The position numbers and the translations under genes were made by a program. The notes beneath the pieces were generated by a model. That model saw nothing but the letters and a program-made list of their open reading frames with translations, had not been told where the DNA came from and did no database searches. A stretch of 64,000 nucleotides of DNA from Caulobacteraceae bacterium (GTDB lineage: Bacteria; Pseudomonadota; Alphaproteobacteria; Caulobacterales; Caulobacteraceae): contig JAIESL010000002.1 in NCBI GenBank assembly GCA_019746095.1, positions 100,603 to 164,602 of the forward strand, given 5' to 3'. Within the stretch, counting starts at the first letter, position 1; each line of letters starts with the position of its first letter. Shown piece by piece: positions 1 through 64,000 of the stretch.

Positions 1-2
1 AC

Positions 3-158
3 CAGACCATCGGCCTGCTCGCCGTCATCGCCTGGAGCGCCGTTGGCACCTGGGCCATCCTGATGATCTGCAAATTCACCACCGGCCTGCGCGTGGCGAA
101 GGAGGAGGAGATCGAGGGCCTCGACTACACCCAGCACGGCGAGACGATTCACCCCTAG
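3..158 (+). CDS. amt: Ammonium transporter, C-terminal fragment (5' end outside the window)
   Basis: Frame 3 reads ...WSAVGTWAILMICKFTTGLRVAKEEEIEGLDYTQHGETIHP*; the LRV..EEE.EGLD..QHGE tail is typical of Amt proteins. Confidence 0.85.
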   Translation, partial: QTIGLLAVIAWSAVGTWAILMICKFTTGLRVAKEEEIEGLDYTQHGETIHP

Positions 159-203
159 CGACAGCCCCTCCCGGTCATGGGAGGAACCCGCTACAACCCT
201 CCC

Positions 204-1244
204 ATGACCTCCGCCCCGCTTCCCGACGCCCCGACGAACTGGGTCGACCGTCATGCGCCGGAGGGGCTCAAGCCCTGGCTGAAGCTGGGCCGGTTCGACC
301 GCCCGATCGGCATCTGGCTGCTGCTCCTGCCCGGCTGGCAGGGGATCGCCCTGGCGCTGGCCCAATATCGCAGGACGCCGGACCTCCATGACGCCTGGCT
401 GGTCCTCGGCTTCGCCCTCGGGGCCTGCCTGATGCGGGCGGCGGGCTGCGCCTTCAACGACATCGTCGACCGGGACATCGATGCGCAGGTGGCCCGCACC
501 GCCCTGCGGCCGATCCCCTCGGGCCGGATCTCGGTCAAACAGGCACTGGCCTTCGTGGTGGGGTGCAGTCTGATCAGCCTGCTGATCCTGTTGACCCTGA
601 ACCTGACCGCCGTCCTGCTCGGCGTCGCCTCCCTCGCCCTCGTCGCCGCCTATCCCTTCATGAAGCGGATCACCTGGTGGCCCCAGGCCTGGCTGGGCCT
701 GACCTTCAACTGGGGCGCGCTGATGGGGTTCGCGGCTGCCCTGTCAGGGCCGTGGTTGCTGGCGGCGGTTCACGACGCCAACACCCTGGAAATCTGCGCC
801 ACACTTGGAGGGGCCATTCAGCCTTGCAGGCCCGAGGTCGTAACCGCCTTTCCGAACCTCTGGCCTGCCGCCCTCCTCCTCTACCTCGCCCTTGTCTTCT
901 GGACCCTCGGCTACGACACCATCTACGCCCTGCAGGACATCGAGGACGACGCCATGGTCGGGGTCAAATCCTCGGCCCGCCGCCTCGGCACCAATGTGCA
1001 GGCCGGGGTCGGCGTCTTCTACGGGGTCACCGTCATCCTGACCGTCGCCGCCGGCCTCAGCGCCGGCCTCGGCCCCCTGTTCTACGTCGCCCTGCTGCCC
1101 TTCGCCGCCCATCTGCTCCGTCAGGCGCGCGACGTCCGCGCCGATGATCCGGCCCTGGCCCTGCGACTGTTTCGCTCAAATCGCGATGCGGGTTTCATCC
1201 TGCTTTCCGCCATCATCCTGGGCGCTGTATCCTGGCCGTTCTGA
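204..1244 (+). CDS. ubiA: 4-hydroxybenzoate polyprenyltransferase
   Basis: RFDRPIG, NDIVDRDID.QV.RT..RP and YDTIYALQD.EDD motifs; ATG at 204 preferred over 177. Confidence 0.95.
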   Translation: MTSAPLPDAPTNWVDRHAPEGLKPWLKLGRFDRPIGIWLLLLPGWQGIALALAQYRRTPDLHDAWLVLGFALGACLMRAAGCAFNDIVDRDIDAQVARTALRPIPSGRISVKQALAFVVGCSLISLLILLTLNLTAVLLGVASLALVAAYPFMKRITWWPQAWLGLTFNWGALMGFAAALSGPWLLAAVHDANTLEICATLGGAIQPCRPEVVTAFPNLWPAALLLYLALVFWTLGYDTIYALQDIEDDAMVGVKSSARRLGTNVQAGVGVFYGVTVILTVAAGLSAGLGPLFYVALLPFAAHLLRQARDVRADDPALALRLFRSNRDAGFILLSAIILGAVSWPF

Positions 1245-1255
1245 AGGAGACCCCC

Positions 1256-2104
1256 ATGTCCGCTGTTCGCGCCCTGCTGCTGACCGCCGCCCTTGCCGCC
1301 GGCCTGTCGGCCTGCAACCGCGACCGTGAGCCCGCCGCCGGCGAGGCGCCTGCCGCGCCGGGTCAGGCCGCCGCCGTCACCCCGGCCGATGCCGCCGCGC
1401 CGATGGGCTTTGAACAGAAGACACCCTATGCCGACGTCCGTCTGACCCTGCCCGACGCCATCAAGCGCCAGACCGACCTGCACGCCCGGATCTATGCCGA
1501 GGAGGTGCGGGGGCTGCGCCAGTTCGTCGAGGGGGCCCAGGGCGAGTTGACCGAGGCGGGGGCCGACACCGACCGCCCCAAATTCGAGAAGACCGTCACC
1601 GTCACCGCCGCCCTGGAGACCGGCAAGCTGGTCAGCCTCAAACGGGTCGATTTCGACTATTCGGGCGGGGCCCATCCCAACACCCTGTCCAGCGGCATCC
1701 TGTGGGACAAGGCGCTGAAGCGGCGCGTCGGCCTGGCTGACCTGTTCCGCCGGAACGCCGACCTGACCGCCCTCGACCAGGCCCTGTGCACGGCCATCAA
1801 CGCCGCCAAACGCGCCCGGGTCCCGGACAGCGTCGCCGTCACCCTCGGCGGGCGGCCCGGTTCGGCCTGCCCCCGCGCCGCCGACACCGCCTTCGTCCTC
1901 GCGCCCGGCTCGGTGAACGGCAAGGCCGCGGGCCTGGTCTTCTTCATCGGGGCCTACCAGGTCGGCCCCTATGCCGAGGGCGGCTATGAGATCGCCCTCC
2001 CGGTGTCCGGCTTCCGCTCCCTGCTGGCCAACGCCTATGCTGACGACTTCGCCGGCCAGTTGCTCAAGACCGGTGATGTGACCCCTGCTGGAGAAGATCA
2101 ATGA
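1256..2104 (+). CDS. Lipoprotein, DUF4163/DUF3298 (RsiV/PdaC-like) family
   Basis: Lipobox LSAC; YSGGAHPN and Y.VGPYAEG motifs. Confidence 0.75.
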   Translation: MSAVRALLLTAALAAGLSACNRDREPAAGEAPAAPGQAAAVTPADAAAPMGFEQKTPYADVRLTLPDAIKRQTDLHARIYAEEVRGLRQFVEGAQGELTEAGADTDRPKFEKTVTVTAALETGKLVSLKRVDFDYSGGAHPNTLSSGILWDKALKRRVGLADLFRRNADLTALDQALCTAINAAKRARVPDSVAVTLGGRPGSACPRAADTAFVLAPGSVNGKAAGLVFFIGAYQVGPYAEGGYEIALPVSGFRSLLANAYADDFAGQLLKTGDVTPAGEDQ

Positions 2105-2601
2105 TCCGCCCCGTGTCGATCCTCATCGCAGCCTCGATCGCGATTGTGTCCGCACCAGCCGCCTGGCCCGCCGCGGCGCAGGACCGGTCAGAAGCGACCA
2201 ATCCCGGTCAGTTCGGCGTCATGGCGACGACGCCCAGCCGGATGGACCGGTCCCGTCGGGAAATGAACCGGGGAAGGGAACAGGTCTGGGATCCCAATAT
2301 GTCGGCCTCACAGACCCGCAGCTATGCGCAACGGGCCCTGCGCCGCGGCGGTTTCGACTGCGAGGTCGCGGACGCCGTTTTGGTGGCCCAGGCCCGGGAC
2401 GGCACGCCCCTGGTGGAGGTCGACTGTGCGCAAGGCGGCGGCCTGGTCATCGCGGATACCGAGCCGATGATGGCGACCGACTGTCTGGACCTCGTCCCCG
2501 GAGCCGGGATGGAGACGAACAGCACAGGTCCGGTCGAAGCCTGTCGCCTGCCGGGCAATGTGGCGTCTGTGGCCGCTGAACGTCAGTCCGCCAGGAACTG
2601 A
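2101..2601 (+). CDS. Secreted hypothetical protein
   Basis: Signal peptide (AWPAAAQ), four Cys, ATGA overlap with the upstream stop. Confidence 0.7.
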   Translation: MIRPVSILIAASIAIVSAPAAWPAAAQDRSEATNPGQFGVMATTPSRMDRSRREMNRGREQVWDPNMSASQTRSYAQRALRRGGFDCEVADAVLVAQARDGTPLVEVDCAQGGGLVIADTEPMMATDCLDLVPGAGMETNSTGPVEACRLPGNVASVAAERQSARN

Positions 2602-3527
2602 TCCACGACCTGCGCGAACCGCGCCGGCTGGTCCGCCATGATGAAGTGCCGGCTGCCGTCGACCTGCACCAGCCGGACCCCCGGCAGGGTCGCGTATTCT
2701 CGTTCCCACAGCGTCTGGGCCAGCGCCGGCGGCGGGCCACCGTCGGCGTCGACGGCATAGAGGGCGGTGACCGGCGTGGTCATGGCCGCCAGACCGGGTC
2801 GCGCATCTGTGGTCATGACGTCGGTCAGGGCGGCGGCCACGGCCCGGCGGTCGCTGGCCATGGACCAGTCCACCATCAGCTCCCGCATCGCCGGATCACG
2901 GGCCAGTCCCTGGGCTGCCTGGGTCTGCTGGGCACGGAAGGTGGCCTCATCGGCCGCCACCATGGCGGCGGCGGCCTGGACGGCGAAGGGGCGAGCCTGA
3001 TCGGCCGTCACCGTGGGCCCGAACAGGGCACTGTAGAACGGCAGGGCGTCGACGATCATCAGCCGCCCGACACGTTCGGGATGCGCCTGGGCCAGCAGCA
3101 GTCCGCTCAAGCCCCCCATCGAATGGCCGATCACGGCGGGCCGCCGGAGGCCGGCGGTTTCGATATAGCGGGCCAGTTCGGCCACCTCGGGGGCCACGAA
3201 CGGGCCGTCGCCGTGGCTCCAGGGCTCGCCGGCAAAGCCCGCCAGCTGGACCAGATGGACCCGGTGGGTGGCCGAGAGCCGGGTCGCCAGGGACCGCCAG
3301 ACCTCCCGCGAGGAGGCCAGACCCGGGATCAGGACCACGTCCGGCCCCGACCCGACCACCTCCACCGACAGACGGTCGGACCGGAAGGCCGTCGCCGCGG
3401 CCTGATCCACCGGCGCAGCGTCTGCGGCCGTGGCCGGAACCAGCCCGCCTGCGACCGCAAATGACGCAGTGGCGAGCAACAATACACGCAGGGTCGAACG
3501 CCCGACGAAGGGACGGAGGTGCAGCAT
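2583..3527 (-). CDS. Secreted alpha/beta hydrolase
   Basis: IPGL oxyanion motif, GHSMGG nucleophile elbow, SRHFIM catalytic His; signal peptide. Confidence 0.9.
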   Translation of the reverse strand: MLHLRPFVGRSTLRVLLLATASFAVAGGLVPATAADAAPVDQAAATAFRSDRLSVEVVGSGPDVVLIPGLASSREVWRSLATRLSATHRVHLVQLAGFAGEPWSHGDGPFVAPEVAELARYIETAGLRRPAVIGHSMGGLSGLLLAQAHPERVGRLMIVDALPFYSALFGPTVTADQARPFAVQAAAAMVAADEATFRAQQTQAAQGLARDPAMRELMVDWSMASDRRAVAAALTDVMTTDARPGLAAMTTPVTALYAVDADGGPPPALAQTLWEREYATLPGVRLVQVDGSRHFIMADQPARFAQVVDQFLAD

Positions 3528-3558
3528 GACGATGTCCTTTGAGCCAAGCCTGACGAGA

Positions 3559-3756
3559 TCAGGCGTGCGGGTTGTCGAAAATCTCTTCCACCGGCCGCGC
3601 GAACAGCACGGCGATGCGATAGGCCAGATCCAGCGAAGGATCGTGTTTCTCGGTCTCGAGGGCGTTGACCGCCTGGCGAGAAACGCCCAGCGCCTGTCCC
3701 AGCTGCTCCTGGGTCCAGCCGCGCTCGACCCGCAGAAGTTTGAGGCGGTTCTTCAT
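3559..3756 (-). CDS. XRE-family helix-turn-helix transcriptional regulator
   Basis: MKNRLKLLR..RGWTQEQLG..LGVSRQAVNALE..KHDPSLDLAY; ATG at 3756 overlaps the upstream TGA. Confidence 0.9.
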   Translation of the reverse strand: MKNRLKLLRVERGWTQEQLGQALGVSRQAVNALETEKHDPSLDLAYRIAVLFARPVEEIFDNPHA

Positions 3757-4160
3757 CAGTTCGACGACTTCACGAAGGGTGCGATCAGGCCGAAACACCC
3801 CCAGAACAGCGGATAGATGATCCAGGCCGGCAGGTGATAGGCGTCAGCATAGCTTTCGCCGAAACCCCAGACACTGGCGACAGCCATCGCCAGGCCAGAG
3901 GCCAGGATGAACTGTTTGGCGACGACGGCGCGGACGAATTCGTCCGATTCACGCATCAGCGACAACGTCGCCCAGATCTGCCCGACCACCGGTGCCGAAA
4001 CGGTCAGGGCCAGCGCCCAGGCTGCGACGGGCGAAGCGATGTCGTCAAAGGCTCCGAATATGGCGGCGACATTGACGGCCACATAGCCGGACATGAAGGC
4101 CACGGTCCGGATCACATAGCGTTTGTGGGCGGGCGAGGTAGATTTTCCGAGAGCGAGCAT
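3756..4160 (-). CDS. Membrane protein translationally coupled to the XRE regulator
   Basis: Four hydrophobic segments, DEF.R motif, TGATG overlap. Confidence 0.8.
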   Translation of the reverse strand: MLALGKSTSPAHKRYVIRTVAFMSGYVAVNVAAIFGAFDDIASPVAAWALALTVSAPVVGQIWATLSLMRESDEFVRAVVAKQFILASGLAMAVASVWGFGESYADAYHLPAWIIYPLFWGCFGLIAPFVKSSN

Positions 4161-4180
4161 GGAAGGCGTTCCTGACTTGA

Positions 4181-4242
4181 TGTAAGCCTTACCTTACACT
4201 CAAAGCATGTCATGTCAACCTGACTTTTTGTCGGGTTTACAT
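4181..4242. promoter_or_regulatory. Candidate XRE operators
   Basis: TGTAAG-N6-CTTACA at 4181-4198; ATGTCAACCTGAC/GTCGGGTTTACAT inverted repeat (11/13) at 4212-4242, upstream of the XRE operon. Confidence 0.5.
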
Positions 4243-4440
4243 GACGAGGCCGGTTCCGGACTGCTGCCCTGCGCCAACACGTCCGGCTTCCGGTCGGGCC
4301 TCTCCGGGCGTACTGGAGCCATGCTCGCCCACGGCTGGAAAATGCCGCCCTGCCCGGCGCGGCCAGTTGAGGTGAGACAGGGGACCAATGGTGTTGGCAA
4401 CAGGCAAACTTGCGGTTCGGACCGGGTCGTCGGCCAGACC

Positions 4441-5094
4441 ATGATCTCCGACCCCACCGCCTTCATCCTCGCCAACACCCGCCTTCAGCCCGTGCCGCAC
4501 GCGCCGGGGATCTCGCTGTGGCTGGCCGACGAGGTCACGCCGATCTGGCGACTGACCGAGGCGGAGCTGGGCGAAATGGGCCTGCCGCCGCCATTCTGGG
4601 CCTTTGCCTGGGCCGGCGGCCAGGGGCTGGCGCGATGGCTGCTCGACCATCCTTCCGAGGTCGCCGGAAAACGGGTGCTGGACCTCGCCGCCGGGTCCGG
4701 CCTGGTCGGCATTGCGGCCATGCAGGCGGGGGCGGCGTCCGTCCTGTGCGCCGACATTGATCCCTTCTGCGAGGCCGCGGTGGCGCTCAATGCCGCGGCC
4801 AACGGGGTCACCACGGCCTTCACCGACGCCGACCTGCTGGCCACGCCTCCGCCCGAGGTGGACGTCATCTGCGCCGGCGACGTCTTCTATGAGCAACCCA
4901 TGGCCGGCCGGGTCCAGGCCTGGCTGACCCGCGCCGCCGCCCGGGGAAGCCGCATCCTCGTCGGCGATCCCCTGCGAACCTATTTTCCGAAGACCGGGTT
5001 TGACCTGCTGGCCGAATATGTTGTCCCGACCACCCGGGAGCTTGAGGATGACGCCGTCAAACGCACACGCGTCTGGACGCTGCCCCCGCCCTGA
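4441..5094 (+). CDS. Class I SAM-dependent methyltransferase (PrmA/ETFBKMT-like)
   Basis: PPFWAFAWAGG, VLDLAAGSG and GDVFYE motifs; ATG at 4441 preferred. Confidence 0.88.
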   Translation: MISDPTAFILANTRLQPVPHAPGISLWLADEVTPIWRLTEAELGEMGLPPPFWAFAWAGGQGLARWLLDHPSEVAGKRVLDLAAGSGLVGIAAMQAGAASVLCADIDPFCEAAVALNAAANGVTTAFTDADLLATPPPEVDVICAGDVFYEQPMAGRVQAWLTRAAARGSRILVGDPLRTYFPKTGFDLLAEYVVPTTRELEDDAVKRTRVWTLPPP

Positions 5095-5107
5095 CGGCCG
5101 CACGACC

Positions 5108-5127
5108 GGCGAACGGAGTTCGCCTTT
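5108..5127 (+). terminator. Probable intrinsic terminator
   Basis: GGCGAAC-GGA-GTTCGCC followed by TTT, just after the methyltransferase stop. Confidence 0.55.
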
Positions 5128-5197
5128 CAGGCTGCATCCCTTTCCCTGACCCCGCGTTCCGGCCTAGCTTGGGCCCAGGGGCAGAGGGAGCACGGAT

Positions 5198-6043
5198 ATG
5201 CGGTGGCAGGGTGGACGGCGCGGCGGCAACATCGACGACCGGCGCGGCGTCGGCGGCGGGGCCATGGCCGGCGGCGGCATCGGCGTCGTGATCCTGGCCG
5301 CCATCGGCTATCTGGTGTTCGACATCGATCCCGCGACGACCACCCAACTCGCCAGCCAGTTCGGCGGAGTCGGCGTCTCGGAAGGCCGGCGGGGCAGCCC
5401 GGCGGATCAGGCGGGTGCCTTCGTCGATGTCATCGGGGCCAATATCGACGACGTCTGGTCGACCCGGATCCAGGGCTATGTGCCGCCGACCGTCACCCTC
5501 TACGAACAGGGCACCCCGACGGGCTGCGGCTTCGGCCAGTCTGCCATGGGGCCGTTCTACTGCCCCGCCGACCGCCATGTGTACCTCGACCTGTCGTTCT
5601 GGGCGCAGCTTGAGACCGAACTGGGCGCGTCCAGCGCGGACTTCGCCCGGGCCTATGTCATCGCCCAAGAATACGGCCACCATATCCAGACCGTGACGGG
5701 CCTTTCGGCCCAGGTCCGCTCGGCCCAGCAGCGCGCCTCGGGCCAGGCCGAGGCCAACCGGTATTCGGTGGCGCTGGAGCTCCAGGCCGATTGCTACGCC
5801 GGTGTCTGGGCCCGCAATGCCGCCGCGGCGTCCAACGGCGAGGTCGCACTGGAAGCCGGTGATCTGGAGGCCGGCATGCAGACGGCTTCGGCCATCGGCG
5901 ACGACACCCTCCAGCGTCGCCAGGGCGGGCAGGTCCAGCCCGAGGGCTTCACCCACGGCACCTCGGCCCAGCGGGTCGAATGGCTGCGGCGCGGCTATGA
6001 AGCGGGTGATCCGGCGGCCTGCGACACCTTCCAGGCGCTGTAG
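5198..6043 (+). CDS. ypfJ: Neutral zinc metallopeptidase, YpfJ family (zinc motif altered to QEYGH)
   Basis: N.DDRRG N-terminus, GPFYCP.D, ELQADCYAG and FTHGTSAQR..W motifs. Confidence 0.88.
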   Translation: MRWQGGRRGGNIDDRRGVGGGAMAGGGIGVVILAAIGYLVFDIDPATTTQLASQFGGVGVSEGRRGSPADQAGAFVDVIGANIDDVWSTRIQGYVPPTVTLYEQGTPTGCGFGQSAMGPFYCPADRHVYLDLSFWAQLETELGASSADFARAYVIAQEYGHHIQTVTGLSAQVRSAQQRASGQAEANRYSVALELQADCYAGVWARNAAAASNGEVALEAGDLEAGMQTASAIGDDTLQRRQGGQVQPEGFTHGTSAQRVEWLRRGYEAGDPAACDTFQAL

Positions 6044-6046
6044 GAT

Positions 6047-6994
6047 TCAACCGACCGTCAGGTCCAGCGGCCTCGATACAAACAGGGTGCCCGCGCCCAG
6101 ATCCATGGCCATGCGCCGGCCGGCGAAGGCGGTCATCCCGATCAGGCCGCCGGGAAAGTTCGGCAGCGGCGGCTGGTCGAACACGCCCACGGTCACACGG
6201 CGGTAGAGGTGGTCGGCAAAGGTCACGGTCCGCGCCTCGACCGTGGCCGAGCGCAAGGCCCCGCCCAGCACCAGACTGATGCCGCTGCCCTGGGACCGGC
6301 CGTCCATCAGACCCGCACCGGTGGCCGCTTCACGGCTCAGCCCGAGAAGGGCCGAAGCCCCCGTATCGATCACGGCCTCGACCGCCGAGCCTTCGACCGT
6401 CACCACCGCCGTCAGACCGCTGCCGCGCCGCTGGACCGTCGCCGGGGCCAGGGCAGCCGGGCGCACAAAGGCGTCGCGCCGGATCAGCCGCGCATGGCGG
6501 CGACGCGGGTCGAGGGCCAGGACCGTCTGACCCAGCACGTCCTGACCCAGGATCAGCGGCGTCTGCAGTCCTTGAGCGGACGCCAGCGGGCCGAGGTCCA
6601 GGATGGCCGCCCTCAGGCCGCTGATCGCCAGTCCGGGCAGGTCTACGGCCAGGGTCGTGCCCCGCCCCACCTGGGCCCCGCCACCGATGCCGTAGGCCAC
6701 GAGCGGCACATCGAAGAACGACCGGCCCGCGGCCGGCAACTCGGCCACCAGCGCCCGGTCGATCACGGAATACTGGGCCCCGCTGTCGATCAGGGCGAGC
6801 ACCTCGCGCCCGCCCAGCCGGACCCGGACGGTCGGCACGAGACTGGGCCGCGCATAGGCGAGCCAGGGCGTTGCCCCGGTCTCACCGAAGGTCAGGGTCG
6901 GACTCGGCCACAACAGGGTCTCACGCGCCCACCAGGCCGCGCCGACGACGGCGGCCAGTCCTGCGGTCCGGATCAGAAGGGAGCGTCGGTTCAT
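6047..6994 (-). CDS. Two-domain retropepsin-like aspartyl protease with a Tat-like N-terminus
   Basis: ALIDSGA and AVIDTGA catalytic motifs, ILGQD; MNRRSLL start. Confidence 0.85.
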   Translation of the reverse strand: MNRRSLLIRTAGLAAVVGAAWWARETLLWPSPTLTFGETGATPWLAYARPSLVPTVRVRLGGREVLALIDSGAQYSVIDRALVAELPAAGRSFFDVPLVAYGIGGGAQVGRGTTLAVDLPGLAISGLRAAILDLGPLASAQGLQTPLILGQDVLGQTVLALDPRRRHARLIRRDAFVRPAALAPATVQRRGSGLTAVVTVEGSAVEAVIDTGASALLGLSREAATGAGLMDGRSQGSGISLVLGGALRSATVEARTVTFADHLYRRVTVGVFDQPPLPNFPGGLIGMTAFAGRRMAMDLGAGTLFVSRPLDLTVG

Positions 6995-7197
6995 GCCGTT
7001 CGAAGATGGCGCTTGCCATCGCCGCGCGCCAGCCTCGCCGTCGTCGCGGCCTTTCGGCTCAGAACGGCATGCCTTGGCGGCACCCGGGCGGTGCGGTCCG
7101 GTTTGCCTGGCCGATGGTTGGCGGTCCGGTCAGCGCCCCCCGACACCGTCCAGACCGCCACCGCGTGCACCCTGTCCCGGGGCACCGCGAGCTCATG

Positions 7198-7213
7198 GTT
7201 AACAACCACTTAA
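7198..7213 (-). promoter_or_regulatory. Full CtrA-binding consensus
   Basis: Minus strand reads TTAA-GTGGTTG-TTAAC (TTAA-N7-TTAAC) in a GC-rich intergenic region. Confidence 0.65.
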
Positions 7214-7290
7214 GCTCCACCGACCCGCATCTGGCGCGGTGAGGGCTCGGGAGTCGACAGGCTTCGCCGTTCGGGCGAACCGATCACCCC

Positions 7291-8112
7291 CTACCTGTGG
7301 CCGAAGGGAACCACCTTGTTGTCGCGGTCGTGGCCGATATCCGCAGTCCCGAGATACGGAATGCCCGAACGCTCGCACCAGTAGCGGCAGATCTCCTCGG
7401 CGGTCAGGCCGAAGTCCGGATCGTTCTCGACGATGTCCGACACCCGTCCCATCCGGATACCCGCCACCTTGCGGATCGAAGCCTGGCCGGTCAGGTGGAA
7501 CATCATCCGGTCGATCCGGTACAGCGGCTCGGACACATCCTCCAGCATCAGGACATGGCCGGTCAGGTCGGGCTCCAGCGCCGTTCCGACAAGGGCGTCG
7601 AGAATGCTCAGGTTGAAGCCCACCGCCGGACGCGGATCCTCCGCCAGCGACGGCTCCCAGGAGGTCGGATCACCGGATCTCAGCCAGTTCAGTGCCCGCC
7701 AGGCCGTGGCGTCGTTACGCACCGCATCCGAGGCCATCGGCCCGTGCGCCACATGCGGGAACCCGGCCTTGTAGAGCAGGGCCAGGATACTGCCGGCGTC
7801 CGAATAACCCAGATACCGCTTCTTGCGTGCCACCGCCGTCAGCCGCGGCAGCACCGCCTCGGCGATCCGGCAGGAGCCATAGCCCCCGCGCGCAAACCAG
7901 ACCGCGTCCAGCCGCGGATCATTGGCATAGTCCACAAAGGCATTGGCCCGGCTCGCATCGTCGCCGCCGAAATGGCCGTGCTTGCCGAAACTGGCCGGAT
8001 GGAAGCTCGCGGTGACCGAGCCGTCGGGGAAATGGGTCTCAAACCAGGCCAGAACCGCCTCGGCACGCGCCTTGTTGAAGCGCGAACTGGCGTTGACGAT
8101 GCCGATCTTCAT
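7291..8112 (-). CDS. ldcA: LD-carboxypeptidase (S66 family)
   Basis: ARGGYG, GYSD nucleophile, LEDVSE and IGH motifs; start MKIGIV at 8112. Confidence 0.88.
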   Translation of the reverse strand: MKIGIVNASSRFNKARAEAVLAWFETHFPDGSVTASFHPASFGKHGHFGGDDASRANAFVDYANDPRLDAVWFARGGYGSCRIAEAVLPRLTAVARKKRYLGYSDAGSILALLYKAGFPHVAHGPMASDAVRNDATAWRALNWLRSGDPTSWEPSLAEDPRPAVGFNLSILDALVGTALEPDLTGHVLMLEDVSEPLYRIDRMMFHLTGQASIRKVAGIRMGRVSDIVENDPDFGLTAEEICRYWCERSGIPYLGTADIGHDRDNKVVPFGHR

Positions 8113-8180
8113 GCTCTGCCGCTGGCCTCCAGCCTCGCCCGTGCTAGTCAGGCCACCGGACATTCCCCGGTTTCGCCCTC

Positions 8181-9590
8181 ATGAATCAAGACGACTATTT
8201 CTTCTGCGGCATCGGCGGGTCCGGAATGCTGCCCCTGGCGATGATCGTCCAGGCGCGCGGCGGCCGTATCGAGGGCTCCGACCGCTCCCGCGACCAGGGC
8301 CGGACGCCCGAGAAATTTGCCTGGCTGGAAGCCCATGGGGTGACCCTGCATCCGCAGGACGGCTCGGGCGTCACCCGCGCCGACCAGACCGTCGTCGCCA
8401 CCGGTGCCATCGAGGACACAGTGCCCGACATCGGCGCGGCGAAACGGGCCGGGGCCCGCATCGTGACCCGACCGGAACTGCTGTCCAAGCTTTTCAACGC
8501 CGCCCCGGCCTCGATCGGCGTGGCCGGCACCAGCGGCAAGTCGACCATCACCGGCATGATTGCCTGGATCCTGCATCAGGCGGGCCGCGCGCCGACCGTC
8601 ATGAACGGCGCGGTGATGAAGAATTTCGCCGACGCTGATCACCCCTTCGCCAGCGCCCTGATCGGCGGCCCCGACCTGTTCGTGTCAGAGGTCGATGAGT
8701 CCGACGGCTCCATCGCCCGCTACGATCCGACCGTCGCCGTGGTCTCCAACATCTCGCTGGATCACAAGTCGATGGAGGAGCTGCGCGACCTGTTCGGCGG
8801 CTTCACCGGTCGCGCAGCGAAGGCCGTGCTCAATCTCGACAATGTCGAGACCCGGGCGCTGGCCCAGTCCCTTCCGGCCGACAGGGTCATCACCTTCGCC
8901 CTCGGCGAGGAATCGGCCACCTTCAATGCCCATGATCTCGAGCCCCTGCCGACGGGTATGCGGTTCACCCTGACAGAAGTCGGCGGCGCGAGACACGCGG
9001 TCGTCCTCAATGTTCCCGGGGCCCACAATGTCGCCAATGCGCTGGCCGCCCTCGGCGCGGTGCGGGCGATCGGCGTGCCGCTGGCGCAGGCCGTGGCGGC
9101 GCTTGAGTCCTTCGCCGGAATCCGTCGCCGGATGGAGGTGGTCGGGACCGTCAATCACATCACGGTCATCGATGACTTCGCCCACAACCCGGACAAGATC
9201 GCCGCCACCCTCAAGACCCTGCACGCCTTCGACGGCCGGCTGCTGATCCTGTTCCAGCCGCACGGCTTCGGCCCCCTGCGGCTGATGCAGACCGAGTTCA
9301 TCGAGGGCTTTGCCGGGCTGATGCGCAGGGACGATGTGCTGCTGATGCCCGAGCCGGTCTATTTCGGCGGCACCACCGACCGCTCCGTGGGCAGTGAGGA
9401 TATTGCCTCAGGCGTCCGCGCCGCCGGCCGCAATGCCGAGGCCCTGCCCACCCGCGAAGCCTGTGGCGACCGGCTGATCGCCCTGGCGCGGCCGGGCGAC
9501 CGGATCATCGTCATGGGCGCGCGGGATGACACCCTCTCGGTATTCGCGGGCGACCTCCTGGCCCGACTCGGGAATCAAACGCCCGGCTAG
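8181..9590 (+). CDS. Mur ligase of the MurC/Mpl family
   Basis: GIGGSGM, GTSGKST, EVDESD, DDFAHNP and FQPH motifs. Confidence 0.9.
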
Positions 9591-9816
9591 GCCACGGTTT
9601 CCTTTGCTGGACATCGTTCGCAACATCGCCGCTGCGGCTGCCCTTGATCTCGGCGCTGTCAGGGTCAGCGTCATCCGCTAGGGTGCCCGCCATGAACAGA
9701 CCCCTTGCCCCGGGCGCAACGGCCGCCGCCGGCACCCGGCCTGCCGCTGTTATGGAGCCCCTCCCCTGACCGCCGACCGACCCACATCGTCCCGCGCCGC
9801 TCCGCCCCCGCTGATC

Positions 9817-10866
9817 GTGGGCGGGGACGCCTTGCCGCGTCCGGACAACCGCGTCCTCATCCCCACCCACGGCCGCAAGCCTGCGTCGCCGCCCGGCACC
9901 GTGATCTGGGACCTGACCGGTGAATCCATGGGCACGCGCTGGTCAGTGCGGCTGGTTCCACCGCCGGCGCTTGACCGCGCTGCCGTCCAGTCCGCCGTCG
10001 AGGCGGAACTGGCCCGGATTGTCGGCCTGTTCAGCCATTGGGATCCCCGGTCCGAGCTTTCGCGGCTGAATGCGGCCCCGCCAGGCTTCTGGGCCGTGTC
10101 CGAGCCGTTCTGGGCCCTGCTGAACCAGGCCATGGATCTGGCCGATGAGACCAATGGTGCCGTGGACCCGGCGCTGGGCACACTCGTCGATCTCTGGGGC
10201 TTCGGCCCCCCCGGCCCTCGCCCCCTCAACGGGTTCGGGACCGGCTGCACCCTGCCCCTGGAGGATGAGATCGCCGCCGCCCGGGCCCTGTCCGGCTGGG
10301 GCATCGTCCGTTTCAACCGGGAGGCCCGCGCGGTCCAGCAACTGGGCGGCGTAAGGCTTGACCTTTCCGCCATCGCCAGGGGCCATGCCGTCGACCGGAT
10401 TTCCGAACGCCTGACCGCCATGGGCGCCACCCACCATCTGGTCGAGATCGGGGGCGAGCGGCGCGGCGCGGGCGTCAAGCCGGACGGCATGCCCTGGTGG
10501 GTTGAGTTGCAACAGGCACCGGGGGCATCGGGCCTGCGGACGGTCGCCGCCCTGTTCGACCTGGCCTGCGCCACCTCGGGCGACTCGATCCATCGCTTCG
10601 AGGCCTACGGCCAGACTTACAGCCACACCCTCGACGGCCGCACCGGCCGGCCGGTCGAAAACGGGATCGCCTCGGTCACCGTCCTTGCCGAAACGGCCGT
10701 CTACGCCGACGCCATGGCCACGGCCCTGACGGTCATGGGCCCCGAGGAGGGGCCGGCCTATGCCGCAGCCATGAACATCGCCGCCGCCCTTGTGGTGCGA
10801 ACCGCGGACGGGCTGACAGAGACTGTGACCCCCGCCTTTGCTGCGATGATGTCCGCGGGCACCTGA
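9817..10866 (+). CDS. apbE: FAD:protein FMN transferase (start uncertain)
   Basis: MGTRW, SELSRLN, LDLSAIARG..VD, EIGGE, ATSGD and ADAMATAL motifs. Confidence 0.88.
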   Translation: MGGDALPRPDNRVLIPTHGRKPASPPGTVIWDLTGESMGTRWSVRLVPPPALDRAAVQSAVEAELARIVGLFSHWDPRSELSRLNAAPPGFWAVSEPFWALLNQAMDLADETNGAVDPALGTLVDLWGFGPPGPRPLNGFGTGCTLPLEDEIAAARALSGWGIVRFNREARAVQQLGGVRLDLSAIARGHAVDRISERLTAMGATHHLVEIGGERRGAGVKPDGMPWWVELQQAPGASGLRTVAALFDLACATSGDSIHRFEAYGQTYSHTLDGRTGRPVENGIASVTVLAETAVYADAMATALTVMGPEEGPAYAAAMNIAAALVVRTADGLTETVTPAFAAMMSAGT

Positions 10867-10979
10867 CCGGCGCGCCTGTCCGCTTTCGCTGACCGTGCGC
10901 GGGCGATGCCGGCGCATGGCCGGCCGAGGCCGGGCCGGGTGCTGTCTTGCCGCATGGAGACAGATGGATTTCACTTGTG

Positions 10980-10998
10980 AATGAGAATGCTTCGCATT
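10980..10998. promoter_or_regulatory. Fur-box-like operator
   Basis: 19 bp AATGAGAA-TGC-TTCGCATT (7/8 inverted repeat), 38 bp upstream of the TonB receptor start. Confidence 0.7.
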
Positions 10999-11036
10999 AG
11001 TGCAAGCAGCCTTCCCGCGTCCATCGGAACACGACA

Positions 11037-13097
11037 ATGCGTACCCTGCTGGTTTCCACGGCCCTGATAATGGCGGCACCCTCGCTCGCATTCGCCCAGG
11101 CACCGTCGTCAGAGCTGGATCCCATCCTCGTGACAGGCAAGGCGCGGGGCTATGCCGCCGTCGATTCCGTAACCGCGACCAAGACCGACACCCCCCTGCT
11201 CGACGTGCCGCAGACGGTCAATGTGGTGACCCGGGTACAGATCCAGGACCAGGCCATGCAGAACCTGGGCGAGGTGCTGCGCTATGTTCCCGGGGTCACG
11301 GTCGGTCAGGGCGAGGGCAATCGCGACCAGATCACGCTGCGCGGTCAGAACACCACGGCCGACTTCTTCCTCGATGGTGTGCGGGATGACGCCCAGTATT
11401 TCCGGGGCCTCTACAACCTGGAACGGGTCGAGGTGCTCAAGGGGCCCTACGCCCTGATCTTCGGACGCGGCGGCGGCGGCGGCATCGTCAACCGTGTGCA
11501 GAAGACGCCCAGCCTCGATGGCGTCTTCATGGGCGGTCGGGCGGGCGCAAACAGCTTCGGGGCCTGGGAGGTTGCAGCGGACGTCAACGCCCCCCTGACC
11601 GACCGGGCCGCCGTGCGGATCAATGCCGTCTTCGAAAACCTCGACAACCACCGCGATTTCTTCGGCGGCGAGCGATATGCGCTGAACCCCTATGTGGCCG
11701 TCGACCTGGGGGCCGGCTGGCGGACGGGCCTGTCCTTCGAACACGTCCATGATGACCGCGTTACGGATCGCGGCATTCCCTCGCTCGCCGGCGCGCCGAT
11801 CACCGGCTATCGGGACCGCTTCTTCGGTGTTCCGGGGGTCAACCGCACCACCCTGGCCGCCGACCTCGCCAAGCTGCGGCTCGACGGGCCGCTGGCCGAC
11901 ACCATCCAGGTCTCGACCACCGTCCTCTTTGGCGATTACGACAAGCGCTACACCAACGTCTATGCCAACGGACCGGCCACCAGCCAGACCGGGACCGTCC
12001 CGCTGGCGGCCTACACCGATGCAGCGGACAGGCAGAACCTGTTGGTCCAGGGCAATCTGGTCTGGGAGACCTCGACCGGCGGCATCGACCACATCCTGAT
12101 GTTCGGCCTCGAATACGCCGATCAGGACACGGCCAGTCAGCGACGTAACGGCGTGCTGTCCAGTACAAGCCTGGACCTCGCCAACCCCCTGTTTCCGACC
12201 GTGACCTTTCCGTTGCTGAGCCGCGATACCGTGTCCAATGTCCGGTCCGCCTCGGCCTATGTCCAGGACCAGATCAGCCTGGGTGAGCGTTTCGAGATTG
12301 TCGCCGGCCTGCGCTACGACCGTTTCGAGATTACGGGCCTCGACTTCATCGCCGACCCGGATCGCCCCTTCGCCCGCACGGACGAAAAGGTCTCCCCGCG
12401 CCTCGGCCTGATCTACAAGCCCCAGCCGGACGTTTCGATCTACGGCAGCTACAGCCGCTCCTTCCTGCCGCGGTCGGGCGACCAGTTCCTGAGCCTGTCG
12501 ACCACCCAGCAGAACCTCGCGCCCGAGGAATTCACCAACCACGAGCTGGGTGCCAAATGGGATGTCCGCCCCGGCCTCAACATCAGTGCGGCTGTTTTCC
12601 GGCTGGACCGCACCAATGCGACGACGCCTGACCCGCTCAACCCGGTCGTGACCATCAATGTCGGCGGGACCCGGACGGAGGGTTTCGAACTGGCCGTCAC
12701 CGGCCGGGTCCTGCCCGGCTGGCAGGTCAGCAGCGGCTATTCCTGGCAGGACGCGCGACTTCAGGGCAACGACTCGGTCCGCCTCGGCCAGACGCCGAAG
12801 CAACAGGTCAGCGTCTGGAACCGCTACGACGTCAGCCGCCGGCTGGGCCTAGGACTCGGGGTCATTAACCAGTCCAGCCAGTTCGCCGCCATCCGGACAT
12901 CCGGCACGACCACCCGGCTGCCGGCCTTCACCCGCGTCGATGCCGCCGTCTTCTACCGGGTCAGCCCTGCCGTGCAGATGCAGCTCAACATCGAGAACCT
13001 GTTCGATGAATCCTGGGTCTCGGACGCCCACAACAATTTCAACATCTCGACCGGTGCCCCGTTGAATGCGCGGCTGACCCTGGTCGCGGAGTTCTAG
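11037..13097 (+). CDS. TonB-dependent siderophore-type receptor
   Basis: Signal peptide, ATKTDTPL.DVPQ, ERVEVLKGP, NIENLFD and C-terminal Phe. Confidence 0.93.
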   Translation: MRTLLVSTALIMAAPSLAFAQAPSSELDPILVTGKARGYAAVDSVTATKTDTPLLDVPQTVNVVTRVQIQDQAMQNLGEVLRYVPGVTVGQGEGNRDQITLRGQNTTADFFLDGVRDDAQYFRGLYNLERVEVLKGPYALIFGRGGGGGIVNRVQKTPSLDGVFMGGRAGANSFGAWEVAADVNAPLTDRAAVRINAVFENLDNHRDFFGGERYALNPYVAVDLGAGWRTGLSFEHVHDDRVTDRGIPSLAGAPITGYRDRFFGVPGVNRTTLAADLAKLRLDGPLADTIQVSTTVLFGDYDKRYTNVYANGPATSQTGTVPLAAYTDAADRQNLLVQGNLVWETSTGGIDHILMFGLEYADQDTASQRRNGVLSSTSLDLANPLFPTVTFPLLSRDTVSNVRSASAYVQDQISLGERFEIVAGLRYDRFEITGLDFIADPDRPFARTDEKVSPRLGLIYKPQPDVSIYGSYSRSFLPRSGDQFLSLSTTQQNLAPEEFTNHELGAKWDVRPGLNISAAVFRLDRTNATTPDPLNPVVTINVGGTRTEGFELAVTGRVLPGWQVSSGYSWQDARLQGNDSVRLGQTPKQQVSVWNRYDVSRRLGLGLGVINQSSQFAAIRTSGTTTRLPAFTRVDAAVFYRVSPAVQMQLNIENLFDESWVSDAHNNFNISTGAPLNARLTLVAEF

Positions 13098-13132
13098 AGA
13101 GAGAGACCGGTCCCGGACCTCGCCCGAAACCG

Positions 13133-14347
13133 TCAGCCCGGGGCCGCCGCAACCTCCTTCATTGACACGGCGCGATCGGCCAGTCGCGCGGCATCCACCA
13201 GCGAGCCGCGCGAGATCATCAGCCGGCCGGCCATGAATTCCGCCGGCGCATTGACCGCCTCGACGCAGACGATCCGGTCGCCGGCGAGGTGGAAGACGGC
13301 GAAGGTCCCGCCGTCGACATCACCCCGGACCACCTGGCGGTCCGCGCCGTCGGGCAGGCCGGCGATCTGCAGCTTGATCTCGTACTGATCAGACCAGAAC
13401 CACGGAACCTCGGGCGGCGGCGGCGCGCGTCCGGTAATCGCCGCCGCGGCCTGCTTGGCCTGCTCCAGCGCATTGGGAACACTCTCCAGCCGATGCCGCC
13501 GTCCACCATGGGCCGGAACCGGCCGGAAGGTCATGTCGCCGATGGCCCAGATTGCCGGGTCCGAGGTCCGCGCCGTCTCGTCGACCACCACCCCGTTGTC
13601 ACAGACCAGCCCCGCCGCCCGCGCCAGCCCGTCGCTCGCCAGCGCCCCGACCCCGACCAGCACGGCATCGGCCTGGATCAACCGACCGTCGCCCAGCCGG
13701 ACGCCACCCTCCTCGAAGGCCACCACCTCCGCGGCGGTCAGCACCTCGACACCATGGGCCCGATGATGGGCCGTGAAGAAGGCCGACAGGGTCTCCGAGG
13801 CCACCCGGGCCAGCACCCGGTCCATCCGCTCGATGACCACGGCTTCAGCGCCGAGTGCCCGCGCCGAGGCCGCCGCCTCCAGCCCGACATAGCCGCCGCC
13901 GACCACCGCCAGCCGCTTCCCCGGCCCCAGCGCGCCTTTCAGCCGCTCCGCATCGGTGAGCGTCCGAAGCTCCATGAGATCCGGCCGGTCCGCGCCCGGG
14001 ACGGTCAGCTTCCGCGCCGTAGATCCGGTCGCCAGGATCAGGGCGTCATAGGGTTCCACCGTCCCGTCGGCGAAGGTCACGGTCCTCGCGGACGGATGGA
14101 TCGCGGTCGCCGTCACCCCGGTGCGCAGGTCGATATCATGCTCGCCATAGAAGGCTTCGGGCCGCAGCAGCAGCGCCTCGAGGTCGGCCTCGCCCTTCAG
14201 CCAGGCCTTGGACAGGGGCGGCCGTTGGTACGGCGCCGCCGGCTCCTCGCCCGCCAGCACGATCGGCCCCTCATGCCCGTACTGGCGCAGCAACGCCGCC
14301 GCCGTCCCGCCCGCATGTCCCGCGCCGATGATCAGAACCTTGGTCAT
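13133..14347 (-). CDS. NAD(P)/FAD-dependent ferredoxin reductase
   Basis: IGAGHAG, YQRPPLSK, VGGGYVGLE and PWFWSDQY motifs; start MTKVL at 14347. Confidence 0.92.
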   Translation of the reverse strand: MTKVLIIGAGHAGGTAAALLRQYGHEGPIVLAGEEPAAPYQRPPLSKAWLKGEADLEALLLRPEAFYGEHDIDLRTGVTATAIHPSARTVTFADGTVEPYDALILATGSTARKLTVPGADRPDLMELRTLTDAERLKGALGPGKRLAVVGGGYVGLEAAASARALGAEAVVIERMDRVLARVASETLSAFFTAHHRAHGVEVLTAAEVVAFEEGGVRLGDGRLIQADAVLVGVGALASDGLARAAGLVCDNGVVVDETARTSDPAIWAIGDMTFRPVPAHGGRRHRLESVPNALEQAKQAAAAITGRAPPPPEVPWFWSDQYEIKLQIAGLPDGADRQVVRGDVDGGTFAVFHLAGDRIVCVEAVNAPAEFMAGRLMISRGSLVDAARLADRAVSMKEVAAAPG

Positions 14348-14360
14348 GGACAGGGAAATA

Positions 14361-14465
14361 GAGGGGCGAGGGGCGAGGGTCGAGGGGTGAGTGGGGAGGG
14401 ACGTCTCCCGCCTCGCTGACAGGGCTTCACCGACACTGGCACCTCGCCTCTCGACCCTCTTGACC
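14361..14465. repeat. Heptamer-armed hairpin element A: (GAGGGGC/GAGGGTC)n ... (CCTCGCC/CCTCGAC)n
   Basis: Five degenerate heptamers at 14361-14395; complementary arm at 14442-14465 (15/17 match). Confidence 0.75.
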
Positions 14466-14468
14466 GTG

Positions 14469-14488
14469 CCACTGTTACAGCATAGTGG
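14469..14488. promoter_or_regulatory. Candidate YerC/TrpR-like operator
   Basis: CCACT-N10-AGTGG palindrome 7 bp before the yerC ATG. Confidence 0.4.
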
Positions 14489-14495
14489 AACGCGC

Positions 14496-14816
14496 ATGAA
14501 CGACACCCTGCCCCCCAAGGCCGTGCACAAGGCGGCCGACGACCGGCTCGCCCTCTATGACGCCCTGCTGTGTCTGAAGACCCGCGAGGAGCTGGACGCC
14601 TTTCTCGCCGACCTGTGCACGCCGTCGGAACTTCGGGCCTTCGCCGAGCGCTGGGCCGTGGCGCGCCTGCTGGACGAGCAGGTGCATTCCTACCGGGAGA
14701 TCGCCGCCGAGGCCCGGGCCAGCCCGACCACCGTCGTGCGGGTCGCCCGCTTCCTCAAGGAAATGCCGCACCAAGGCTATCGCCTGGTGCTGGACCGCCT
14801 GAAGACCAAAGCCTGA
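14496..14816 (+). CDS. TrpR-like YerC/YecD regulator heading the his operon
   Basis: FLADLCTPSEL....ERW.VARLL, SYREIA and TTV.RVARFL motifs. Confidence 0.9.
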   Translation: MNDTLPPKAVHKAADDRLALYDALLCLKTREELDAFLADLCTPSELRAFAERWAVARLLDEQVHSYREIAAEARASPTTVVRVARFLKEMPHQGYRLVLDRLKTKA

Positions 14817-14838
14817 AACAGAAAGTCTGAGTCCCCCC

Positions 14839-15720
14839 ATGAGTACCGTCCAGGGTCGGCTGCGTATCGCCGTCCAGAAATCCGGCCGCCTGTCCGACCG
14901 CAGCCTCGACCTCGTCCGCGACGCGGGCCTGCGCGTGGTCAAGGGCAACAACGACCTGCTCTACCGGGTCGAGAACTATCCCATCGACCTGCTGCGCGTG
15001 CGCGACGACGATATCCCGACCTTTGTCGCCGACGGCGTCTGCGACCTCGGCATCGTCGGCGAGAATGTGCTGGAGGAGGTCCGCAACGGCGGCCCGACGG
15101 CCGAGGTTCTGATGCCGCTGGGCTTCGGCCGCTGCACCCTGAAGATCGCCGTCCCACCGACCCTCGACTACGCCGGCCCGACCTCGCTGGACGGCCTGCG
15201 CATCGCCACCTCCTATCCCAAGATCCTGCGTCGCTATCTGGATGCCCAGGGCGTGTCCGCCGACATCGTCACCATGCGCGGTGCGGTCGAGGTCGCCCCG
15301 CGGCTCAAGCTGGCCTCGGCCATCTGCGACCTCGTCTCGACCGGTGCCACCCTCGAGGCCAACGGTCTCGCCGCGAAGGAAACGGTGCTGGACAGCCAGG
15401 CCGTGCTGATCAAATCGCCGGTCGCCCCGGAGCCCGGCCTGCAGCACCTGCTCGACAGCATCATCGAACGGATGGCCGGAGTGGTGTCCTCGCAGGGGGC
15501 CAAATACGTCATGCTCAACGCCCCCCGCTCGGCCCTGGCCGAGATCACCGCCATCCTGCCCGGGGCCGGCGCGCCGACGGTCATGCCCCTGGCCGGCCGT
15601 GACGATGCCGTGGCCGTGCACGCCGTCTGTCAGGAGGCGGTCTTCTGGGAAACCCTGGAGCGGCTCAAGGCCGCGGGGGCTTCTGCCATTCTGGTCCTCC
15701 CGATCGAGAAGATGATGTGA
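14839..15720 (+). CDS. hisG: ATP phosphoribosyltransferase, long form
   Basis: IAVQKSGRL, IATSYP, GAVEVAP and DLVSTGATL motifs, plus C-terminal regulatory domain (PIEKM). Confidence 0.96.
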   Translation: MSTVQGRLRIAVQKSGRLSDRSLDLVRDAGLRVVKGNNDLLYRVENYPIDLLRVRDDDIPTFVADGVCDLGIVGENVLEEVRNGGPTAEVLMPLGFGRCTLKIAVPPTLDYAGPTSLDGLRIATSYPKILRRYLDAQGVSADIVTMRGAVEVAPRLKLASAICDLVSTGATLEANGLAAKETVLDSQAVLIKSPVAPEPGLQHLLDSIIERMAGVVSSQGAKYVMLNAPRSALAEITAILPGAGAPTVMPLAGRDDAVAVHAVCQEAVFWETLERLKAAGASAILVLPIEKMM

Positions 15721-17027
15721 TGAAACGCCTCGACTGGAGCACCCTCGACGCCGCCGGCCGCCGTGAGGCCCTGGCCCGTCCCCGCCGCCGCACCGAGGCG
15801 CGCGTCACCGATACGGTGCGCGAGATCATGGAGGATGTCCGTGACCGCGGCGGTCAGGCCGTGACCGACTGGAGCCTCAAGCTGGACGGCGCGCCCCCCC
15901 GGCGGCTTGAGCTGACGCCAGACCGCGTCGCCGCCGCCCGCGATGCCCTGCGCCCCGCCGACACCCGGTCGATCCGTATGGCGGCCGAGAACATCCGCAT
16001 CTTCCACGAGGCGACCCGCCCCGAGGACACGCCCGACGTCGAGATCATTCCCGGCGTCCGCTCGCGGCTGGTCTGGCGTCCCCTGCGCTCGGCAGGTCTC
16101 TATGTCCCCGGCGGCTCGGCCCCGCTGTTCTCCTCCCTGCTGATGCTGGCCATACCGGCCGCCGTGGCCGGTGTCGGCCGCCGCGTCGCCGTCACCCCGC
16201 CGTCTGCCTCGGGCGAGCCGCACCCGGCCATGATCTTCGCCGCCGCCGAAGCCGGTCTCGATGAACTCTGGCTGATCGGCGGGGCCCAGGCCATCGCCGC
16301 CCTCACCTTCGGCGCCGCGCTGGAAGACGGGATCATCGCCCCCTGTGACAAGCTGTTCGGACCCGGCAATGCCTGGGTCGCCGAGGCCAAGAAACAGGCC
16401 TCGAACCTGCCCGGCGGACCCGCCGTCGACATGCCCGCCGGCCCGTCGGAACTGCTGGTCATCGCCGACCGCGACGCCGATCCGGAAATCGCCGCCGCCG
16501 ACCTGCTCAGCCAGGCCGAACACGACGCCGACGCCCAGGTCATCCTGGTCTCGGAAAGCCGCGCCAATATCGACGCCATCCTCGCCGAGGTGGACCGCCA
16601 GCTCGAAACCCTGCCCCGGGCCGACATCGCCCGCGCCTCGCTCGCCGAGGGTCGCGCCATCCGCGTGCGCGATGTGGCGGAGGCCTGCGAGGTAGCCAAT
16701 CTCTATGCGCCGGAACACCTGGCCCTGCAGACCGTCGAGCCCGACCGGCTGGTCGAGCGTATCACCGCCGCCGGAGCGGTGTTCGTCGGGGCCTTCGCCG
16801 CCGAGACCCTGGGCGACTATGCCGCCGGTCCCAGCCACGTCCTGCCCACCGACGGAGCCGCCCGCACCATGGGCGGTGTCATCACCGCCAGCTTCATGAC
16901 CTCCATGTCGGTCCAGGTCGTGACCGAGGCCGGGGCCGCCGCCCTGGCCCCGGTCGCCGCCCGCCTGGCCCGGCTGGAAGGCCTCGAGGCCCACGCCCGC
17001 GCGGCGGATCTGAGGGCCGGCGAATGA
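15717..17027 (+). CDS. hisD: Histidinol dehydrogenase (start 15717 or 15720)
   Basis: YVPGG, GPGN.WV, DMPAGPSE, DLLSQAEHD and GDYAAGPSHVLPT motifs. Confidence 0.96.
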   Translation: MMKRLDWSTLDAAGRREALARPRRRTEARVTDTVREIMEDVRDRGGQAVTDWSLKLDGAPPRRLELTPDRVAAARDALRPADTRSIRMAAENIRIFHEATRPEDTPDVEIIPGVRSRLVWRPLRSAGLYVPGGSAPLFSSLLMLAIPAAVAGVGRRVAVTPPSASGEPHPAMIFAAAEAGLDELWLIGGAQAIAALTFGAALEDGIIAPCDKLFGPGNAWVAEAKKQASNLPGGPAVDMPAGPSELLVIADRDADPEIAAADLLSQAEHDADAQVILVSESRANIDAILAEVDRQLETLPRADIARASLAEGRAIRVRDVAEACEVANLYAPEHLALQTVEPDRLVERITAAGAVFVGAFAAETLGDYAAGPSHVLPTDGAARTMGGVITASFMTSMSVQVVTEAGAAALAPVAARLARLEGLEAHARAADLRAGE

Positions 17028-18460
17028 ACAACCTTCCGGCCCCCTTCCCGCCACTGGTCTCCGGCGGTGACGGCCTCGACCGCTACCCGGCCGAGCCCCA
17101 CGCCCTCGCCGCCCGCATGGCCCAGGTCTATGGCGTCACCGCCGACAGCGTCCTGCCGGTGCGCGGCCTGACCCACGGGCTGGAACTGGTCTTCCGCCTC
17201 GCCGCCCGCGACGGCCTGCGCGTCGAGGCCCCGGATGCCGAACCTTACCGGGCCCTCGCCGCCCTCTACGCCACGCCCGCCGCCGGAGCCGTGACCGGCG
17301 CCGTCATCCTCCGCGCCCTCGGCTCGCCCGAGGCCGTGGCCGAGATGGCCGGACGGATCGCCCCCGCCCTGCTGGTCATCGACGAGGGCATGGCCGAGTT
17401 CGCCGACGCTGCCTCCGCCGCGACCGCGATCCGGGATCACGCCAATCTGATCGTCCTGCGCAGCCTGTCGCTGGCCCATGGCCTGGCCGGTGCCCGCGTC
17501 GGCGCCGCCCTCGGCCAGCCCGAAACACTGGCCCGCCTCGCCGCCGTGCTGGAGCCCTGGGCCCTGCCCGAGGTCTCCATCCGTCTCGCCCTGCAGGCCC
17601 TCGACCCCTCCCGCATGATGGAGACCACGGCCCGGATCGCCCTCGTCCGTTCGGAACGGGACCGCCTTATCAAGGCCCTGTCCCGTGAGATGGTCATCGA
17701 GCCCGGCTTCGGCCCCGTGATCATGGCCCGTCCCGCCGATCCGGATGCGGTTCTCTCTGCCCTCGCCCGTTTCGGCCTTGTCGGCGAACGGTCGCACGAC
17801 CGCCTGCGCCTGCCGGTCTCCGCCAGGGCCGAGGTCAATGACCGGCTCCTGGCCGCCCTCGGCCTCGGCACCGCATCCGGCCGCATCCACCGCACCGGCG
17901 AGGCCGTCCGCGATACCAGGGAGACGCGCATCGTCTGCGCCGTCGACCTCGACGCGGCCGGGCCCGTCTCGATCGCCACGGACGTCGGCTTCTTCGACCA
18001 CATGCTGGAGCAGGTCGCAGCCCACGGCGGCTTCTCCCTGCGCCTGTCCTGCGAAGGCGACCTGCACACCGATCCGCACCACACCATCGAGGACTCGGCC
18101 ATCGCCCTCGGTCAGGCCCTGAAACAGGCGTTGGGCGAGCGTCGCGGCATCGCCCGCTACGGCTTCGTCCTGCCCATGGACGAGGCCAATGCCAGCGTCT
18201 CCATCGACCTGTCCGGCCGCCCCTTCCCGGTCTTCGAGGGGACGTTCGCGACCCCCTTCATCGGCGACTACCGAACCGACCTGACGGCCCATGTCTTCCG
18301 CTCGCTGGCCGAACACCTCGGCGCGGCCATCCATGTCTCGGTCACCGGCGAGGACGACCATCACAAGACCGAGGCCGTCTACAAGGCCTTCGGCCGCGCC
18401 CTGCGTCAGGCCATCCGCGTCGAGGGCGACGTCGTGCCCTCGACCAAGGGTGTGCTGTGA
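17024..18460 (+). CDS. hisB: Fusion of a degenerate HisC-like aminotransferase domain to imidazoleglycerol-phosphate dehydratase
   Basis: C-terminal IGPD motifs FFDHML, DPHHTIED and DDHHKTEAVYKAFGRAL; N-terminal class I/II aminotransferase remnant (RYP, IDE, RSLSLAHGLAG.RVG). Confidence 0.9.
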   Translation: MNNLPAPFPPLVSGGDGLDRYPAEPHALAARMAQVYGVTADSVLPVRGLTHGLELVFRLAARDGLRVEAPDAEPYRALAALYATPAAGAVTGAVILRALGSPEAVAEMAGRIAPALLVIDEGMAEFADAASAATAIRDHANLIVLRSLSLAHGLAGARVGAALGQPETLARLAAVLEPWALPEVSIRLALQALDPSRMMETTARIALVRSERDRLIKALSREMVIEPGFGPVIMARPADPDAVLSALARFGLVGERSHDRLRLPVSARAEVNDRLLAALGLGTASGRIHRTGEAVRDTRETRIVCAVDLDAAGPVSIATDVGFFDHMLEQVAAHGGFSLRLSCEGDLHTDPHHTIEDSAIALGQALKQALGERRGIARYGFVLPMDEANASVSIDLSGRPFPVFEGTFATPFIGDYRTDLTAHVFRSLAEHLGAAIHVSVTGEDDHHKTEAVYKAFGRALRQAIRVEGDVVPSTKGVL

Positions 18461-19059
18461 GCGAGGTCACCGTTCTCGCCTATGGTGCCGGCAACACCGC
18501 CTCGGTCCGGTTCGCGCTGGAGCGGCTGGGGGCCACCGTGCGCCTGACGGATGACCCCGCCGCAGTCACCGAGGCCGAACGGCTGATCCTGCCCGGGGTC
18601 GGGGCGGCCGCCTATGCCATGGCCCGCCTGTCCGCCCTCGGCCTCGTCGAGCCCCTCCGCGCCTTTCCGCGTCCCCTGCTCGGTGTCTGTCTGGGCCAGC
18701 AGCTGCTGTTCGAGACCAGCGAGGAGGGCGAACCCGTGCCCCTGCTCGGCCTGATCCCCGGGGCCGTCCGCCGCCTCGAGCCCGGCCCCGGCCTGACCGT
18801 ACCGCATATGGGCTGGTCGCGCCTGACCGCCGACCGGTCCGACCCCCTGCTCGAGGGGATCGCGGACGGTGCCTATGCCTATTTCGTCCACGGCTTCGTC
18901 TGCCCCGAGGGGCCCGCCACCCTGGCCCGCGCCGACTACGGCGGCCCGGTCCCGGCCATGGTCCGCAGCGGCCATCGCTGGGGCTGCCAGTTCCACCCCG
19001 AGCGCTCGGCCGCCACCGGCGCCCGGATCCTGCGCAACTTCCTGGAGCTCCCCGCGTGA
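18457..19059 (+). CDS. hisH: Imidazole glycerol phosphate synthase, glutaminase subunit
   Basis: LPGVG, GVCLGQQ, VPHMGW and QFHPERS motifs. Confidence 0.95.
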   Translation: MSEVTVLAYGAGNTASVRFALERLGATVRLTDDPAAVTEAERLILPGVGAAAYAMARLSALGLVEPLRAFPRPLLGVCLGQQLLFETSEEGEPVPLLGLIPGAVRRLEPGPGLTVPHMGWSRLTADRSDPLLEGIADGAYAYFVHGFVCPEGPATLARADYGGPVPAMVRSGHRWGCQFHPERSAATGARILRNFLELPA

Positions 19060-19793
19060 TCGTCTATCCCGCCATCGACCTGAAGGGCGGCATCTGCGTG
19101 CGGCTGATGCATGGCCGCTTTGATCAGGTCACACGCTATGACGACGATCCCGCCGCCCGCCTCGCCGCCTTCGCCGCCGCGGGCGCGACCTGGGCCCATA
19201 TCGTCGATCTCGACGGCGCCGAGGCCGGGCGCGCGGTCCAGCACGCCCTGATCGGAAGCCTGGCCCGCGCCGTGGACATCCGCATCCAGTCCGGCGGCGG
19301 GGTCCGCTCCGCCGACGATGTCGCGGCCCTGATCGACGCCGGTGTGGCGCGGGTCGTGGTCGGCTCGCTGGCCGTGTCGCAGCCGGAGACCGTGGCCGAC
19401 TGGCTGCGTCGCTTCGGCCCCGACCGCATCACCCTGGCCATCGACGTAAAGGCCGACGGCGACCGCTGGATCCCGGCTCTCAAGGGCTGGACCGAGGCCG
19501 CCGGGGTCGACCTCTGGACCGCGCTCGACCGCTTCCCGCCCAACCTCGCCCGCCACCTGCTGGTCACCGATGTCGGCCGCGACGGGGCCCTGACCGGCCC
19601 CAATCTCGACCTGCTGGGCGAGATCATCCGCCGCCGTCCCGACCTGAACGTCCAGGCCTCGGGCGGTGTCGCCTCGGTCGCCGACCTCACCGCTGCCGCC
19701 GCCCTCGGCTGCCACGGAGCCATCGTCGGCCGCGCCCTCTACGAGAACCGCTTCACCCTCGAAGAGGCCCTTGTGGCCGAAGGAGCGGCATGA
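19056..19793 (+). CDS. hisA: ProFAR isomerase
   Basis: PAIDL, HIVDLDGA, GGGVR, TDVGRDG and SGGV motifs. Confidence 0.95.
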   Translation: MIVYPAIDLKGGICVRLMHGRFDQVTRYDDDPAARLAAFAAAGATWAHIVDLDGAEAGRAVQHALIGSLARAVDIRIQSGGGVRSADDVAALIDAGVARVVVGSLAVSQPETVADWLRRFGPDRITLAIDVKADGDRWIPALKGWTEAAGVDLWTALDRFPPNLARHLLVTDVGRDGALTGPNLDLLGEIIRRRPDLNVQASGGVASVADLTAAAALGCHGAIVGRALYENRFTLEEALVAEGAA

Positions 19794-20557
19794 CCGCGCG
19801 CCGCATCATCCCCTGCCTCGACGTCCGGGACGGCCGGGTGGTCAAGGGCGTCCGCTTCGAGGGGCACGTCGACATGGGTGACGCCGCCGACCTCGCCGCC
19901 CGCTACCGCGACCAGGGTGCCGATGAACTGGTCTTCTATGACATCACCGCCAGCCCCGAGGGCCGGACCCTCGACTATGGCTGGGTCCGCGACATCGCCC
20001 GTCTGCTCGACATCCCCTTCAGCGTCGCCGGCGGGATCCGTTCGGTCGACCAGGCCGCCCTCTGCCTCGACCACGGGGCCGACAAGGTGTCCATCAACTC
20101 CCCCGCTCTCGAACGCCCCGACCTCATCGGCGAGATGGCCGGTCGCTTCGGCAGCCAGTGCGTCGTGGTCGGCGTCGACTCCCGCCGCTCGGGCGAGGAC
20201 TGGGTCGTGCACCAGTATACCGGCGACCCCACCGCCAGCCGCGCCGCCGGTCGCCGCACCCTCGACTGGATCACCGAGGCCCAGGGTCTCGGCGCCGGCG
20301 AGATCGTGCTCAACTGCATGGACGAGGACGGCGTTCGCCGCGGCTACGACATCGCCCAGCTGGCCGCCGCGCGCGCCCTTCTGACCATCCCGCTGGTCGC
20401 CTCGGGCGGGGCCGGTGCGGCCTCGCATTTCCGTGACGTCTTCGAACAGGCCGACGTCTCCGGTGCCCTCGCCGCCAGTGTCTTTCACACCGGGACCCTG
20501 ACGATTCCCGATCTCAAGGCGTTCCTATCGGAGTCCGGACAGGAGATGAGACTGTGA
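19790..20557 (+). CDS. hisF: Imidazole glycerol phosphate synthase, cyclase subunit
   Basis: RRIIPCLDV, ADELVFYDITAS, DKVSINS, DEDG...GYD and ALAASVFH motifs. Confidence 0.96.
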   Translation: MTARRIIPCLDVRDGRVVKGVRFEGHVDMGDAADLAARYRDQGADELVFYDITASPEGRTLDYGWVRDIARLLDIPFSVAGGIRSVDQAALCLDHGADKVSINSPALERPDLIGEMAGRFGSQCVVVGVDSRRSGEDWVVHQYTGDPTASRAAGRRTLDWITEAQGLGAGEIVLNCMDEDGVRRGYDIAQLAAARALLTIPLVASGGAGAASHFRDVFEQADVSGALAASVFHTGTLTIPDLKAFLSESGQEMRL

Positions 20558-21192
20558 TCGACCCCGCCACCCTCGATTTCGCCAAGTCAGGCGGCCTGAT
20601 CCCGGTCGTCGTCCAGGATGCCGCCACCCTGCAGGTGCTGACGCTCGCCTACATGGATCGCGCCGCCCTGGATGAAACCCTCGCATCCGGCGAGGCCACC
20701 TTCTTCTCGCGCTCGCGCGGCGGGCGCTGGCGCAAGGGCGAGACCTCGGGCGACCGCCTGCACCTCGTCTCCATCACCCCAGACTGCGACGCCGACTCCC
20801 TCGTCCTCAAGGTCCGCCCTGTCGGCCATGCCTGCCACCTGAACCGCATCAGCTGCTTCGGCGCGGAGGACGCGCCCGGACTCGGCCGTCTGGCGCGACT
20901 GGAAGCCACCATCGCCGAGCGCGCCGCCGCTGATCCTTCTGAAAGCTGGACCGCGCGCCTGCTCGCGGAGGGCGTCAAACGCGTCGCCCAGAAGGTCGGG
21001 GAAGAGGGGGTGGAGACCGCCCTCGCCGGCGTCGCGGGCCCGGATTCGGAACTGGCATCGGAAGCCGCGGATCTGGTCTACCATCTGATGGTGCTGCTGC
21101 GCGCCCGTCACATGGTGTTTCAGGACGTCCTCGACGTCTTGGCGCAGCGCGCGGAAGCGGCCAGACACAACCCCGGTCCAGCCGGGACCTGA
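20554..21192 (+). CDS. hisIE: Bifunctional phosphoribosyl-AMP cyclohydrolase/phosphoribosyl-ATP pyrophosphatase
   Basis: W.KGETSG, DCDAD, ACH....SCF, then KVGEEGVE and EAADLVYH motifs. Confidence 0.95.
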   Translation: MIDPATLDFAKSGGLIPVVVQDAATLQVLTLAYMDRAALDETLASGEATFFSRSRGGRWRKGETSGDRLHLVSITPDCDADSLVLKVRPVGHACHLNRISCFGAEDAPGLGRLARLEATIAERAAADPSESWTARLLAEGVKRVAQKVGEEGVETALAGVAGPDSELASEAADLVYHLMVLLRARHMVFQDVLDVLAQRAEAARHNPGPAGT

Positions 21193-21206
21193 TTGAAGGA
21201 GAGCCC

Positions 21207-22659
<1,453 letters not shown>

Positions 22660-22667
<8 letters not shown>

Positions 22668-23379
22668 GGCCTCACCCGCCCTCGAAGTCCTTGCCGACGG
22701 CACGGCCTGGGCGGATGCCTGCGCCGACCGCCTCACCGACGCCCTGTCCACCGCCCTCGCCGGGACCGGCCGGGCGGTCTTCGCCGGCTCCGGCGGCTCG
22801 ACCCCGGCCCCGATCTATCGCCGTATGGCTCAGGCGAGCCTCGACTGGTCACGCGTCGCCGTCACCCTGATCGACGAGCGCTATGTTCCCGAATCCTCGC
22901 CGGACTCGAACGCGGCCCTGATCAAACAGACCCTGCTGACCGGCCCGGCCGCGGCCGCCCGGTTCGTGCCCCTCTTCCATCCGGCCGTTACGGTCGACCG
23001 CGCCGCTGCCCTGGCGGCCCGGGCGCTGGCGGCCGAGGGCGGCAGACTCGACGCCGTCCTCCTCGGCATGGGCGAGGATGGCCATATCTGTTCCATGTTT
23101 CCCGACAGCCCGACGCTGAAGACCCTGCTCGCCCCCACCCTGAAGCCGACGGTCCTGGGCGTGCCCCACGGTCGCGACGGTAGCGCCCCAGGCCTTGAGC
23201 GACTGTCGATCAACCTGCCCTATCTGATGACTGCCCGGCGCGTCGTCCTGGCGATCAGCGGCACCGCCAAACGCGCCGTGTTCGAACGCGAGGCCGCAGG
23301 CGATCCGGCGACGCAGCCGATCGCAGCCCTGATCGCAGCGAGGGTCCCGCTCGACATTCTGTGGACTGAGAAAACCTGA
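22660..23379 (+). CDS. pgl: 6-phosphogluconolactonase
   Basis: SGGSTP, DERYVP, LGMGEDGH and RLSI motifs; ATG at 22660. Confidence 0.92.
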
Positions 23380-25271
23380 TGCCGAAGCTCCATCCTGTTG
23401 TGGCCGAGGTCACCGCCCGTATCGTCGAACGCTCGCGGGAGACACGGGCCGACTATCTGCGTCGCATGGACGCCGCCGGCACCTCCGGCGTCGGCCGGGC
23501 CAAGCTGTCCTGCGCCAACTGGGCCCACGCCTTCGCCGGCGCCCCGGTCAAGGACAAGCTCAACGCCATGTCCGGGACCCAGCCGAACGTCGGCGTGGTC
23601 ACCGCCTACAACGACATGCTGTCGGCGCATCAGCCGTTCGAACGCTTCCCGCAGATCATCCGCGATGCCGTGCGCGACCTGAACGCCACCGCCCAGGTCG
23701 CCGGCGGTGTGCCCGCCATGTGCGACGGCGTCACCCAGGGCCGCCCCGGCATGGACCTGTCGCTGTTCAGCCGCGACGTCATCGCCATGTCCACCGCCGT
23801 GGCCCTGACCCATGACGCCTTCGACTCGGTGGTCTGTCTCGGCGTCTGCGACAAGATCGTGCCCGGCCTGTTCATGGGCTCCCTCGCCTTCGGCCACCTG
23901 CCGGTCGTCTTCGCCCCGGCCGGCCCCATGCCGTCAGGCATTCCCAATGCCGAGAAGGCCCGCGTTCGCGCCGAATATGCGCAAGGCAAGGTCAACCGCG
24001 AAACCCTGCTGGAGAGCGAGATCGCCAGCTACCATTCGCCGGGCACCTGCACCTTCTACGGCACCGCCAACTCCAACCAGATGATGATGGAACTCGGCGG
24101 CCTGCACCTGCCCTCCACCGCCTTCGTCCACCCGGAGACCGGCCTGCGCGACGCCCTGACGGTGGCGACGGCCAAACGCGCCGTCGAACTGGCCCGCAGC
24201 GGCCAGGGCCGGATGGCGGACGTCGTCTCGGAAAAGTCGGTCGTCAACATGATCGTCGCCCTGCTGGCCACGGGCGGCTCGACCAACCACGCCATCCATC
24301 TGGTCGCCATGGCGCGGTCGGCGGGCGTGCTGATCGACTGGACCGACCTGGACCAGCTGTCCTCGGTCACCCCGCTTCTGGCCCGCATCTATCCCAACGG
24401 CTCGGCGGACGTGAACGCCTTCCAGGCCGCCGGCGGTGTCGCCTTCGTCGCCCGCGAACTGGCCGGTGCCGGCCACATCCACTCCGACGTCATCACCGTC
24501 ATGGGCGAGGGCATCCATCACTATTTCCAGGAGCCGATGCTGGTCGACGGTGCCCTGGTCTGGAAAGACGGTGTCACGGAAAGTCTGGATACGGATATTC
24601 TCCGCCCCGCCTCCGATCCGTTCGACCGCGAGGGCGGCCTGCGGCTGGTCCAGGGCGACCTCGGCCGGGCGGTGATCAAGGTCTCGGCGGTCAAGCCGGA
24701 GAACCGGATCGTCGAAGCGCCGGCCGCCGTGTTCGAAACCCAGGAGGATGCGCTCCAGGCCTTCAAGGACGGCAAGCTGAACCGCGACGTGGTCGTCGTC
24801 CTGCGCTTCCAGGGCCCCCGCGCCAACGGCATGCCCGAGCTGCACAGCCTGTCGCCGGCCCTGTCCGTGCTTCAGGACAAGGGCTTCAAGGTCGCCTTCG
24901 TCACCGACGGCCGCATGTCCGGGGCCTCGGGCAAGACCCCGGCCGCGATCCATGTATCGCCCGAGGCCCTCGCCGGCGGTCCGCTGGCCCATGTCCGTGA
25001 CGGCGACATCATTCGCCTGGACGCCGATGCGGGCGTCCTGACCACCATCGGCGTGGCCGACTTCGCCGCCCGTCCGGCCGCCGTCCGCTCGGTAGCCCAG
25101 GCCACGGGCGCGGCCTGGGGCTATGGCCGGGAACTGTTCGGTGCCTTCCGCCAGAGGGTCGGCACGGCCGAGGCCGGTGCCTCGATCTGTTTCGACTCCC
25201 CGACCGGCGGACCGGCCCGGGCCGACACACCACCGAACGCCAATCTCGTCGACCGCACGATCGACGCCTGA
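23379..25271 (+). CDS. edd: Phosphogluconate dehydratase
   Basis: [33 protein letters not shown] and [10 protein letters not shown] motifs. Confidence 0.96.
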
Positions 25272-25287
25272 TGCAGAGGACGCCTGA

Positions 25288-26259
25288 ATGACCGTGGCCT
25301 GGGACCGTACCCTTCTCGTCGGCGACGTCGGGGGAACCAACGCCCGCTTTGCCCTGGCCCATATGGTCGAGGGTCGGCCGGTGCTTGAGCACCATCAGAG
25401 CTTCCCGGCGTCGGAGCATCCGACCTTCCTCGGCGGGGTAAAGGCCTTCATCGACGGCTGCGACATCAAGCCGACGGGCGGAGTCCTGGCCGTGGCCGGG
25501 CCTGTCACGGACGGGTCCATCGACCTGACCAACTCGCCCTGGCGGGTGTCCGAGGCCGAACTCCAGACCCTGGGCCTCAACCCCGTCCGCCTGATCAACG
25601 ATTTCGAGGCCCTGGCCTGGGGTGCGCCGGTCGTGCCGTCTGACCAGCTGGCCTCCCTCGGAGGCCCCGCCGCCGGCGATCCCCATGCGGCCATCGCCGT
25701 GCTCGGGCCCGGCACCGGCTTCGGCGTCTCGGCCCTGGCCCGCGACCACCAGGGACGGGCGATCGCCATGCCGACCGAGGGCGGACACGCCTGTTTCGCC
25801 CCGGGAGATCCCGTCGAGGACGAGATCCTGCGCATCCTGCGCCGTCGTTATGATCGCGTCTCGATCGAGCGATTGATCTGCGGACCCGGCCTGTTGAACA
25901 TGCACCGGGCCCTCGCCGAGATCGACGGACGCGAGACCCATATCGACGACCCGGCCCAGATCACCGCCGAGGCGCTGGAAAACCCCAACAGCCACTGTGG
26001 CGCGACCCTGGCCCGGTTTTGCGCCATCCTCGGGGCTGTGGCCGGCGACATCGCCCTGACCACCGGTGCCCGTGGCGGCGTCTATATCGCCGGTGGCATC
26101 GCGCCGCGCATCCTGCCCTTCCTCAAGGCCAGCCCCTTCCGCGAGCGGTTCGAACGCAAGGGCCGGTTCCAGGACTATATGGCGGCCATCCCCACGAAGG
26201 TGATCCTGCACAAGCACGCCGCCCTGCTGGGTGCGGCGCAGGTCGCCTTCGCCTCCTGA
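25288..26259 (+). CDS. glk: Glucokinase
   Basis: DVGGTNAR, INDFEA, GPGTGFG, EGGH and GGIAP motifs. Confidence 0.95.
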   Translation: MTVAWDRTLLVGDVGGTNARFALAHMVEGRPVLEHHQSFPASEHPTFLGGVKAFIDGCDIKPTGGVLAVAGPVTDGSIDLTNSPWRVSEAELQTLGLNPVRLINDFEALAWGAPVVPSDQLASLGGPAAGDPHAAIAVLGPGTGFGVSALARDHQGRAIAMPTEGGHACFAPGDPVEDEILRILRRRYDRVSIERLICGPGLLNMHRALAEIDGRETHIDDPAQITAEALENPNSHCGATLARFCAILGAVAGDIALTTGARGGVYIAGGIAPRILPFLKASPFRERFERKGRFQDYMAAIPTKVILHKHAALLGAAQVAFAS

Positions 26260-26293
26260 AGCCGCGGTTCCAGCACTTTTTCTCACGCGCCCG

Positions 26294-26318
26294 TGAACCC
26301 GCCGGGCGGGGCAGCGTT
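26294..26318 (+). promoter_or_regulatory. SigT/EcfG-type general-stress promoter candidate
   Basis: TGAAC-N16-CGTT, ending 30 bp before the lipoprotein ATG. Confidence 0.55.
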
Positions 26319-26348
26319 ATGGGGTCTCCACTCTGGAAGGACACCCTC

Positions 26349-26612
26349 ATGCGTAAATTCATCCTCGCCGCCGCCGCCACCTTCGCCGTCGCCGGCCTCG
26401 CCGCCTGCGGCGAAAGCGCGGCCGACAAGACCGCCGAGGTCCAGGCCGACGCCCTGGAACAGCAGGCCGCCGTCGCCCCGACCGAAGCCGCGGAAACGGC
26501 CCTCAACGAAAAGGCCGACACCATTGAGCAGCAGGCGGGCAATGCGGACGGTGGCATGACCACCGAAAACACCCCGAACACCTCGCCGTCGGCCGCCAAC
26601 CCGGCCCAGTAG
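26349..26612 (+). CDS. Small acidic Ala-rich lipoprotein
   Basis: RBS GAAGGA; MRKFILAAA...LAAC lipobox. Confidence 0.85.
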   Translation: MRKFILAAAATFAVAGLAACGESAADKTAEVQADALEQQAAVAPTEAAETALNEKADTIEQQAGNADGGMTTENTPNTSPSAANPAQ

Positions 26613-26661
26613 GGCAGAACGACCGGGGCCTCATGAACCCCGGTTCCATCAGAACGGTCAG

Positions 26662-26688
26662 CCCCCGTCGCACTCGCGGCGGGGGTTT
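26662..26688. terminator. Terminator hairpin between convergent genes
   Basis: CCCCCGTCGC-ACTC-GCGGCGGGGG followed by TTT. Confidence 0.6.
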
Positions 26689-26697
26689 CCCTTGCCC

Positions 26698-27501
26698 TCA
26701 GAGCTTCTTCGGCGGCCAGGGAATGAAGGCGCTGGTCCGGCGGACATAGTCAGCATAGCCCGGCCGCGTGCCGTGAATGACCTTTTCCGTGATGCCGATC
26801 CCCGACCATTTGGTCAGGGTAAAGGTCAGGAACAGCGGCCCCGCAATGGCCCACACTCCCGGTCCGGTCTCGGCCGCGATCAGGAACAGCCCCCACCAGA
26901 CGCAGGCGTCGCCGAAATAGTTGGGATGGCGGGTGTATTTCCACAGGCCGGTGTCCAGCACCTTGCCCTTGTTCGCCGGGTCGTTGCGGAAGGCCGTCAG
27001 CTGGGCGTCGCCGATGCTTTCGAAACCGATGCCGATCACCGCCAGCACCGCCCCGGTCCAGCCGATCCAGCCCACGGCCGGCTCAATGGCGACCTGACCC
27101 AGTTGCACCGGCAGGGAGGTCAGCCAGGCCAGCACAGCCTGCGGCACAAACACCACCAGCAGCGCCGTCTTGCCGAAGCCCCAGCCGCGGTTGGTTTCCA
27201 TCCGGGCCAGCAGATTCAGATACCGGCCATCAGCCCCGTGCGCGCGCCAGCGGCGATAGAGGTGCCAACCCAGCCGCAGGGCCCAGATCGCGACCAGCCA
27301 CATCAGCAGCCATTTGCGCGTCGGGTCACCTTCGGTCCGCGGGAAGGTGATGAGGGCCAGAAACAGCATGGCCATGGGCCAGACGGCGTCGATGAAACTG
27401 ACGTCCCTGACCTTCAGGGAAACCAGCCAGAGGCCGGTCATCACCGCGATGATGAGGGCGAGGTTCAGGCCCAGCAGGGCGAGGATGTCAGTCAGGCTCA
27501 T
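26698..27501 (-). CDS. DUF1295 (steroid 5-alpha-reductase-like) membrane protein
   Basis: D.SFID..W, DGRY and GLWKYTRHPNYFGD motifs. Confidence 0.9.
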   Translation of the reverse strand: MSLTDILALLGLNLALIIAVMTGLWLVSLKVRDVSFIDAVWPMAMLFLALITFPRTEGDPTRKWLLMWLVAIWALRLGWHLYRRWRAHGADGRYLNLLARMETNRGWGFGKTALLVVFVPQAVLAWLTSLPVQLGQVAIEPAVGWIGWTGAVLAVIGIGFESIGDAQLTAFRNDPANKGKVLDTGLWKYTRHPNYFGDACVWWGLFLIAAETGPGVWAIAGPLFLTFTLTKWSGIGITEKVIHGTRPGYADYVRRTSAFIPWPPKKL

Positions 27502-27542
27502 GGGTCAGGAACGTCCGTGGCGAAGGAGCGGATGCAGGGCAG

Positions 27543-27935
27543 TCAGTCGACGCAGAGGGTGGCCTCGGCCTTGCCGCCCTCGACCGTTGTATAGCAGCCG
27601 AACCGGCTGCTGTTGACCTGGCATTGGCCGACGACATTGGTCCCGGCGGTCGGGGCGTTGGCGACGTCCTCGACGCGGCAGTCACCGGCACAGTCGTCGC
27701 CGTCGGTGCAGCGCCGCCCGGCGTCGGCATAGGTGATCACACAGCGCACCGACTGCATCCGGCCCTGCGGCAGCATCTTGCCGCCGGCCGCCGCACAGGC
27801 GGCCGCATCCTCGGTTCCGGCGACCGACCGGACCGCCGGAGTGACCTCGGCCAGGTCGGTCTTTCCGCCGTCCGCCGGCAGGGGCTGGCAGGCCGCCGCC
27901 AGCAGGGCCGTCGCTGCGATCAGTATGCGTTTCAT
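27543..27935 (-). CDS. Cys-rich lipoprotein
   Basis: LAAAC lipobox plus 8 further Cys; ATGA overlap with the hmgA stop. Confidence 0.8.
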
Positions 27936-29230
27936 GTCACCTGGCCCTTTTCGAAGCCCGTCCAGACGTCGTCGTAGTCCAGCTGCATGGTCGGTGAGGT
28001 TTGTGCCCATTCCGTGGTCCGGATCGGGGCGCGGGTCTCGAACATGAAGGCCAGGGTGTTCTCGATCTTCACCGGCTTGAGTTCGGCGGCCACCGCCTTG
28101 TCATAGCTGGCCTGGTCCGGCCCGTGGCCGCTCATGCAGTTGTGCAGCGAGGCCCCGCCCGGCGCGAACCCGCCCTCCTTGGCGTCATATTCGCCGGTCA
28201 CCAGCCCCATGAATTCGCTCATGACGTTCCGGTGGAACCACGGCGGGCGGAAGGTGTCCTCGCCCACCATCCAGCGCGGCGGGAAGATGACGAAGTCGCA
28301 GTTGGCCGTCCCCGGCGTATCCGACGGCGAGGTCAGGACGGTGAAGATCGACGGGTCCGGATGGTCGAAACTGACCGTGCCGATCGTGTTGAACCGGGCG
28401 GTGTCGTATTTGTACGGGGCATGGTTGCCGTGCCAGCCGACCACATCCAGCGGCGAATGCTGGAAGGTCGTGGTCCACAGCCGGCCGCCGTATTTCTGCA
28501 CGCACTCGGTCGGCCGGTCGATGTCCTCGAACGCCGATACAGGCGTCTGGAAATCGCGATGATTGGCCAGGCCGTTCGAGCCGATCGGCCCGAGGTCCGG
28601 CAGGCGGAACAGCGCGCCGTAGTTCTCGCAGACATAGCCGCGGATCGGCCCGGAACATTCGACCCGGAACCGCACACCGCGCGGAATGACCACGATCTCG
28701 CCGGGCCGCGCGTCGATCCGCCCCATCTCGGTGATGAAGGCCTGATCTCCCGACTGCGGTACGATCAACAGCTCGCCGTCGGCGCAGTAGAAGACGCGAT
28801 CGACCATCGACCGGTTGGCCGCATAGAGATGGATGCCGACGCCCGACAGGGCCTCCGCATCGCCCGTCCCGCCATAGGTGACCAGCCCCTCGACCCAGTC
28901 GGTCGGCGCGGTCGGCAGCGGCAGGGGATCCCAGCGCATCCGGTTCGGCGACGGCGGCGCGTCATGGAACGGCCCGGTCCGCACCAGCCCCTGGGCGAAC
29001 GGTCGATACGCCGGATGCTGGGCGCTCGGCCGCAACCGGTACAGCCAGGACCGCCGGTTCTCGCTGCGCGGGGCCGTGAAGGCCGTCCCCGACAGCTGTT
29101 CCGCATACAGCCCCATCGGCACCCGCTGCGGCGAGTTGCGGCCCTCCGGCAGGGCACCGGGCACGGCCTCGGTCGCGAAATGATTGCCGAAGCCGCTCAG
29201 ATAGTGAGGCGCGTTGGTTCGCGTCGTCAT
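27932..29230 (-). CDS. hmgA: Homogentisate 1,2-dioxygenase
   Basis: [36 protein letters not shown] and AFMFET motifs. Confidence 0.97.
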
Positions 29231-29311
29231 GGTCAGAGTCTCCCTGGCCCCCGATCTAGGACAGGCCGGACCGATTGGCCACTCCGGCTTGCACCGGAGG
29301 CATCGACGTCA

Positions 29312-30430
29312 TCAGAACCCCTGGGCCCGCGCCATCCGCTCCTGATGGAACCCCGCGTCCCCGAGCAGTTCGTTGAGGACCCGCACCCGCTTCATGAACA
29401 GGCCGACGTCGTATTCGTCGGTCATGCCGACGCCGCCGTGCATCTGCACCGCCTCCTGCACCGCCAGTTCGGCGACGCGCCCGGCCTTGGCCTTGGCGAC
29501 CGAGACGATCAGACCCGCATTCTCCCGCCCGGCGTCCAGCGCCGTCAGCGCCCCCATCACTGCCGCCCGCGCGATCTCGATCTCGCTGAACAGATGGGCC
29601 GAGCGGTGCTGCAGCGCCTGGAACTCGCCGATCAGCTTGCCGAACTGTTTGCGGGTGCGCAGATAGGCCATCGTGGTTTGGAAGGCCTGATCCCCCGCCC
29701 CGTTCAGCGACGCCGCCGCACAGGCCCGGCCGAGGTTCAGCGCGCCCTCCAGCAGGGCCTCGCCGCCGTCGACCGACCCGATCACCGCGTCCGCATCGAC
29801 CTCGACATCCGTCAGCGTCACCCGCGCCGCATTGTGCGCATCGACCATGACCGTCCGCTCGATTCCGACCCCCGCCGTCTTCGGATCGACGAGGAACAGC
29901 GACAGCCCGTTCTCGGTCAGGGCCGCCACGATCAGCGCATCCGCCACATGGCCGTCCAGCACGAACCCCTTGGCCCCGTTCAGCTTGAAACCGTTGCCCG
30001 ACCGCTCGGCCACAGTCGCGATCCGCGACGGCGCGTGTTTGGCACCCTCGTCCACAGCCAGCGAGACGATCGCCTCGCCCGCAGCGATCCGCGGCAGCCA
30101 GGCCGCCTGCTGTTCAGCCGAGCCGCCCTTGAGCACCGTCGCCGCCAGTACGCCCGAACCCAGGAAGGGCGAGGGCGTCAGGGTCCGGCCCAGCGCCTCG
30201 GCCATCACCCCCGCCTCGACTGCGCCGAGGCCCGAGCCGCCGTGTTCCTCGGGGATGATGACCCCCGCGAACCCCATCTCGCCAAAGGCCCGCCACAGGT
30301 CGCGGGAGACGCCGTCGGCGTCCCTGGAGTCGCGCAGTTTGCGCAGGTGCGCGATCGGCGCGTGTTCATTGAGGAAGCCGTCAGCGGCCTCCTTCAGCAT
30401 GGTCTGTTCTTCAGTCAGAATCAGGGGCAT
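29312..30430 (-). CDS. Acyl-CoA dehydrogenase family protein
   Basis: R.QFG..IG.FQALQH and Q.HGGVG.T.E motifs; start MPLILTEEQ. Confidence 0.92.
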   Translation of the reverse strand: MPLILTEEQTMLKEAADGFLNEHAPIAHLRKLRDSRDADGVSRDLWRAFGEMGFAGVIIPEEHGGSGLGAVEAGVMAEALGRTLTPSPFLGSGVLAATVLKGGSAEQQAAWLPRIAAGEAIVSLAVDEGAKHAPSRIATVAERSGNGFKLNGAKGFVLDGHVADALIVAALTENGLSLFLVDPKTAGVGIERTVMVDAHNAARVTLTDVEVDADAVIGSVDGGEALLEGALNLGRACAAASLNGAGDQAFQTTMAYLRTRKQFGKLIGEFQALQHRSAHLFSEIEIARAAVMGALTALDAGRENAGLIVSVAKAKAGRVAELAVQEAVQMHGGVGMTDEYDVGLFMKRVRVLNELLGDAGFHQERMARAQGF

Positions 30431-30435
30431 GGGCT

Positions 30436-31620
30436 CTACGCTCCCGGCAGCTGAAGCAGGTGTTTGGCGATGATGTTCAGCTGAACCTCCGAGGTCCCGC
30501 CCTCGATGGAATTGGCCTTGGTCCGCAGCCAGTCGCGCGCGGCCTTGCCGCCCTTCGACCGCTCGCCCTCCCACTCCAGCGCATCGGATCCGCCCGCCGC
30601 CATCAGCAATTCATGCCGACGCTTGTTCAGCTCGGAGCCATAGTATTTCAGCATCGAGGCAATGGCCGGATGGGCCTGGCCCGCCTTCACCTGATCCCCG
30701 GCCCGCTCCATGGCCAGACGGAAGGCAGCGGCGTCGATCTCCATCTCGGCGATCCGGGCCCGGAGCATGCCGTCATCCAGACGCCCGTCATCGTCCATCC
30801 CGATCGAACCCGTCGCCACCTGGCCCAGCGGCCGTCCGCCGCCCAGCTCGCCCATGGCCCCGATCATCGTCCGCTCATGCGCCAGCAGATGTTTGGCCAC
30901 GTCCCAGCCGCGGTTCAGCGTCCCGACCAGATTGGCCTTCTCCACCCGCACATCGTCGAAGAAGGTTTCGCAGAACGGGCTCTTGCCGCTGATCAGGGTG
31001 ATCGGCCGGGTGCTCACGCCCTTGGTCGCCATGTCGAACAGGACGAAGGAAATACCCAGATGCTTGGGTGCCTCCGGGTCCGTCCGCACCAGACAGAAGA
31101 TCCAGTCGGCCTTGTCGGCGTAGGACGTCCAGACCTTCTGGCCGTTGACGATCCAGTGGTCGCCGCGGTCCTCGGCCCGGGTCTGGATAGACGCCAGATC
31201 GGACCCCGCACCCGGCTCGGAATAGCCCTGGCACCAGCGGATCTCGCCGCGCACGATCTCGGGCAGGAAGCGCTGCTTCTGTTCCTCGGTCCCGAAGGCC
31301 AGCAGGGCCGGCCCCAGCATCCAGACGCCGAAACTGGCCAGCGGCGACTGGGCGTCGATGCGCCGCATCTCCGAATTCAGCACCTTGGCCTGTTCGCGGC
31401 TCAGCCCCCCACCGCCGTATTGGGTCGGCCACTCGGGCGCAGTCCAGCCCTTGGCCCCCATCCGGTCGAGCCAGACCTTGTGCGCCGGGGTCGGAAAGAC
31501 GGCGTTGCGTCCGCCCCAGACCCGGTCCTCGTCGCTCTCTACCGGCCCGCGGCACTCTGCGGGACAGTTGGCTTCGAGCCAGGCGCGGGTCTCTGCGCGA
31601 AAGGTGTCGAGTTCGGTCAT
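30436..31620 (-). CDS. Acyl-CoA dehydrogenase family protein
   Basis: WCQGYSEPGAGSDLA, NGQKVWTS and SIEGGTSEVQ motifs. Confidence 0.93.
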   Translation of the reverse strand: MTELDTFRAETRAWLEANCPAECRGPVESDEDRVWGGRNAVFPTPAHKVWLDRMGAKGWTAPEWPTQYGGGGLSREQAKVLNSEMRRIDAQSPLASFGVWMLGPALLAFGTEEQKQRFLPEIVRGEIRWCQGYSEPGAGSDLASIQTRAEDRGDHWIVNGQKVWTSYADKADWIFCLVRTDPEAPKHLGISFVLFDMATKGVSTRPITLISGKSPFCETFFDDVRVEKANLVGTLNRGWDVAKHLLAHERTMIGAMGELGGGRPLGQVATGSIGMDDDGRLDDGMLRARIAEMEIDAAAFRLAMERAGDQVKAGQAHPAIASMLKYYGSELNKRRHELLMAAGGSDALEWEGERSKGGKAARDWLRTKANSIEGGTSEVQLNIIAKHLLQLPGA

Positions 31621-31659
31621 GGCGTCCTCCGTCGGGACAGACTAGCAGCGATTCACCCG

Positions 31660-31672
31660 TGACGTAGCGTCA
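31660..31672. promoter_or_regulatory. Palindromic operator candidate upstream of the acyl-CoA dehydrogenase pair
   Basis: TGACG-TAG-CGTCA, about 40 bp before the ATG at 31620. Confidence 0.45.
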
Positions 31673-31707
31673 GCGTTTCCCTCTCCCATCGGGGAGGGAG
31701 AACCCGG

Positions 31708-31965
31708 CTACTGGCCGCCCGGCAGGAACGGCGAGAAGGTGATGATGGTGAAGGTGTCGCGGATATTGGCCCGGGTCTGCACCGACTTCGTCACGAAGGT
31801 CCCGATGTCCAGGTCCTTGGGCAGCTGGAATTTGGCCAGCAGGTCGTACTGGCCCGAGGTCGAATAGACCTCGGAGACGTATTCCACATTGTCCACCATG
31901 TCGGCCGCCACATCATTGGCGTGGCCGAGCTCGCATTTGATGAAGACGAAGATGGCGGTCATCAT
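31708..31965 (-). CDS. Stand-alone Lrp/AsnC ligand-binding domain protein (no HTH)
   Basis: IFVFIKC and V.EVYSTSGQYDLL motifs; 85 aa. Confidence 0.85.
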   Translation of the reverse strand: MMTAIFVFIKCELGHANDVAADMVDNVEYVSEVYSTSGQYDLLAKFQLPKDLDIGTFVTKSVQTRANIRDTFTIITFSPFLPGGQ

Positions 31966-31994
31966 GGCGGCGGCTCCCGGAAGGCTCGAGTTCG

Positions 31995-32108
31995 TAGGGC
32001 TTAGGTCTTAGGGCTTAGTTCGCTCGCGGGCCAGCCGCCCCCTGACACCGATCCCCAAGCCCTAAGCCCTAAGCCCTAATCCCTAAGCCCTAAGCCCTAA
32101 GCCCTAAG
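31995..32108. repeat. Heptamer-armed hairpin element C: (TAGGGCT)3+ ... (CCCTAAG)8
   Basis: Left arm 31995-32018; right arm 32053-32108 (one CCCCAAG and one CCCTAAT variant); 23/24 complementarity; 34 bp spacer. Confidence 0.95.
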
Positions 32109-32116
32109 CGAAACCC

Positions 32117-32914
32117 GTGGACCTCGAAGCCGAATACAACAACCGCGCCCGCGTCCCCGACCATCCTGCGGTCATGCAGCGATGGCGCGAGACCGCCGAA
32201 GCCGCCCGGGCCGCGCATCCGCCGATGGAGCTCGCCTACGGGCCCGGCCCGCGGGAGGTGATGGACCTGTTCGAGGCTGCGCCCGGAGCCCCCGTCGCCG
32301 TCTTCCTCCACGGCGGCTACTGGCAGGCGCTGGACCGGAGCTGGTTCTCCGGCCTGGCCCCGGCTCTTGCGCGCCACGGCGTCAGCCTCGCCGTCCCCTC
32401 CTATGACCTCTGCCCTGCCGTCCGGCTCGGCACCATCCTGCGGCAGGTGCGCAGGGCCGTGGAAACCATCCGCGCGCGCGCCGGAACCCGACCCGTCGTC
32501 TTCGGCCATTCCGCGGGCGGCCATATGGCCGCCTGTATGCTCAGCGAGGGCCGCGCCTCGGCCGCGGTCGCCATCAGCGGCGTCTTCGACCTCGCTCCCC
32601 TGATCCCGACCTCGCTGAACACCGCCCTCGACCTCGACGACCGCGAGGCCGCGGCCCTGTCACCGATCCACTGGCCGATCCCCAACGGCTCCACGGCCGG
32701 CGGCACGGTGCTGGACTGTATCGTCGGCGCCGACGAGAGCCCCGAGTTCCTGCGCCAGTCGAAAATGATGGCCGGCCACTGGGCCGCCCACGGCGTCGAG
32801 ACCCGCTTTGAGGCGCTGGCGGGCCTGAACCATTTCACCGTCCTGGACCCGCTGTTCGACGGGGACAGCGCCCTGGTGCATCGGATCGTGGACCTGTCGC
32901 ACAAGGGCGGATGA
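32117..32914 (+). CDS. Alpha/beta hydrolase (arylformamidase-like)
   Basis: FLHGGYW, GHSAGGH and NHF motifs; GTG start. Confidence 0.88.
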   Translation: MDLEAEYNNRARVPDHPAVMQRWRETAEAARAAHPPMELAYGPGPREVMDLFEAAPGAPVAVFLHGGYWQALDRSWFSGLAPALARHGVSLAVPSYDLCPAVRLGTILRQVRRAVETIRARAGTRPVVFGHSAGGHMAACMLSEGRASAAVAISGVFDLAPLIPTSLNTALDLDDREAAALSPIHWPIPNGSTAGGTVLDCIVGADESPEFLRQSKMMAGHWAAHGVETRFEALAGLNHFTVLDPLFDGDSALVHRIVDLSHKGG

Positions 32915-33023
32915 GGGGTTGTCACCACCGGAGTGCTACGCTGACATCCTGACAGGTCGCGGAGGCTCTTCCGCGACTGCGCCGCGCCCGGGGGCCGGCG
33001 GTCCAGGAGTTCCAGGAGCGGGC

Positions 33024-33635
33024 ATGTCCAATCGCGTTGACGCCCTCATCGACCGCATCCGGTCACTCGAACACGAGCTCGAGGTCGAGTTTTCCAAACA
33101 GCGGTCCGGCTTCCAGTTTGGGCTCGAGCACGGCCGGGCGCGGTTCGAGGAAGAGGCCATCCGCCGGCTGACGGAGCGCCGCACCCGTCTGCTGAAATAT
33201 GTCTTCAGCTCGCCGCTGCTGGTCGCCGTGACCGCACCGGTGATCTATTCGCTGCTGATCCCCTTTGCGGTGGTCGACCTCTGGGTGTCGATCTACCAGG
33301 CAGTCTGTTTCCGGGTGTACGGCACCCCCCAGGTCCGGCGCGGGCGCTACATGAATTTCGACCGCAACGGCCTGCCCTATCTCAATGCGCTCGAGAAGCT
33401 GAACTGCGCCTATTGCTCCTACGTCAACGGCGTCATCGCCTATGTGCGCGAGGTCGCGTCGCGCACCGAGCAGTACTGGTGCCCGATCAAACACACCCGC
33501 CGGGTCGTCGGCGCGCATGCCCGCTATGACGGCTTCGAGGATTTCGGCGACGGCGACGGCTATCGCCACCATCTCGGGCGGCAGCGCGAGGCCCTGCGGA
33601 CCGCGGACGATGCGGGCGAGGCCGCGGGCTCATGA
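33024..33635 (+). CDS. Hypothetical membrane protein
   Basis: RBS AGGAG; hydrophobic core; EKLNCAYCSY and QYWCPIKH motifs. Confidence 0.75.
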   Translation: MSNRVDALIDRIRSLEHELEVEFSKQRSGFQFGLEHGRARFEEEAIRRLTERRTRLLKYVFSSPLLVAVTAPVIYSLLIPFAVVDLWVSIYQAVCFRVYGTPQVRRGRYMNFDRNGLPYLNALEKLNCAYCSYVNGVIAYVREVASRTEQYWCPIKHTRRVVGAHARYDGFEDFGDGDGYRHHLGRQREALRTADDAGEAAGS

Positions 33636-33681
33636 GCCGCGGCCTGCGCGCCGTCGATCCCCGGACCGCAGCCCCCTCGGG

Positions 33682-35043
33682 TCAGGGCCGCTCGGTCAGA
33701 ATCAGCGTCGCGGCCGCGGTGCCGCCGCCGAAGGTCCCCACCCAGATGTCGTAGACGCCGGCCGAGGGCTTATCGAGGTTCACCTCGGCATTGCCGCCTC
33801 CGCGACTGTCATCGTCGCAGTGCCAGACGCCGTCGGGATCATTGATGACCAGCGTCGTATCCGTGGCCGATTCCGTGCGGACGATCAGAGGCTGGCGACC
33901 GGCCGTATAGGTGATCTGGTAATCGGGCGCGCGGGCGATGGAGCCCCTGCAGCTGTCGCTCACATTGGCGGCCGGGACCGGTCCGCCGGCCCGCAGCGGG
34001 ATACGGCGCGGGTCGGGCGTGAAGCCGCTGCGCAGGTTGATCTCGCCATAGGTGGCGGTCATGCCGGCGTCGGGCATCAGGCCAGAGGTCACCGGTGCCG
34101 GAGTCACGACCGGGGGCGGGGCCGGAACGTAGACCGTCGGCCCGCCCCCATCGTTCCCGTTGCCGATCTCGGTGATCTGCAGCGTCGCCTGACCGCCGGG
34201 GCCGGAATAGCTGCCGACCCAGACGTCATAGACGCCGGACTGCGGGTTGCTGAACCGGACTTCCGCATTGGACTGGCCGGCGCTGTCGTCGTCGCAGAAC
34301 CAGGAGCCGTTCGGCCCGTTGATCACCAGGGTGGTGTCGGTGCCCGAGAGCGTGCGGAAGATCAGCGGCAGATTGCCCGCCGTATAGGTCAGTTCGAAAT
34401 CCGGGGCGCGGGCGACCGTGCCGGTGCATCCGCTCCCGACCGAGGACGCCTGCAGCGGGCCGCCGGAGGTCACACTCACCGTATAGGGGTCAGGCGTGAA
34501 GCCCGAATACAGGGTCCGGCTGCCGTAGGTGGCCGTCAGGCTCGAATCGGGAGTCTGTCCGCCCGACTGGTCCGGAGATCCGCCGTTGTTGATCTCGCTG
34601 ATCGACAGGACGGCCGACTCCATGCGGCCCGAATAGCTGCCGATCCAGACGTCATAGGTCCCCGATTCAGCAGGGATGAAGCGAATCTCGGGGTCGAGGC
34701 CGTTGGTGTCGTCGTCGCAATACCAGCGACCATCCGGGCCGTTGATCAACAGGGTGGTATCGACGCTCGAGGATGAGCGGAAGACCAGCGGATAGCCGCC
34801 CCCGGCCGTATAGGTGAACTCGAAATCCGGAGAGTTCGAGATCGTACCGGAACATTCGCTCGATACGCTCGAGGCCTGGATCGAGCCGCCGGCGGTGACA
34901 TTCACCGTATAGGGGTCGGGCGTGAAGCCGTAGGATCGCGAGACCGAGCCGCTGATCGGCGGGGCCGACATATCCTGGGCCGCGGCGGCGCCTGCGGGCA
35001 GGGCCAGGGCCGCCAGGCAGGTCAGCAGGACGGTGTTACGCAT
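33682..35043 (-). CDS. Secreted protein of three tandem pre-peptidase C-terminal-like beta domains
   Basis: Signal peptide; three copies of GFTPDP...DTTL.IN.P.G.W.CDDD...SG.YD(V/I)W. Confidence 0.8.
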   Translation of the reverse strand: MRNTVLLTCLAALALPAGAAAAQDMSAPPISGSVSRSYGFTPDPYTVNVTAGGSIQASSVSSECSGTISNSPDFEFTYTAGGGYPLVFRSSSSVDTTLLINGPDGRWYCDDDTNGLDPEIRFIPAESGTYDVWIGSYSGRMESAVLSISEINNGGSPDQSGGQTPDSSLTATYGSRTLYSGFTPDPYTVSVTSGGPLQASSVGSGCTGTVARAPDFELTYTAGNLPLIFRTLSGTDTTLVINGPNGSWFCDDDSAGQSNAEVRFSNPQSGVYDVWVGSYSGPGGQATLQITEIGNGNDGGGPTVYVPAPPPVVTPAPVTSGLMPDAGMTATYGEINLRSGFTPDPRRIPLRAGGPVPAANVSDSCRGSIARAPDYQITYTAGRQPLIVRTESATDTTLVINDPDGVWHCDDDSRGGGNAEVNLDKPSAGVYDIWVGTFGGGTAAATLILTERP

Positions 35044-35205
35044 GTCGGCTCCGGTACCCGTGTTCAATGCTCGCCAGTGTTCCGCCACGACTCCCGATTG
35101 GTCAAGCCTTGTGCCGCAGGCGATCGGGCGGTCACAGGGTTTGATCCGGCACGACTTGACGTCGCCCGCCCGCCGGTCGAGTCAGGACGCAACACGGAGC
35201 CTGCC

Positions 35206-35880
35206 ATGCGCCACGACCGCCTTGCCGTCCTGACCGCCCTCGAAGCCCAGGGCGTGGTCCCGGTCTTCTACCATCCGGACGCCGGGGTCTGCCTTGAGGT
35301 CATCCGCGCCTGCGCCCGCGGCGGGGCGCCGGTGATCGAATTCACCAACCGCGGCGACTTCGCCTGCGACCTGTTCGGCGACATCGCCCGCGAACTGCAG
35401 CGGACCGACCCCCACATCATCCCCGGCATCGGCTCGGTGGTCGACGCCGGCACGGCCAGCCTCTTCCTCAATCGCGGGGCCCGGTTCGTGGTCAGCCCCT
35501 GCCTCGTCCCCGAGGTCGCCGGCGTCTGCAACCGACGCATGACCGCCTACTTCCCCGGCTGCGGCTCGGTCACGGAGATCGGCCAGGCCCATGAGCTGGG
35601 CTGCGAGGTCGTCAAACTCTTCCCCGGTGCGAGCGTCGGCGGCCCCGACTTCGTCAAGGCGGTCATGGGCCCCATGCCCTGGACGAAAATCATGCCCACG
35701 GGCGGCGTAGATCCGGACGCGGCCAGTATCGCCAGATGGTTCGGCTCGGGCATCATCGCCGCCGGCATGGGCTCGAAACTGGTCACCGACGCCGCCGTCA
35801 AGGCCGGCGACTGGGCCGCGATCGAGGCCAGTGTCCGCCAGGCCGTCGAGGCGGTCGCGACCTTCCGGGCGGGACGCTAG
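35206..35880 (+). CDS. eda: KDPG/KHG aldolase
   Basis: IEFTNR, GIGSV, FVVSP, KLFPG and MPTGGV motifs; ATG at 35206. Confidence 0.88.
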   Translation: MRHDRLAVLTALEAQGVVPVFYHPDAGVCLEVIRACARGGAPVIEFTNRGDFACDLFGDIARELQRTDPHIIPGIGSVVDAGTASLFLNRGARFVVSPCLVPEVAGVCNRRMTAYFPGCGSVTEIGQAHELGCEVVKLFPGASVGGPDFVKAVMGPMPWTKIMPTGGVDPDAASIARWFGSGIIAAGMGSKLVTDAAVKAGDWAAIEASVRQAVEAVATFRAGR

Positions 35881-36719
35881 GCCAGAATTTCCTCGACCTC
35901 GGCGCGTGTCGGCAGCGACGGCTGGGCCCCCGGCCGGGTTGCCGCAATCGCCCCCGCGGCACAGGCGAACCTCAGGGCCGCCTCCGGCTCCATCCCCTCC
36001 AGCAGGGCGACACAGATCGCCCCGACGAAACAGTCGCCCGCGCCGGTCGCATCGACCGCCTTCACCTTCGGCGGCGTCGCCCGGGCGATCTCGGCTCCGC
36101 GCTGGTACATGACCGCGCCCCGCGCCCCCAGGGTCACCACCACCCGGCCGCCGCCCTGGTGCAGCAGGTCGCCATAGAATTCCGCCTCGGTCTCATTGAC
36201 CACCAGCAGGTCGGCCCGGCGCAGCAGCTGGTCCGACACCGGTGCCGCAGGGGCCAGGTTGATGCAGACGAACTCTGTTCCCCGCCCCGCCGCCGCCTCG
36301 ACCGTCTCGATCGGCAGTTCCAGCTGCAGGATCAGCGGCGTCTCGATCCGCGCCGGCAGCTGTTCGGGCATGAGGCTGTGGTTGGCACCCGCCGCCACCA
36401 CGATCTGGTTCTCGCCCTCGGGATCGACCGCGATCAGGGCCACGCCGGTCGGTGCCGACGGGTCCGTCACCACCCCGCCGACATCGACGTCATCCGCCAG
36501 CAACAGGGCCATGGCCTCCTCGGCCATGCCGTCGCGCCCGACCCGGCCGATCATGCAGATCTCGGCACCCAGCCGCTGCGCCGCCAGCGCCTGGTTGGCC
36601 CCCTTGCCGCCCGGATGCCGCGCCAGGGTCGCCCCGGTCACGGTCTCGCCCGCGCGCGGCAGGCGCGGCGCGGTGGCGACGAAATCCAGATTGATCGAAC
36701 CGACGACCGTCAGCCTCAA
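35877..36719 (-). CDS. rbsK: Ribokinase (PfkB family), probable TTG start
   Basis: VVGSINLD, PGGKGANQA, VVNETE and DATGAGDCF motifs. Confidence 0.88.
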   Translation of the reverse strand: MRLTVVGSINLDFVATAPRLPRAGETVTGATLARHPGGKGANQALAAQRLGAEICMIGRVGRDGMAEEAMALLLADDVDVGGVVTDPSAPTGVALIAVDPEGENQIVVAAGANHSLMPEQLPARIETPLILQLELPIETVEAAAGRGTEFVCINLAPAAPVSDQLLRRADLLVVNETEAEFYGDLLHQGGGRVVVTLGARGAVMYQRGAEIARATPPKVKAVDATGAGDCFVGAICVALLEGMEPEAALRFACAAGAIAATRPGAQPSLPTRAEVEEILA

Positions 36720-36796
36720 GGCATCTCTCCCGCGTCCGGCAGGGCCGGACCGACGCCTCTCTATAACCTGCGGACAGGCCGGTGAGCCACACACGG

Positions 36797-36825
36797 AAAC
36801 GCCGCCGGCGATCCGGCCGGCGGCG
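36797..36825 (-). terminator. Intrinsic terminator of ompW
   Basis: 10 bp GC stem CGCCGCCGGC/GCCGGCGGCG followed by TTT on the minus strand. Confidence 0.7.
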
Positions 36826-36836
36826 CTTGCATCGGT

Positions 36837-37505
36837 CTAGAATTTGCGGCCGAAGCCGACCGACACGACCCAGGGATCGATGTTGACGTCGCTGGTCAGG
36901 GCCCCGCCATTGACCGTGGCGGTGGTGTCGAACCAGACCTTCTTGACGTCGAGATTGAGGGTCCAGGGTCCGGTGATGGCCACGTCCGCCCCGGCCTGCA
37001 GGGCGTAGCCGAAGCCGTCCTCCAGATCGACGGTGAAGCCGTTCTTGTCCTGGCCGTCGAAGAACAGCATGTAGTTGATGCCGGCCCCGACATAGGGGCT
37101 GACGCGCGCCTCGGGGGCGGGGCGGTACTGCAGGGTCACCACCGGCGGCAGCACCCAGGTTTCGTGCACGGCGACATCGGTCATGCCGCCCTGGGCCCGG
37201 ATCTCATGCTGGGTCGCGCCGAGGATGGCCTCGACCGAGATGTTGTCGGTCAGGAAATAGGTGAACCCCAGGGTCGGCATGACATCATTGCCGACGTCGA
37301 CGTTCAGCCCCGTGTCCGCGCCGGCCGAGGTGAAGATGGAATCGTCGGCACCGCTCGACACGTCGGTCACCCGACCCGTGACGATCCAGTCACCCTTGCG
37401 CGCGACCTGCCAGTCATTGGTGGTCTGGGCCATGGCGCCGCCTGCAACGCCGGTTGCCAGCGTCATCACCGCGACCGCAGCCGCCAGCCTCATGTTCCGT
37501 TTCAT
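36837..37505 (-). CDS. ompW: OmpW-family outer membrane protein
   Basis: Signal peptide, LPPVVTLQY, PYVGAGINY, DPWVVSVG and C-terminal Phe. Confidence 0.93.
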   Translation of the reverse strand: MKRNMRLAAAVAVMTLATGVAGGAMAQTTNDWQVARKGDWIVTGRVTDVSSGADDSIFTSAGADTGLNVDVGNDVMPTLGFTYFLTDNISVEAILGATQHEIRAQGGMTDVAVHETWVLPPVVTLQYRPAPEARVSPYVGAGINYMLFFDGQDKNGFTVDLEDGFGYALQAGADVAITGPWTLNLDVKKVWFDTTATVNGGALTSDVNIDPWVVSVGFGRKF

Positions 37506-37641
37506 CCCGGTCTTCCAGGACGCCGTCCGGACGCGACATGCAGCCGGTTCGAGCGTCACGGGTGTCCTGGTCCAGCCCGCGCGAGGCGACCTTGCGCCAG
37601 CGCAAACACCGCCGGGAACGGCATGCGGCAGATTGTCCGGG

Positions 37642-38610
37642 TCAGCGAACGGCGTCGGCGATCAGGCTGAAAATCCCTTCCGCATCCGCGGCGGTCGCCC
37701 AGCGATGCGGCAGGGTCCCGGCCACGGCCTGGCGGAATTCCACCGCCGTATGGCCGCGGGTCAGGTCGCTTTCCGTCTCCACCGAGACCCGGCAGGGCTG
37801 CAGGGTGAACAGCGCCGGCTGCAGCAGCCAGGCCACCGGACAGGGATCGTGCACCGGCGGCGCATCCCAGCCGACGATCCTGCGCTCGACCCGCTGGGAG
37901 AACCGCATCATCGACGCCGCCGCATCCGCCATCGGCGTGCCCGCGGCCTCCAGCGACACGATCCGCGCCTCGGTCGCCCGTACCTGATGGGTCGCGTCCA
38001 GCCCGAACAGGATCACGTCGCAGCCCGTCGCCAGCACCTCGGCGGCCGCGTCCGGATCGGCCCAGATGTTGAACTCGGCCGAGGCGGTGATGTTTCCGCC
38101 CTCCGACCGCGCCCCGCCCATGACCGCCACCGGCCCCAGCCGTTCCGCCAGCGCCGGCTCCCGGCGCAAGGCCAGCGCCAGATTGGTCAGCGGCCCCAGC
38201 ACCGCCAGCGCCACCGACTTCGCCGGCCGGGCCATCACCAGAGCGATGATCGCCTCCGCCGCATGCCCGTCCGCGCAAGCCGCCTCCGGCTCGAACGGTG
38301 CCATGTCGCCGAGCCCCTCGGCCCCGTGGAACTCGCCCGCCCCCGCCGGTTCGCGCCGCAGCGGCCGGTCGGCCCCCATGAACACCGGCACATCCTCACG
38401 CCCGGCGATCTGTCTCAGGATCCGCGCATTCCGCGCCGTCTTCACCACCGGCACATTGCCGCCCACGGCGGTGATCGCCAGCAGCTCGAACGCCTCTGAC
38501 CCGAAGGCGAGCATCAGGGCCACGGCGTCGTCCACGCCGGGATCGCAATCGATGATGAGGGCCTGTCGGGTCACGGGATCCGGTTTGAAGCGGGTCGCGG
38601 GGTTAGGCAA
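37642..38610 (-). CDS. Inosine/uridine-preferring nucleoside hydrolase (GTG at 38574 is an alternative start)
   Basis: IIDCDPGVDDA, LGPLTN, AEFNIWADP and HDP motifs. Confidence 0.92.
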   Translation of the reverse strand: MPNPATRFKPDPVTRQALIIDCDPGVDDAVALMLAFGSEAFELLAITAVGGNVPVVKTARNARILRQIAGREDVPVFMGADRPLRREPAGAGEFHGAEGLGDMAPFEPEAACADGHAAEAIIALVMARPAKSVALAVLGPLTNLALALRREPALAERLGPVAVMGGARSEGGNITASAEFNIWADPDAAAEVLATGCDVILFGLDATHQVRATEARIVSLEAAGTPMADAAASMMRFSQRVERRIVGWDAPPVHDPCPVAWLLQPALFTLQPCRVSVETESDLTRGHTAVEFRQAVAGTLPHRWATAADAEGIFSLIADAVR

Positions 38611-38619
38611 CCACGCGCA

Positions 38620-38724
38620 GGGTGATTGGTGGTTAGTGGTTGGTGGTCAGGGCCGGTTCCGGATTGCGCCAATCGTCCGCCGTCAGGGACGCAGCAATCA
38701 CCAATCACCAACCACCAATCACCC
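38620..38724. repeat. Heptamer-armed hairpin element D: (GGTGATT/GGTGGTT)4 ... (AATCACC/AACCACC)4
   Basis: Perfect 15 bp inverted repeat 38620-38634/38710-38724, extending to 21/23; 46 bp spacer. Confidence 0.9.
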
Positions 38725-38726
38725 CC

Positions 38727-39389
38727 TCACCCGCACCGTGCCACACACGCCGCCGCCAGCACCTCGGCCGAATCCACCAGCGGCACGGACACGTCCTGCG
38801 CCGACAGCAGCAGCGGAACCTCGGTGCAGCCGGCGATCACCGCCTCGGCACCGCCCGCGACCAGCAGGGCAGCCAGCCGGCGCATCTCGGTGCGCGGGGC
38901 CTCGCCGAGGTCGCCGCGCTTCACCGCATAGACACAGGCCATGAAGGCCTCCCGCGCCGCGCCGCTCAGCCGCACGATCTTGGCCCCCTTGCCCTGCAGG
39001 GCCTTGGTGTAGAGGGCCTCGCCGCCCGGTGTGGCCAGGACGCCGATCTTCTTCGCCCCGCCCGCGGTCGCCGCCTCGGTGGTCTCGGCGATCATGTCGA
39101 TGAAGGGCAGGCCGACCTTGCGGATCCCCGCCGCCTGGGCGTGGGCGGTGTTGCACGGCATGGCCAGGACCTGGGCCCCGGCGTCGCGCAGCCGCATGGC
39201 CATCTGGCCCAGGGTCTTCTCGGCCGCATCGGGCTGGCGGTTGCGGTCCGGCACCTGCGGATTGATGTCGGCGAGGATGCGGATGTGGTCCTGGTCACCC
39301 TCGGCCGGGGTCAGCGCCTGAACCCGCGCCAGAAAGGCCACGGTGGCGGCCGGACCCATGCCGCCCAGAACGCCCAGAACCTTGCTCAT
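38727..39389 (-). CDS. Aspartate/glutamate racemase family protein
   Basis: GVLGGMGP.AT, PCNTAH and GCTE (two catalytic Cys). Confidence 0.92.
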   Translation of the reverse strand: MSKVLGVLGGMGPAATVAFLARVQALTPAEGDQDHIRILADINPQVPDRNRQPDAAEKTLGQMAMRLRDAGAQVLAMPCNTAHAQAAGIRKVGLPFIDMIAETTEAATAGGAKKIGVLATPGGEALYTKALQGKGAKIVRLSGAAREAFMACVYAVKRGDLGEAPRTEMRRLAALLVAGGAEAVIAGCTEVPLLLSAQDVSVPLVDSAEVLAAACVARCG

Positions 39390-39500
39390 TGTACGCCTCA
39401 AATCCTCGCCGCCCTGCCGGGCAAACGCTCAGCCGCCCTTATGCGCGGAAACGACAGGGAAACGCCAATACAGACCGGGCTCAATGCCGATTGGGCGTCG

Positions 39501-40583
39501 TCAGCCGTCAGCGGCGGCCTTCGACCGGACCATGTGGCCTTTTTCCGGACGGGCCGTGCCGGCGAGGACGGTCTGATAGATCGCCTTCAGGGCCTCCGGG
39601 CCGGCATGGGTGGAAACCTCCAGCCAGCCATTGTCCGCGATGAAGCCATCCAGCGCCGCCTGGATGCGGCTGTTCAGCACCTCGCCGCCCCAGTCCTTCG
39701 ACCGCTGGCGCAGCTGTTCGGGGGCGAAGAAGAAGGTCGGCCGGGGTCCCGGCAGGCGGCCCGGACCGACGGCCCCGGCAGCCTGGTGGGTGCTGCCCAC
39801 GACGGCGCTGTGCACCAGCTGGTCACCGAGGCTGTGGTGGACCGCGGCCACAACTTCCGGGGCACCGGCGAAGTCGACAAACACCACCTGCCCCTCGACC
39901 GGGGTCTGCGCGATGGCTTCATAGGTCCGGGTCTCGGCATAGTAGCCCACACCCTCGACAAAGCCGGTGTTACGGGGCGAGGTCAGGCCGATCACCCGCA
40001 CGCCACGCCGGGCCAGCAGCCAGCCGAGCCCGAGCGCCGTCTTGCTCGAGGCGCTGGACAGGATGAAGGTGGTGGCCCCGAAATCCGCATTGGCGGCGAA
40101 ATAGTCGTCCAGCAGGAAGGCGGTCAGGAACAGGGGCCGCAGCAGGGCGATCTGGTCGTCCAGCGGACCCGGCGCGGCCTCGACCAGGCTGTTGTAGGCG
40201 GACGGCAGGGCAGCGCGATGGGCCGAGACATCGACCACCCCCCAGGGCCGGCGCTCAAGCCGGGTCACCCAGTGGGTCGCCATCGGCAGATAGCCGAACA
40301 GCCGGGTTCCGACCGGAATGGTCTCCGCCGCGGACCGCCGCACCGTGGCAAAGCCCCAGACCGGGATCCGGCCCCAGTTCCCCTCTGCCGGAAAGAACTG
40401 CCAGTAACCCAGCCGGTCGCCATAGACGCCATAGGTGATGTTGTTGGCCGTGAGGGCGAACCGCTCCATCTCCAGCAGCACCTCGCCGTCCGCCGGCACC
40501 ACCGTGTCCGGTGCGGGCAGGGCAAGGACCTCGGTTCGGGACAGGTCCGTCCGGTCGATCAGCAAATCCCAGTTCTCGATCAT
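39501..40583 (-). CDS. DUF2855 family protein
   Basis: FALTANNITY, YW.FFP, PVWGFA and SSASSKTA motifs. Confidence 0.85.
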   Translation of the reverse strand: MIENWDLLIDRTDLSRTEVLALPAPDTVVPADGEVLLEMERFALTANNITYGVYGDRLGYWQFFPAEGNWGRIPVWGFATVRRSAAETIPVGTRLFGYLPMATHWVTRLERRPWGVVDVSAHRAALPSAYNSLVEAAPGPLDDQIALLRPLFLTAFLLDDYFAANADFGATTFILSSASSKTALGLGWLLARRGVRVIGLTSPRNTGFVEGVGYYAETRTYEAIAQTPVEGQVVFVDFAGAPEVVAAVHHSLGDQLVHSAVVGSTHQAAGAVGPGRLPGPRPTFFFAPEQLRQRSKDWGGEVLNSRIQAALDGFIADNGWLEVSTHAGPEALKAIYQTVLAGTARPEKGHMVRSKAAADG

Positions 40584-40675
40584 GCGGCACCTCGATCCTG
40601 TTCGACGGTCGGCTTGTGGCCGGACCCTGCGCTGGCTAGCGTGATGACCCAGCCGCGCGAGAGGAACAAGACCGG

Positions 40676-42106
40676 GTGACACGGCCGACCAGAATCGAGA
40701 CCGACTATCTGGTCGTGGGCAGCGGGGCGGTGGGCCTGGCCTTTGCCGACACCCTGCTGACCGAAAGCGACGCCCGGATCACCATCGTGGACCGGCACGG
40801 CAAGCCGGGCGGGCACTGGAACGACGCCTATGCCTTTGTGACCCTGCACCAGCCCTCGGCCTTCTACGGCGTCAACTCCATGCCGCTGGGGTCGGGTCTC
40901 AAGGATACCCACGGGCTCAATGCCGGCCTGTATGAACTGGCCTCCGGCCCGGAGGTCTGCGGCTATTTCGACGCCGTAATGCGACAGAGGCTGCTGTCGA
41001 GCGGTCGGGTCGACTATTATCCGATGACGGACTATCGCGGCGAAGGACAGCTGGTCTCACTGCTCAGCGGCGAAGAGACCCGGGTCGAGGCGCGGCGCAA
41101 GACGGTCGATGCGACCTGGTTCGGCACCTCGGTCCCTTCCACCCACACGCCGGCCTTCGCGGTGGCCGAGGGGGTGCGTCTGGTGCCGCCCAACGCCCTG
41201 CCCCATCTGGCGCAGTCCGGGGGGCCGGTCCCGGACCGCTATGTGATCCTCGGGGCGGGCAAGACCGCCATGGACGCCGGTCTCTGGCTGATCAGCGCAG
41301 GCGTGCCCGCCGATCGCATCACCTGGGTCCGGCCGCGCGAGTCCTGGCTGCTCAACCGGCTCTGCACCCAGCCGGGCGAGGAGTTCTTCCACGACTCGAT
41401 CGGGGCCCAGGCCCGGGCCTTTGAGGCGTTCGCCACCGCTCCCTCGGCCGATGCCCTGTTCGAACAGCTGGAAGCGGCCGGCAATATGCTTCGGATCGAC
41501 GCGTCCGTCCGGCCACAGATGTTTCACTATGCGACCGTCTCGGCCGGTGAGGTCGAGGTGCTGCGCGGCATCACCGATGTCGTCCGCCTGGGCCGCGTCC
41601 GGGCCATCGAGGCCGGGGGCCTGCGCCTCGACGCGGGCTTTGTGCCGGTCGGGCCGGGGGCGTTGTATATCGACTGCACCGCCTCGGCGGTCACGCGCCG
41701 TCCGGCGGTGCCGGTCTTCGACGGCGACCGCATCACCCTGCAGATGATCCGGATGCCCGCCCCCACCTTCAGCGCCGCACTGGCCGCCTGGGTCGAGGTC
41801 CATATCGGCGATGAGGCCCGCCGCAACGAACTCTGCACCCCCTGTCCCCTGCCCGATACGGTCGCGGACTATCCGCAGACGGAGCTGGCCAATCTGCGCA
41901 ACCAGCTGGTCTGGTCGTCCGAGCCCGAACTGCGCCGATGGATCCGCGACAGCCGTCTCGACGGCTTCGGCAAGGTCGCCCGGGCGGTGACGCCGGACCA
42001 GACCGACAGGATGGCGGTCCTCACGGCCCTGCGGGACCGGGCCTGGCCGGCGGCGGCCAATCTGCAGCGGCTCGCCGGGCTGACCGCGGACGGTGCCCCG
42101 GCCTAG
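40676..42106 (+). CDS. FAD/NAD(P)-binding oxidoreductase
   Basis: [28 protein letters not shown] and GAGKTAMD motifs. Confidence 0.85.
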
Positions 42107-43101
42107 AGGGCGGCCTCGATCTCGCCCTGGTAGCCGAACAGCCCCTGGGCCCCGCCGGTGTGCAGGAAGACCAGGGTCTCGTTCTCGAACCGGCCCGCCT
42201 TCGCCAGGGCGATCAGCCCCTTCATCGCCTTGCCCGTATAGACCGGGTCCAGCACGATGGCGTCGGTCCGCGCCGCCAGCACAAGGGCGTCGATCACCGC
42301 CTGGTCGACCAGGCCATACCCCTCGCCGACATAGTCGCAGTCGGCCACCACCATCTCCGGCGTCACCGCGCCCGGCCGTCCCAGCAGGGTCGCCGTCTCG
42401 CGGGCCAGTTTCAGCACATTCTCTTCCTGCTTCGCCTTCGGGGCCCGGACCCCGATGCCCAGCACCGGAATGTCCGCCCCCATCACGGCCAGCCCGGCCA
42501 CCAGACCGGCATGGGTCCCGGCGCTGCCGGTCGCGGTGATGATCCGGTCGATCTGCATGTCCAGTTCGTCGGCCTGGACCACGATCTCGCGGGCGCAGTC
42601 GACATAGCCCAGGGCCCCGACCGGGTTCGAGCCGCCGCCGGGGATGATATAGGGCTTGCCGCCGCGCGCCCGCACCTCGGCCGCCGTCTTCTCCAGCTCG
42701 GCCGGCATGTCCGAGCCGCCAGGCACGGTGCGGATGCCCGCGCCGAACAGCCGGTCCATCAGGACGTTGCCGTTGCGGGTGTAGTCGACCGCCCTCGACC
42801 CCGTCCGCTCTTCCAGAATGACCTCGCAGGCCAGGCCGTGGGCCGCCGCCGCCGCCGCCGTCTGGCGCACATGGTTCGACTGCACCGCCCCTTGCGTCAC
42901 CAGCGTATCGGCCCCGCATTCGAAGGCGTCGCCCAGCAGGAACTCCAGCTTGCGGGTCTTGTTGCCGCCGCCGGCCAGGCCGGTGCAGTCGTCGCGCTTG
43001 ATCCAGATCTCCACCCCCAGCGCCTCGCTCAGCCGCGGCAGGGGCTCCAGCGGGGTCGGCAGATGCGCCAGGCGGATGCGGGGAAAGCGGGCGAGGTGCA
43101 T
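42103..43101 (-). CDS. dcyD: D-cysteine desulfhydrase (PLP-dependent)
   Basis: [27 protein letters not shown] and LDPVYTGK motifs. Confidence 0.9.
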
Positions 43102-43196
43102 CGATCGGACTCCATGGGGGACCGCCCCCGTTAGCACTGCAGGGGCCATCGGGCGACCGCTTGCCGACTCACACCGGCTGGCCCGATGCTGCCCCC

Positions 43197-43820
43197 ATGG
43201 CCGAATCGCCCGCCAACCCCGCCATAAGGCTGCGCAGCCGCCCCGCCACCGAGGCCCTCATCATCGAGGCCGGTGAGCGTATCCTGCTGCGCGACGGCTT
43301 CCCCGGCCTCAATGTCCAGACCCTGGCGGCCGAGGCCGGCTGCGACCGGAAACTGGTCTATCGCTATTTCGACGGTGCCGACGGCGTGGTCACCCGCATC
43401 GCCGCCCGCGCCCATGCCGAGCTGGTCCACACGCTGGACGCCACGCCCCCGGCCGGGTCCGAGACCCTGCGCGCCTTCGCCCGCGAGAGCCTGTCGGCCT
43501 GGCTGGGTGCCCTGCGCGCCAGTCCCCTGACCCTGCGGCTGATGGCCTGGGCCCTGGTCGAGGCCACGCCCCTGCTCAACCGCATCGAGGACGAACGGTC
43601 CGCCGTGCTCCAGGCCTGGATGCGCGAGCGCCGGCCCCGCCTGCGCCTGCCCCCGGCCGGCGACGCCGTGGCCATCAATGCCGTCCTGCTGGCGGCCGTC
43701 CAGCACCTCGCCCTGACCGGCGAGGCCCGTCCGGGCACCGGCGGCGTGGCCCTGGACGAGGCCGGCTGGGCCCGGATCCAGGCCGCGCTCGACGCCCTGC
43801 TCGCTGCCTTCCCCGATTGA
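43197..43820 (+). CDS. TetR-family regulator
   Basis: N-terminal HTH ([16 protein letters not shown]); divergent from dcyD. Confidence 0.85.
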
Positions 43821-43851
43821 AGCCCGCGCCGGGCAGGCGTAAGACTGGTTC

Positions 43852-46021
<2,170 letters not shown>

Positions 46022-46405
46022 CTCGACCCCGAAAAATGGGCGAAAAGCACCACTCTCGCCCCTGACGGCCGGAGGCGCACTGCGCGCTGGAGAGGAAATC
46101 CAGCCTGTCACAGCGGCGGGATCGGGATGGATTGTCAAACACCCAACGCGGAGGCGGCGGAGTTTCCGCCGTTCGAGGAATGAGTCTAACCCGGTGAGGA
46201 GCGGCGCCAGGTTGACCGGCCGGAATTGTTTCGCCGGCGGGAGCGAGAAGGCACCATCAGGGGTTCAAAAGGGCGGGAAGATCGGGGGCGGGAAGGCAGG
46301 CCGGGTCGGGCCCGGCCCGCTCCGGCAACCCGCATTTTCAGGCTTGATCCAGCTCGCAGGCCGCGCAAGCCTGATGAAATACTTCGTCTGACCCAGGGGG
46401 ACAGC

Positions 46406-46870
46406 ATGATCCGCACCGCCATTCTCGCCTTCACCCTTGTGGCCACACCGTCAGCGGCCCTGGCGCAGACCCAGACTGTAATGCCCGAAGTCCGGCTGCT
46501 GCGTCCGGCCCCCGGGACGACCGCCGAAATGCCCACTGCCCCGGTCGATCCAGTCCCGAGAGAGTACCGGGTCGACATGGCGATCGAGGACCAGGGCTGG
46601 ATCTATCAGGAGATCTCCGCACGCGGCCCCGAAACATCCCCGCCGGTTACCACAACGATCTATCAGGGTAGGGGTTATCCGGCGACGATCATGGTCTGCC
46701 CGACATTGGTGCCGCTCACGCTGCTGCCACGTGGCGAGGCAGAGGTACTTGTCCAAAACAGCCGCTGCGCGACCGTCACCACCGACTACCTGCAAGTCAG
46801 GACCGCCTCCCGGGACCGCCGCATGCTCATCCGCTACCGGATCCTGGCCGTCCACCGCGCCGCCGACTGA
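46406..46870 (+). CDS. Secreted hypothetical protein
   Basis: RBS-like AGGGGG; signal peptide MIRTAILAFTLVATPSAALAQ. Confidence 0.65.
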   Translation: MIRTAILAFTLVATPSAALAQTQTVMPEVRLLRPAPGTTAEMPTAPVDPVPREYRVDMAIEDQGWIYQEISARGPETSPPVTTTIYQGRGYPATIMVCPTLVPLTLLPRGEAEVLVQNSRCATVTTDYLQVRTASRDRRMLIRYRILAVHRAAD

Positions 46871-46875
46871 AGGCG

Positions 46876-46937
46876 CTCGCCACCAACGCCGGCAGGCGGT
46901 TGATCCCGCGCGAGACCCACAGCGCACCTCACCGGCA
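46876..46937 (-). pseudogene. Decayed duplicate of part of the dsbA-family gene (49711-49786)
   Basis: 27 bp identity 46899-46925 = 49735-49761; flanks match 18/24 and 10/12, with a 13 bp deletion. Confidence 0.8.
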
Positions 46938-46938
46938 C

Positions 46939-47153
46939 TTGTCATCCCGGAAGCCGCGCAGCGGCTATCCGGGACGGGACGGCACAGCCACCCCCACCCC
47001 CCGCCCGGAAGGCGCACCGCGCCTGTCCGGGCGACAGGCCAGGGCCGCACCGCATGGCTCCCGGCTCAGCCCCGACGGGCTGTCCGGGAGGGCATAGTGG
47101 GGGCACGCATCGTCCCGGCTCTGCGCCGCTGCGCGGCTTGGCCGGGATGACAA
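46939..47153. mobile_element. REP-doublet/MITE-like element, copy 1 (215 bp)
   Basis: 12 bp terminal inverted repeats TTGTCATCCCGG/CCGGGATGACAA; internal hairpins; near-identical to copies 2 and 3. Confidence 0.9.
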
Positions 47154-47160
47154 ACGGCCT

Positions 47161-47751
47161 TCACCCCGCCAACCGATCCGGCACGACCTGCCAGCCGTAA
47201 TAGGCCAGCCCCGCCGCCAGCAGGGCGATGTTGAACCAGCGCCGGCGCACCGCGATCAGCAGGCCGTAGCCGAGGCAGAACTCCCAGGGCAGGCTGGCCA
47301 GCACCGATCCCACGGTCATGGCGGGCGCGTCCGGCCACTGGCCCCCCGCCCACTGGATCATGCCGACGGCCCAGAAGGCCATCAGGCCGAGGATCAGGCT
47401 CCCGAAGGTCAGGGCGCGGGTGTGGTCATAGTGGGCATACAGGTCGACCGGCCCCTCCTCCGGGACGGGGTCGGGCAGGACGAAGGTCGCGGCCATGAAG
47501 GGCAGTATCAGCTTGCCGACCTGAAGCAGCAGCATCCCGACCGTCGTCTCCGTCTGGTTCCGCGCGCCCCACTGGCCCAGCCACACCGAGATGATGACCA
47601 GCACGATGATCCCGGCCAGCAACAGCGGCTCGGGCGCCCAGCGCACCCGCCGCCCGGCCAGGGCCAGCCGACTGACGGTCGAGGCCATATGCGCCAATGC
47701 CAGGCCGAGGATGACGGCGGACAGGCCGAAGGTGAATTCGAACAGCGACAT
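47161..47751 (-). CDS. Multi-pass membrane hypothetical protein
   Basis: MSLFEFTFGL start, several TM segments, LPD...EGPVDLY.HY motif. Confidence 0.8.
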   Translation of the reverse strand: MSLFEFTFGLSAVILGLALAHMASTVSRLALAGRRVRWAPEPLLLAGIIVLVIISVWLGQWGARNQTETTVGMLLLQVGKLILPFMAATFVLPDPVPEEGPVDLYAHYDHTRALTFGSLILGLMAFWAVGMIQWAGGQWPDAPAMTVGSVLASLPWEFCLGYGLLIAVRRRWFNIALLAAGLAYYGWQVVPDRLAG

Positions 47752-47805
47752 GGACCGACGTTCGGGGAAGGCGCGGGGGGCGTCAAGCGGCGGTGGGGGG
47801 GGGTC

Positions 47806-48018
47806 TTGTCATCCCGGAAGCCGCGCAGCGGCTATCCGGGACGGGACGGGACGTCCACAACTCCCCCGCCCGGAAGGCGCACCGCGCCTGTCCGGGCGAC
47901 AGGTCAGGGCCGCACCGCGTGGCTCCCGGCCCAGCCCTGTCGGGCTGTCCGGGAGGGCACACAGGCAGCGCCCGTCGTCCCGGCTCTGCGCCGCTGCGCG
48001 GCTTGGCCGGGATGACAA
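47806..48018. mobile_element. REP-doublet/MITE-like element, copy 2 (213 bp)
   Basis: Same terminal inverted repeats and core as copy 1, same orientation. Confidence 0.9.
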
Positions 48019-48130
48019 GGCAGGGGTCACGCTTCGGCGGCCATCCCCCCTTGAGGAGGAGGGCTCTCACGGCCGCCACCTACGGGTGCAAGTCCTCGCC
48101 GCCCGCCACCACCCGGGCTAAACTCCCCCC

Positions 48131-48640
48131 ATGCCCACCCTCGTCCTCCTCGCCGGACCCAACGGCGCCGGCAAGACCACCTTCATCAACCAGTTCCTGC
48201 GCGAGCGGGCGACGACGTTCCAGTTCGTCAATCCAGACGAGGTGGCGCGCAGCCTGACCGGTGCCGGCCCGGCCCGCGATCTGGCCGCCGGGCGGCTGGT
48301 GCTGGAACGGCTGGATCAGTTGTTCGCCCTGCGCGCCGATGTCATGCTGGAGACCACCCTGGCCACCCGCTCCCACGCCGTGCGCATCCGCGACTGGAAG
48401 GCGGCCGGGTATCGGGTCGAGTTGATCTATCTGCGCCTGCCCTCGGCCGACCACTCGGTCGCCCGTGTCGCCCGACGCGTGTCCGAAGGCGGCCATGGCA
48501 TTCCTGAGGACACGCTGCGCCGCCGCTTCCTGCTCAGCCTGGAATGCCTGGAGACGGTCTACAAACCGATCGTGGATGCGTGGCGGGTCTACGCGAGTGG
48601 TGCGGATGCGCCGGAACTGCTAGATTGGGGACCGAAATGA
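48131..48640 (+). CDS. Zeta-toxin-like/AAA_33 P-loop NTPase (COG4185-like)
   Basis: Walker A AGPNGAGKTT; FVNPD, ETTL and RV..GGH.IP motifs. Confidence 0.85.
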   Translation: MPTLVLLAGPNGAGKTTFINQFLRERATTFQFVNPDEVARSLTGAGPARDLAAGRLVLERLDQLFALRADVMLETTLATRSHAVRIRDWKAAGYRVELIYLRLPSADHSVARVARRVSEGGHGIPEDTLRRRFLLSLECLETVYKPIVDAWRVYASGADAPELLDWGPK

Positions 48641-48819
48641 GCACGATCTTCGATCACGAAACCGTCCTGAAAGCCCTGCGCGCTGCCGCGCACACGGCCA
48701 AACACGGCACGCGCGAGGAAAAGTCCGGCAAGTTCCTGCCGCCTCCGGGCTGGAAGGGTCACCTCGTCACCGCCGCCGACGTCGTTCCCAAGAAGCCGCG
48801 CAAGGCCAAGGCGGCTTAA
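48637..48819 (+). CDS. Small basic protein coupled to the zeta-like NTPase
   Basis: 60 aa; ATGA overlap; GC3-rich codons. Confidence 0.7.
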   Translation: MSTIFDHETVLKALRAAAHTAKHGTREEKSGKFLPPPGWKGHLVTAADVVPKKPRKAKAA

Positions 48820-48832
48820 TCAGCACCACCCC

Positions 48833-49047
48833 TTGTCATCCCGGAAGCCGCGCAGCGGCTATCCGGGACGGGACAGCATCCACCACGCCCCGCCCGGAAG
48901 GCGCACCGCGCCTGTCCGGGCGACAGGTCAGGGCCGCACCGCGTGGCTCCCGGCTCAGCCCTGACGGGCTGTCCGGGAGGGCATGGAGGGCGCACGCACC
49001 GTCCCGTCCCGGCTCTGCGCCGCTGCGCGGCTGGGCCGGGATGACAA
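48833..49047. mobile_element. REP-doublet/MITE-like element, copy 3 (215 bp)
   Basis: Same terminal inverted repeats and core as copies 1 and 2. Confidence 0.9.
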
Positions 49048-49120
49048 AGGGGGATGAGCCTCCGTCCAAATCTGACGCACCCCCGGCCTATCCTCCCCCG
49101 CGATCAGAAGGGAGGACCCC

Positions 49121-49624
49121 ATGCCCGACGGCACCCCCACCACTCCCGCCAACGGCCATCGCCCCGCGCCCGACGCGGTCTGGGCCCAGGTGCGCGAGGA
49201 CTATCTGGCCGGGATCTCCGCCCCCGCATGCTGCCGGCGTCACGGGGTCGGGCTGACCGCGCTGCGCAAGCGGGCGGCCAGCGAGGGCTGGCGGCGGGCC
49301 GACCAGCCGTGGACACCGCCGGTCCGGCTGGACCCGTGGGACGAGGGCGTGCTGCTGGAGGAAAGGGTCGCCGGCGATCTTGACCAGATCGAGATGCACG
49401 AGCTCGAATGGATCGCCGACCGGCGGATGATGCGGGCCGTCCTGCGCGGCGACGCCGCCGAGGCCCTGCGCTGGCGCCGGGTGCACGCCTTCCTCGCGGC
49501 CGACGCCCGGGAGATCGAGCGGCTGGTCGCTGCGGAGGAGAAGGCCATGGGATGCGTCCACCGGGACGCGCACGAAGCGCACGATGTGAACGGTGTGAAC
49601 GGTGTTTCCGGACGCGGCGCGTGA
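49121..49624 (+). CDS. Hypothetical protein with an N-terminal HTH-like segment
   Basis: RBS GGGAGG; W..VR.DYLAG......RRHGVG.TALRKRA..EGW.R motif. Confidence 0.75.
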   Translation: MPDGTPTTPANGHRPAPDAVWAQVREDYLAGISAPACCRRHGVGLTALRKRAASEGWRRADQPWTPPVRLDPWDEGVLLEERVAGDLDQIEMHELEWIADRRMMRAVLRGDAAEALRWRRVHAFLAADAREIERLVAAEEKAMGCVHRDAHEAHDVNGVNGVSGRGA

Positions 49625-49632
49625 GAGCCGGC

Positions 49633-50295
49633 TCAGCCCCCGGCGGCCATCTTCCGCAGGGCCTCTTCAAAGACGGAGGCCGGCTGCCCGCCCGAGATCA
49701 GCCATTTCCCCTCGACCACCACGGCGGGCACGCTGTTGATCCCGCGCGAGACCCACAGCGCCTCCGCCGCCCGCACCTCGGCGGCATGGAGGTCGCCTGA
49801 CAGCACCTCGACCGCCTTCGCCCGGTCCAGCCCCGCCGCCGCCGCCGCGTCGGCCAGGACCCCGGCGTCGGTCATCGTCCGGCCCTCGGTGAAATGGGCC
49901 GTGAACAGGGCCGCCTTCAGGGCCCTCTGTTCCGCCGGCCCCACCGTCGCCGCCCAGTGCAGCAGCCGGTGGGCGTCGAAGGTGTTCCAGATGCGGCTGT
50001 CGGGGCCCATCTGCATCCGGAACCCCGGCCAGGCGTCCTCGGCCCGTTCGGTGATCATGGCCCGGTTGGCCGCCGACTGTTCGGGGGTCGAGCCGTATTT
50101 GCGGGCGATATGCTCGCCGACGTTCTCGCCCTCGGGGGGCATCTGCGGGTTCAGCTCGAACGGCCGGAAATGCACCTCGGCCGTGATCCCCTCGGCCTTC
50201 AGCGCCTCCAGCGCCGTCTCCAGCCCGCCCAGCCCCACGACGCACCAGGGGCAGACGATGTCGGAGACGAAGTCGATGTGCAGGGTGCGGGTCAT
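49633..50295 (-). CDS. DsbA/FrnE-family oxidoreductase
   Basis: [25 protein letters not shown] and GINSVP motifs. Confidence 0.92.
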
Positions 50296-50314
50296 GGGGC
50301 GGGGTCCTGCGGCC

Positions 50315-51493
50315 TCAGTCGCGCTCGACGCAGAGGGCCACGCCCATGCCGCCGCCGATGCACAGGGTGGCCAGGCCCTTCTTCGCGCCGCGCCGCTTCA
50401 TCTCATGCAGCAGCGTCGTCAGGATGCGGGCGCCCGAGGCGCCGATCGGGTGGCCGATGGCGATGGCGCCGCCGTTGACATTGACCTTGTCGGGGTCGAG
50501 GCCCAGCTCGCGCAGGACGCACAGGCTCTGGGCCGCGAAGGCCTCGTTGGATTCGACCAGATCGAGGTCGGCCACGGTCCAGCCGGCCTTCTCCAGCGCC
50601 TTTTTCGAGGCCGGGATCGGGCCGGTGCCCATGACCGCCGGATCGACGCCCGCCGTCGCCGAGGAGACGATGCGGGCCAGCGGCTCCAGCCCCCGGGCCT
50701 TCGCATCGGCCGCGCTCATCAGCACCAGGGCCGCGGCCCCGTCATTGAGGCCCGAGGCATTGGCGGCGGTGACGCTGCCTTCCTTCGTAAAGGCGGGCTT
50801 GAGCCCCTGCATGGCCTCCAGGGTCGCGCCGTGGCGGATGAACTCGTCCTTGTCGACGACGGTGTCGCCCTTGCGGCCCTTGATGGTCACCGGCGCGATC
50901 TCGTCGTCGAACCGCCCCGCCTTCTGCGCCGCCTCGGCCTTGTTCTGGCTGGCCACGGCGAAGGCGTCCTGATCCGCGCGGCTGATGTGGAAGGTGTCGG
51001 CGATGTTCTCGGCCGTCTGGCCCATGTGATAGCCGTTGAAGGCGTCCCACAGGCCGTCGCTGATCATGGTGTCGACCAGTTTGATGTCGCCCATCTTCTG
51101 GCCGGTGCGCAGGGCCTGGGCGTGCGGGGCCTGGCTCATGCTCTCCTGTCCGCCGGCCACGACGATGCGGGCGTCACCCAGGGCGATCTGCTGGGCCCCG
51201 ATGGCCACGGCGCGCAGGCCCGAGCCGCAGATCTGGTTCAGGCTCCAGGCCGCGGCCTCCTTGCGAATGCCCGCCCCCATGGCCGCCTGCCGGGCCGGGC
51301 CCTGCCCCGCCGCCGCCTGCAGCACATGGCCGAGGATGACCTCGTCCACCTCTTCCGGCGTGACCCCGGCCCGCTCCAGCGCCGCCCGGATGGCGACCTC
51401 GCCCAGTTTCGACGCCGGCAGGCTGGACAGGGCGCCGAGGAAGGAACCGACCGGCGTGCGCGCGGCGGAGACAATGACGACGTCGATGGACAT
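50315..51493 (-). CDS. phaA: Acetyl-CoA C-acetyltransferase (beta-ketothiolase)
   Basis: [20 protein letters not shown] and LCIGGGMG motifs; near phaR. Confidence 0.93.
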
Positions 51494-51712
51494 GCAGGAC
51501 TCCTGAAACCGGCAGCAGGCGGGGGAGCGCCCGGGCCGGGGAAAACAAAACCTCTACGCCCATCCCGGGCGTTAGGTTGCCTGAAACGAGTCGTGCCGTT
51601 TTTGCCGCATCCCGCCGCCTTCGTCACCCACGACGACGTCGTTCAGCGAATGGTCACCCACCCGGGCGCAGGGTGGAGGCAACGAAAAGAGCGGGAAAGG
51701 CTTGATGGGGCC

Positions 51713-52426
51713 ATGCTCAAGAGACTGAAAACGGTGCTGGCACAGGTTTCTGTTCCCGACGAACAGGACATGGAAGAGCACTACCGGACCCCGGCGGAAA
51801 AGACCGCCGACCTGATCGTCCATGTGGTCGGCCTGACCCTGGCCGCGGTGGGCGGGATCGTCCTGGCCGTGCTGGCCGCCCTCTATGCCGGCATCGGCGC
51901 CGTGGTGGCCACCGCAGCCTATGCCCTGTGCCTGATCATCATGCTGACGGTCTCGGCCATCTACAACCAGGCCCACCCGGGGGCCGCCCGGCCCCTGCTG
52001 CGGCGGATGGACGAGGCGGCCATCTTTCTGATGATCGCCGGCAGCTACACCCCCTTCACCACCCAGAGGTTCGAGGGGGCCTGGTCGATCGGCTTCACCG
52101 TCCTGGTCTGGGCGGTGGCGCTGGGAGGGGTAGCGGTCAAGCTGGTGGCGCCGCGCATCTCGGACACCTTCTGGAGCCTGGTCTATCTCGGCTTCAGCTG
52201 GCTGGCCCTCGCCGCCGCCAAGCCCCTGATCGACACCGTCCACCCGATCGCGCTCGGCCTGCTGGTGCTGGGCGGACTGATCTATACGGCCGGCGTCTTC
52301 GTCTTCATCAGCCCGACCGTGAAATTCCGTCGCGCCATCTGGCATGGCTTCGTGGTCACGGGGGCCACGGTGCACTGGGTTGCGGTGCTGGTAGGCGTGG
52401 TTCTGGCCCCTGCGGCCATGGGCTGA
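51713..52426 (+). CDS. Hemolysin III/PAQR family membrane protein
   Basis: S..Y, D..AIFLMIAGSYTPF and IWHGFV motifs; real start at 51713 within a longer spurious ORF. Confidence 0.9.
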   Translation: MLKRLKTVLAQVSVPDEQDMEEHYRTPAEKTADLIVHVVGLTLAAVGGIVLAVLAALYAGIGAVVATAAYALCLIIMLTVSAIYNQAHPGAARPLLRRMDEAAIFLMIAGSYTPFTTQRFEGAWSIGFTVLVWAVALGGVAVKLVAPRISDTFWSLVYLGFSWLALAAAKPLIDTVHPIALGLLVLGGLIYTAGVFVFISPTVKFRRAIWHGFVVTGATVHWVAVLVGVVLAPAAMG

Positions 52427-52427
52427 T

Positions 52428-52470
52428 TTGCATGCGGCTTCGCACTGCGGGATAGTGCGGCGTTGCAACA
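52428..52470. promoter_or_regulatory. TGC/GCA-rich region, candidate PhaR autoregulatory site
   Basis: Clustered TGC...GCA motifs immediately upstream of phaR; resembles described PhaR sites only loosely. Confidence 0.35.
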
Positions 52471-52485
52471 GTTCAGGGGTCGGGC

Positions 52486-53085
52486 GTGGCGGACAAGAAG
52501 GCCGGAGCAGGCGAGACCGTCGTCATCAAGAAATACGCCAACCGGCGGCTCTATAACACCGCCACCAGCGCCTATGTGACGCTGGAGGACCTGGCGAAAA
52601 TGGTCCGCGACGGCACCGAATTCGTGGTGTTCGACGCCAAGACCAATGACGACCTGACCCGCCAGATCCTGACCCAGATCATCTTCGAGGAAGAGAGCCG
52701 CGGCGAGGCCCTGCTGCCGGTCCAGTTCCTGCGCCAGCTGATCGGCTTCTACGGCGGCCAGATGCAGGGCGTCCTGCCCTCCTATCTGGAGATGTCGCTC
52801 GACAGCTTCAGCCGCCAGCAGGAGCAGATGCGCGGCCAGTTCTCCAAGGCCTTCGGGGCAGCCCCCGGTGCCGGCATTCTCGATGAGGCCGTCAAGCGCA
52901 ACATGGCCCTGTTCACCGATGCCATGAAGATGTGGCCGGGCTTCAACGCCCTGACCCCCGGTGCCCCGGCCTCCGAGGCAGCGCCCGAAGCCCGGACCGC
53001 GCCGGCCGCCGACCCCCTGGCCGAGATGCGCCGACAGATGGACGAGATGCGCAGCCAGCTCGACAAGCTGTCGAAGGGCGGCTGA
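52486..53085 (+). CDS. phaR: Polyhydroxyalkanoate synthesis repressor
   Basis: IKKYANRRLYNTATSAYVTL, DLTRQILTQII and YLE.S motifs. Confidence 0.95.
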   Translation: MADKKAGAGETVVIKKYANRRLYNTATSAYVTLEDLAKMVRDGTEFVVFDAKTNDDLTRQILTQIIFEEESRGEALLPVQFLRQLIGFYGGQMQGVLPSYLEMSLDSFSRQQEQMRGQFSKAFGAAPGAGILDEAVKRNMALFTDAMKMWPGFNALTPGAPASEAAPEARTAPAADPLAEMRRQMDEMRSQLDKLSKGG

Positions 53086-53086
53086 C

Positions 53087-53437
53087 ATGGCGGACGAGGT
53101 TCGCCCCGTCGGTCCCGTCCAACGCCGCGCGGACCGCCGCGCCGATGACCGGCGCGCCGCCGAACGCCGGGCCGGCTCGACCTCGCGGGCCCTGGTGCCG
53201 GTCGACTTCCCGGCCGAGGCTGCCGAGCCCCCGGCAAGACCTGCCCCCACACCCCCTGCCGATCCGGGTGCCGCCGTCTTCGCCGCCCAGATGATGGGAC
53301 AGACCGGCCAGCGCCGCGGCCTCAAGGGCGGCCCGCCGGTGCTGGATGCGGCCCGCTCGGCCTACCTCGGAACCGAGCATTCCGGGGCCGCCGAACGCCG
53401 ACCGCAGCCGGGCAGGGCCAAGGACACCGACGTCTGA
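53087..53437 (+). CDS. Hypothetical protein
   Basis: MADEVRPVGP start 1 bp after the phaR stop; RRGLKGG and ARSAYL.TE.SG segments. Confidence 0.7.
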   Translation: MADEVRPVGPVQRRADRRADDRRAAERRAGSTSRALVPVDFPAEAAEPPARPAPTPPADPGAAVFAAQMMGQTGQRRGLKGGPPVLDAARSAYLGTEHSGAAERRPQPGRAKDTDV

Positions 53438-53442
53438 GGCAG

Positions 53443-53458
53443 CGGCACGGTCCTTGCT
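53443..53458 (+). promoter_or_regulatory. Sigma54 -24/-12 promoter candidate
   Basis: CGGCAC-GGTCC-TTGCT, one mismatch to TGGCAC-N5-TTGCW. Confidence 0.55.
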
Positions 53459-53496
53459 GAACGACAGGTTACCAAGCCTCGTTCGGGACCGCCGCC

Positions 53497-53565
53497 ATGC
53501 TCTCCATCCTCGCCCGCACCATCGACATCACGGTCGTGGCCCTGATCTTCGTGGGCTTTTCGTAG
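53497..53565 (+). CDS. Putative 22-aa hydrophobic small protein MLSILARTIDITVVALIFVGFS
   Basis: All sense codons but one end in G/C; fills an intergenic gap; sigma54-like promoter upstream. Confidence 0.5.
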   Translation: MLSILARTIDITVVALIFVGFS

Positions 53566-53572
53566 GCCCGGG

Positions 53573-54001
53573 TCAGCTGGGGCTGGCGAAATCCAGGTCC
53601 TTGCGGGCCGAGATGATCGTCACGATGAACCCGGCCAGCACATCCAGCATGACCATGGTCAGGATCAGGAAGAAGGTCGAGGTCGCGAACCCCTTGAACA
53701 GCAGGAAGGCGACCAGGCAGAAGATGAAGAGAATCATCGACAGGGCGTGATTGACGATCGCCACCTTCTGGCTCGAGGTCGATTTCAGCAGTTCGAAGAA
53801 CAGCAGGATCAGGGACAGGAACAGGATCAGGTCACCGGTCCCGACGTTCCAGGCCGTGCCCGACACCATGGGAATCGAGAACAGCGGATCACCCCGCGCC
53901 TGCTCGGCCGCTGCGACTCCGCCGGAGCCCAGGACCCCGAACCCGATGAAGATGGCGTAGATCACCACGGGAACGAACAGCAGCGGGATGGCGATCAGCA
54001 T
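53573..54001 (-). CDS. Membrane hypothetical protein
   Basis: Four hydrophobic segments; ELLKST and DVLAGF.VTI..AR.D motifs. Confidence 0.8.
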   Translation of the reverse strand: MLIAIPLLFVPVVIYAIFIGFGVLGSGGVAAAEQARGDPLFSIPMVSGTAWNVGTGDLILFLSLILLFFELLKSTSSQKVAIVNHALSMILFIFCLVAFLLFKGFATSTFFLILTMVMLDVLAGFIVTIISARKDLDFASPS

Positions 54002-54105
54002 GGCGGGCTCCATCGACGGGCGGCACGCCTGACGGCCGCGCTTGTTAACGATGCTTACCCCGGATCGCGCCGTCCCGCTACGTCCGCTCGCGCGTCAGGG
54101 GAATG

Positions 54106-54834
54106 TCAGAATTCGCTGATCGCGCCAGGCCGGCGGGACCGCGACTTCAGCCACATCACGCCGAGCAGATCGGACAGGGACGCCATCAGCCGACCCCAGT
54201 TGGTGTATTTCGACTGACCCGTCTCGCGATGGCGGTGGTCCACATCGAGATAGAGGTTCCGGTAGCCCTCGCGGATCATCAGGGCCGGCAGATAGCGGTG
54301 GATGTGATCGAAATAGGGGAGACGCAGGAAGATGTCCCGCCGGAAGGCCTTCAGCCCACAGCCCGTATCGTCGGCGTCGTCACCCAGCAGTTTGCGGCGG
54401 ATGAGGTTGGCCCAGAGCGAGGCCTGGCGCTTGGCCCCGGAATCCTGGCGTTTGGCCCGCACGCCGCCGACCAGGCCCACCGAGGACGGCGAGGCCGCCA
54501 GCAGGTCGGCCAGTTTCGGGGCGTCGGCGGGCGGGTTCTGGCCGTCGCCGTCGAGGGTGACCACGATCGCCCCGCGCGCCGCCAGCACACCCGTGCGCAC
54601 GGCACGGCTCTGGCCGGCGTTCGAGCCATGGCTGAGCACGCGCAGGGCCGGCAGGTCGGCCATCAGGCCGCGCAGCTCGTTCAGTGTGCCGTCGCGCGAG
54701 GCATCGTCGACGAAGACCATCTCATAGGACCGGCCGGCGAACGCCACAGCGATCTCACGCGCCAGGGGGCCGGCTGCGCCCTCCTCGTTGTGCACGGGGA
54801 CGACGACGGAGATATCGGGGATCGTTTCATTCAT
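54106..54834 (-). CDS. GT2 polyprenol-phosphate glycosyltransferase (ArnC/DPM1-like)
   Basis: VVVPVHNE, VDDASRD, LDGDGQN and DTGCGLKAF motifs. Confidence 0.92.
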   Translation of the reverse strand: MNETIPDISVVVPVHNEEGAAGPLAREIAVAFAGRSYEMVFVDDASRDGTLNELRGLMADLPALRVLSHGSNAGQSRAVRTGVLAARGAIVVTLDGDGQNPPADAPKLADLLAASPSSVGLVGGVRAKRQDSGAKRQASLWANLIRRKLLGDDADDTGCGLKAFRRDIFLRLPYFDHIHRYLPALMIREGYRNLYLDVDHRHRETGQSKYTNWGRLMASLSDLLGVMWLKSRSRRPGAISEF

Positions 54835-54920
54835 TTCGGCTGTCTAGCGGGTTTCCGGGGCGGACGGGAGATGGTGCCGTATGCAAACAATGTCGTCGCC
54901 GCAAAGCCCGTGTTAGGTAG

Positions 54921-56600
54921 ATGAACATGATGCGCCCCGACCTCGACCGATACATCGCCGGCTGGCGCGGACCCTTGCTCGCGGCGCTGGTCGCCCTGCT
55001 GGCTGGTCTGCCCTCCTTGATGCTGCTGCCGCCGCTGGACCGGGACGAGAGCCGCTACGCCCAGGCGACCTCGCAGATGCTGGAGACGGGCGACTATGTC
55101 GATATCCGCTTCCAGGACGATCCGCGCTGGAAGAAGCCGATCGGCATCTACTGGATGCAGGCCGCCGCGGTCGCCGTGACGTCCAGCGTCGAGAACCGCG
55201 ACATCGCCCCCTACCGTATCCCCTCCATCCTCGGGGCCATGCTGGCGGCGGCCGCCTGCGCCTGGGCGGGTGCCGCCATGTTCGGCCAGAGGGCCGGCTT
55301 CCTGGCGGGAGCCATGCTGGGAGCCAGTTTCCTGCTGTCTACCGAGGCGGGGATCGCCAAGACCGACGCCATGCTGTGCGGGGCCGTCACGCTCGCCATG
55401 GCGGGGTTGGCGCGACTCTATCTGGCATCCCGGGCAGGTGAGGCCCTGAGTCGGCCGCACAAGCTGATGTTCTGGCTGGGGCTGGGACTGTCGATCCTGA
55501 TCAAGGGACCGATCGGCCTGATCGTGGTGGCACCCGCCATGATCGCGCTTTCCGCCTGGGACCGTGACTTCAGCTGGCTGAAGCGGCTGGGCTGGGGCTG
55601 GGGCCTGCCGCTGGTGGCCCTGATCGTGGGGCCCTGGGCCATCGCCATCACCATCGCCACCGACGGCGGCTTCTGGACCGAAGCCATCGGCGGCGATCTG
55701 GCACCCAAGATTGCGGGCGGCGACGAAGGCCACGGCGTCTTCCCGGGCTTCTATCTGCTGATTGCACCCCTGCTGTTCTTCCCGGCCACCCTGTTGCTGC
55801 CGGCGGCGCTGTCCGCGGGCTGGAGCCGGCGCGCCGAACCGGCCATCCGCTTCCTGATCTGCTGGCTGGTGCCGGCCTGGCTGATCTTCGAGCTGACTCC
55901 GACCAAACTGCCCCACTACAATCTGCCGACCTTCGGCGCCCTGGCTCTGCTGGCTGCAGCCGCACTGACACGACCCGTCGGCAAGGTGTCGCGCCAGGTC
56001 GGGGCCGGACTAACGATCGCGGCCGGGGCCCTGCTGGCTGTCGGTTCGGTCTGGCTGCTGACGGAATACGGGCGGTCAACTGCCCAGACCTGGGCCACGA
56101 TCACCATCGTCTTTGCCATTCTCGCCAGCCTGATCGGGGCCTTCCTGCTGCTGCACCGCGCGGCGATCACGGCGGTGATCGCCTCGATCGCCCTGGGCGT
56201 CGTCGCCCATGGTGCGCTTGCGGGGACGCTGCGGCAGCTTCGCCCCCTGTCCGTCGCCCCCCAGCTGGAGAAGGTGCTGCTGGCCGCAAACCTGCATCCG
56301 CGTCAGGGCCGGGCCGGGCCAATCGCCGTAACCGGCTTCCACGAGCCCAGCCTCGTCTTCCTGACCGGCCGGGACACCGAACTGACCGACGCCGCTGGCG
56401 CCGCCCGCGCCCTGGCCGAGGGACGACCGGTCATCGTCGAGGACCGCGATGCCGATGCCTTCCGGGCCGCCGCTGCGGAACTGGGCGTCACCGGCCGGGT
56501 CGTGGGCGAGGTCGACGGCCACAACTATTCCAAGGGCGATGACGTCAGCCTGACTGTCTATGCCCCGCCCGGCGGACCGGTGGCGGGGCCGCAACGGTGA
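54921..56600 (+). CDS. ArnT/PMT-like (GT39/GT83) membrane glycosyltransferase
   Basis: DRDESRY, KKPIG.YW, KTDA, IKGPIG and TKLPHY motifs. Confidence 0.9.
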   Translation: MNMMRPDLDRYIAGWRGPLLAALVALLAGLPSLMLLPPLDRDESRYAQATSQMLETGDYVDIRFQDDPRWKKPIGIYWMQAAAVAVTSSVENRDIAPYRIPSILGAMLAAAACAWAGAAMFGQRAGFLAGAMLGASFLLSTEAGIAKTDAMLCGAVTLAMAGLARLYLASRAGEALSRPHKLMFWLGLGLSILIKGPIGLIVVAPAMIALSAWDRDFSWLKRLGWGWGLPLVALIVGPWAIAITIATDGGFWTEAIGGDLAPKIAGGDEGHGVFPGFYLLIAPLLFFPATLLLPAALSAGWSRRAEPAIRFLICWLVPAWLIFELTPTKLPHYNLPTFGALALLAAAALTRPVGKVSRQVGAGLTIAAGALLAVGSVWLLTEYGRSTAQTWATITIVFAILASLIGAFLLLHRAAITAVIASIALGVVAHGALAGTLRQLRPLSVAPQLEKVLLAANLHPRQGRAGPIAVTGFHEPSLVFLTGRDTELTDAAGAARALAEGRPVIVEDRDADAFRAAAAELGVTGRVVGEVDGHNYSKGDDVSLTVYAPPGGPVAGPQR

Positions 56601-57520
56601 GCCGACCGATCACCATCGTCGAGGTCGGTCCCCGCGACGGCCTGCAGAACGAAAAGGCCGTCCTCGAACCCGCCGTGCGCGCCGATCTGGTGCGCCGGCT
56701 CGAGGCCGCCGGGGCGCGCCGGATCGAGGCCGTCAGCTTCGTCCATCCCAAATATGTGCCGCAGATGGCCGGGGCCGAAGAGGTCATGGCCGCCCTGCCC
56801 CACGCGGCGGGCCACAGCCGCATCGGCCTGGTCCTGAACGGCAAGGGCTATGACCGCGCCCTGGGCACGGCTGTGGATGAGGTCAATGTGGCCATGTCCG
56901 CCACCGACGGCTTCGGGTTGAAGAACCAGGGGCTGTCAGTCGATCAGCAGGTGCAGATGCTGGCCGACATCATCGCGGGCCGCGCCAATGCGGCTGGTCA
57001 GCCGGGCGCGACGCCCGCCCTGTCCGCCACCCTGTCCTGCGTCTGGGGCTGCCCTTTCGACGGCGAGGTCTCGGCCGGTCAGGTGGCCGATCTGGTCGGG
57101 CGGATCGACGAACTGGGCGTCGCGGAAATCGCCCTGGCCGACACCATCGGGGCCGGCGATCCCTGGGCCGTGACGAAGAAGGTGGAGGCGGCCCGCGCCG
57201 CCGCGCCCGACGCCGTACTGAGGCTGCATTTCCACGACACCCGCAACACCGGACTGGCCAATGCCTATGCCGGGATCGAGGCGGGGGTGAGCGTGCTGGA
57301 CGCCTCTGTCGGAGGCATCGGCGGCTGTCCGTTCGCCCCGGGAGCCACCGGCAATATCGCCACCGAGGACCTGGTCTATATGCTTGAGCGTGCCGGCTAT
57401 TCGACCGGCCATGACCTCGACGCCCTGATCGGAACGGCCCGCTGGATCGGCGAGAAGATCGGCCGCCCCGCGCCGAGCGCCCTGAGCCGGGCCGGCGGGT
57501 GGCCGCCGCCCCGCAACTGA
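56597..57520 (+). CDS. Hydroxymethylglutaryl-CoA lyase
   Basis: EVGPRDGLQNE, HFHDTR, GGCPFAPGATGN and TEDLVY motifs. Confidence 0.93.
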   Translation: MSRPITIVEVGPRDGLQNEKAVLEPAVRADLVRRLEAAGARRIEAVSFVHPKYVPQMAGAEEVMAALPHAAGHSRIGLVLNGKGYDRALGTAVDEVNVAMSATDGFGLKNQGLSVDQQVQMLADIIAGRANAAGQPGATPALSATLSCVWGCPFDGEVSAGQVADLVGRIDELGVAEIALADTIGAGDPWAVTKKVEAARAAAPDAVLRLHFHDTRNTGLANAYAGIEAGVSVLDASVGGIGGCPFAPGATGNIATEDLVYMLERAGYSTGHDLDALIGTARWIGEKIGRPAPSALSRAGGWPPPRN

Positions 57521-57587
57521 TTTGCTCAAAGGCAGGTCGGCGGGCCTCGCGATGTGGCAGGGTCCGGTTTCGCCTATGGAAATCCAG

Positions 57588-58904
57588 ATGCCCCAAGCCC
57601 TCTACGCCCAGCGCCTGATGTCCGCGGCCGAGGCCGCCGCCCTGATCCCGTCGGGGGCCCGGGTGGCCATGGGGCTGGGCTTCTCCCAGCCGCCGGCCCT
57701 ACTCGCCGCCCTGGCAGAGCGGGCGAGCGCGGAACAGGTCGATGACGTCCGCCTTTACTATCTGCTCTCGACCGGCATCGCCGGCGGGACCGTGTTCCAG
57801 GACGAACTCATGGGCCGGATCCGCCCGATGAGCCTGTTTCACAGCGCCATCGAGCGGGGGCTAGAGGCGCGGGCGCGGGCAGCGGGACGGCCCAATCCGG
57901 TGACCTTCATCCCCACCGGATTCCAGCAGGTTCCGCGGCTGATGCGCGAGGCGGGGGTCGACACCCTGATCTGCACCGTCTCGCCGATGGACGAGGACGG
58001 CTTCTTCAGCTTCGGGATCAACACCGACTACAACAGGCCCGTAAGCGAACACGCCGGGCGGATCATCCTTGAGGTCAATCCGGCCATGCCGCGGGTTTTC
58101 GGCGACTGCACGGTCCATGTCTCGCGGGTCACGGCCGTGGTCGAGAACGCCGTGCCCCTGCTTGAACTGCCCCTGGTCGAATCGTCAGCCAATGACCTCG
58201 CCATCGGCGGCCTGATCGCGGAGATGATCGAGGACGGCTCGACCCTGCAGATGGGAATCGGTGCCCTGCCGAACGCCGTCTGTGCCGCCTTGCACGACCG
58301 CCGGGACCTCGGCCTGCACACCGAGATGCTGACCCCCGGCCTGGTCGAGTTGATTCAGCAGGGCGTGATCACCAATGCCCGCAAGACCCTGCATCCCGGA
58401 AAGGGAGTCTTCTCCTTCTGCATGGGGAGGCGGGCCACCTATGACTTCCTGGACGGCAACCGCGACATGGAGGCGTACCCCGTCGACTATGTGAACGATC
58501 CGGCCGTCATCGCCCGCAACGACGGGATGATCTCGGTCAATGCCACCCTGCAGGTCGACCTGACCGGGGCCTGCTGTTCGGAACATCTGAACGGTCGCCA
58601 GTTCACCGCCTCGGGCGGGCAGCTGGACTTCGTCCGCGGGGCCTATGCCTCGGCCGGGGGGCGGTCGATCATCGCCTGCCATTCGACGGCGGCGAAGGGG
58701 ACCGTCTCGCGCATCGTGGCCCGGCTGGACGGACCGGTTACGGTCCCGCGCAACGACGTCCACATCGTGGTCACCGAACACGGCCGCGCCGAGCTTAAGG
58801 GCCGCAGCGACGCCGAACGCGCCCGCGCCCTGATCGCCATCGCGCACCCGAAATTCCGGGATGAACTGGAACGATCGGCGCGGGAGACGGGGTTGCTGGA
58901 CTGA
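57588..58904 (+). CDS. Acetyl-CoA hydrolase/4-hydroxybutyrate CoA-transferase family
   Basis: TLQMGIGALP, HTEM, SGGQLDFVRGA and VVTEHG.A.L motifs; start uncertain (57576 or 57588). Confidence 0.9.
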   Translation: MPQALYAQRLMSAAEAAALIPSGARVAMGLGFSQPPALLAALAERASAEQVDDVRLYYLLSTGIAGGTVFQDELMGRIRPMSLFHSAIERGLEARARAAGRPNPVTFIPTGFQQVPRLMREAGVDTLICTVSPMDEDGFFSFGINTDYNRPVSEHAGRIILEVNPAMPRVFGDCTVHVSRVTAVVENAVPLLELPLVESSANDLAIGGLIAEMIEDGSTLQMGIGALPNAVCAALHDRRDLGLHTEMLTPGLVELIQQGVITNARKTLHPGKGVFSFCMGRRATYDFLDGNRDMEAYPVDYVNDPAVIARNDGMISVNATLQVDLTGACCSEHLNGRQFTASGGQLDFVRGAYASAGGRSIIACHSTAAKGTVSRIVARLDGPVTVPRNDVHIVVTEHGRAELKGRSDAERARALIAIAHPKFRDELERSARETGLLD

Positions 58905-59103
58905 GGCAGCGGCAAACCCCTTTCATGGCGGGGCTTCAACCAAGCGTCGAAAGCAACAGGGATGCCAGAATGCCTGCAGATGCAGGATCCAATCCGCCCT
59001 TGATGCCTCTGCTTCTGCCGGGATGGGGTGCGGTGGTAACTTTCCACTTGATCGCTGAGGCTGGCTGCGGCGGCGCACCGCGCTTGCGCTCACAGGGTTA
59101 TCC

Positions 59104-59844
59104 TTGTCATCTGACGCTGTGCTGATCCTTGTCTATTTCGCGACCTTCGCCCTGTTCTCGGTGATCTTCACCCGGGAGGTCATCGCGCCCGCCTCGAGAG
59201 CCAACTGCGACAAGCGGTGGCGCATCTACGCCGGGGCCCTGAACGCATTGAACCTGGTCGTGGTTGTGGTTGCGGGCTTCCTGTTCGAACGCTGGATAGG
59301 AGGACACTCGATCTTCAAGCTGTCCGGGCGGTTTGACATCGTAACCAACAGCGCGATCACCTTTCTCGTCGCCAGCCTGGTGACCTATTGGAGCCACAGG
59401 CTGGTTCACACGAGCAATCGGCTGTGGCGTTGGGTTCACCAGCTTCATCACAGCCCGACACGGATCGAGGCCCTGACGGCCTTCTACATCCACCCGTTCG
59501 ACGGCCTGCTAGCCACCCTTCTGAACGCCCTGGTGGCCTATGTGCTGCTCGGCGTCGGACCAGCATCGGCGGCGTTGGCGCTGCTCTATGTGACGATATT
59601 CAACCTGATCGCCCATGCGGATCTGAGGACGCCATGGTGGCTGGGCTTCTTCCTGCAGCGACCGGAAATGCACCGTGTCCACCATGAGCGCGGCGTCCAC
59701 GCGAACAACTACGGCCTTCCCCTGTGGGACCTTCTGTTCGGCACCTGGCGCAATCCAGTTGTCGGCCCGGTCGAATGCGGCTTCGCGGACGACAAGGAGC
59801 GACTGATCGGCCAGATGTTGATGCTGAAAGACGTCGACGCCTGA
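59104..59844 (+). CDS. Sterol desaturase/fatty-acid hydroxylase family (start uncertain)
   Basis: His boxes HRLVH, HQLHH and HRVHH; NYG...WD.LFGT. Confidence 0.88.
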   Translation: MSSDAVLILVYFATFALFSVIFTREVIAPASRANCDKRWRIYAGALNALNLVVVVVAGFLFERWIGGHSIFKLSGRFDIVTNSAITFLVASLVTYWSHRLVHTSNRLWRWVHQLHHSPTRIEALTAFYIHPFDGLLATLLNALVAYVLLGVGPASAALALLYVTIFNLIAHADLRTPWWLGFFLQRPEMHRVHHERGVHANNYGLPLWDLLFGTWRNPVVGPVECGFADDKERLIGQMLMLKDVDA

Positions 59845-59850
59845 CGCCGC

Positions 59851-62800
59851 CTACAGGTTCAGCAGCGCCGGGTCGCCGCCCTGGGCGGAGATGTTGTTGC
59901 TGATGGCCTTTTCCGCGGCGTAGCGGATCAGACTGTAGGGGCCGCCGGCCTTGGGGCCGGTGCCGGACAGGCCCTCGCCACCGAAGGGCTGGACGCCGAC
60001 CACTGCGCCGATGATCGAGCGGTTGATGTAAACGTTGCCGGCCGGGACCAGACGCGCGACCTCCTCGGCAAAGGCCTCGATGCGGCTGTGGACGCCCAGC
60101 GTCAGGCCGTAGCCGCGGGCGGCCAGTTTCGACGCCGTCTCCTTCAGCTTCGAGGGCTCATAGCGGCAGACGTGCAGGATCGGGCCGAAGACCTCGCGCT
60201 CCAGATAGTCGGCGGTCGGGATCTCGGCGATGGTCGGGGCGAACAGGTGGCCCTTGTCGGCACCGGCGGGGAGTTCGGCGCGGGCAATGTTCCTGGCATC
60301 GCCTTCGAGCCGCTTCAGGTGGGCCTCGAGCATGGCCTTGGCGTCGGCATCAATGACGGGGCCGATGTCGGTGGCGGGGTCGGTCGGATCGCCCACGACC
60401 TGGGCGGCGAGCGCGCCCTTGAGCCCCTCGATCAGGGCGTCAGCGGCATCATGCGGGACATAGAGCAGGCGCAGGGCCGAGCAGCGCTGACCGGACGAGC
60501 CGAAGGCCGACAGGATGACGTCGTCGATGATCTGTTCCTTCAGCGCCGTGGTGTCGACGAACATGCCGTTGAGGCCACCGGTCTCGGCGATGAAGGGGAT
60601 GATGGCACCCGGGCGGGCCGCCAGGGCGCGGTTGATCAGGCTGGCCGTGTCGGTGCCGCCGGTGAAGGCGACGCCGTCGATGCCGGGGTGGCTGACCAGT
60701 TTGGCGCCGACCGTCTCGCCACGTCCGGGTACGAGGGCCAGAAGGTTCGGGTCCAGACCGGCCTTGTGATAGAGGCGCACGGCCTCGGCGGCGATCAGGG
60801 GGGTCTGTTCTGCGGGCTTGGCGACGACGGCATTGCCGGCGGCCAGGGCGGCGGCGACCTGGCCGGTGAAGATGGCCAGGGGGAAGTTCCAGGGGCTGAT
60901 GCAGGCGAAGACGCCGCGGCCGTGCAGGACCAGCTGGTTGATCTCGCCGACGGGGCCCTTGAGCTCGGTCGGGCCACCGAAGTCGCGTTCGGCCAGCATG
61001 GCGTAGTAGCGGCAGAAGTCGGCGGCCTCGCGGATCTCGGCCACGCCGTCGTTCAGGGTCTTTCCGGCCTCGCGAGAGAGCAGGGCGACCAGCCGGTCCA
61101 TGTTCGCTTCCAGCGCATCGGCCATGGCGCGCAGGACCGTGCCCCGGCCCGCCCCGCCCTTGCGGTCCCAGGCGATCTGGGCACGGGCGGCGGCGTCGAC
61201 GGCGGCGTCGATGTCGGCCTCGGTCGCTTCCGAGACATGGCCCAGCACGCGGGACGTGTCGAAGGGGTTGGTGACCGGCTGGGCATTGGTCCCGGCCTTG
61301 AGCTTGCCGCCGATGATCGGGCCGGCGGTCAGGGTCTCGCTGTCGACCTTCTGCAGCGCGACGGCGTGGCGTTCACGGTCGGCGGCTTGCGAATAATCGC
61401 GGCCCAGCGAGTTCTGGCGGTCCATATACATGTCCTTCGGGGTCGGGATCTTGGCGTGGCGGTCGGGGTGGGCCTCGACAGCGGAGATGGGGTCGGCGGC
61501 GACGGCGGAGGCGGGCACCCGCTCGTCCAGCAGGGCGTGGACGAACGAGGAGTTGGCCCCGTTCTCGAGCAGGCGGCGCACCAGATAGGGCAGCAGGTCC
61601 TCATGCCCGCCGACGGGGGCATAGGCGCGGACCGTCACGGGCCCGAAGGCGTCATGGGCGGCGTCGTACAGGGCCTCGCCCATGCCGTGCAGGCGCTGGA
61701 ATTCGATCTTCACGCTCCGCTCCGTGGCCATCCTGTAGACGGCCGCCAGCGAGTGGGCGTTATGGGTGGCGAACTGGCTGTAGATATGCGGCGCGGCCTC
61801 GATCATCGCCCTGGCGCAGACGAGGTAATTGAGGTCAGTCGCCGCCTTGGTGGTGAAGACCGGATAGTCGGTGCGGCCGAAGACCTGGGCGCGCTTGATC
61901 TCGGTGTCCCAATAGGCCCCCTTGACCAGACGGACCATCAGCCGGCGGCCGGAGGTCTTCGCCAGCTCTGCAACGCGGCGGATCACCTCGGGGCAGCGCT
62001 TCTGATAGGCCTGGACGGCGAGACCGAGGCCGGTCCAGCCGCCCAGTTCGGGCTCATGCGCCAGCCGGTCCAGCAGCTTCAGCGACAGGGCCAGACGGTC
62101 GGCCTCTTCGGCGTCCATGGTGAAGTTGATGTCGTACTGCGCCGCGATCCGGGCCAGCCGCAGGATGCGGGGATAGAGCTCGTCCCAGACGCGGGCCTCA
62201 TGCGTGGCCTCATAGCGGGGTGACAGGGCCGACAGCTTGACCGAGACGCCGTGGCCGGCCTCCGGCCCCTGCCCCTTGGCCGTCTTGCCCACCGCGGTGA
62301 TGGCGTCGGCGTAGATCTTCTCGTAGCGCTCGGCGTCATGGGCGGTGCGGGCACCCTCGCCCAGCATGTCAAAGCTGCACAGCCAGCCCTCGCGCTGCGA
62401 CCGCTTCAGCGCCGCCTCGATGGTGCGGCCGACCACGAACTGCTCGCCCATGATGCGGACGGCGGCGGCGACGGCCTCGCGGATGACCGGCTCGCCCAGA
62501 CGGCCGACGATCCGCTTGAGGAAGCCGGGCAGGTCCGTGCGGGCCTCCTCGTCCACATCCACCAGCTTGCCGGTCAGCATCAGGCCCCAGGTCGAGGCGT
62601 TGACGAACAGGCTGTCGGACTGGCCGAGGTGGGACGACCAGTCGGCCGAGCCGATCTTTTCGGCGATCAGCCGGTCGCGGGTCTCCTCGTCCGGGGTGCG
62701 CAGCAGGGCCTCGGCCAGGCACATCAGGGCCAGACCCTCGCGGGTGCCGAGCGAGAATTCCTGCAGGAAGCTTTCGACCACGCCCTGTTTCTTGACGCTG

Positions 62801-62979
62801 GCGCGGGCGTGTTCGACCAGGCCGATGGCGCTCGACAGCACGGCCGCGCGTTCGGCCCCGTCCAGCGGCATGCGGGCCAGCAGCCCCCGGACCGTGGCAG
62901 TCTCGTCCGCGAACTTGCCCGCGTCCAGTGCATCCCAATCCTGGGACAGGGCGACCGGCGGGGAGACATGTGCGTTCAT
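59851..62979 (-). CDS. putA: Bifunctional proline dehydrogenase/P5C dehydrogenase (no RHH domain)
   Basis: SFDMLGEGA, RLVKGAYWD.E, FATHNA, ETGG and GQRCSALR motifs. Confidence 0.97.
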   Translation of the reverse strand: MNAHVSPPVALSQDWDALDAGKFADETATVRGLLARMPLDGAERAAVLSSAIGLVEHARASVKKQGVVESFLQEFSLGTREGLALMCLAEALLRTPDEETRDRLIAEKIGSADWSSHLGQSDSLFVNASTWGLMLTGKLVDVDEEARTDLPGFLKRIVGRLGEPVIREAVAAAVRIMGEQFVVGRTIEAALKRSQREGWLCSFDMLGEGARTAHDAERYEKIYADAITAVGKTAKGQGPEAGHGVSVKLSALSPRYEATHEARVWDELYPRILRLARIAAQYDINFTMDAEEADRLALSLKLLDRLAHEPELGGWTGLGLAVQAYQKRCPEVIRRVAELAKTSGRRLMVRLVKGAYWDTEIKRAQVFGRTDYPVFTTKAATDLNYLVCARAMIEAAPHIYSQFATHNAHSLAAVYRMATERSVKIEFQRLHGMGEALYDAAHDAFGPVTVRAYAPVGGHEDLLPYLVRRLLENGANSSFVHALLDERVPASAVAADPISAVEAHPDRHAKIPTPKDMYMDRQNSLGRDYSQAADRERHAVALQKVDSETLTAGPIIGGKLKAGTNAQPVTNPFDTSRVLGHVSEATEADIDAAVDAAARAQIAWDRKGGAGRGTVLRAMADALEANMDRLVALLSREAGKTLNDGVAEIREAADFCRYYAMLAERDFGGPTELKGPVGEINQLVLHGRGVFACISPWNFPLAIFTGQVAAALAAGNAVVAKPAEQTPLIAAEAVRLYHKAGLDPNLLALVPGRGETVGAKLVSHPGIDGVAFTGGTDTASLINRALAARPGAIIPFIAETGGLNGMFVDTTALKEQIIDDVILSAFGSSGQRCSALRLLYVPHDAADALIEGLKGALAAQVVGDPTDPATDIGPVIDADAKAMLEAHLKRLEGDARNIARAELPAGADKGHLFAPTIAEIPTADYLEREVFGPILHVCRYEPSKLKETASKLAARGYGLTLGVHSRIEAFAEEVARLVPAGNVYINRSIIGAVVGVQPFGGEGLSGTGPKAGGPYSLIRYAAEKAISNNISAQGGDPALLNL

Positions 62980-63093
62980 GGCGCGCGTCCTAGACCATTC
63001 CGCAACGGAACGGGAGAGGCTGCGGCGTCTCGCCAATCGCCGTCCAAGGCGCTAGAGGTTGCGACCGATCAACGGCGGAGCCATCCGGCCCAT

Positions 63094-64000
63094 ATGCGCA
63101 TCGTTCTGGCCACTGACGCCTGGGAGCCCCAGGTCAACGGCGTTGTCCGCACCCTGACCCGGACCATCGCGGAATGCCGCGCCATGGGCCATGAGGTCGA
63201 GGTCATCGAACCCAGTCAGTTCAAGACCATCCCTGCCCCGACCTATCCGGAGATCCGGCTGGCGCTGGGGGCCGAGGAAGAGATTCGCGAGCGGCTGCGG
63301 GCGTATGAGCCGGAGGCGGTGCATATCGCCACCGAGGGCCCCATCGGCATCGCCACGCGGCGCATCTGCGTGGAGTGGAAGCTGCCATTCACGACCAGCT
63401 ATCACACGAAATTCCCTGAATATATTTCGGCGCGCTTCCCGGTCCCGGTGCAGGTCGGCTACGCCTATATGAAATGGTTCCACAAGCCGTCCGGGCGGCT
63501 GATGGTGGCCACACCGACGCTGCGGGACGAGCTGCTGGAGCGCGGCTTCCGCAATGTCTCGCCCTGGTCGCGGGGCGTCGACACCGAACAGTTCAACCCC
63601 GACCTGCCGCGCATCTATCACGAGCTGGGCGGCAAGGACTGGCCGCGGCCCTTCTGGCTGAATGTCGGCCGGGTGGCGGTCGAGAAGAATATCGAGGCCT
63701 TCCTCGAAACCGACCTGCCGGGCACCAAGATCGTGGTCGGCGACGGGCCGGCGCGGGCCGAGCTGGAAGAGAAATATCCCGAGGCCAAATTCCTCGGGGC
63801 CCGGTTCGGCGAGGAACTGGCGCGGTGTTTCCGCGACGCCGATGTCTTCGTCTTCCCCAGCTGGACCGACACCTTCGGCCTGGTGATCCTGGAGGCCATG
63901 GGCACGGGTACGCCGGTCGCCGCCTATCCGGCCCACGGCCCGATCGACATCATTCCCGGCTCGAACGCCGGGGCCATTGATCCGGATCTGCGCACCGCCT
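63094..64000 (+). CDS. GT4 glycosyltransferase, truncated by the window end
   Basis: MRIVLATDAWEPQVNGVVRT, GRVAVEKN and FPSWTDTFGLV.LEAM motifs; absent from the ORF track because there is no stop in the window. Confidence 0.92.
   Translation, partial: MRIVLATDAWEPQVNGVVRTLTRTIAECRAMGHEVEVIEPSQFKTIPAPTYPEIRLALGAEEEIRERLRAYEPEAVHIATEGPIGIATRRICVEWKLPFTTSYHTKFPEYISARFPVPVQVGYAYMKWFHKPSGRLMVATPTLRDELLERGFRNVSPWSRGVDTEQFNPDLPRIYHELGGKDWPRPFWLNVGRVAVEKNIEAFLETDLPGTKIVVGDGPARAELEEKYPEAKFLGARFGEELARCFRDADVFVFPSWTDTFGLVILEAMGTGTPVAAYPAHGPIDIIPGSNAGAIDPDLRTA

Follow-up and report, generated by a model that had tools for sequence, protein, structure and literature searches.

The sole imidazoleglycerol-phosphate dehydratase (IGPD) gene of the Caulobacteraceae bacterium studied here, a Brevundimonas, encodes an intact IGPD domain preceded by a HisC-derived domain, which is judged from its sequence to be a pseudo-enzyme. 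In the preferred reading, to which a rough probability of 0.55 was assigned, this domain was born from redundancy and now serves as a structural module for IGPD. The window, i.e. the whole stretch of DNA analysed, comprises 64,000 nucleotides; feature coordinates within it are compiled in Table 1.

Table 1. Features of the fused gene and the surrounding his operon (window positions)
Feature	Position	Strand	Basis
hisG, first operon gene, long form with C-terminal regulatory domain	14839..15720	+	TIGR00070, TIGR03455
hisD	15717..17027	+	TIGR00069, 443.9 bits
Fused gene psiHisC::hisB (478 aa plus stop)	17024..18460	+	ORF list, translation
Shortened, predicted dead HisC-type aminotransferase domain (fold-type I, class II), residues 1-288	17024..17887	+	TIGR01141, PDB HisC alignments, AF2, Foldseek, omega
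Asp120-Glu121 (HisC Asp184-Glu185)	17381..17386	+	HisC alignment
Leu150 (CTG) at the PLP Schiff-base lysine site (E. coli HisC Lys214)	17471..17473	+	HisC alignment
Intact IGPD domain, residues 289-478	17888..18457	+	PF00475, NF002111, Foldseek, omega
hisH (GTG start)	18457..19059	+	TIGR01855, 194 bits
hisA, hisF, hisIE	19056..21192	+	TIGR00007, TIGR00735, NF002747, each above cut-off

The fused gene in the his operon

The fused gene lies in a complete operon of the order hisG-D-(psiC::B)-H-A-F-IE. The stop codon of hisD and the ATG of the fused gene overlap in ATGA (17024-17027), and its TGA and the GTG of hisH overlap in GTGA (18457-18460); GC3 of the N-terminal domain is 0.889, compared to 0.84-0.92 in the neighbouring his genes. 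Both the coupling to hisD and hisH and the host-like codon usage had been pointed out in a preliminary description of the locus, as had the division of the 478-aa ORF into a shortened HisC-like domain and an intact IGPD domain, and all three were confirmed. No in-frame start codon was found within codons 235-326 of psiHisC::hisB, and separate translation of IGPD from an internal start was rejected for the window gene on these grounds. Co-translation of the HisC-like domain with IGPD is obligatory.

For the IGPD half, Pfam model PF00475 matched residues 319-460 (E 2.8e-57; 193.3 bits, cut-off 27), and NF002111 scored 235.7 bits, above its cut-off of 231. The histidine-rich metal motifs HHTIED and DDHHKTE are both present, and Foldseek comparison with solved IGPD structures yielded TM scores of about 0.9. 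A PF00475 search of the organism's own 3.05-Mb genome (99.7% complete) returned the fused gene as single match, which is thus predicted to serve as the organism's IGPD. Likewise, the fusion is the sole IGPD in 9/9 other genomes examined. Besides the fused copy, the own genome and each of 17 others examined encode a stand-alone, intact HisC that exceeds the family cut-off; in the own genome this gene is located on contig 79 (13696-14745). The own genome also encodes a HisN-type phosphatase above the family cut-off, separate from the fused gene, and the dead domain was therefore rejected as a stand-in for a missing histidinol-phosphatase. The remaining steps of the histidine pathway are all encoded elsewhere in the genome.

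The HisC-like domain and its spread among relatives

In the N-terminal domain, Pfam Aminotran_1_2 was matched in part only (residues 114-222). The hisC model TIGR01141 (NCBIfam) gave 90.5 bits, about one third of its cut-off of 276.55, with the best stretch at profile positions 165-309 of 349. PDB sequence search with the domain found HisC structures as best matches (1fg3, E 2e-17). Residues 17-64 and 114-253 of the window protein aligned with residues 51-99 and 178-320 of E. coli HisC (1fg3), and Leu150, Asp120 and Met123 were paired with Lys214, Asp184 and Tyr187, respectively. The AF2 model displays a confident, compact predicted fold, which was superimposed on HisC structures by Foldseek with TM scores of 0.66-0.71.

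The alignments agreed with the earlier observation that leucine occupies the Schiff-base lysine site (motif in the window protein: LRSLSLAHGLAGARVG) and that the NPNNPTG segment is absent; compared to intact relatives, about 35 N-terminal residues are missing as well. The N-terminal arm is absent in all dead forms. The protein starts at the equivalent of the NENPF motif, and its version of DEAY (containing Tyr187) is DEGM or DEGL. The segment of the cofactor pocket providing ring-stacking and Asn157 is deleted in the Brevundimonas dead form. Asp184 and the PLP-phosphate cup (HisC Thr211, Ser213 and Arg222) are kept as Asp120, Ser147, Ser149 and Arg158 and are invariant in 78 species. Asp120-Glu121 is also invariant across the aligned dead forms of Brevundimonas, Asticcacaulis and two further Caulobacteraceae genera, and the pair is shared by the intact fusion that alignment A1 contains. 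Tyr21 and Arg262, which together with Ser147, Ser149 and Arg158 represent the PLP-phosphate and substrate-phosphate cup positions of HisC, are invariant in the 78 Brevundimonas species and lost in Asticcacaulis and genus g10.

Within its 288 residues the N-terminal domain of the window protein contains one lysine (Lys217), whose column holds lysine in 54% of species. No lysine column conserved in more than 54% of the 78 Brevundimonas species was found, and in four of these species the domain is entirely free of lysine. Rescue of transamination by another lysine was rejected on this basis. It is hardly credible that the domain still acts as an aminotransferase or other PLP enzyme through a different lysine: Asp120, the phosphate-binding Ser-x-Ser and the arginine would be in place for such an activity, but the only lysine is poorly conserved, Tyr187, the N-terminal arm and the segment with NPNNPTG and Asn157 have disappeared, and the score reaches one third of the hisC model's cut-off. 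The domain is HisC-derived and, as judged from these losses, catalytically dead and predicted to be unable to transaminate.

The comparison among relatives covered 78 species representatives of Brevundimonas in which the ORF is complete. Fusion and lysine loss were found in 78/78, the lysine site being occupied by Leu (72 species) or Met (6 species). The same fusion occurs in Asticcacaulis (including A. excentricus) and two further Caulobacteraceae genera with Phe, Tyr or Gly at this site. It was also found in 12/12 genomes sampled from the organism's own genus, and over 120 database proteins have a near-identical length. The sister genomes do not possess separate intact hisC and hisB genes at the locus. 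An assembly artefact or strain-specific decay was rejected, since none of the sampled Brevundimonas genomes lacks the fusion. All 16 N-domain residues examined are invariant in the 78 species, and the domain length is constant to within a few residues. His51, Glu54, Glu177, Pro231 and Arg274 are conserved solely in dead forms, at positions where intact fusions carry other residues.

Further reduced forms were also encountered. Large in-frame deletions have shortened the protein to 449 aa in Brevundimonas G081 and to 414 aa in g10, and in two more distant alphaproteobacteria the IGPD domain is preceded by a merely degenerate extension of about 190-210 aa. The forms can be arranged by size into intact (~550 aa), dead (467-500 aa), deleted (449 and 414 aa) and remnant (about 377-400 aa). 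G081, g10 and both remnant forms each represent the sole IGPD of their own genome. Over long periods, the module is thus eroded.

Selection on the domain and its putative role

Codon-model omega was computed over 36 species and amounted to 0.068 for the dead domain, 0.035 for IGPD, 0.048 for hisD and 0.079 for hisH; along the dead domain it was uniform (0.046-0.073 in six sub-regions). The N-terminal domain is therefore under purifying selection, and since its omega is comparable to that of working his genes, it qualifies as a maintained pseudo-enzyme domain. Selection on this domain in Brevundimonas and Asticcacaulis is as strong as on working histidine enzymes. The pseudo-enzyme on an intact IGPD that the preliminary description had proposed thus gains support from all tests made: the conservation, the lysine loss, the lack of another conserved lysine, the intact hisC elsewhere in the genome and the omega value. 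At the protein level, the rate of evolution of the dead domain is about double that of IGPD.

This faster rate speaks for a slowly decaying relic, i.e. a domain without a role of its own that is merely kept in frame because IGPD has neither its own start codon nor its own ribosome site, so that a stop codon or frameshift within it would cost the cell its sole IGPD. The start-free codons 235-326, the decay series from intact over dead and deleted to remnant forms (each reduced form being the sole IGPD of its genome) and the IGPD-only tree, in which decay may have occurred more than once, point the same way. A neutral in-frame spacer should, however, approach an omega of 1, whereas the observed value is close to that of hisH throughout the domain. 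Together with the invariance of the 16 residues and the near-constant length in 78 species, the confident compact fold predicted by AF2 and the residues newly conserved in dead forms alone, this renders a mere relic quite unlikely.

Most likely, the domain serves the IGPD particle as a structural module or aids its assembly. It would have been kept as a folded, non-catalytic module on which the IGPD half now depends, and would aid folding or solubility of IGPD. Alternatively, the old HisC dimer interface would bind neighbouring subunits of the IGPD 24-mer together. Two observations were counted against a structural role: the domain tolerates loss of its middle part, as in the 449-aa G081 and 414-aa g10 forms, or reduction to a degenerate extension, as in the two more distant alphaproteobacteria, and the invariant phosphate-cup residues in Brevundimonas are also compatible with a retained ligand site.

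Docking of HisC or binding of a ligand is the main rival to the putative structural role. The dead domain might act as docking or channelling adaptor by pairing with free, active HisC via the HisC dimer interface, which would tether HisC to the IGPD particle and allow imidazole-acetol phosphate to pass directly to the next enzyme; in a variant, the domain would bind a phosphorylated intermediate and tune IGPD. IGPD and HisC catalyse consecutive pathway steps, and the omega of the dead domain is as low as that of a working enzyme. Tyr21 corresponds to HisC Tyr55, which is donated to the active site of the partner subunit, and is invariant in the 78 Brevundimonas species, as are Ser147, Ser149 and Arg158 of the phosphate cup and Arg262. 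Ser4 provides a precedent: this inactive fold-type I subunit is truncated and devoid of the lysine, yet it pairs with active Ser5 and is required in the heteromer (PMC11726168). Against this, Tyr21 and Arg262 are not retained in Asticcacaulis or g10, the arm by which HisC embraces its partner subunit is missing from the N-terminus of all dead forms, and the Brevundimonas proteins have a deletion at the part of the cofactor pocket that provides ring-stacking and Asn157. An adaptor of this kind is accordingly regarded as possible, and was entertained tentatively. It is somewhat more doubtful that the adaptor is a working one, in which the domain either pairs with free HisC and donates Tyr21 or holds a phosphorylated intermediate, with the IGPD 24-mer as channelling scaffold. 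If true, it would constitute a metabolon built with a pseudo-enzyme within a core amino-acid pathway.

Intact fusions, origin and known systems

According to the preliminary description, known HisB fusions carry a HAD phosphatase. Fusions are not limited to this type: sequence databases contain many intact HisC-IGPD fusions of about 550 aa, which are common in public protein sets from Sphingomonadales, 'Brevundimonas sp. 2R-24' and many metagenomic clusters. The names attached to the metagenomic clusters, intact or dead, yielded no taxa. Carriers include genus g8 (548 aa), 'Brevundimonas sp. 2R-24' (UniRef name 'Multifunctional fusion protein'), Allosphingosinicella and Sphingomicrobium. The one intact fusion tested, L030 of genus g8, scored 286.7 bits and thus exceeds the hisC cut-off.

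Window protein and intact fusions (PF00155 plus PF00475) share the domain order and the linker before the RDT(K/R)ET start of IGPD, and their IGPD domains fall into a common alphaproteobacterial clade. In L030, the one intact fusion for which DNA was read, the start codon also lies in an ATGA overlap. The intact fusions differ by their size of 545-565 aa and by possessing Lys214, NPNNPTG, DEAY and the N-terminal arm, all of which the window protein lacks. Thus, although a HisC-type domain is placed directly N-terminal to IGPD, the two halves are not both competent, as the HisC half is predicted to be dead.

The tree built from IGPD alone united intact and dead forms in one alphaproteobacterial clade (ultrafast bootstrap 91, SH-aLRT 85), within which some dead forms were scattered among intact ones; a single dead clade was not rejected by the AU test (p = 0.28). 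The full-length tree, in which the decayed columns are included, recovered the dead forms as one clade (SH-aLRT 99). Going by the IGPD-only tree, there may have been more than one decay event.

From the shared features, the dead form is concluded to be derived from an intact HisC-IGPD fusion, an origin that the preliminary description had missed. The architecture itself is therefore not unique. The ancestor would have been a bifunctional HisC-IGPD fusion within a hisG-D-C::B-H-A-F-IE operon. Intact fusions of this kind survive in Sphingomonadales and in a Brevundimonas-like genus. As these genomes also carry a stand-alone hisC, the fused HisC half would have been redundant, and we infer a redundancy-driven origin. 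The fused half would then have been stripped of its Schiff-base lysine, Tyr187, the N-terminal arm and the stretch bearing NPNNPTG and Asn157, and with them of transamination.

HisZ, a catalytically dead paralogue of histidyl-tRNA synthetase, regulates short-form HisG as a separate subunit with demonstrated allosteric role. Like HisZ, the dead domain would be a pseudo-enzyme recruited inside the histidine pathway and maintained by selection. Unlike in the HisZ setting, the own genome has long-form HisG, and the dead domain is fused and its role putative. Bifunctional HisB (hisNB) of E. coli and other bacteria, in which a HAD-type histidinol-phosphatase is joined to IGPD, resembles the window protein in carrying a domain for another histidine step N-terminal to IGPD and in being encoded in a compact his operon. 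The best family model for the IGPD half is in fact the C-terminal part of NF003937 (profile positions 166-355), but its 262.6 bits remain below the cut-off of 443, and the window protein has no HAD domain. In contrast to hisNB, its N-terminal domain is aminotransferase-derived and predicted to be inactive, and the phosphatase step resides on a separate HisN. Ser4 of the Ser4-Ser5 aminotransferase SerTA (Serratia sp. ATCC 39006) lacks the lysine and terminal regions, yet is retained, and forms an active heterotetramer with Ser5 as a separate polypeptide (PMC11726168). The window domain is similarly a fold-type I aminotransferase homologue without catalytic lysine and terminal regions; unlike Ser4, it shares one polypeptide with a different enzyme, and any partner is hypothetical.

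In papers on the evolution of the histidine pathway, hisNB, hisIE and hisHF are treated as its gene fusions, and searchable papers on hisB fusions discuss the HAD-IGPD type alone. Searches for a described hisC-hisB fusion or Brevundimonas hisB retrieved nothing relevant from the searchable literature, which describes the hisC-hisB(IGPD) fusion in neither its intact nor its dead form. The forms compiled here represent a natural series from a bifunctional enzyme over a conserved pseudo-enzyme domain to eroded remnants. Cultured representatives exist for every stage (Brevundimonas diminuta, Asticcacaulis excentricus), which makes the series a tractable system for entrenchment versus deletion of a redundant catalytic domain; it also bears on whether an entrenched domain gains a scaffolding or channelling role. 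Such proteins are called histidinol-phosphate aminotransferase or histidinol-phosphatase fusions by some annotation pipelines, activities predicted to be impossible for them. The JGI label 'histidinol-phosphatase' appears to have been carried over from bifunctional HisB orthology.

The histidine operon and its fused gene

The histidine genes of the window form one compact operon on the plus strand (see table). The fused gene, psiHisC::hisB, is connected to its neighbours by overlaps of its ATG start with the hisD stop (ATGA) and of its TGA stop with the hisH GTG start (GTGA). No in-frame ATG, GTG or TTG was found between codons 235 and 326, and the imidazoleglycerol-phosphate dehydratase half (IGPD, residues 289-478) is therefore made only as a fusion. 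GC3 of the HisC-like N-terminal part (residues 1-288, referred to as the dead domain) is 0.889, in line with the neighbouring genes.

Features of the histidine operon, catalytic positions of the dead domain, and third hisC copies of genera g10 and g20
Feature	Position	Strand	Basis or remark
hisG, long form	14839-15720	+	above NCBIfam cut-off
hisD	15717-17027	+	above NCBIfam cut-off
psiHisC::hisB	17024-18460	+	478-aa product
hisH	18457-19059	+	above NCBIfam cut-off
hisA	19056-19793	+	above NCBIfam cut-off
hisF	19790-20557	+	above NCBIfam cut-off
hisIE	20554-21192	+	above NCBIfam cut-off
HisC Lys214 to Leu150	CTG 17471-17473	+	PDB alignment to E. coli HisC
HisC Asp184 to Asp120			PDB alignment to E. 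coli HisC
HisC Tyr187 to Met123			PDB alignment to E. coli HisC
HisC Thr211, Ser213, Arg222 to Ser147, Ser149, Arg158			PDB alignment to E. coli HisC
third hisC	G059:C97:18141-19193		g10/g20
third hisC	G010:C6:70590-71642		g10/g20
third hisC	G071:C37:217957-219018		g10/g20
third hisC	G053:C39:38016-39077		g10/g20
third hisC	G035:C60:6671-7708		g10/g20

In profile searches the IGPD domain was strong (Pfam PF00475 at residues 319-460, E 2.8e-57; NF002111, 235.7 bits, cut-off 231). For the aminotransferase part the match was partial (PF00155 at residues 114-222 only), and hisC model TIGR01141 reached 90.5 bits against a cut-off of 276.55. E. coli HisC was the best PDB sequence match, residues 17-64 pairing with HisC 51-99 and residues 114-253 with 178-320. 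The protein lacks some 35 N-terminal residues that intact relatives have, as well as the segment bearing NPNNPTG. The preliminary description of a dead HisC-like domain fused to HisB is borne out in every detail by profile scores, PDB alignment, overlaps and GC3. A substitute Schiff-base lysine was ruled out: no lysine column is conserved in the dead domain (the best holds Lys in 54% of species, and 4 species have no lysine at all), contrary to the alternative that activity persists through another lysine.

An AlphaFold2 model was computed from a 54-sequence alignment (mean pLDDT 85.7, pTM 0.78); residues 30-285 were confident and the first ~24 residues disordered. In Foldseek comparison with the PDB, the C-terminal half matched IGPDs (TM about 0.9) and the N-terminal half E. 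coli and Klebsiella HisC (TM 0.66-0.71, ~25% identity). According to the model, the dead domain is a reduced yet folded fold-type I aminotransferase.

The window genome (3.05 Mb, 99.7% complete) has the fused gene as its single IGPD. The separate intact hisC that the preliminary description suggested looking for is present on contig 79 (301 bits), together with a HisN-type histidinol-phosphatase that passes its cut-off; no activity of the N-domain is therefore needed for a complete pathway. Stand-alone hisC was above cut-off in this and in 17/17 other genomes checked, including the one with an intact fusion. Genomes of g10 and g20, two further Caulobacteraceae genera, encode, besides the stand-alone hisC elsewhere, a third copy that passes the family cut-off; it is found ~3.5 kb downstream of the dead fusion, which would place it close to where the his cluster ends.

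Distribution and origin of the fusion

Full-length homologues (476-480 aa, 82-92% identity) are numerous and named Brevundimonas. A scan of species-representative genomes gave 80 loci. Almost all belong to named Brevundimonas species (among them B. diminuta, B. alba, B. bullata, B. vancanneytii, B. lenta and B. basaltis) or to MAGs with a Brevundimonas or Caulobacteraceae label. Complete ORFs were open in 78/78, with Leu (72) or Met (6) at the lysine site. In a search of genomes across the family, the fused architecture without the lysine turned up in three more genera: Asticcacaulis (Phe or Tyr at this site; including A. excentricus ADU12500.1), g10 (Gly or Leu) and g20 (Leu). An artefact or strain-specific decay was rejected on these counts. 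JGI labels many homologues 'imidazoleglycerol-phosphate dehydratase / histidinol-phosphatase' or 'histidinol-phosphate aminotransferase/...', and NCBI plain HisB; none of these names indicates a dead domain. For one MAG, a 202-aa NCBI record stands beside a 491-aa product of the same gene.

An intact counterpart is encoded in Caulobacteraceae genus g8 (locus L030): a 548-aa fusion whose HisC half scores 286.7 bits, above the hisC cut-off, and carries NENPF, SPNNPTG, DEAY and LRTLSKAFGLAGARVG. Exhaustive search of 1.84 billion cluster representatives returned numerous clusters whose proteins, 545-580 aa long, contain both halves. A word-indexed search started from the intact form gave at least 120 close relatives among the matches listed; those named by organism were from 'Brevundimonas sp. 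2R-24' (UniRef name 'Multifunctional fusion protein'), Allosphingosinicella and Sphingomicrobium. The HisC-IGPD architecture is thus frequent in databases. Among 251 alphaproteobacterial genomes sampled evenly, 5 families outside Caulobacteraceae had full-length fusions, and most genomes had a stand-alone IGPD of ~200 aa. The searchable literature covers only hisNB, hisIE and hisHF fusions, and no description of a hisC-hisB fusion or its dead form was found in it. The view that HisB fusions carry a HAD phosphatase only thus holds for that literature and fails for sequence databases. A 1001-aa metagenomic protein (P0177) joins HisD, intact HisC (SPNNPTG, DEAY, TFSKAMGLAGLRFG) and IGPD in one polypeptide, and would represent a triple fusion within the histidine pathway.

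In the full-length tree, which takes in the decayed columns, the Caulobacteraceae dead forms were one clade (SH-aLRT 99). On IGPD columns, a single clade united intact and dead alphaproteobacterial forms (ultrafast bootstrap 91, SH-aLRT 85); its backbone was unresolved, and a few dead forms lay beside intact ones. A single dead clade was not rejected (AU test, p = 0.28). By these trees, inactivation took place at least once and at an early stage, before the dead form spread in Brevundimonas and Asticcacaulis, and was probably repeated elsewhere. Redundancy with stand-alone hisC would be the obvious trigger. The dead domain is a conserved pseudo-enzyme domain from a bifunctional fusion that is catalogued in databases and lacks a description in the literature searched.

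Constraint and role of the dead domain

Pairwise NG86 dN/dS ranged from 0.18 to 0.40 in the N-domain and from 0.06 to 0.33 in IGPD. For the 36 Brevundimonas species with all parts present, codon models were fitted by maximum likelihood (GY+F3X4, fixed tree); omega was 0.068 for the dead domain, 0.035 for IGPD, 0.048 for hisD and 0.079 for hisH. With gamma rates, values were 0.092 (dead domain) and 0.035 (IGPD) for 78 sequences (77 species representatives and the window). Six sub-regions of the dead domain gave even values of 0.046-0.073. Constraint on the domain is therefore about equal to that on a working enzyme of this operon, and in Brevundimonas the domain cannot be a neutral in-frame spacer. 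Together with the lost lysine and the pathway complete elsewhere, this supports the pseudo-enzyme interpretation of the preliminary description. His51, Glu54, Glu177, Pro231 and Arg274 are common to Brevundimonas, g10 and Asticcacaulis and replaced in intact fusions, a pattern that points to a new selective regime.

These facts fit best with a non-catalytic module on which the IGPD half has come to depend, which is the most likely reading. Each HisC active site draws on two subunits, and dimerisation of the HisC halves on the particle must therefore already take place in intact fusions. The favoured role is one in structure or assembly: the dead domain would aid folding or, via the former HisC dimer interface, clamp subunits of the IGPD 24-mer together.

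This view is limited by reduced forms of the domain, which keep a slow relic as a less likely alternative. Large in-frame deletions of the domain middle (roughly window-protein residues 60-140) occur in a 449-aa form from a reduced Brevundimonas genome (L034, G081:C1) and a 414-aa form from a g10 genome (L032, G010:C6). Two more distant alphaproteobacteria (L117, G390:C1:2602800-2605600; L118, G252:C7:271000-274000) have only a degenerate N-terminal extension of ~190-210 aa. Each of the four proteins is the sole IGPD of its genome, and the module therefore erodes over long times. One of the distant pair belongs to the same order as the window genome; their extensions retain no more than faint similarity to the C-terminal part of HisC, and they mark the extreme of a decay series that begins with the intact fusion. 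Genome G081 (2.4 Mb, 100% complete) is placed in the genus Brevundimonas; its IGPD groups with g20 and intact g8 forms, apart from other Brevundimonas.

The main rival to dependence of the IGPD half is an adaptor or ligand-binding role. Brevundimonas shows no variation at Tyr21 (HisC Tyr55, given to the partner's site), at the phosphate cup (Ser147, Ser149, Arg158) or at Arg262. Against this role, Asticcacaulis and g10 have lost Tyr21 and Arg262, and no dead form retains the N-terminal arm. Interest would be higher if the domain did recruit HisC or bind intermediates. A precedent (PMC11726168) is Ser4, likewise a truncated, lysine-less aminotransferase: it is a required member of a heteromer with active Ser5.

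Gene upstream of hisG

Directly upstream of hisG, on the same strand, lies a gene for a YerC/YecD-family TrpR-related protein (14391-14816, +; TIGR02531, 63.6 bits, above cut-off). HisR, a TrpR-family regulator, is reported to control his genes in Gram-positive bacteria (PMC9413887). By analogy, the YerC/YecD-family protein could be a comparable regulator of the his operon in an alphaproteobacterium.

What the first reader, a model, noticed from the sequence alone, without database searches (positions are those of the whole stretch)
46406..49624. Cassette-like array: unrelated genes alternating with three REP-doublet elements
The order is secreted gene, element, membrane gene (-), element, zeta-like NTPase plus partner, element, HTH-like gene. 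The elements are 215, 213 and 215 bp, in the same orientation. Each is two inverted GTCATCCCGG...CCGGGAC REP hairpins around a conserved multi-hairpin core, with two short variable segments. They hug gene ends (7 bp and 13 bp from stops). None occurs elsewhere in the 64 kb. REPs of this GTCAT(C/T)CC type are known in alphaproteobacteria. An integron-like role as gene-capture or recombination sites at one hotspot between thiC and dsbA is my inference. No recombinase is present.
Basis: partly seen in the sequence, partly recalled or inferred. Interest (0 to 1): 0.7.

Follow-up and report, generated by a model that had tools for sequence, protein, structure and literature searches.

The report
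Nuclease-linked hairpin repeats flanking hotspot genes
Three near-identical 215-bp hairpin elements between thiC and dsbA of a Brevundimonas genome are gene-less copies of a small unit that, in a relative, carries a GIY-YIG nuclease gene (like the Ssn/NTS system of Neisseria); they mark module boundaries in a gene-turnover hotspot and are not integron-like capture sites.

Summary
E1 (46938-47153), E2 (47805-48018) and E3 (48832-49047) are about 90% identical, lie in the same orientation, sit close to gene ends, and occur nowhere else in the window.

Each element is four CCCGG...CCGGG hairpins between CTTGTCATCCCGG inverted ends. In relative G023 the same ends and an inner hairpin frame a roughly 100-aa GIY-YIG nuclease gene. 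The elements are therefore that unit without its gene, close to the published Ssn nuclease / SRM (NTS) repeat system.

This sub-family was found in only seven Brevundimonas species (this genome and six others). In all of them it lies on the 3' side of dsbA. Copy number follows the number of gene modules between copies: one copy, two (E-memb-E) or three (here).

The genes are not newly captured. The zeta-like pair sits in this interval in many species, and in G124 the same genes are bounded by other repeat families. Scars of the dsbA 3' end and defence systems in relatives mark the interval as a flux hotspot.

No tyrosine recombinase lies on the 195-kb contig, and the genome has no RAYT. Recombination between element copies best explains the differences between species. 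The integron-like reading is not supported.

Verdict: a new variant of a known kind, of moderate interest.

The parts
44006..46021 (+). thiC, the conserved left border of the hotspot. A TPP riboswitch lies at 43850-43956.
   Evidence: ORF list. Rfam TPP riboswitch, 64.5 bits. In 30 relatives, similarity ends at the thiC stop codon.
46406..46870 (+). 154-aa gene with an N-terminal signal-peptide-like segment and no family hit.
   Evidence: The only homologue seen, in G042, lies on another contig beside what looks like the 3' end of a tRNA gene, with the same dsbA-fragment remnant after it.
46843..46932 (-). frag(a): a decayed duplicate of the dsbA 3' region. The best-kept part, 46880-46925, matches 49716-49761. 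It abuts E1.
   Evidence: Repeat D5, 46 nt at 89% identity with a 27-nt exact run. Model R2 hit, E = 5.7e-10. The same fragment-to-E junction is present in Root608.
46938..47153 (+). E1. Left hairpin end 46938-46980, variable linker 46981-47002, two-hairpin core 47003-47093, variable linker 47094-47111, right hairpin end 47112-47153.
   Evidence: It corresponds in position to the left element of G132, with which it shares a core base change.
47161..47751 (-). 196-aa multi-pass membrane protein (memb), no family hit.
   Evidence: It is 93% identical in protein to G124, where other repeat families flank it. It is 71% identical to G132, where E copies flank it.
47805..48018 (+). E2, between the divergent memb and zeta-like genes.
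   Evidence: Its left junction (the memb upstream region) is the same in G132 apart from one base in a G run. In G124 the same spacer holds a different palindromic family.
48027..48049 (-). frag(b): a 23-nt tip of a former dsbA 3' end (stop codon plus 7 codons), 8 nt right of E2. A roughly 20-nt remnant of another palindromic repeat follows at 48050-48068.
   Evidence: TCACGCTTCGGCGGCCATCCCCC matches the dsbA end of G124, TCAGGCTTCGGCGGCCATCCCCC, at 22 of 23 bases. The remnant resembles the right end of the G124 repeat directly upstream of zeta.
48131..48819 (+). Zeta_toxin/AAA_33-like P-loop NTPase (48131-48640) and a translationally coupled 60-aa partner (48637-48819).
   Evidence: Pfam PF06414 E = 3e-13 and PF13671 E = 2.7e-12. 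Homologues, some only fragments, were found in 49 of 120 other Brevundimonas genomes; in the genomes where thiC and dsbA were also mapped the gene usually lies between them.
48832..49047 (+). E3, between the partner gene and the 167-aa gene.
   Evidence: Its core is identical to the single elements of G042 and GW715_bin.29, which occupy the same position.
49121..49624 (+). 167-aa gene ('HTH'). An E copy lies directly upstream of its homologue in six of the seven E-bearing genomes (all but G008, which lacks the gene here). G009 has the gene without E.
   Evidence: PHROG terminase-small-subunit HTH region, E = 1e-4. No Pfam, NCBIfam or PDB hit. Alignment A8.
49633..50295 (-). DsbA-like thioredoxin-fold gene, the right border of the hotspot. 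Its 3' part, 49639-49775, is the segment found duplicated as scars.
   Evidence: PF01323 E = 8.5e-30. Model R2 hits. Duplicated 3' fragments also occur in nine relatives: G005, G042, G009, G010, G017, G043, G124, Root608 and GW715.

Best explanation
What the elements are (shown). Each element has two inverted GTCAT-type hairpins at its ends, CTTGTCATCCCGG-stem-loop-CCGGGAC, and two similar inner hairpins joined by fast-changing linkers. In the relative G023 the same outer hairpins and an inner hairpin frame a roughly 100-aa single-domain GIY-YIG nuclease gene. The element is that unit without the gene. This is the layout published for Ssn nucleases and their SRM/NTS repeats.

Where they are (shown). 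This sub-family is tied to one place, the 3' side of dsbA. That place lies in the thiC-dsbA interval, where Brevundimonas species swap defence and toxin-like modules and where earlier insertions left duplicated dsbA 3' ends.

How the array arose and changes (inferred). The array is old. Copies at the same position in different species are more alike than copies within this genome. The copies are 215-bp direct repeats, so ordinary homologous recombination between them, and between the dsbA 3' duplicates, can add or remove the modules between them. That would give the 1-, 2- and 3-copy versions seen in different species.

What they do (inferred, by analogy with Neisseria NTS-gene-NTS). In cells that carry the matching nuclease, single-stranded incoming DNA would be cut at each element. 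That would set where recombination tracts end and would limit replacement of the flanked genes. This genome lacks a close homologue of that nuclease, so here the elements may now act only as strong hairpins at transcript ends.
For: Structure.
- Three copies with very strong folding.
- A four-hairpin consensus; 18 of 53 pairs keep pairing through changes on both sides across 16 family copies.

Nuclease link.
- In G023 the unit has CTTGTCATCCCGG hairpins at 491-530 and 943-982 of L055 around a GIY-YIG ORF; the Pfam hit (PF01541, E = 1.2e-11) was obtained on the listed 116-aa ORF 579-929, whose likely start is near 881.
- Alignment A9 shows that E shares the left end, the second inner hairpin and the right end of that unit.
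- GIY-YIG genes of this clade lie next to E-family hits in G015:C6, G005:C16, G004:C6 and G023.
- Close homologues of the nuclease (67% identity or more) occur in E-bearing G132, GW715, G005, G042 and G008.
- The published model is PMC11893778.

Restriction to one locus.
- An exact-core scan of one genome per species found the sub-family in only six other Brevundimonas species. All copies lie beside the dsbA 3' end.

Copy number and modules.
- One copy in G042, G005, Root608, GW715 and G008; two in G132 (E-memb-E); three here.

Genes are residents.
-. G124 has zeta-partner-memb with other repeat families in the spacers.

Signs of recombination.
- The G005 element carries E1's left linker (91% identical) and the right linker of E3 / G132's right copy (74% and 94% identical).
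- G132's left element carries E3's left linker (100% identical) and a right linker equally close to E1 and E2 (67% each).
- The memb body is mosaic between G000, G132 and G124 while the flanks differ.

Hotspot.
- dsbA 3' scars.
- Septu PtuA/PtuB, HipA_2 + DUF3037, and a caspase-like gene in relatives.

No recombinase.
- No PF00589 hit on contig C138. No RAYT in the genome, and RAYT in only 5 of 121 genomes searched in the genus, none of them E-bearing.
Against: - The element hairpins do not match the published SRM search pattern: the loop is too long and the 3' tail differs. That pattern is also not enriched in this genome, with 35 hits against 34-42 in simulated sequence.
- Membership of the G023 nuclease in cd10448 could not be tested. 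Its only PDB hit is a UPF0213 GIY-YIG protein.
- This genome and Root608 have only 43-48%-identical paralogues of the nuclease, so any nuclease-dependent role here is unproven.
- How the first duplication of E arose is not shown. Deletion from a 3-copy ancestor and stepwise insertion predict the same present-day patterns.
- The conserved blocks are 92-100% identical between species whose neighbouring 167-aa gene looks much more diverged in alignment A8 (roughly 72-95% by eye). Neutral relics would not be kept so well.
Confidence: 0.6

Rival explanations
1. Cassette dock without an integrase. Gene-plus-E circles or fragments, perhaps made by the Ssn-type nuclease cutting at the hairpins, enter and leave at a resident E next to dsbA. 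E would then work like an attC site or a portable homology site, and each insertion would duplicate E.
For: - All copies have the same orientation.
- Copy number equals the number of modules plus one across genomes.
- The sub-family is absent elsewhere in the genomes searched.
- E has six different left contexts and four different right contexts, although it lives at one locus.
- Elements with one neighbour's left linker and another's right linker are what a crossover inside E would give.
- The blocks are conserved beyond neighbouring coding DNA.
Against: - No recombinase lies at or near the locus.
- The cognate nuclease clade is absent from this genome.
- The zeta-like pair and memb occur at the same locus without E in G124.
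- Copies at the same position in different species are closer to each other than to copies in the same genome, so there has been no recent cassette traffic.
- RecA-mediated deletion between direct repeats explains the same pattern.
- No circles or alternative junctions could be looked for.
Confidence: 0.2
2. Three independent insertions of a mobile, MITE-like element at gene ends in a pre-existing gene row, with no role in gene gain or loss.
For: - The wider family (about 70% identity, 200-215 bp) is scattered as single copies in many Brevundimonas genomes.
- G009 shows an empty site between the dsbA fragment and the 167-aa gene.
- Other repeat families occupy the same spacers in G124 and G005.
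- Earlier scan notes report elements with the same termini exactly at stop codons in other genomes (unchecked).
Against: - The three copies share a sub-family core that is found only at this locus in any species.
- All three have the same orientation.
- No genome shows the same gene order without E.
- Gene order here (memb, then zeta-partner) is permuted relative to G124, G054 and G059 (zeta-partner, then memb). Rearrangement, not only insertion, must have occurred.
- A target-site duplication could not be established.
Confidence: 0.15
3. Classical REPINs moved by a RAYT (Y1/HUH) transposase.
For: Each element is a doublet of inverted REP-like hairpins that forms one long hairpin.
Against: - PF01797 is absent from this genome.
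- In the genus it is present in only 5 of 121 genomes, none of them E-bearing.
- The gene found between these hairpins is a GIY-YIG nuclease, not a RAYT.
Confidence: 0.02

Closest known systems
Ssn GIY-YIG single-strand nucleases with their SRM/NTS hairpin repeats (Chenal et al. 2025, Nat Commun, PMC11893778)
   Same: - A hairpin repeat with a conserved GTCAT-type 5' flank: NTS is CGTCATTCCCGCG...CGCGGGAAT; here it is TGTCATCCCGG...CCGGGAC.
- Inverted copies frame a roughly 100-aa single-domain GIY-YIG gene (in relative G023).
- The repeats are intergenic and cluster around genes, giving a repeat-gene-repeat layout that includes a membrane protein.
- The authors themselves note that the unit looks like an insertion sequence.
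   Different: - The hairpins here have a longer stem-loop and fail the published SRM search pattern.
- The element is a 215-bp four-hairpin unit lacking the nuclease gene. I did not find such a derivative in the sections of that paper I read.
- This sub-family is confined to one locus, with 1-3 copies rather than hundreds.
- The matching nuclease clade is missing from this genome.
- No biochemistry exists for Brevundimonas.
Neisserial dRS3 repeats and intergenic mosaic elements, and 'minimal mobile elements' between conserved flanking genes (from my own knowledge; the term appears in PMC3082526)
   Same: - Repeat-bounded gene modules sit between conserved core genes and differ between lineages.
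- The repeats have been proposed as homology for recombination.
- Exchange needs no element-encoded recombinase.
   Different: - A different organism and a different repeat sequence.
- Natural transformation is not established for Brevundimonas, as far as I know.
- Here duplicated 3' ends of one flanking gene (dsbA) also mark past insertions.
BIMEs of E. coli (clusters of REP hairpins) and REPINs with RAYT (Bertels and Rainey 2011, PMC3116915)
   Same: - Clusters of REP-like hairpins joined by linkers.
- An inverted doublet that folds as one long hairpin.
- Location at gene ends.
- A tandem extra copy of the right hairpin in G042 and G132, which resembles BIME expansion.
   Different: - No RAYT is present.
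- The associated gene is a GIY-YIG nuclease.
- Copy number is very low and the sub-family is restricted to one locus.
Integron cassette arrays (attC sites with IntI)
   Same: - Imperfect palindromic elements alternate with genes at one locus.
- The number of elements follows the number of gene modules.
- Elements that combine one neighbour's left linker with another's right linker would fit crossovers inside the element.
   Different: - There is no IntI, attI or Pc.
- The termini are not attC-like.
- Gene orientations are mixed.
- In other species the same genes carry different repeat families or none.
Core defence hotspots without mobility genes (Johnson et al. 2023, PMC10250203)
   Same: The interval lies between conserved core genes (thiC and dsbA). 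Across species it holds different defence or toxin-like systems (Septu, HipA_2 + DUF3037, a caspase-like gene, a zeta-like NTPase), with no integrase nearby.
   Different: Here the interval also carries dsbA 3' duplication scars and several palindromic repeat families at module borders.

Membership tests
Ssn nuclease / SRM (NTS-like) repeat system | A hairpin repeat with a conserved, oriented GTCAT-type 5' flank | tested here: met
   TGTCATCCCGG-stem-loop-CCGGGAC lies at both ends of each element, in inverted orientation. Compare the NTS consensus CGTCATTCCCGCGMAVGCGGGAATCYRG.
Ssn nuclease / SRM (NTS-like) repeat system | A match to the published degenerate SRM search sequence HGTCWYN(0-2)YYVSBRHN(0-5)WNVSBRGN(0-2)RNCYNB | tested here: not met
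   No strict match in the array. A match appears only when the loop limit is raised to 16 and the 3' tail is dropped. A different repeat, beside the C80 paralogue in this genome, does match the strict pattern.
Ssn nuclease / SRM (NTS-like) repeat system | The repeats flank a small single-domain GIY-YIG gene on both sides | tested here: met
   Met in relative G023 (L055): hairpins at 491-530 and 943-982 around an ORF with PF01541, E = 1.2e-11. The two paralogues in this genome are framed by other GTCAT/CTCAT-type hairpins.
Ssn nuclease / SRM (NTS-like) repeat system | [quoted passage not shown] | not testable with these tools
   No CDD search was available. There was no NCBIfam hit. The only PDB hit is the UPF0213 protein 1zg2, E = 4e-5.
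Ssn nuclease / SRM (NTS-like) repeat system | Sequence-specific cleavage of single-stranded DNA next to the repeat | not testable with these tools
   This needs a nuclease assay.
Integron | An IntI tyrosine recombinase with attI and Pc next to the array | tested here: not met
   None of the 18 PF00589 matches in the genome lies on contig C138 (195 kb).
Integron | attC architecture, with cassettes in one orientation and each gene tied to its own attC | tested here: not met
   The elements are four-hairpin, 215-bp units with CTTGTCATCC ends. memb lies on the opposite strand. In G124 and G005 the same genes carry other repeat families.
REPIN / RAYT | A RAYT (PF01797) gene in the genome, typically flanked by its REPs | tested here: not met
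   Zero hits in this genome. Hits in 5 of 121 genomes searched in the genus, none of them E-bearing.
MITE (non-autonomous derivative of a gene-carrying element) | Terminal inverted repeats shared with a longer, gene-carrying partner | tested here: met
   Alignment A9 of E against the G023 hairpin-GIY-YIG-hairpin unit.
MITE (non-autonomous derivative of a gene-carrying element) | A target-site duplication and demonstrated empty and filled sites | tested here: inconclusive
   G009 has the fragment-to-HTH junction without E. G005, G042 and Root608 have it with E. The flanking CGCACCCC / TCACCCC similarity is too weak to call a duplication.

The most novel reading that the evidence does not exclude
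The elements are the working sites of a cassette-exchange system that needs no integrase. An Ssn-type GIY-YIG nuclease, supplied in trans, cuts single-stranded DNA at the hairpins. Module-sized pieces ending in half-elements are then swapped in and out next to dsbA, using the 215-bp element as portable homology. This would make the dsbA 3' side a dedicated docking site for defence and toxin-like genes. It would also explain why the hairpin blocks are conserved beyond coding DNA, and why copy number equals the number of modules plus one.
Probability: 0.17. Interest if true: 0.8.

Novelty: new variant of a known kind. Interest (0 to 1): 0.5.

Why it matters
Ssn nucleases and their hairpin repeats were described only in 2025. 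Their role outside Neisseria is open, and how the repeats multiply is unknown.

- This locus gives a small, readable case in an alphaproteobacterium. A gene-less four-hairpin derivative of the nuclease unit sits at the borders of gene modules in a defence/toxin hotspot.
- Its copy number follows module number across species, and its hairpin blocks are conserved more strongly than the neighbouring gene.
- If the nuclease cuts these hairpins, the locus would offer a direct test of whether such repeats steer where recombination tracts end in hotspots that lack integrases.
- If it does not, the array is an ordinary REP-like repeat cluster shaped by homologous recombination.

Tried and rejected
- Rfam search of 43000-51000: only the TPP riboswitch and chance microRNA-like hits in the thiC hairpin.
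- Promoter and terminator scan of the array: nothing above chance.
- Pfam, NCBIfam, PHROGs, PADLOC and PDB searches for the secreted, membrane, partner and 167-aa proteins: no informative hits except a weak terminase-HTH match.
- RAYT: absent.
- Literature search for Brevundimonas REPs, and for the literal motif: nothing relevant.
- Supplementary tables of the Ssn paper: not held.
- Reading the variable linkers as mutually complementary, co-evolving arms: only partly true by eye (E1, G005) and not for Root608, so dropped.
- Reading the 10-nt TCACCCCTCC right of the G042 element and E3 as a third dsbA tip: too short to claim.
- A single integrase-mediated island bounded by the 46-nt repeat: rejected, because the fragment-HTH-dsbA module is old and widespread, and G009 has it without E.

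Full report
**1. Observation**

The window carries three direct copies of a roughly 215-bp element.
- They lie at 46938-47153 (E1), 47805-48018 (E2) and 48832-49047 (E3) and are 90% identical pairwise.
- A sequence model built from the element finds only these three in the 64 kb, at E = 1e-52 to 1e-55.
- E1 folds at -150 kcal/mol, with z = -7.8 against shuffled sequence.

- a signal-peptide gene (+);
- frag(a) and E1;
- a membrane gene, memb (-), whose stop is 7 nt from E1;
- E2;
- a Zeta_toxin/AAA_33-like NTPase with an overlapping 60-aa partner (+), whose stop is 12 nt before E3;
- E3;
- a 167-aa gene (+);
- DsbA-like (-).

The interval lies between thiC and the DsbA-like gene. The draft genome (138 contigs, 67% G+C) holds one further, diverged full copy (C131:9996-10214, 67-69% identity) and about five solo hairpins.

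**2. Anatomy of the element**

A consensus fold was made from 16 family copies in eight genomes.
- It gives four local hairpins of one type (CCCGG-stem-loop-CCGGG). Two are outer hairpins preceded by CTTGTCAT in inverted orientation, and two are inner hairpins.
- In 18 of 53 pairs, at least one copy keeps the pair through changes on both sides.

Ten sub-family copies from seven genomes were then compared block by block.

| Block | Length | Identity between copies |
|---|---|---|
| Left end | 43 nt | 100% in 7 of 10 copies (98% Root608, 81% GW715, 79% G008) |
| Core | 91 nt | 92-100% among nine copies (G008 about 80%) |
| Right end | 42 nt | 90-100% |
| Two linkers | 17-27 nt | 25-100%, with insertions and deletions |

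The neighbouring 167-aa gene looks much less conserved between the same genomes, roughly 72-95% by eye from alignment A8; I did not compute this. The hairpin blocks therefore appear to be kept more strictly than the coding DNA next to them.

**3. What the element derives from**

A note from an earlier scan pointed to small nucleases framed by repeats. Following it, I looked at pairs of inverted CTTGTCATCCCGG hairpins in relatives.
- In the complete genome G023, one such pair (L055 491-530 and 943-982) encloses a GIY-YIG ORF; PF01541, E = 1.2e-11, was scored on the listed 116-aa ORF, whose likely start gives about 100 aa.
- Alignment A9 shows that E shares the left hairpin, the second inner hairpin (with compensatory changes) and the right hairpin of that unit. 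E is the unit without the ORF.
- Nuclease genes of this clade lie next to E-family hits in G015, G005 and G004 as well.

This is the layout published for the Ssn family. There, small GIY-YIG nucleases are framed by hairpin repeats (NTS/SRM) with a GTCAT-type flank. The nuclease cuts single-stranded DNA next to the repeat, and it lowers transformation by NTS-gene-NTS DNA in Neisseria (PMC11893778).

Limits on this link:
- The hairpins here fail the published SRM search pattern, and that pattern is not enriched in this genome.
- Membership of the nuclease in cd10448 could not be tested.
- This genome has only two 43-46%-identical paralogues, each framed by its own hairpin type.
- Close homologues (67% identity or more) occur in five of the six other E-bearing genomes (G132, GW715, G005, G042, G008), but not in Root608.

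**4. Distribution**

The genus is Brevundimonas (record titles).
- The wider family (about 70% identity) is scattered as single copies in many species.
- The sub-family with this core was found, by an exact-pattern scan of one genome per species, in only six other species.
- Every copy lies beside the dsbA 3' end.

**5. The locus in relatives**

thiC and dsbA are linked across the genus, with 2-6 kb of unrelated DNA between them.

| Genome (locus) | Layout from the thiC side to dsbA |
|---|---|
| G023 (L014) | thiC - Septu PtuA/PtuB - dsbA |
| G009 (L017) | low-GC gene - 118-aa gene - dsbA fragment - HTH - other repeat - dsbA (no E) |
| Root608 (L050) | dsbA fragment - E - HTH - dsbA |
| G042 (L018) | HipA_2 + DUF3037 - dsbA fragment - E - HTH - other repeat - dsbA |
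| GW715_bin.29 (L054) | caspase-like gene - dsbA fragment - zeta-partner - E - HTH - dsbA |
| G005 (L020) | fragment 1 - repeat - zeta remnant-partner - another GTCAT-type doublet - fragment 2 - E - HTH - dsbA |
| G008 (L015) | zeta remnant - E - dsbA |
| G132 (L046) | low-GC gene - E - memb - E - HTH - dsbA |
| G124 (L043) | dsbA fragment - repeat F2 - zeta-partner - F2' - memb - repeat C - dsbA (no E, no HTH) |

Homologues of the zeta-like gene, some only fragments, were found in 49 of 120 other genomes of the genus. Where thiC and dsbA were also mapped, the gene usually lies between them. The genes are therefore residents of the hotspot. In G124 the same genes are bounded by other palindromic families at nearly the same distances from their ends.

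**6. dsbA scars**

The window has a decayed copy of the dsbA 3' region just left of E1. Model R2 places it at 46843-46932, and the best-kept part, 46880-46925, matches 49716-49761.

I also found a 23-nt tip of a dsbA 3' end, 8 nt right of E2 (48027-48049). It matches the dsbA end of G124 at 22 of 23 bases.

The fragments in different species resemble the dsbA end of G023, which has no insertion, more than the present dsbA ends of their own genomes. That is what one expects if incoming modules brought their own dsbA end and pushed the old one outward.

The two scars split the window's array into two parts:
- E1-memb-E2, which matches G132;
- zeta-partner-E3-HTH, which matches GW715_bin.29.

**7. 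History and mechanism**

The array appears to be old.
- Copies at the same position in different species share base changes. E1 and G132's left copy share one in the core. The cores of E3, G042 and GW715 are identical.
- Copies within this genome differ from one another.
- The array therefore predates these species splits, or it moved as a block.

Several elements combine the linkers of different copies.
- The G005 element has E1's left linker (91% identical) and the right linker of E3 / G132's right copy (74% and 94% identical).
- G132's left copy has E3's left linker (100% identical) and a right linker equally close to E1 and E2 (67% each).
- This would place crossovers inside the conserved core, as homologous recombination between 215-bp direct repeats would. 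Deletion and Campbell-type insertion are mirror images, and these data cannot tell them apart.

memb is a mosaic.
- Its body is like that of G124. Its last ~125 nt at the 5' end, the upstream region and E2 are almost identical to G132.
- The rest of the gene looks much more diverged from G132 (roughly 78% by eye). Gene bodies and elements therefore have separate histories.

No recombinase is at hand.
- The 195-kb contig has no tyrosine recombinase.
- RAYT is absent from the genome and rare in the genus.

**8. Verdict**

Relatives do differ by modules with an element at the junction, and a linked GIY-YIG gene exists.
- The best reading is a locus-bound sub-family of gene-less, Ssn/SRM-like hairpin elements at module borders in a gene-flux hotspot. 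Homologous recombination between the copies generates the presence or absence of modules.

Noticed in passing
window 48027-48068: A 23-nt tip of a dsbA 3' end lies 8 nt right of E2 and matches the G124 dsbA end at 22 of 23 bases. A roughly 20-nt remnant of another palindromic repeat family follows it.
   Followed up: partly
G000 contigs C125:3736-4011 and C80:13072-13341 (own genome, outside the window): Two small GIY-YIG genes, each framed by its own inverted hairpin type (GCTCATCCCGGCGAAAGCCGGGAC and CGTCATCCTCGGGCTTGACCCGAGGAC). The second type matches the published SRM pattern.
   Followed up: partly
L014 about 9750-10290 (G023, between dsbA and the thiolase gene): By eye, a DUF559-like (Vsr-fold) endonuclease gene framed by CCTCCCCC...GGGGGAGG palindromes. 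These resemble the repeat family that bounds zeta and memb in G124 and lies between HTH and dsbA in G042. No family search was run on this gene.
   Followed up: no
L018 4168-4207 and L046 5358-5397: The elements of G042 and G132 carry a tandem second copy of the right-hand hairpin, joined by AGA. This resembles repeat-number change in BIMEs.
   Followed up: no
L054 2048-2090: The element of GW715_bin.29 has a different left hairpin with compensating stem changes (CCCCGA...TCGGGG), while its core is identical to E3. Hairpin modules seem to be swapped between family members.
   Followed up: no
L021 900-1760 (G042 contig C4): A homologue of the secreted gene, with the same short dsbA-fragment remnant after its stop, lies beside what looks by eye like the 3' end of a tRNA gene on another contig. 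This module has moved between hotspots.
   Followed up: partly
window 44537-44665: An in-frame heptamer-repeat hairpin inside thiC (100% complementary 23-nt arms). Another finding of this scan already covers it.
   Followed up: no
window 46981-47002, 47094-47111 and the matching parts of E2 and E3: The two linkers are C-rich (left) and G-rich (right) and change by insertions and deletions much faster than the hairpin blocks beside them. The cause is unexplained; slippage in homopolymer runs is one possibility.
   Followed up: partly
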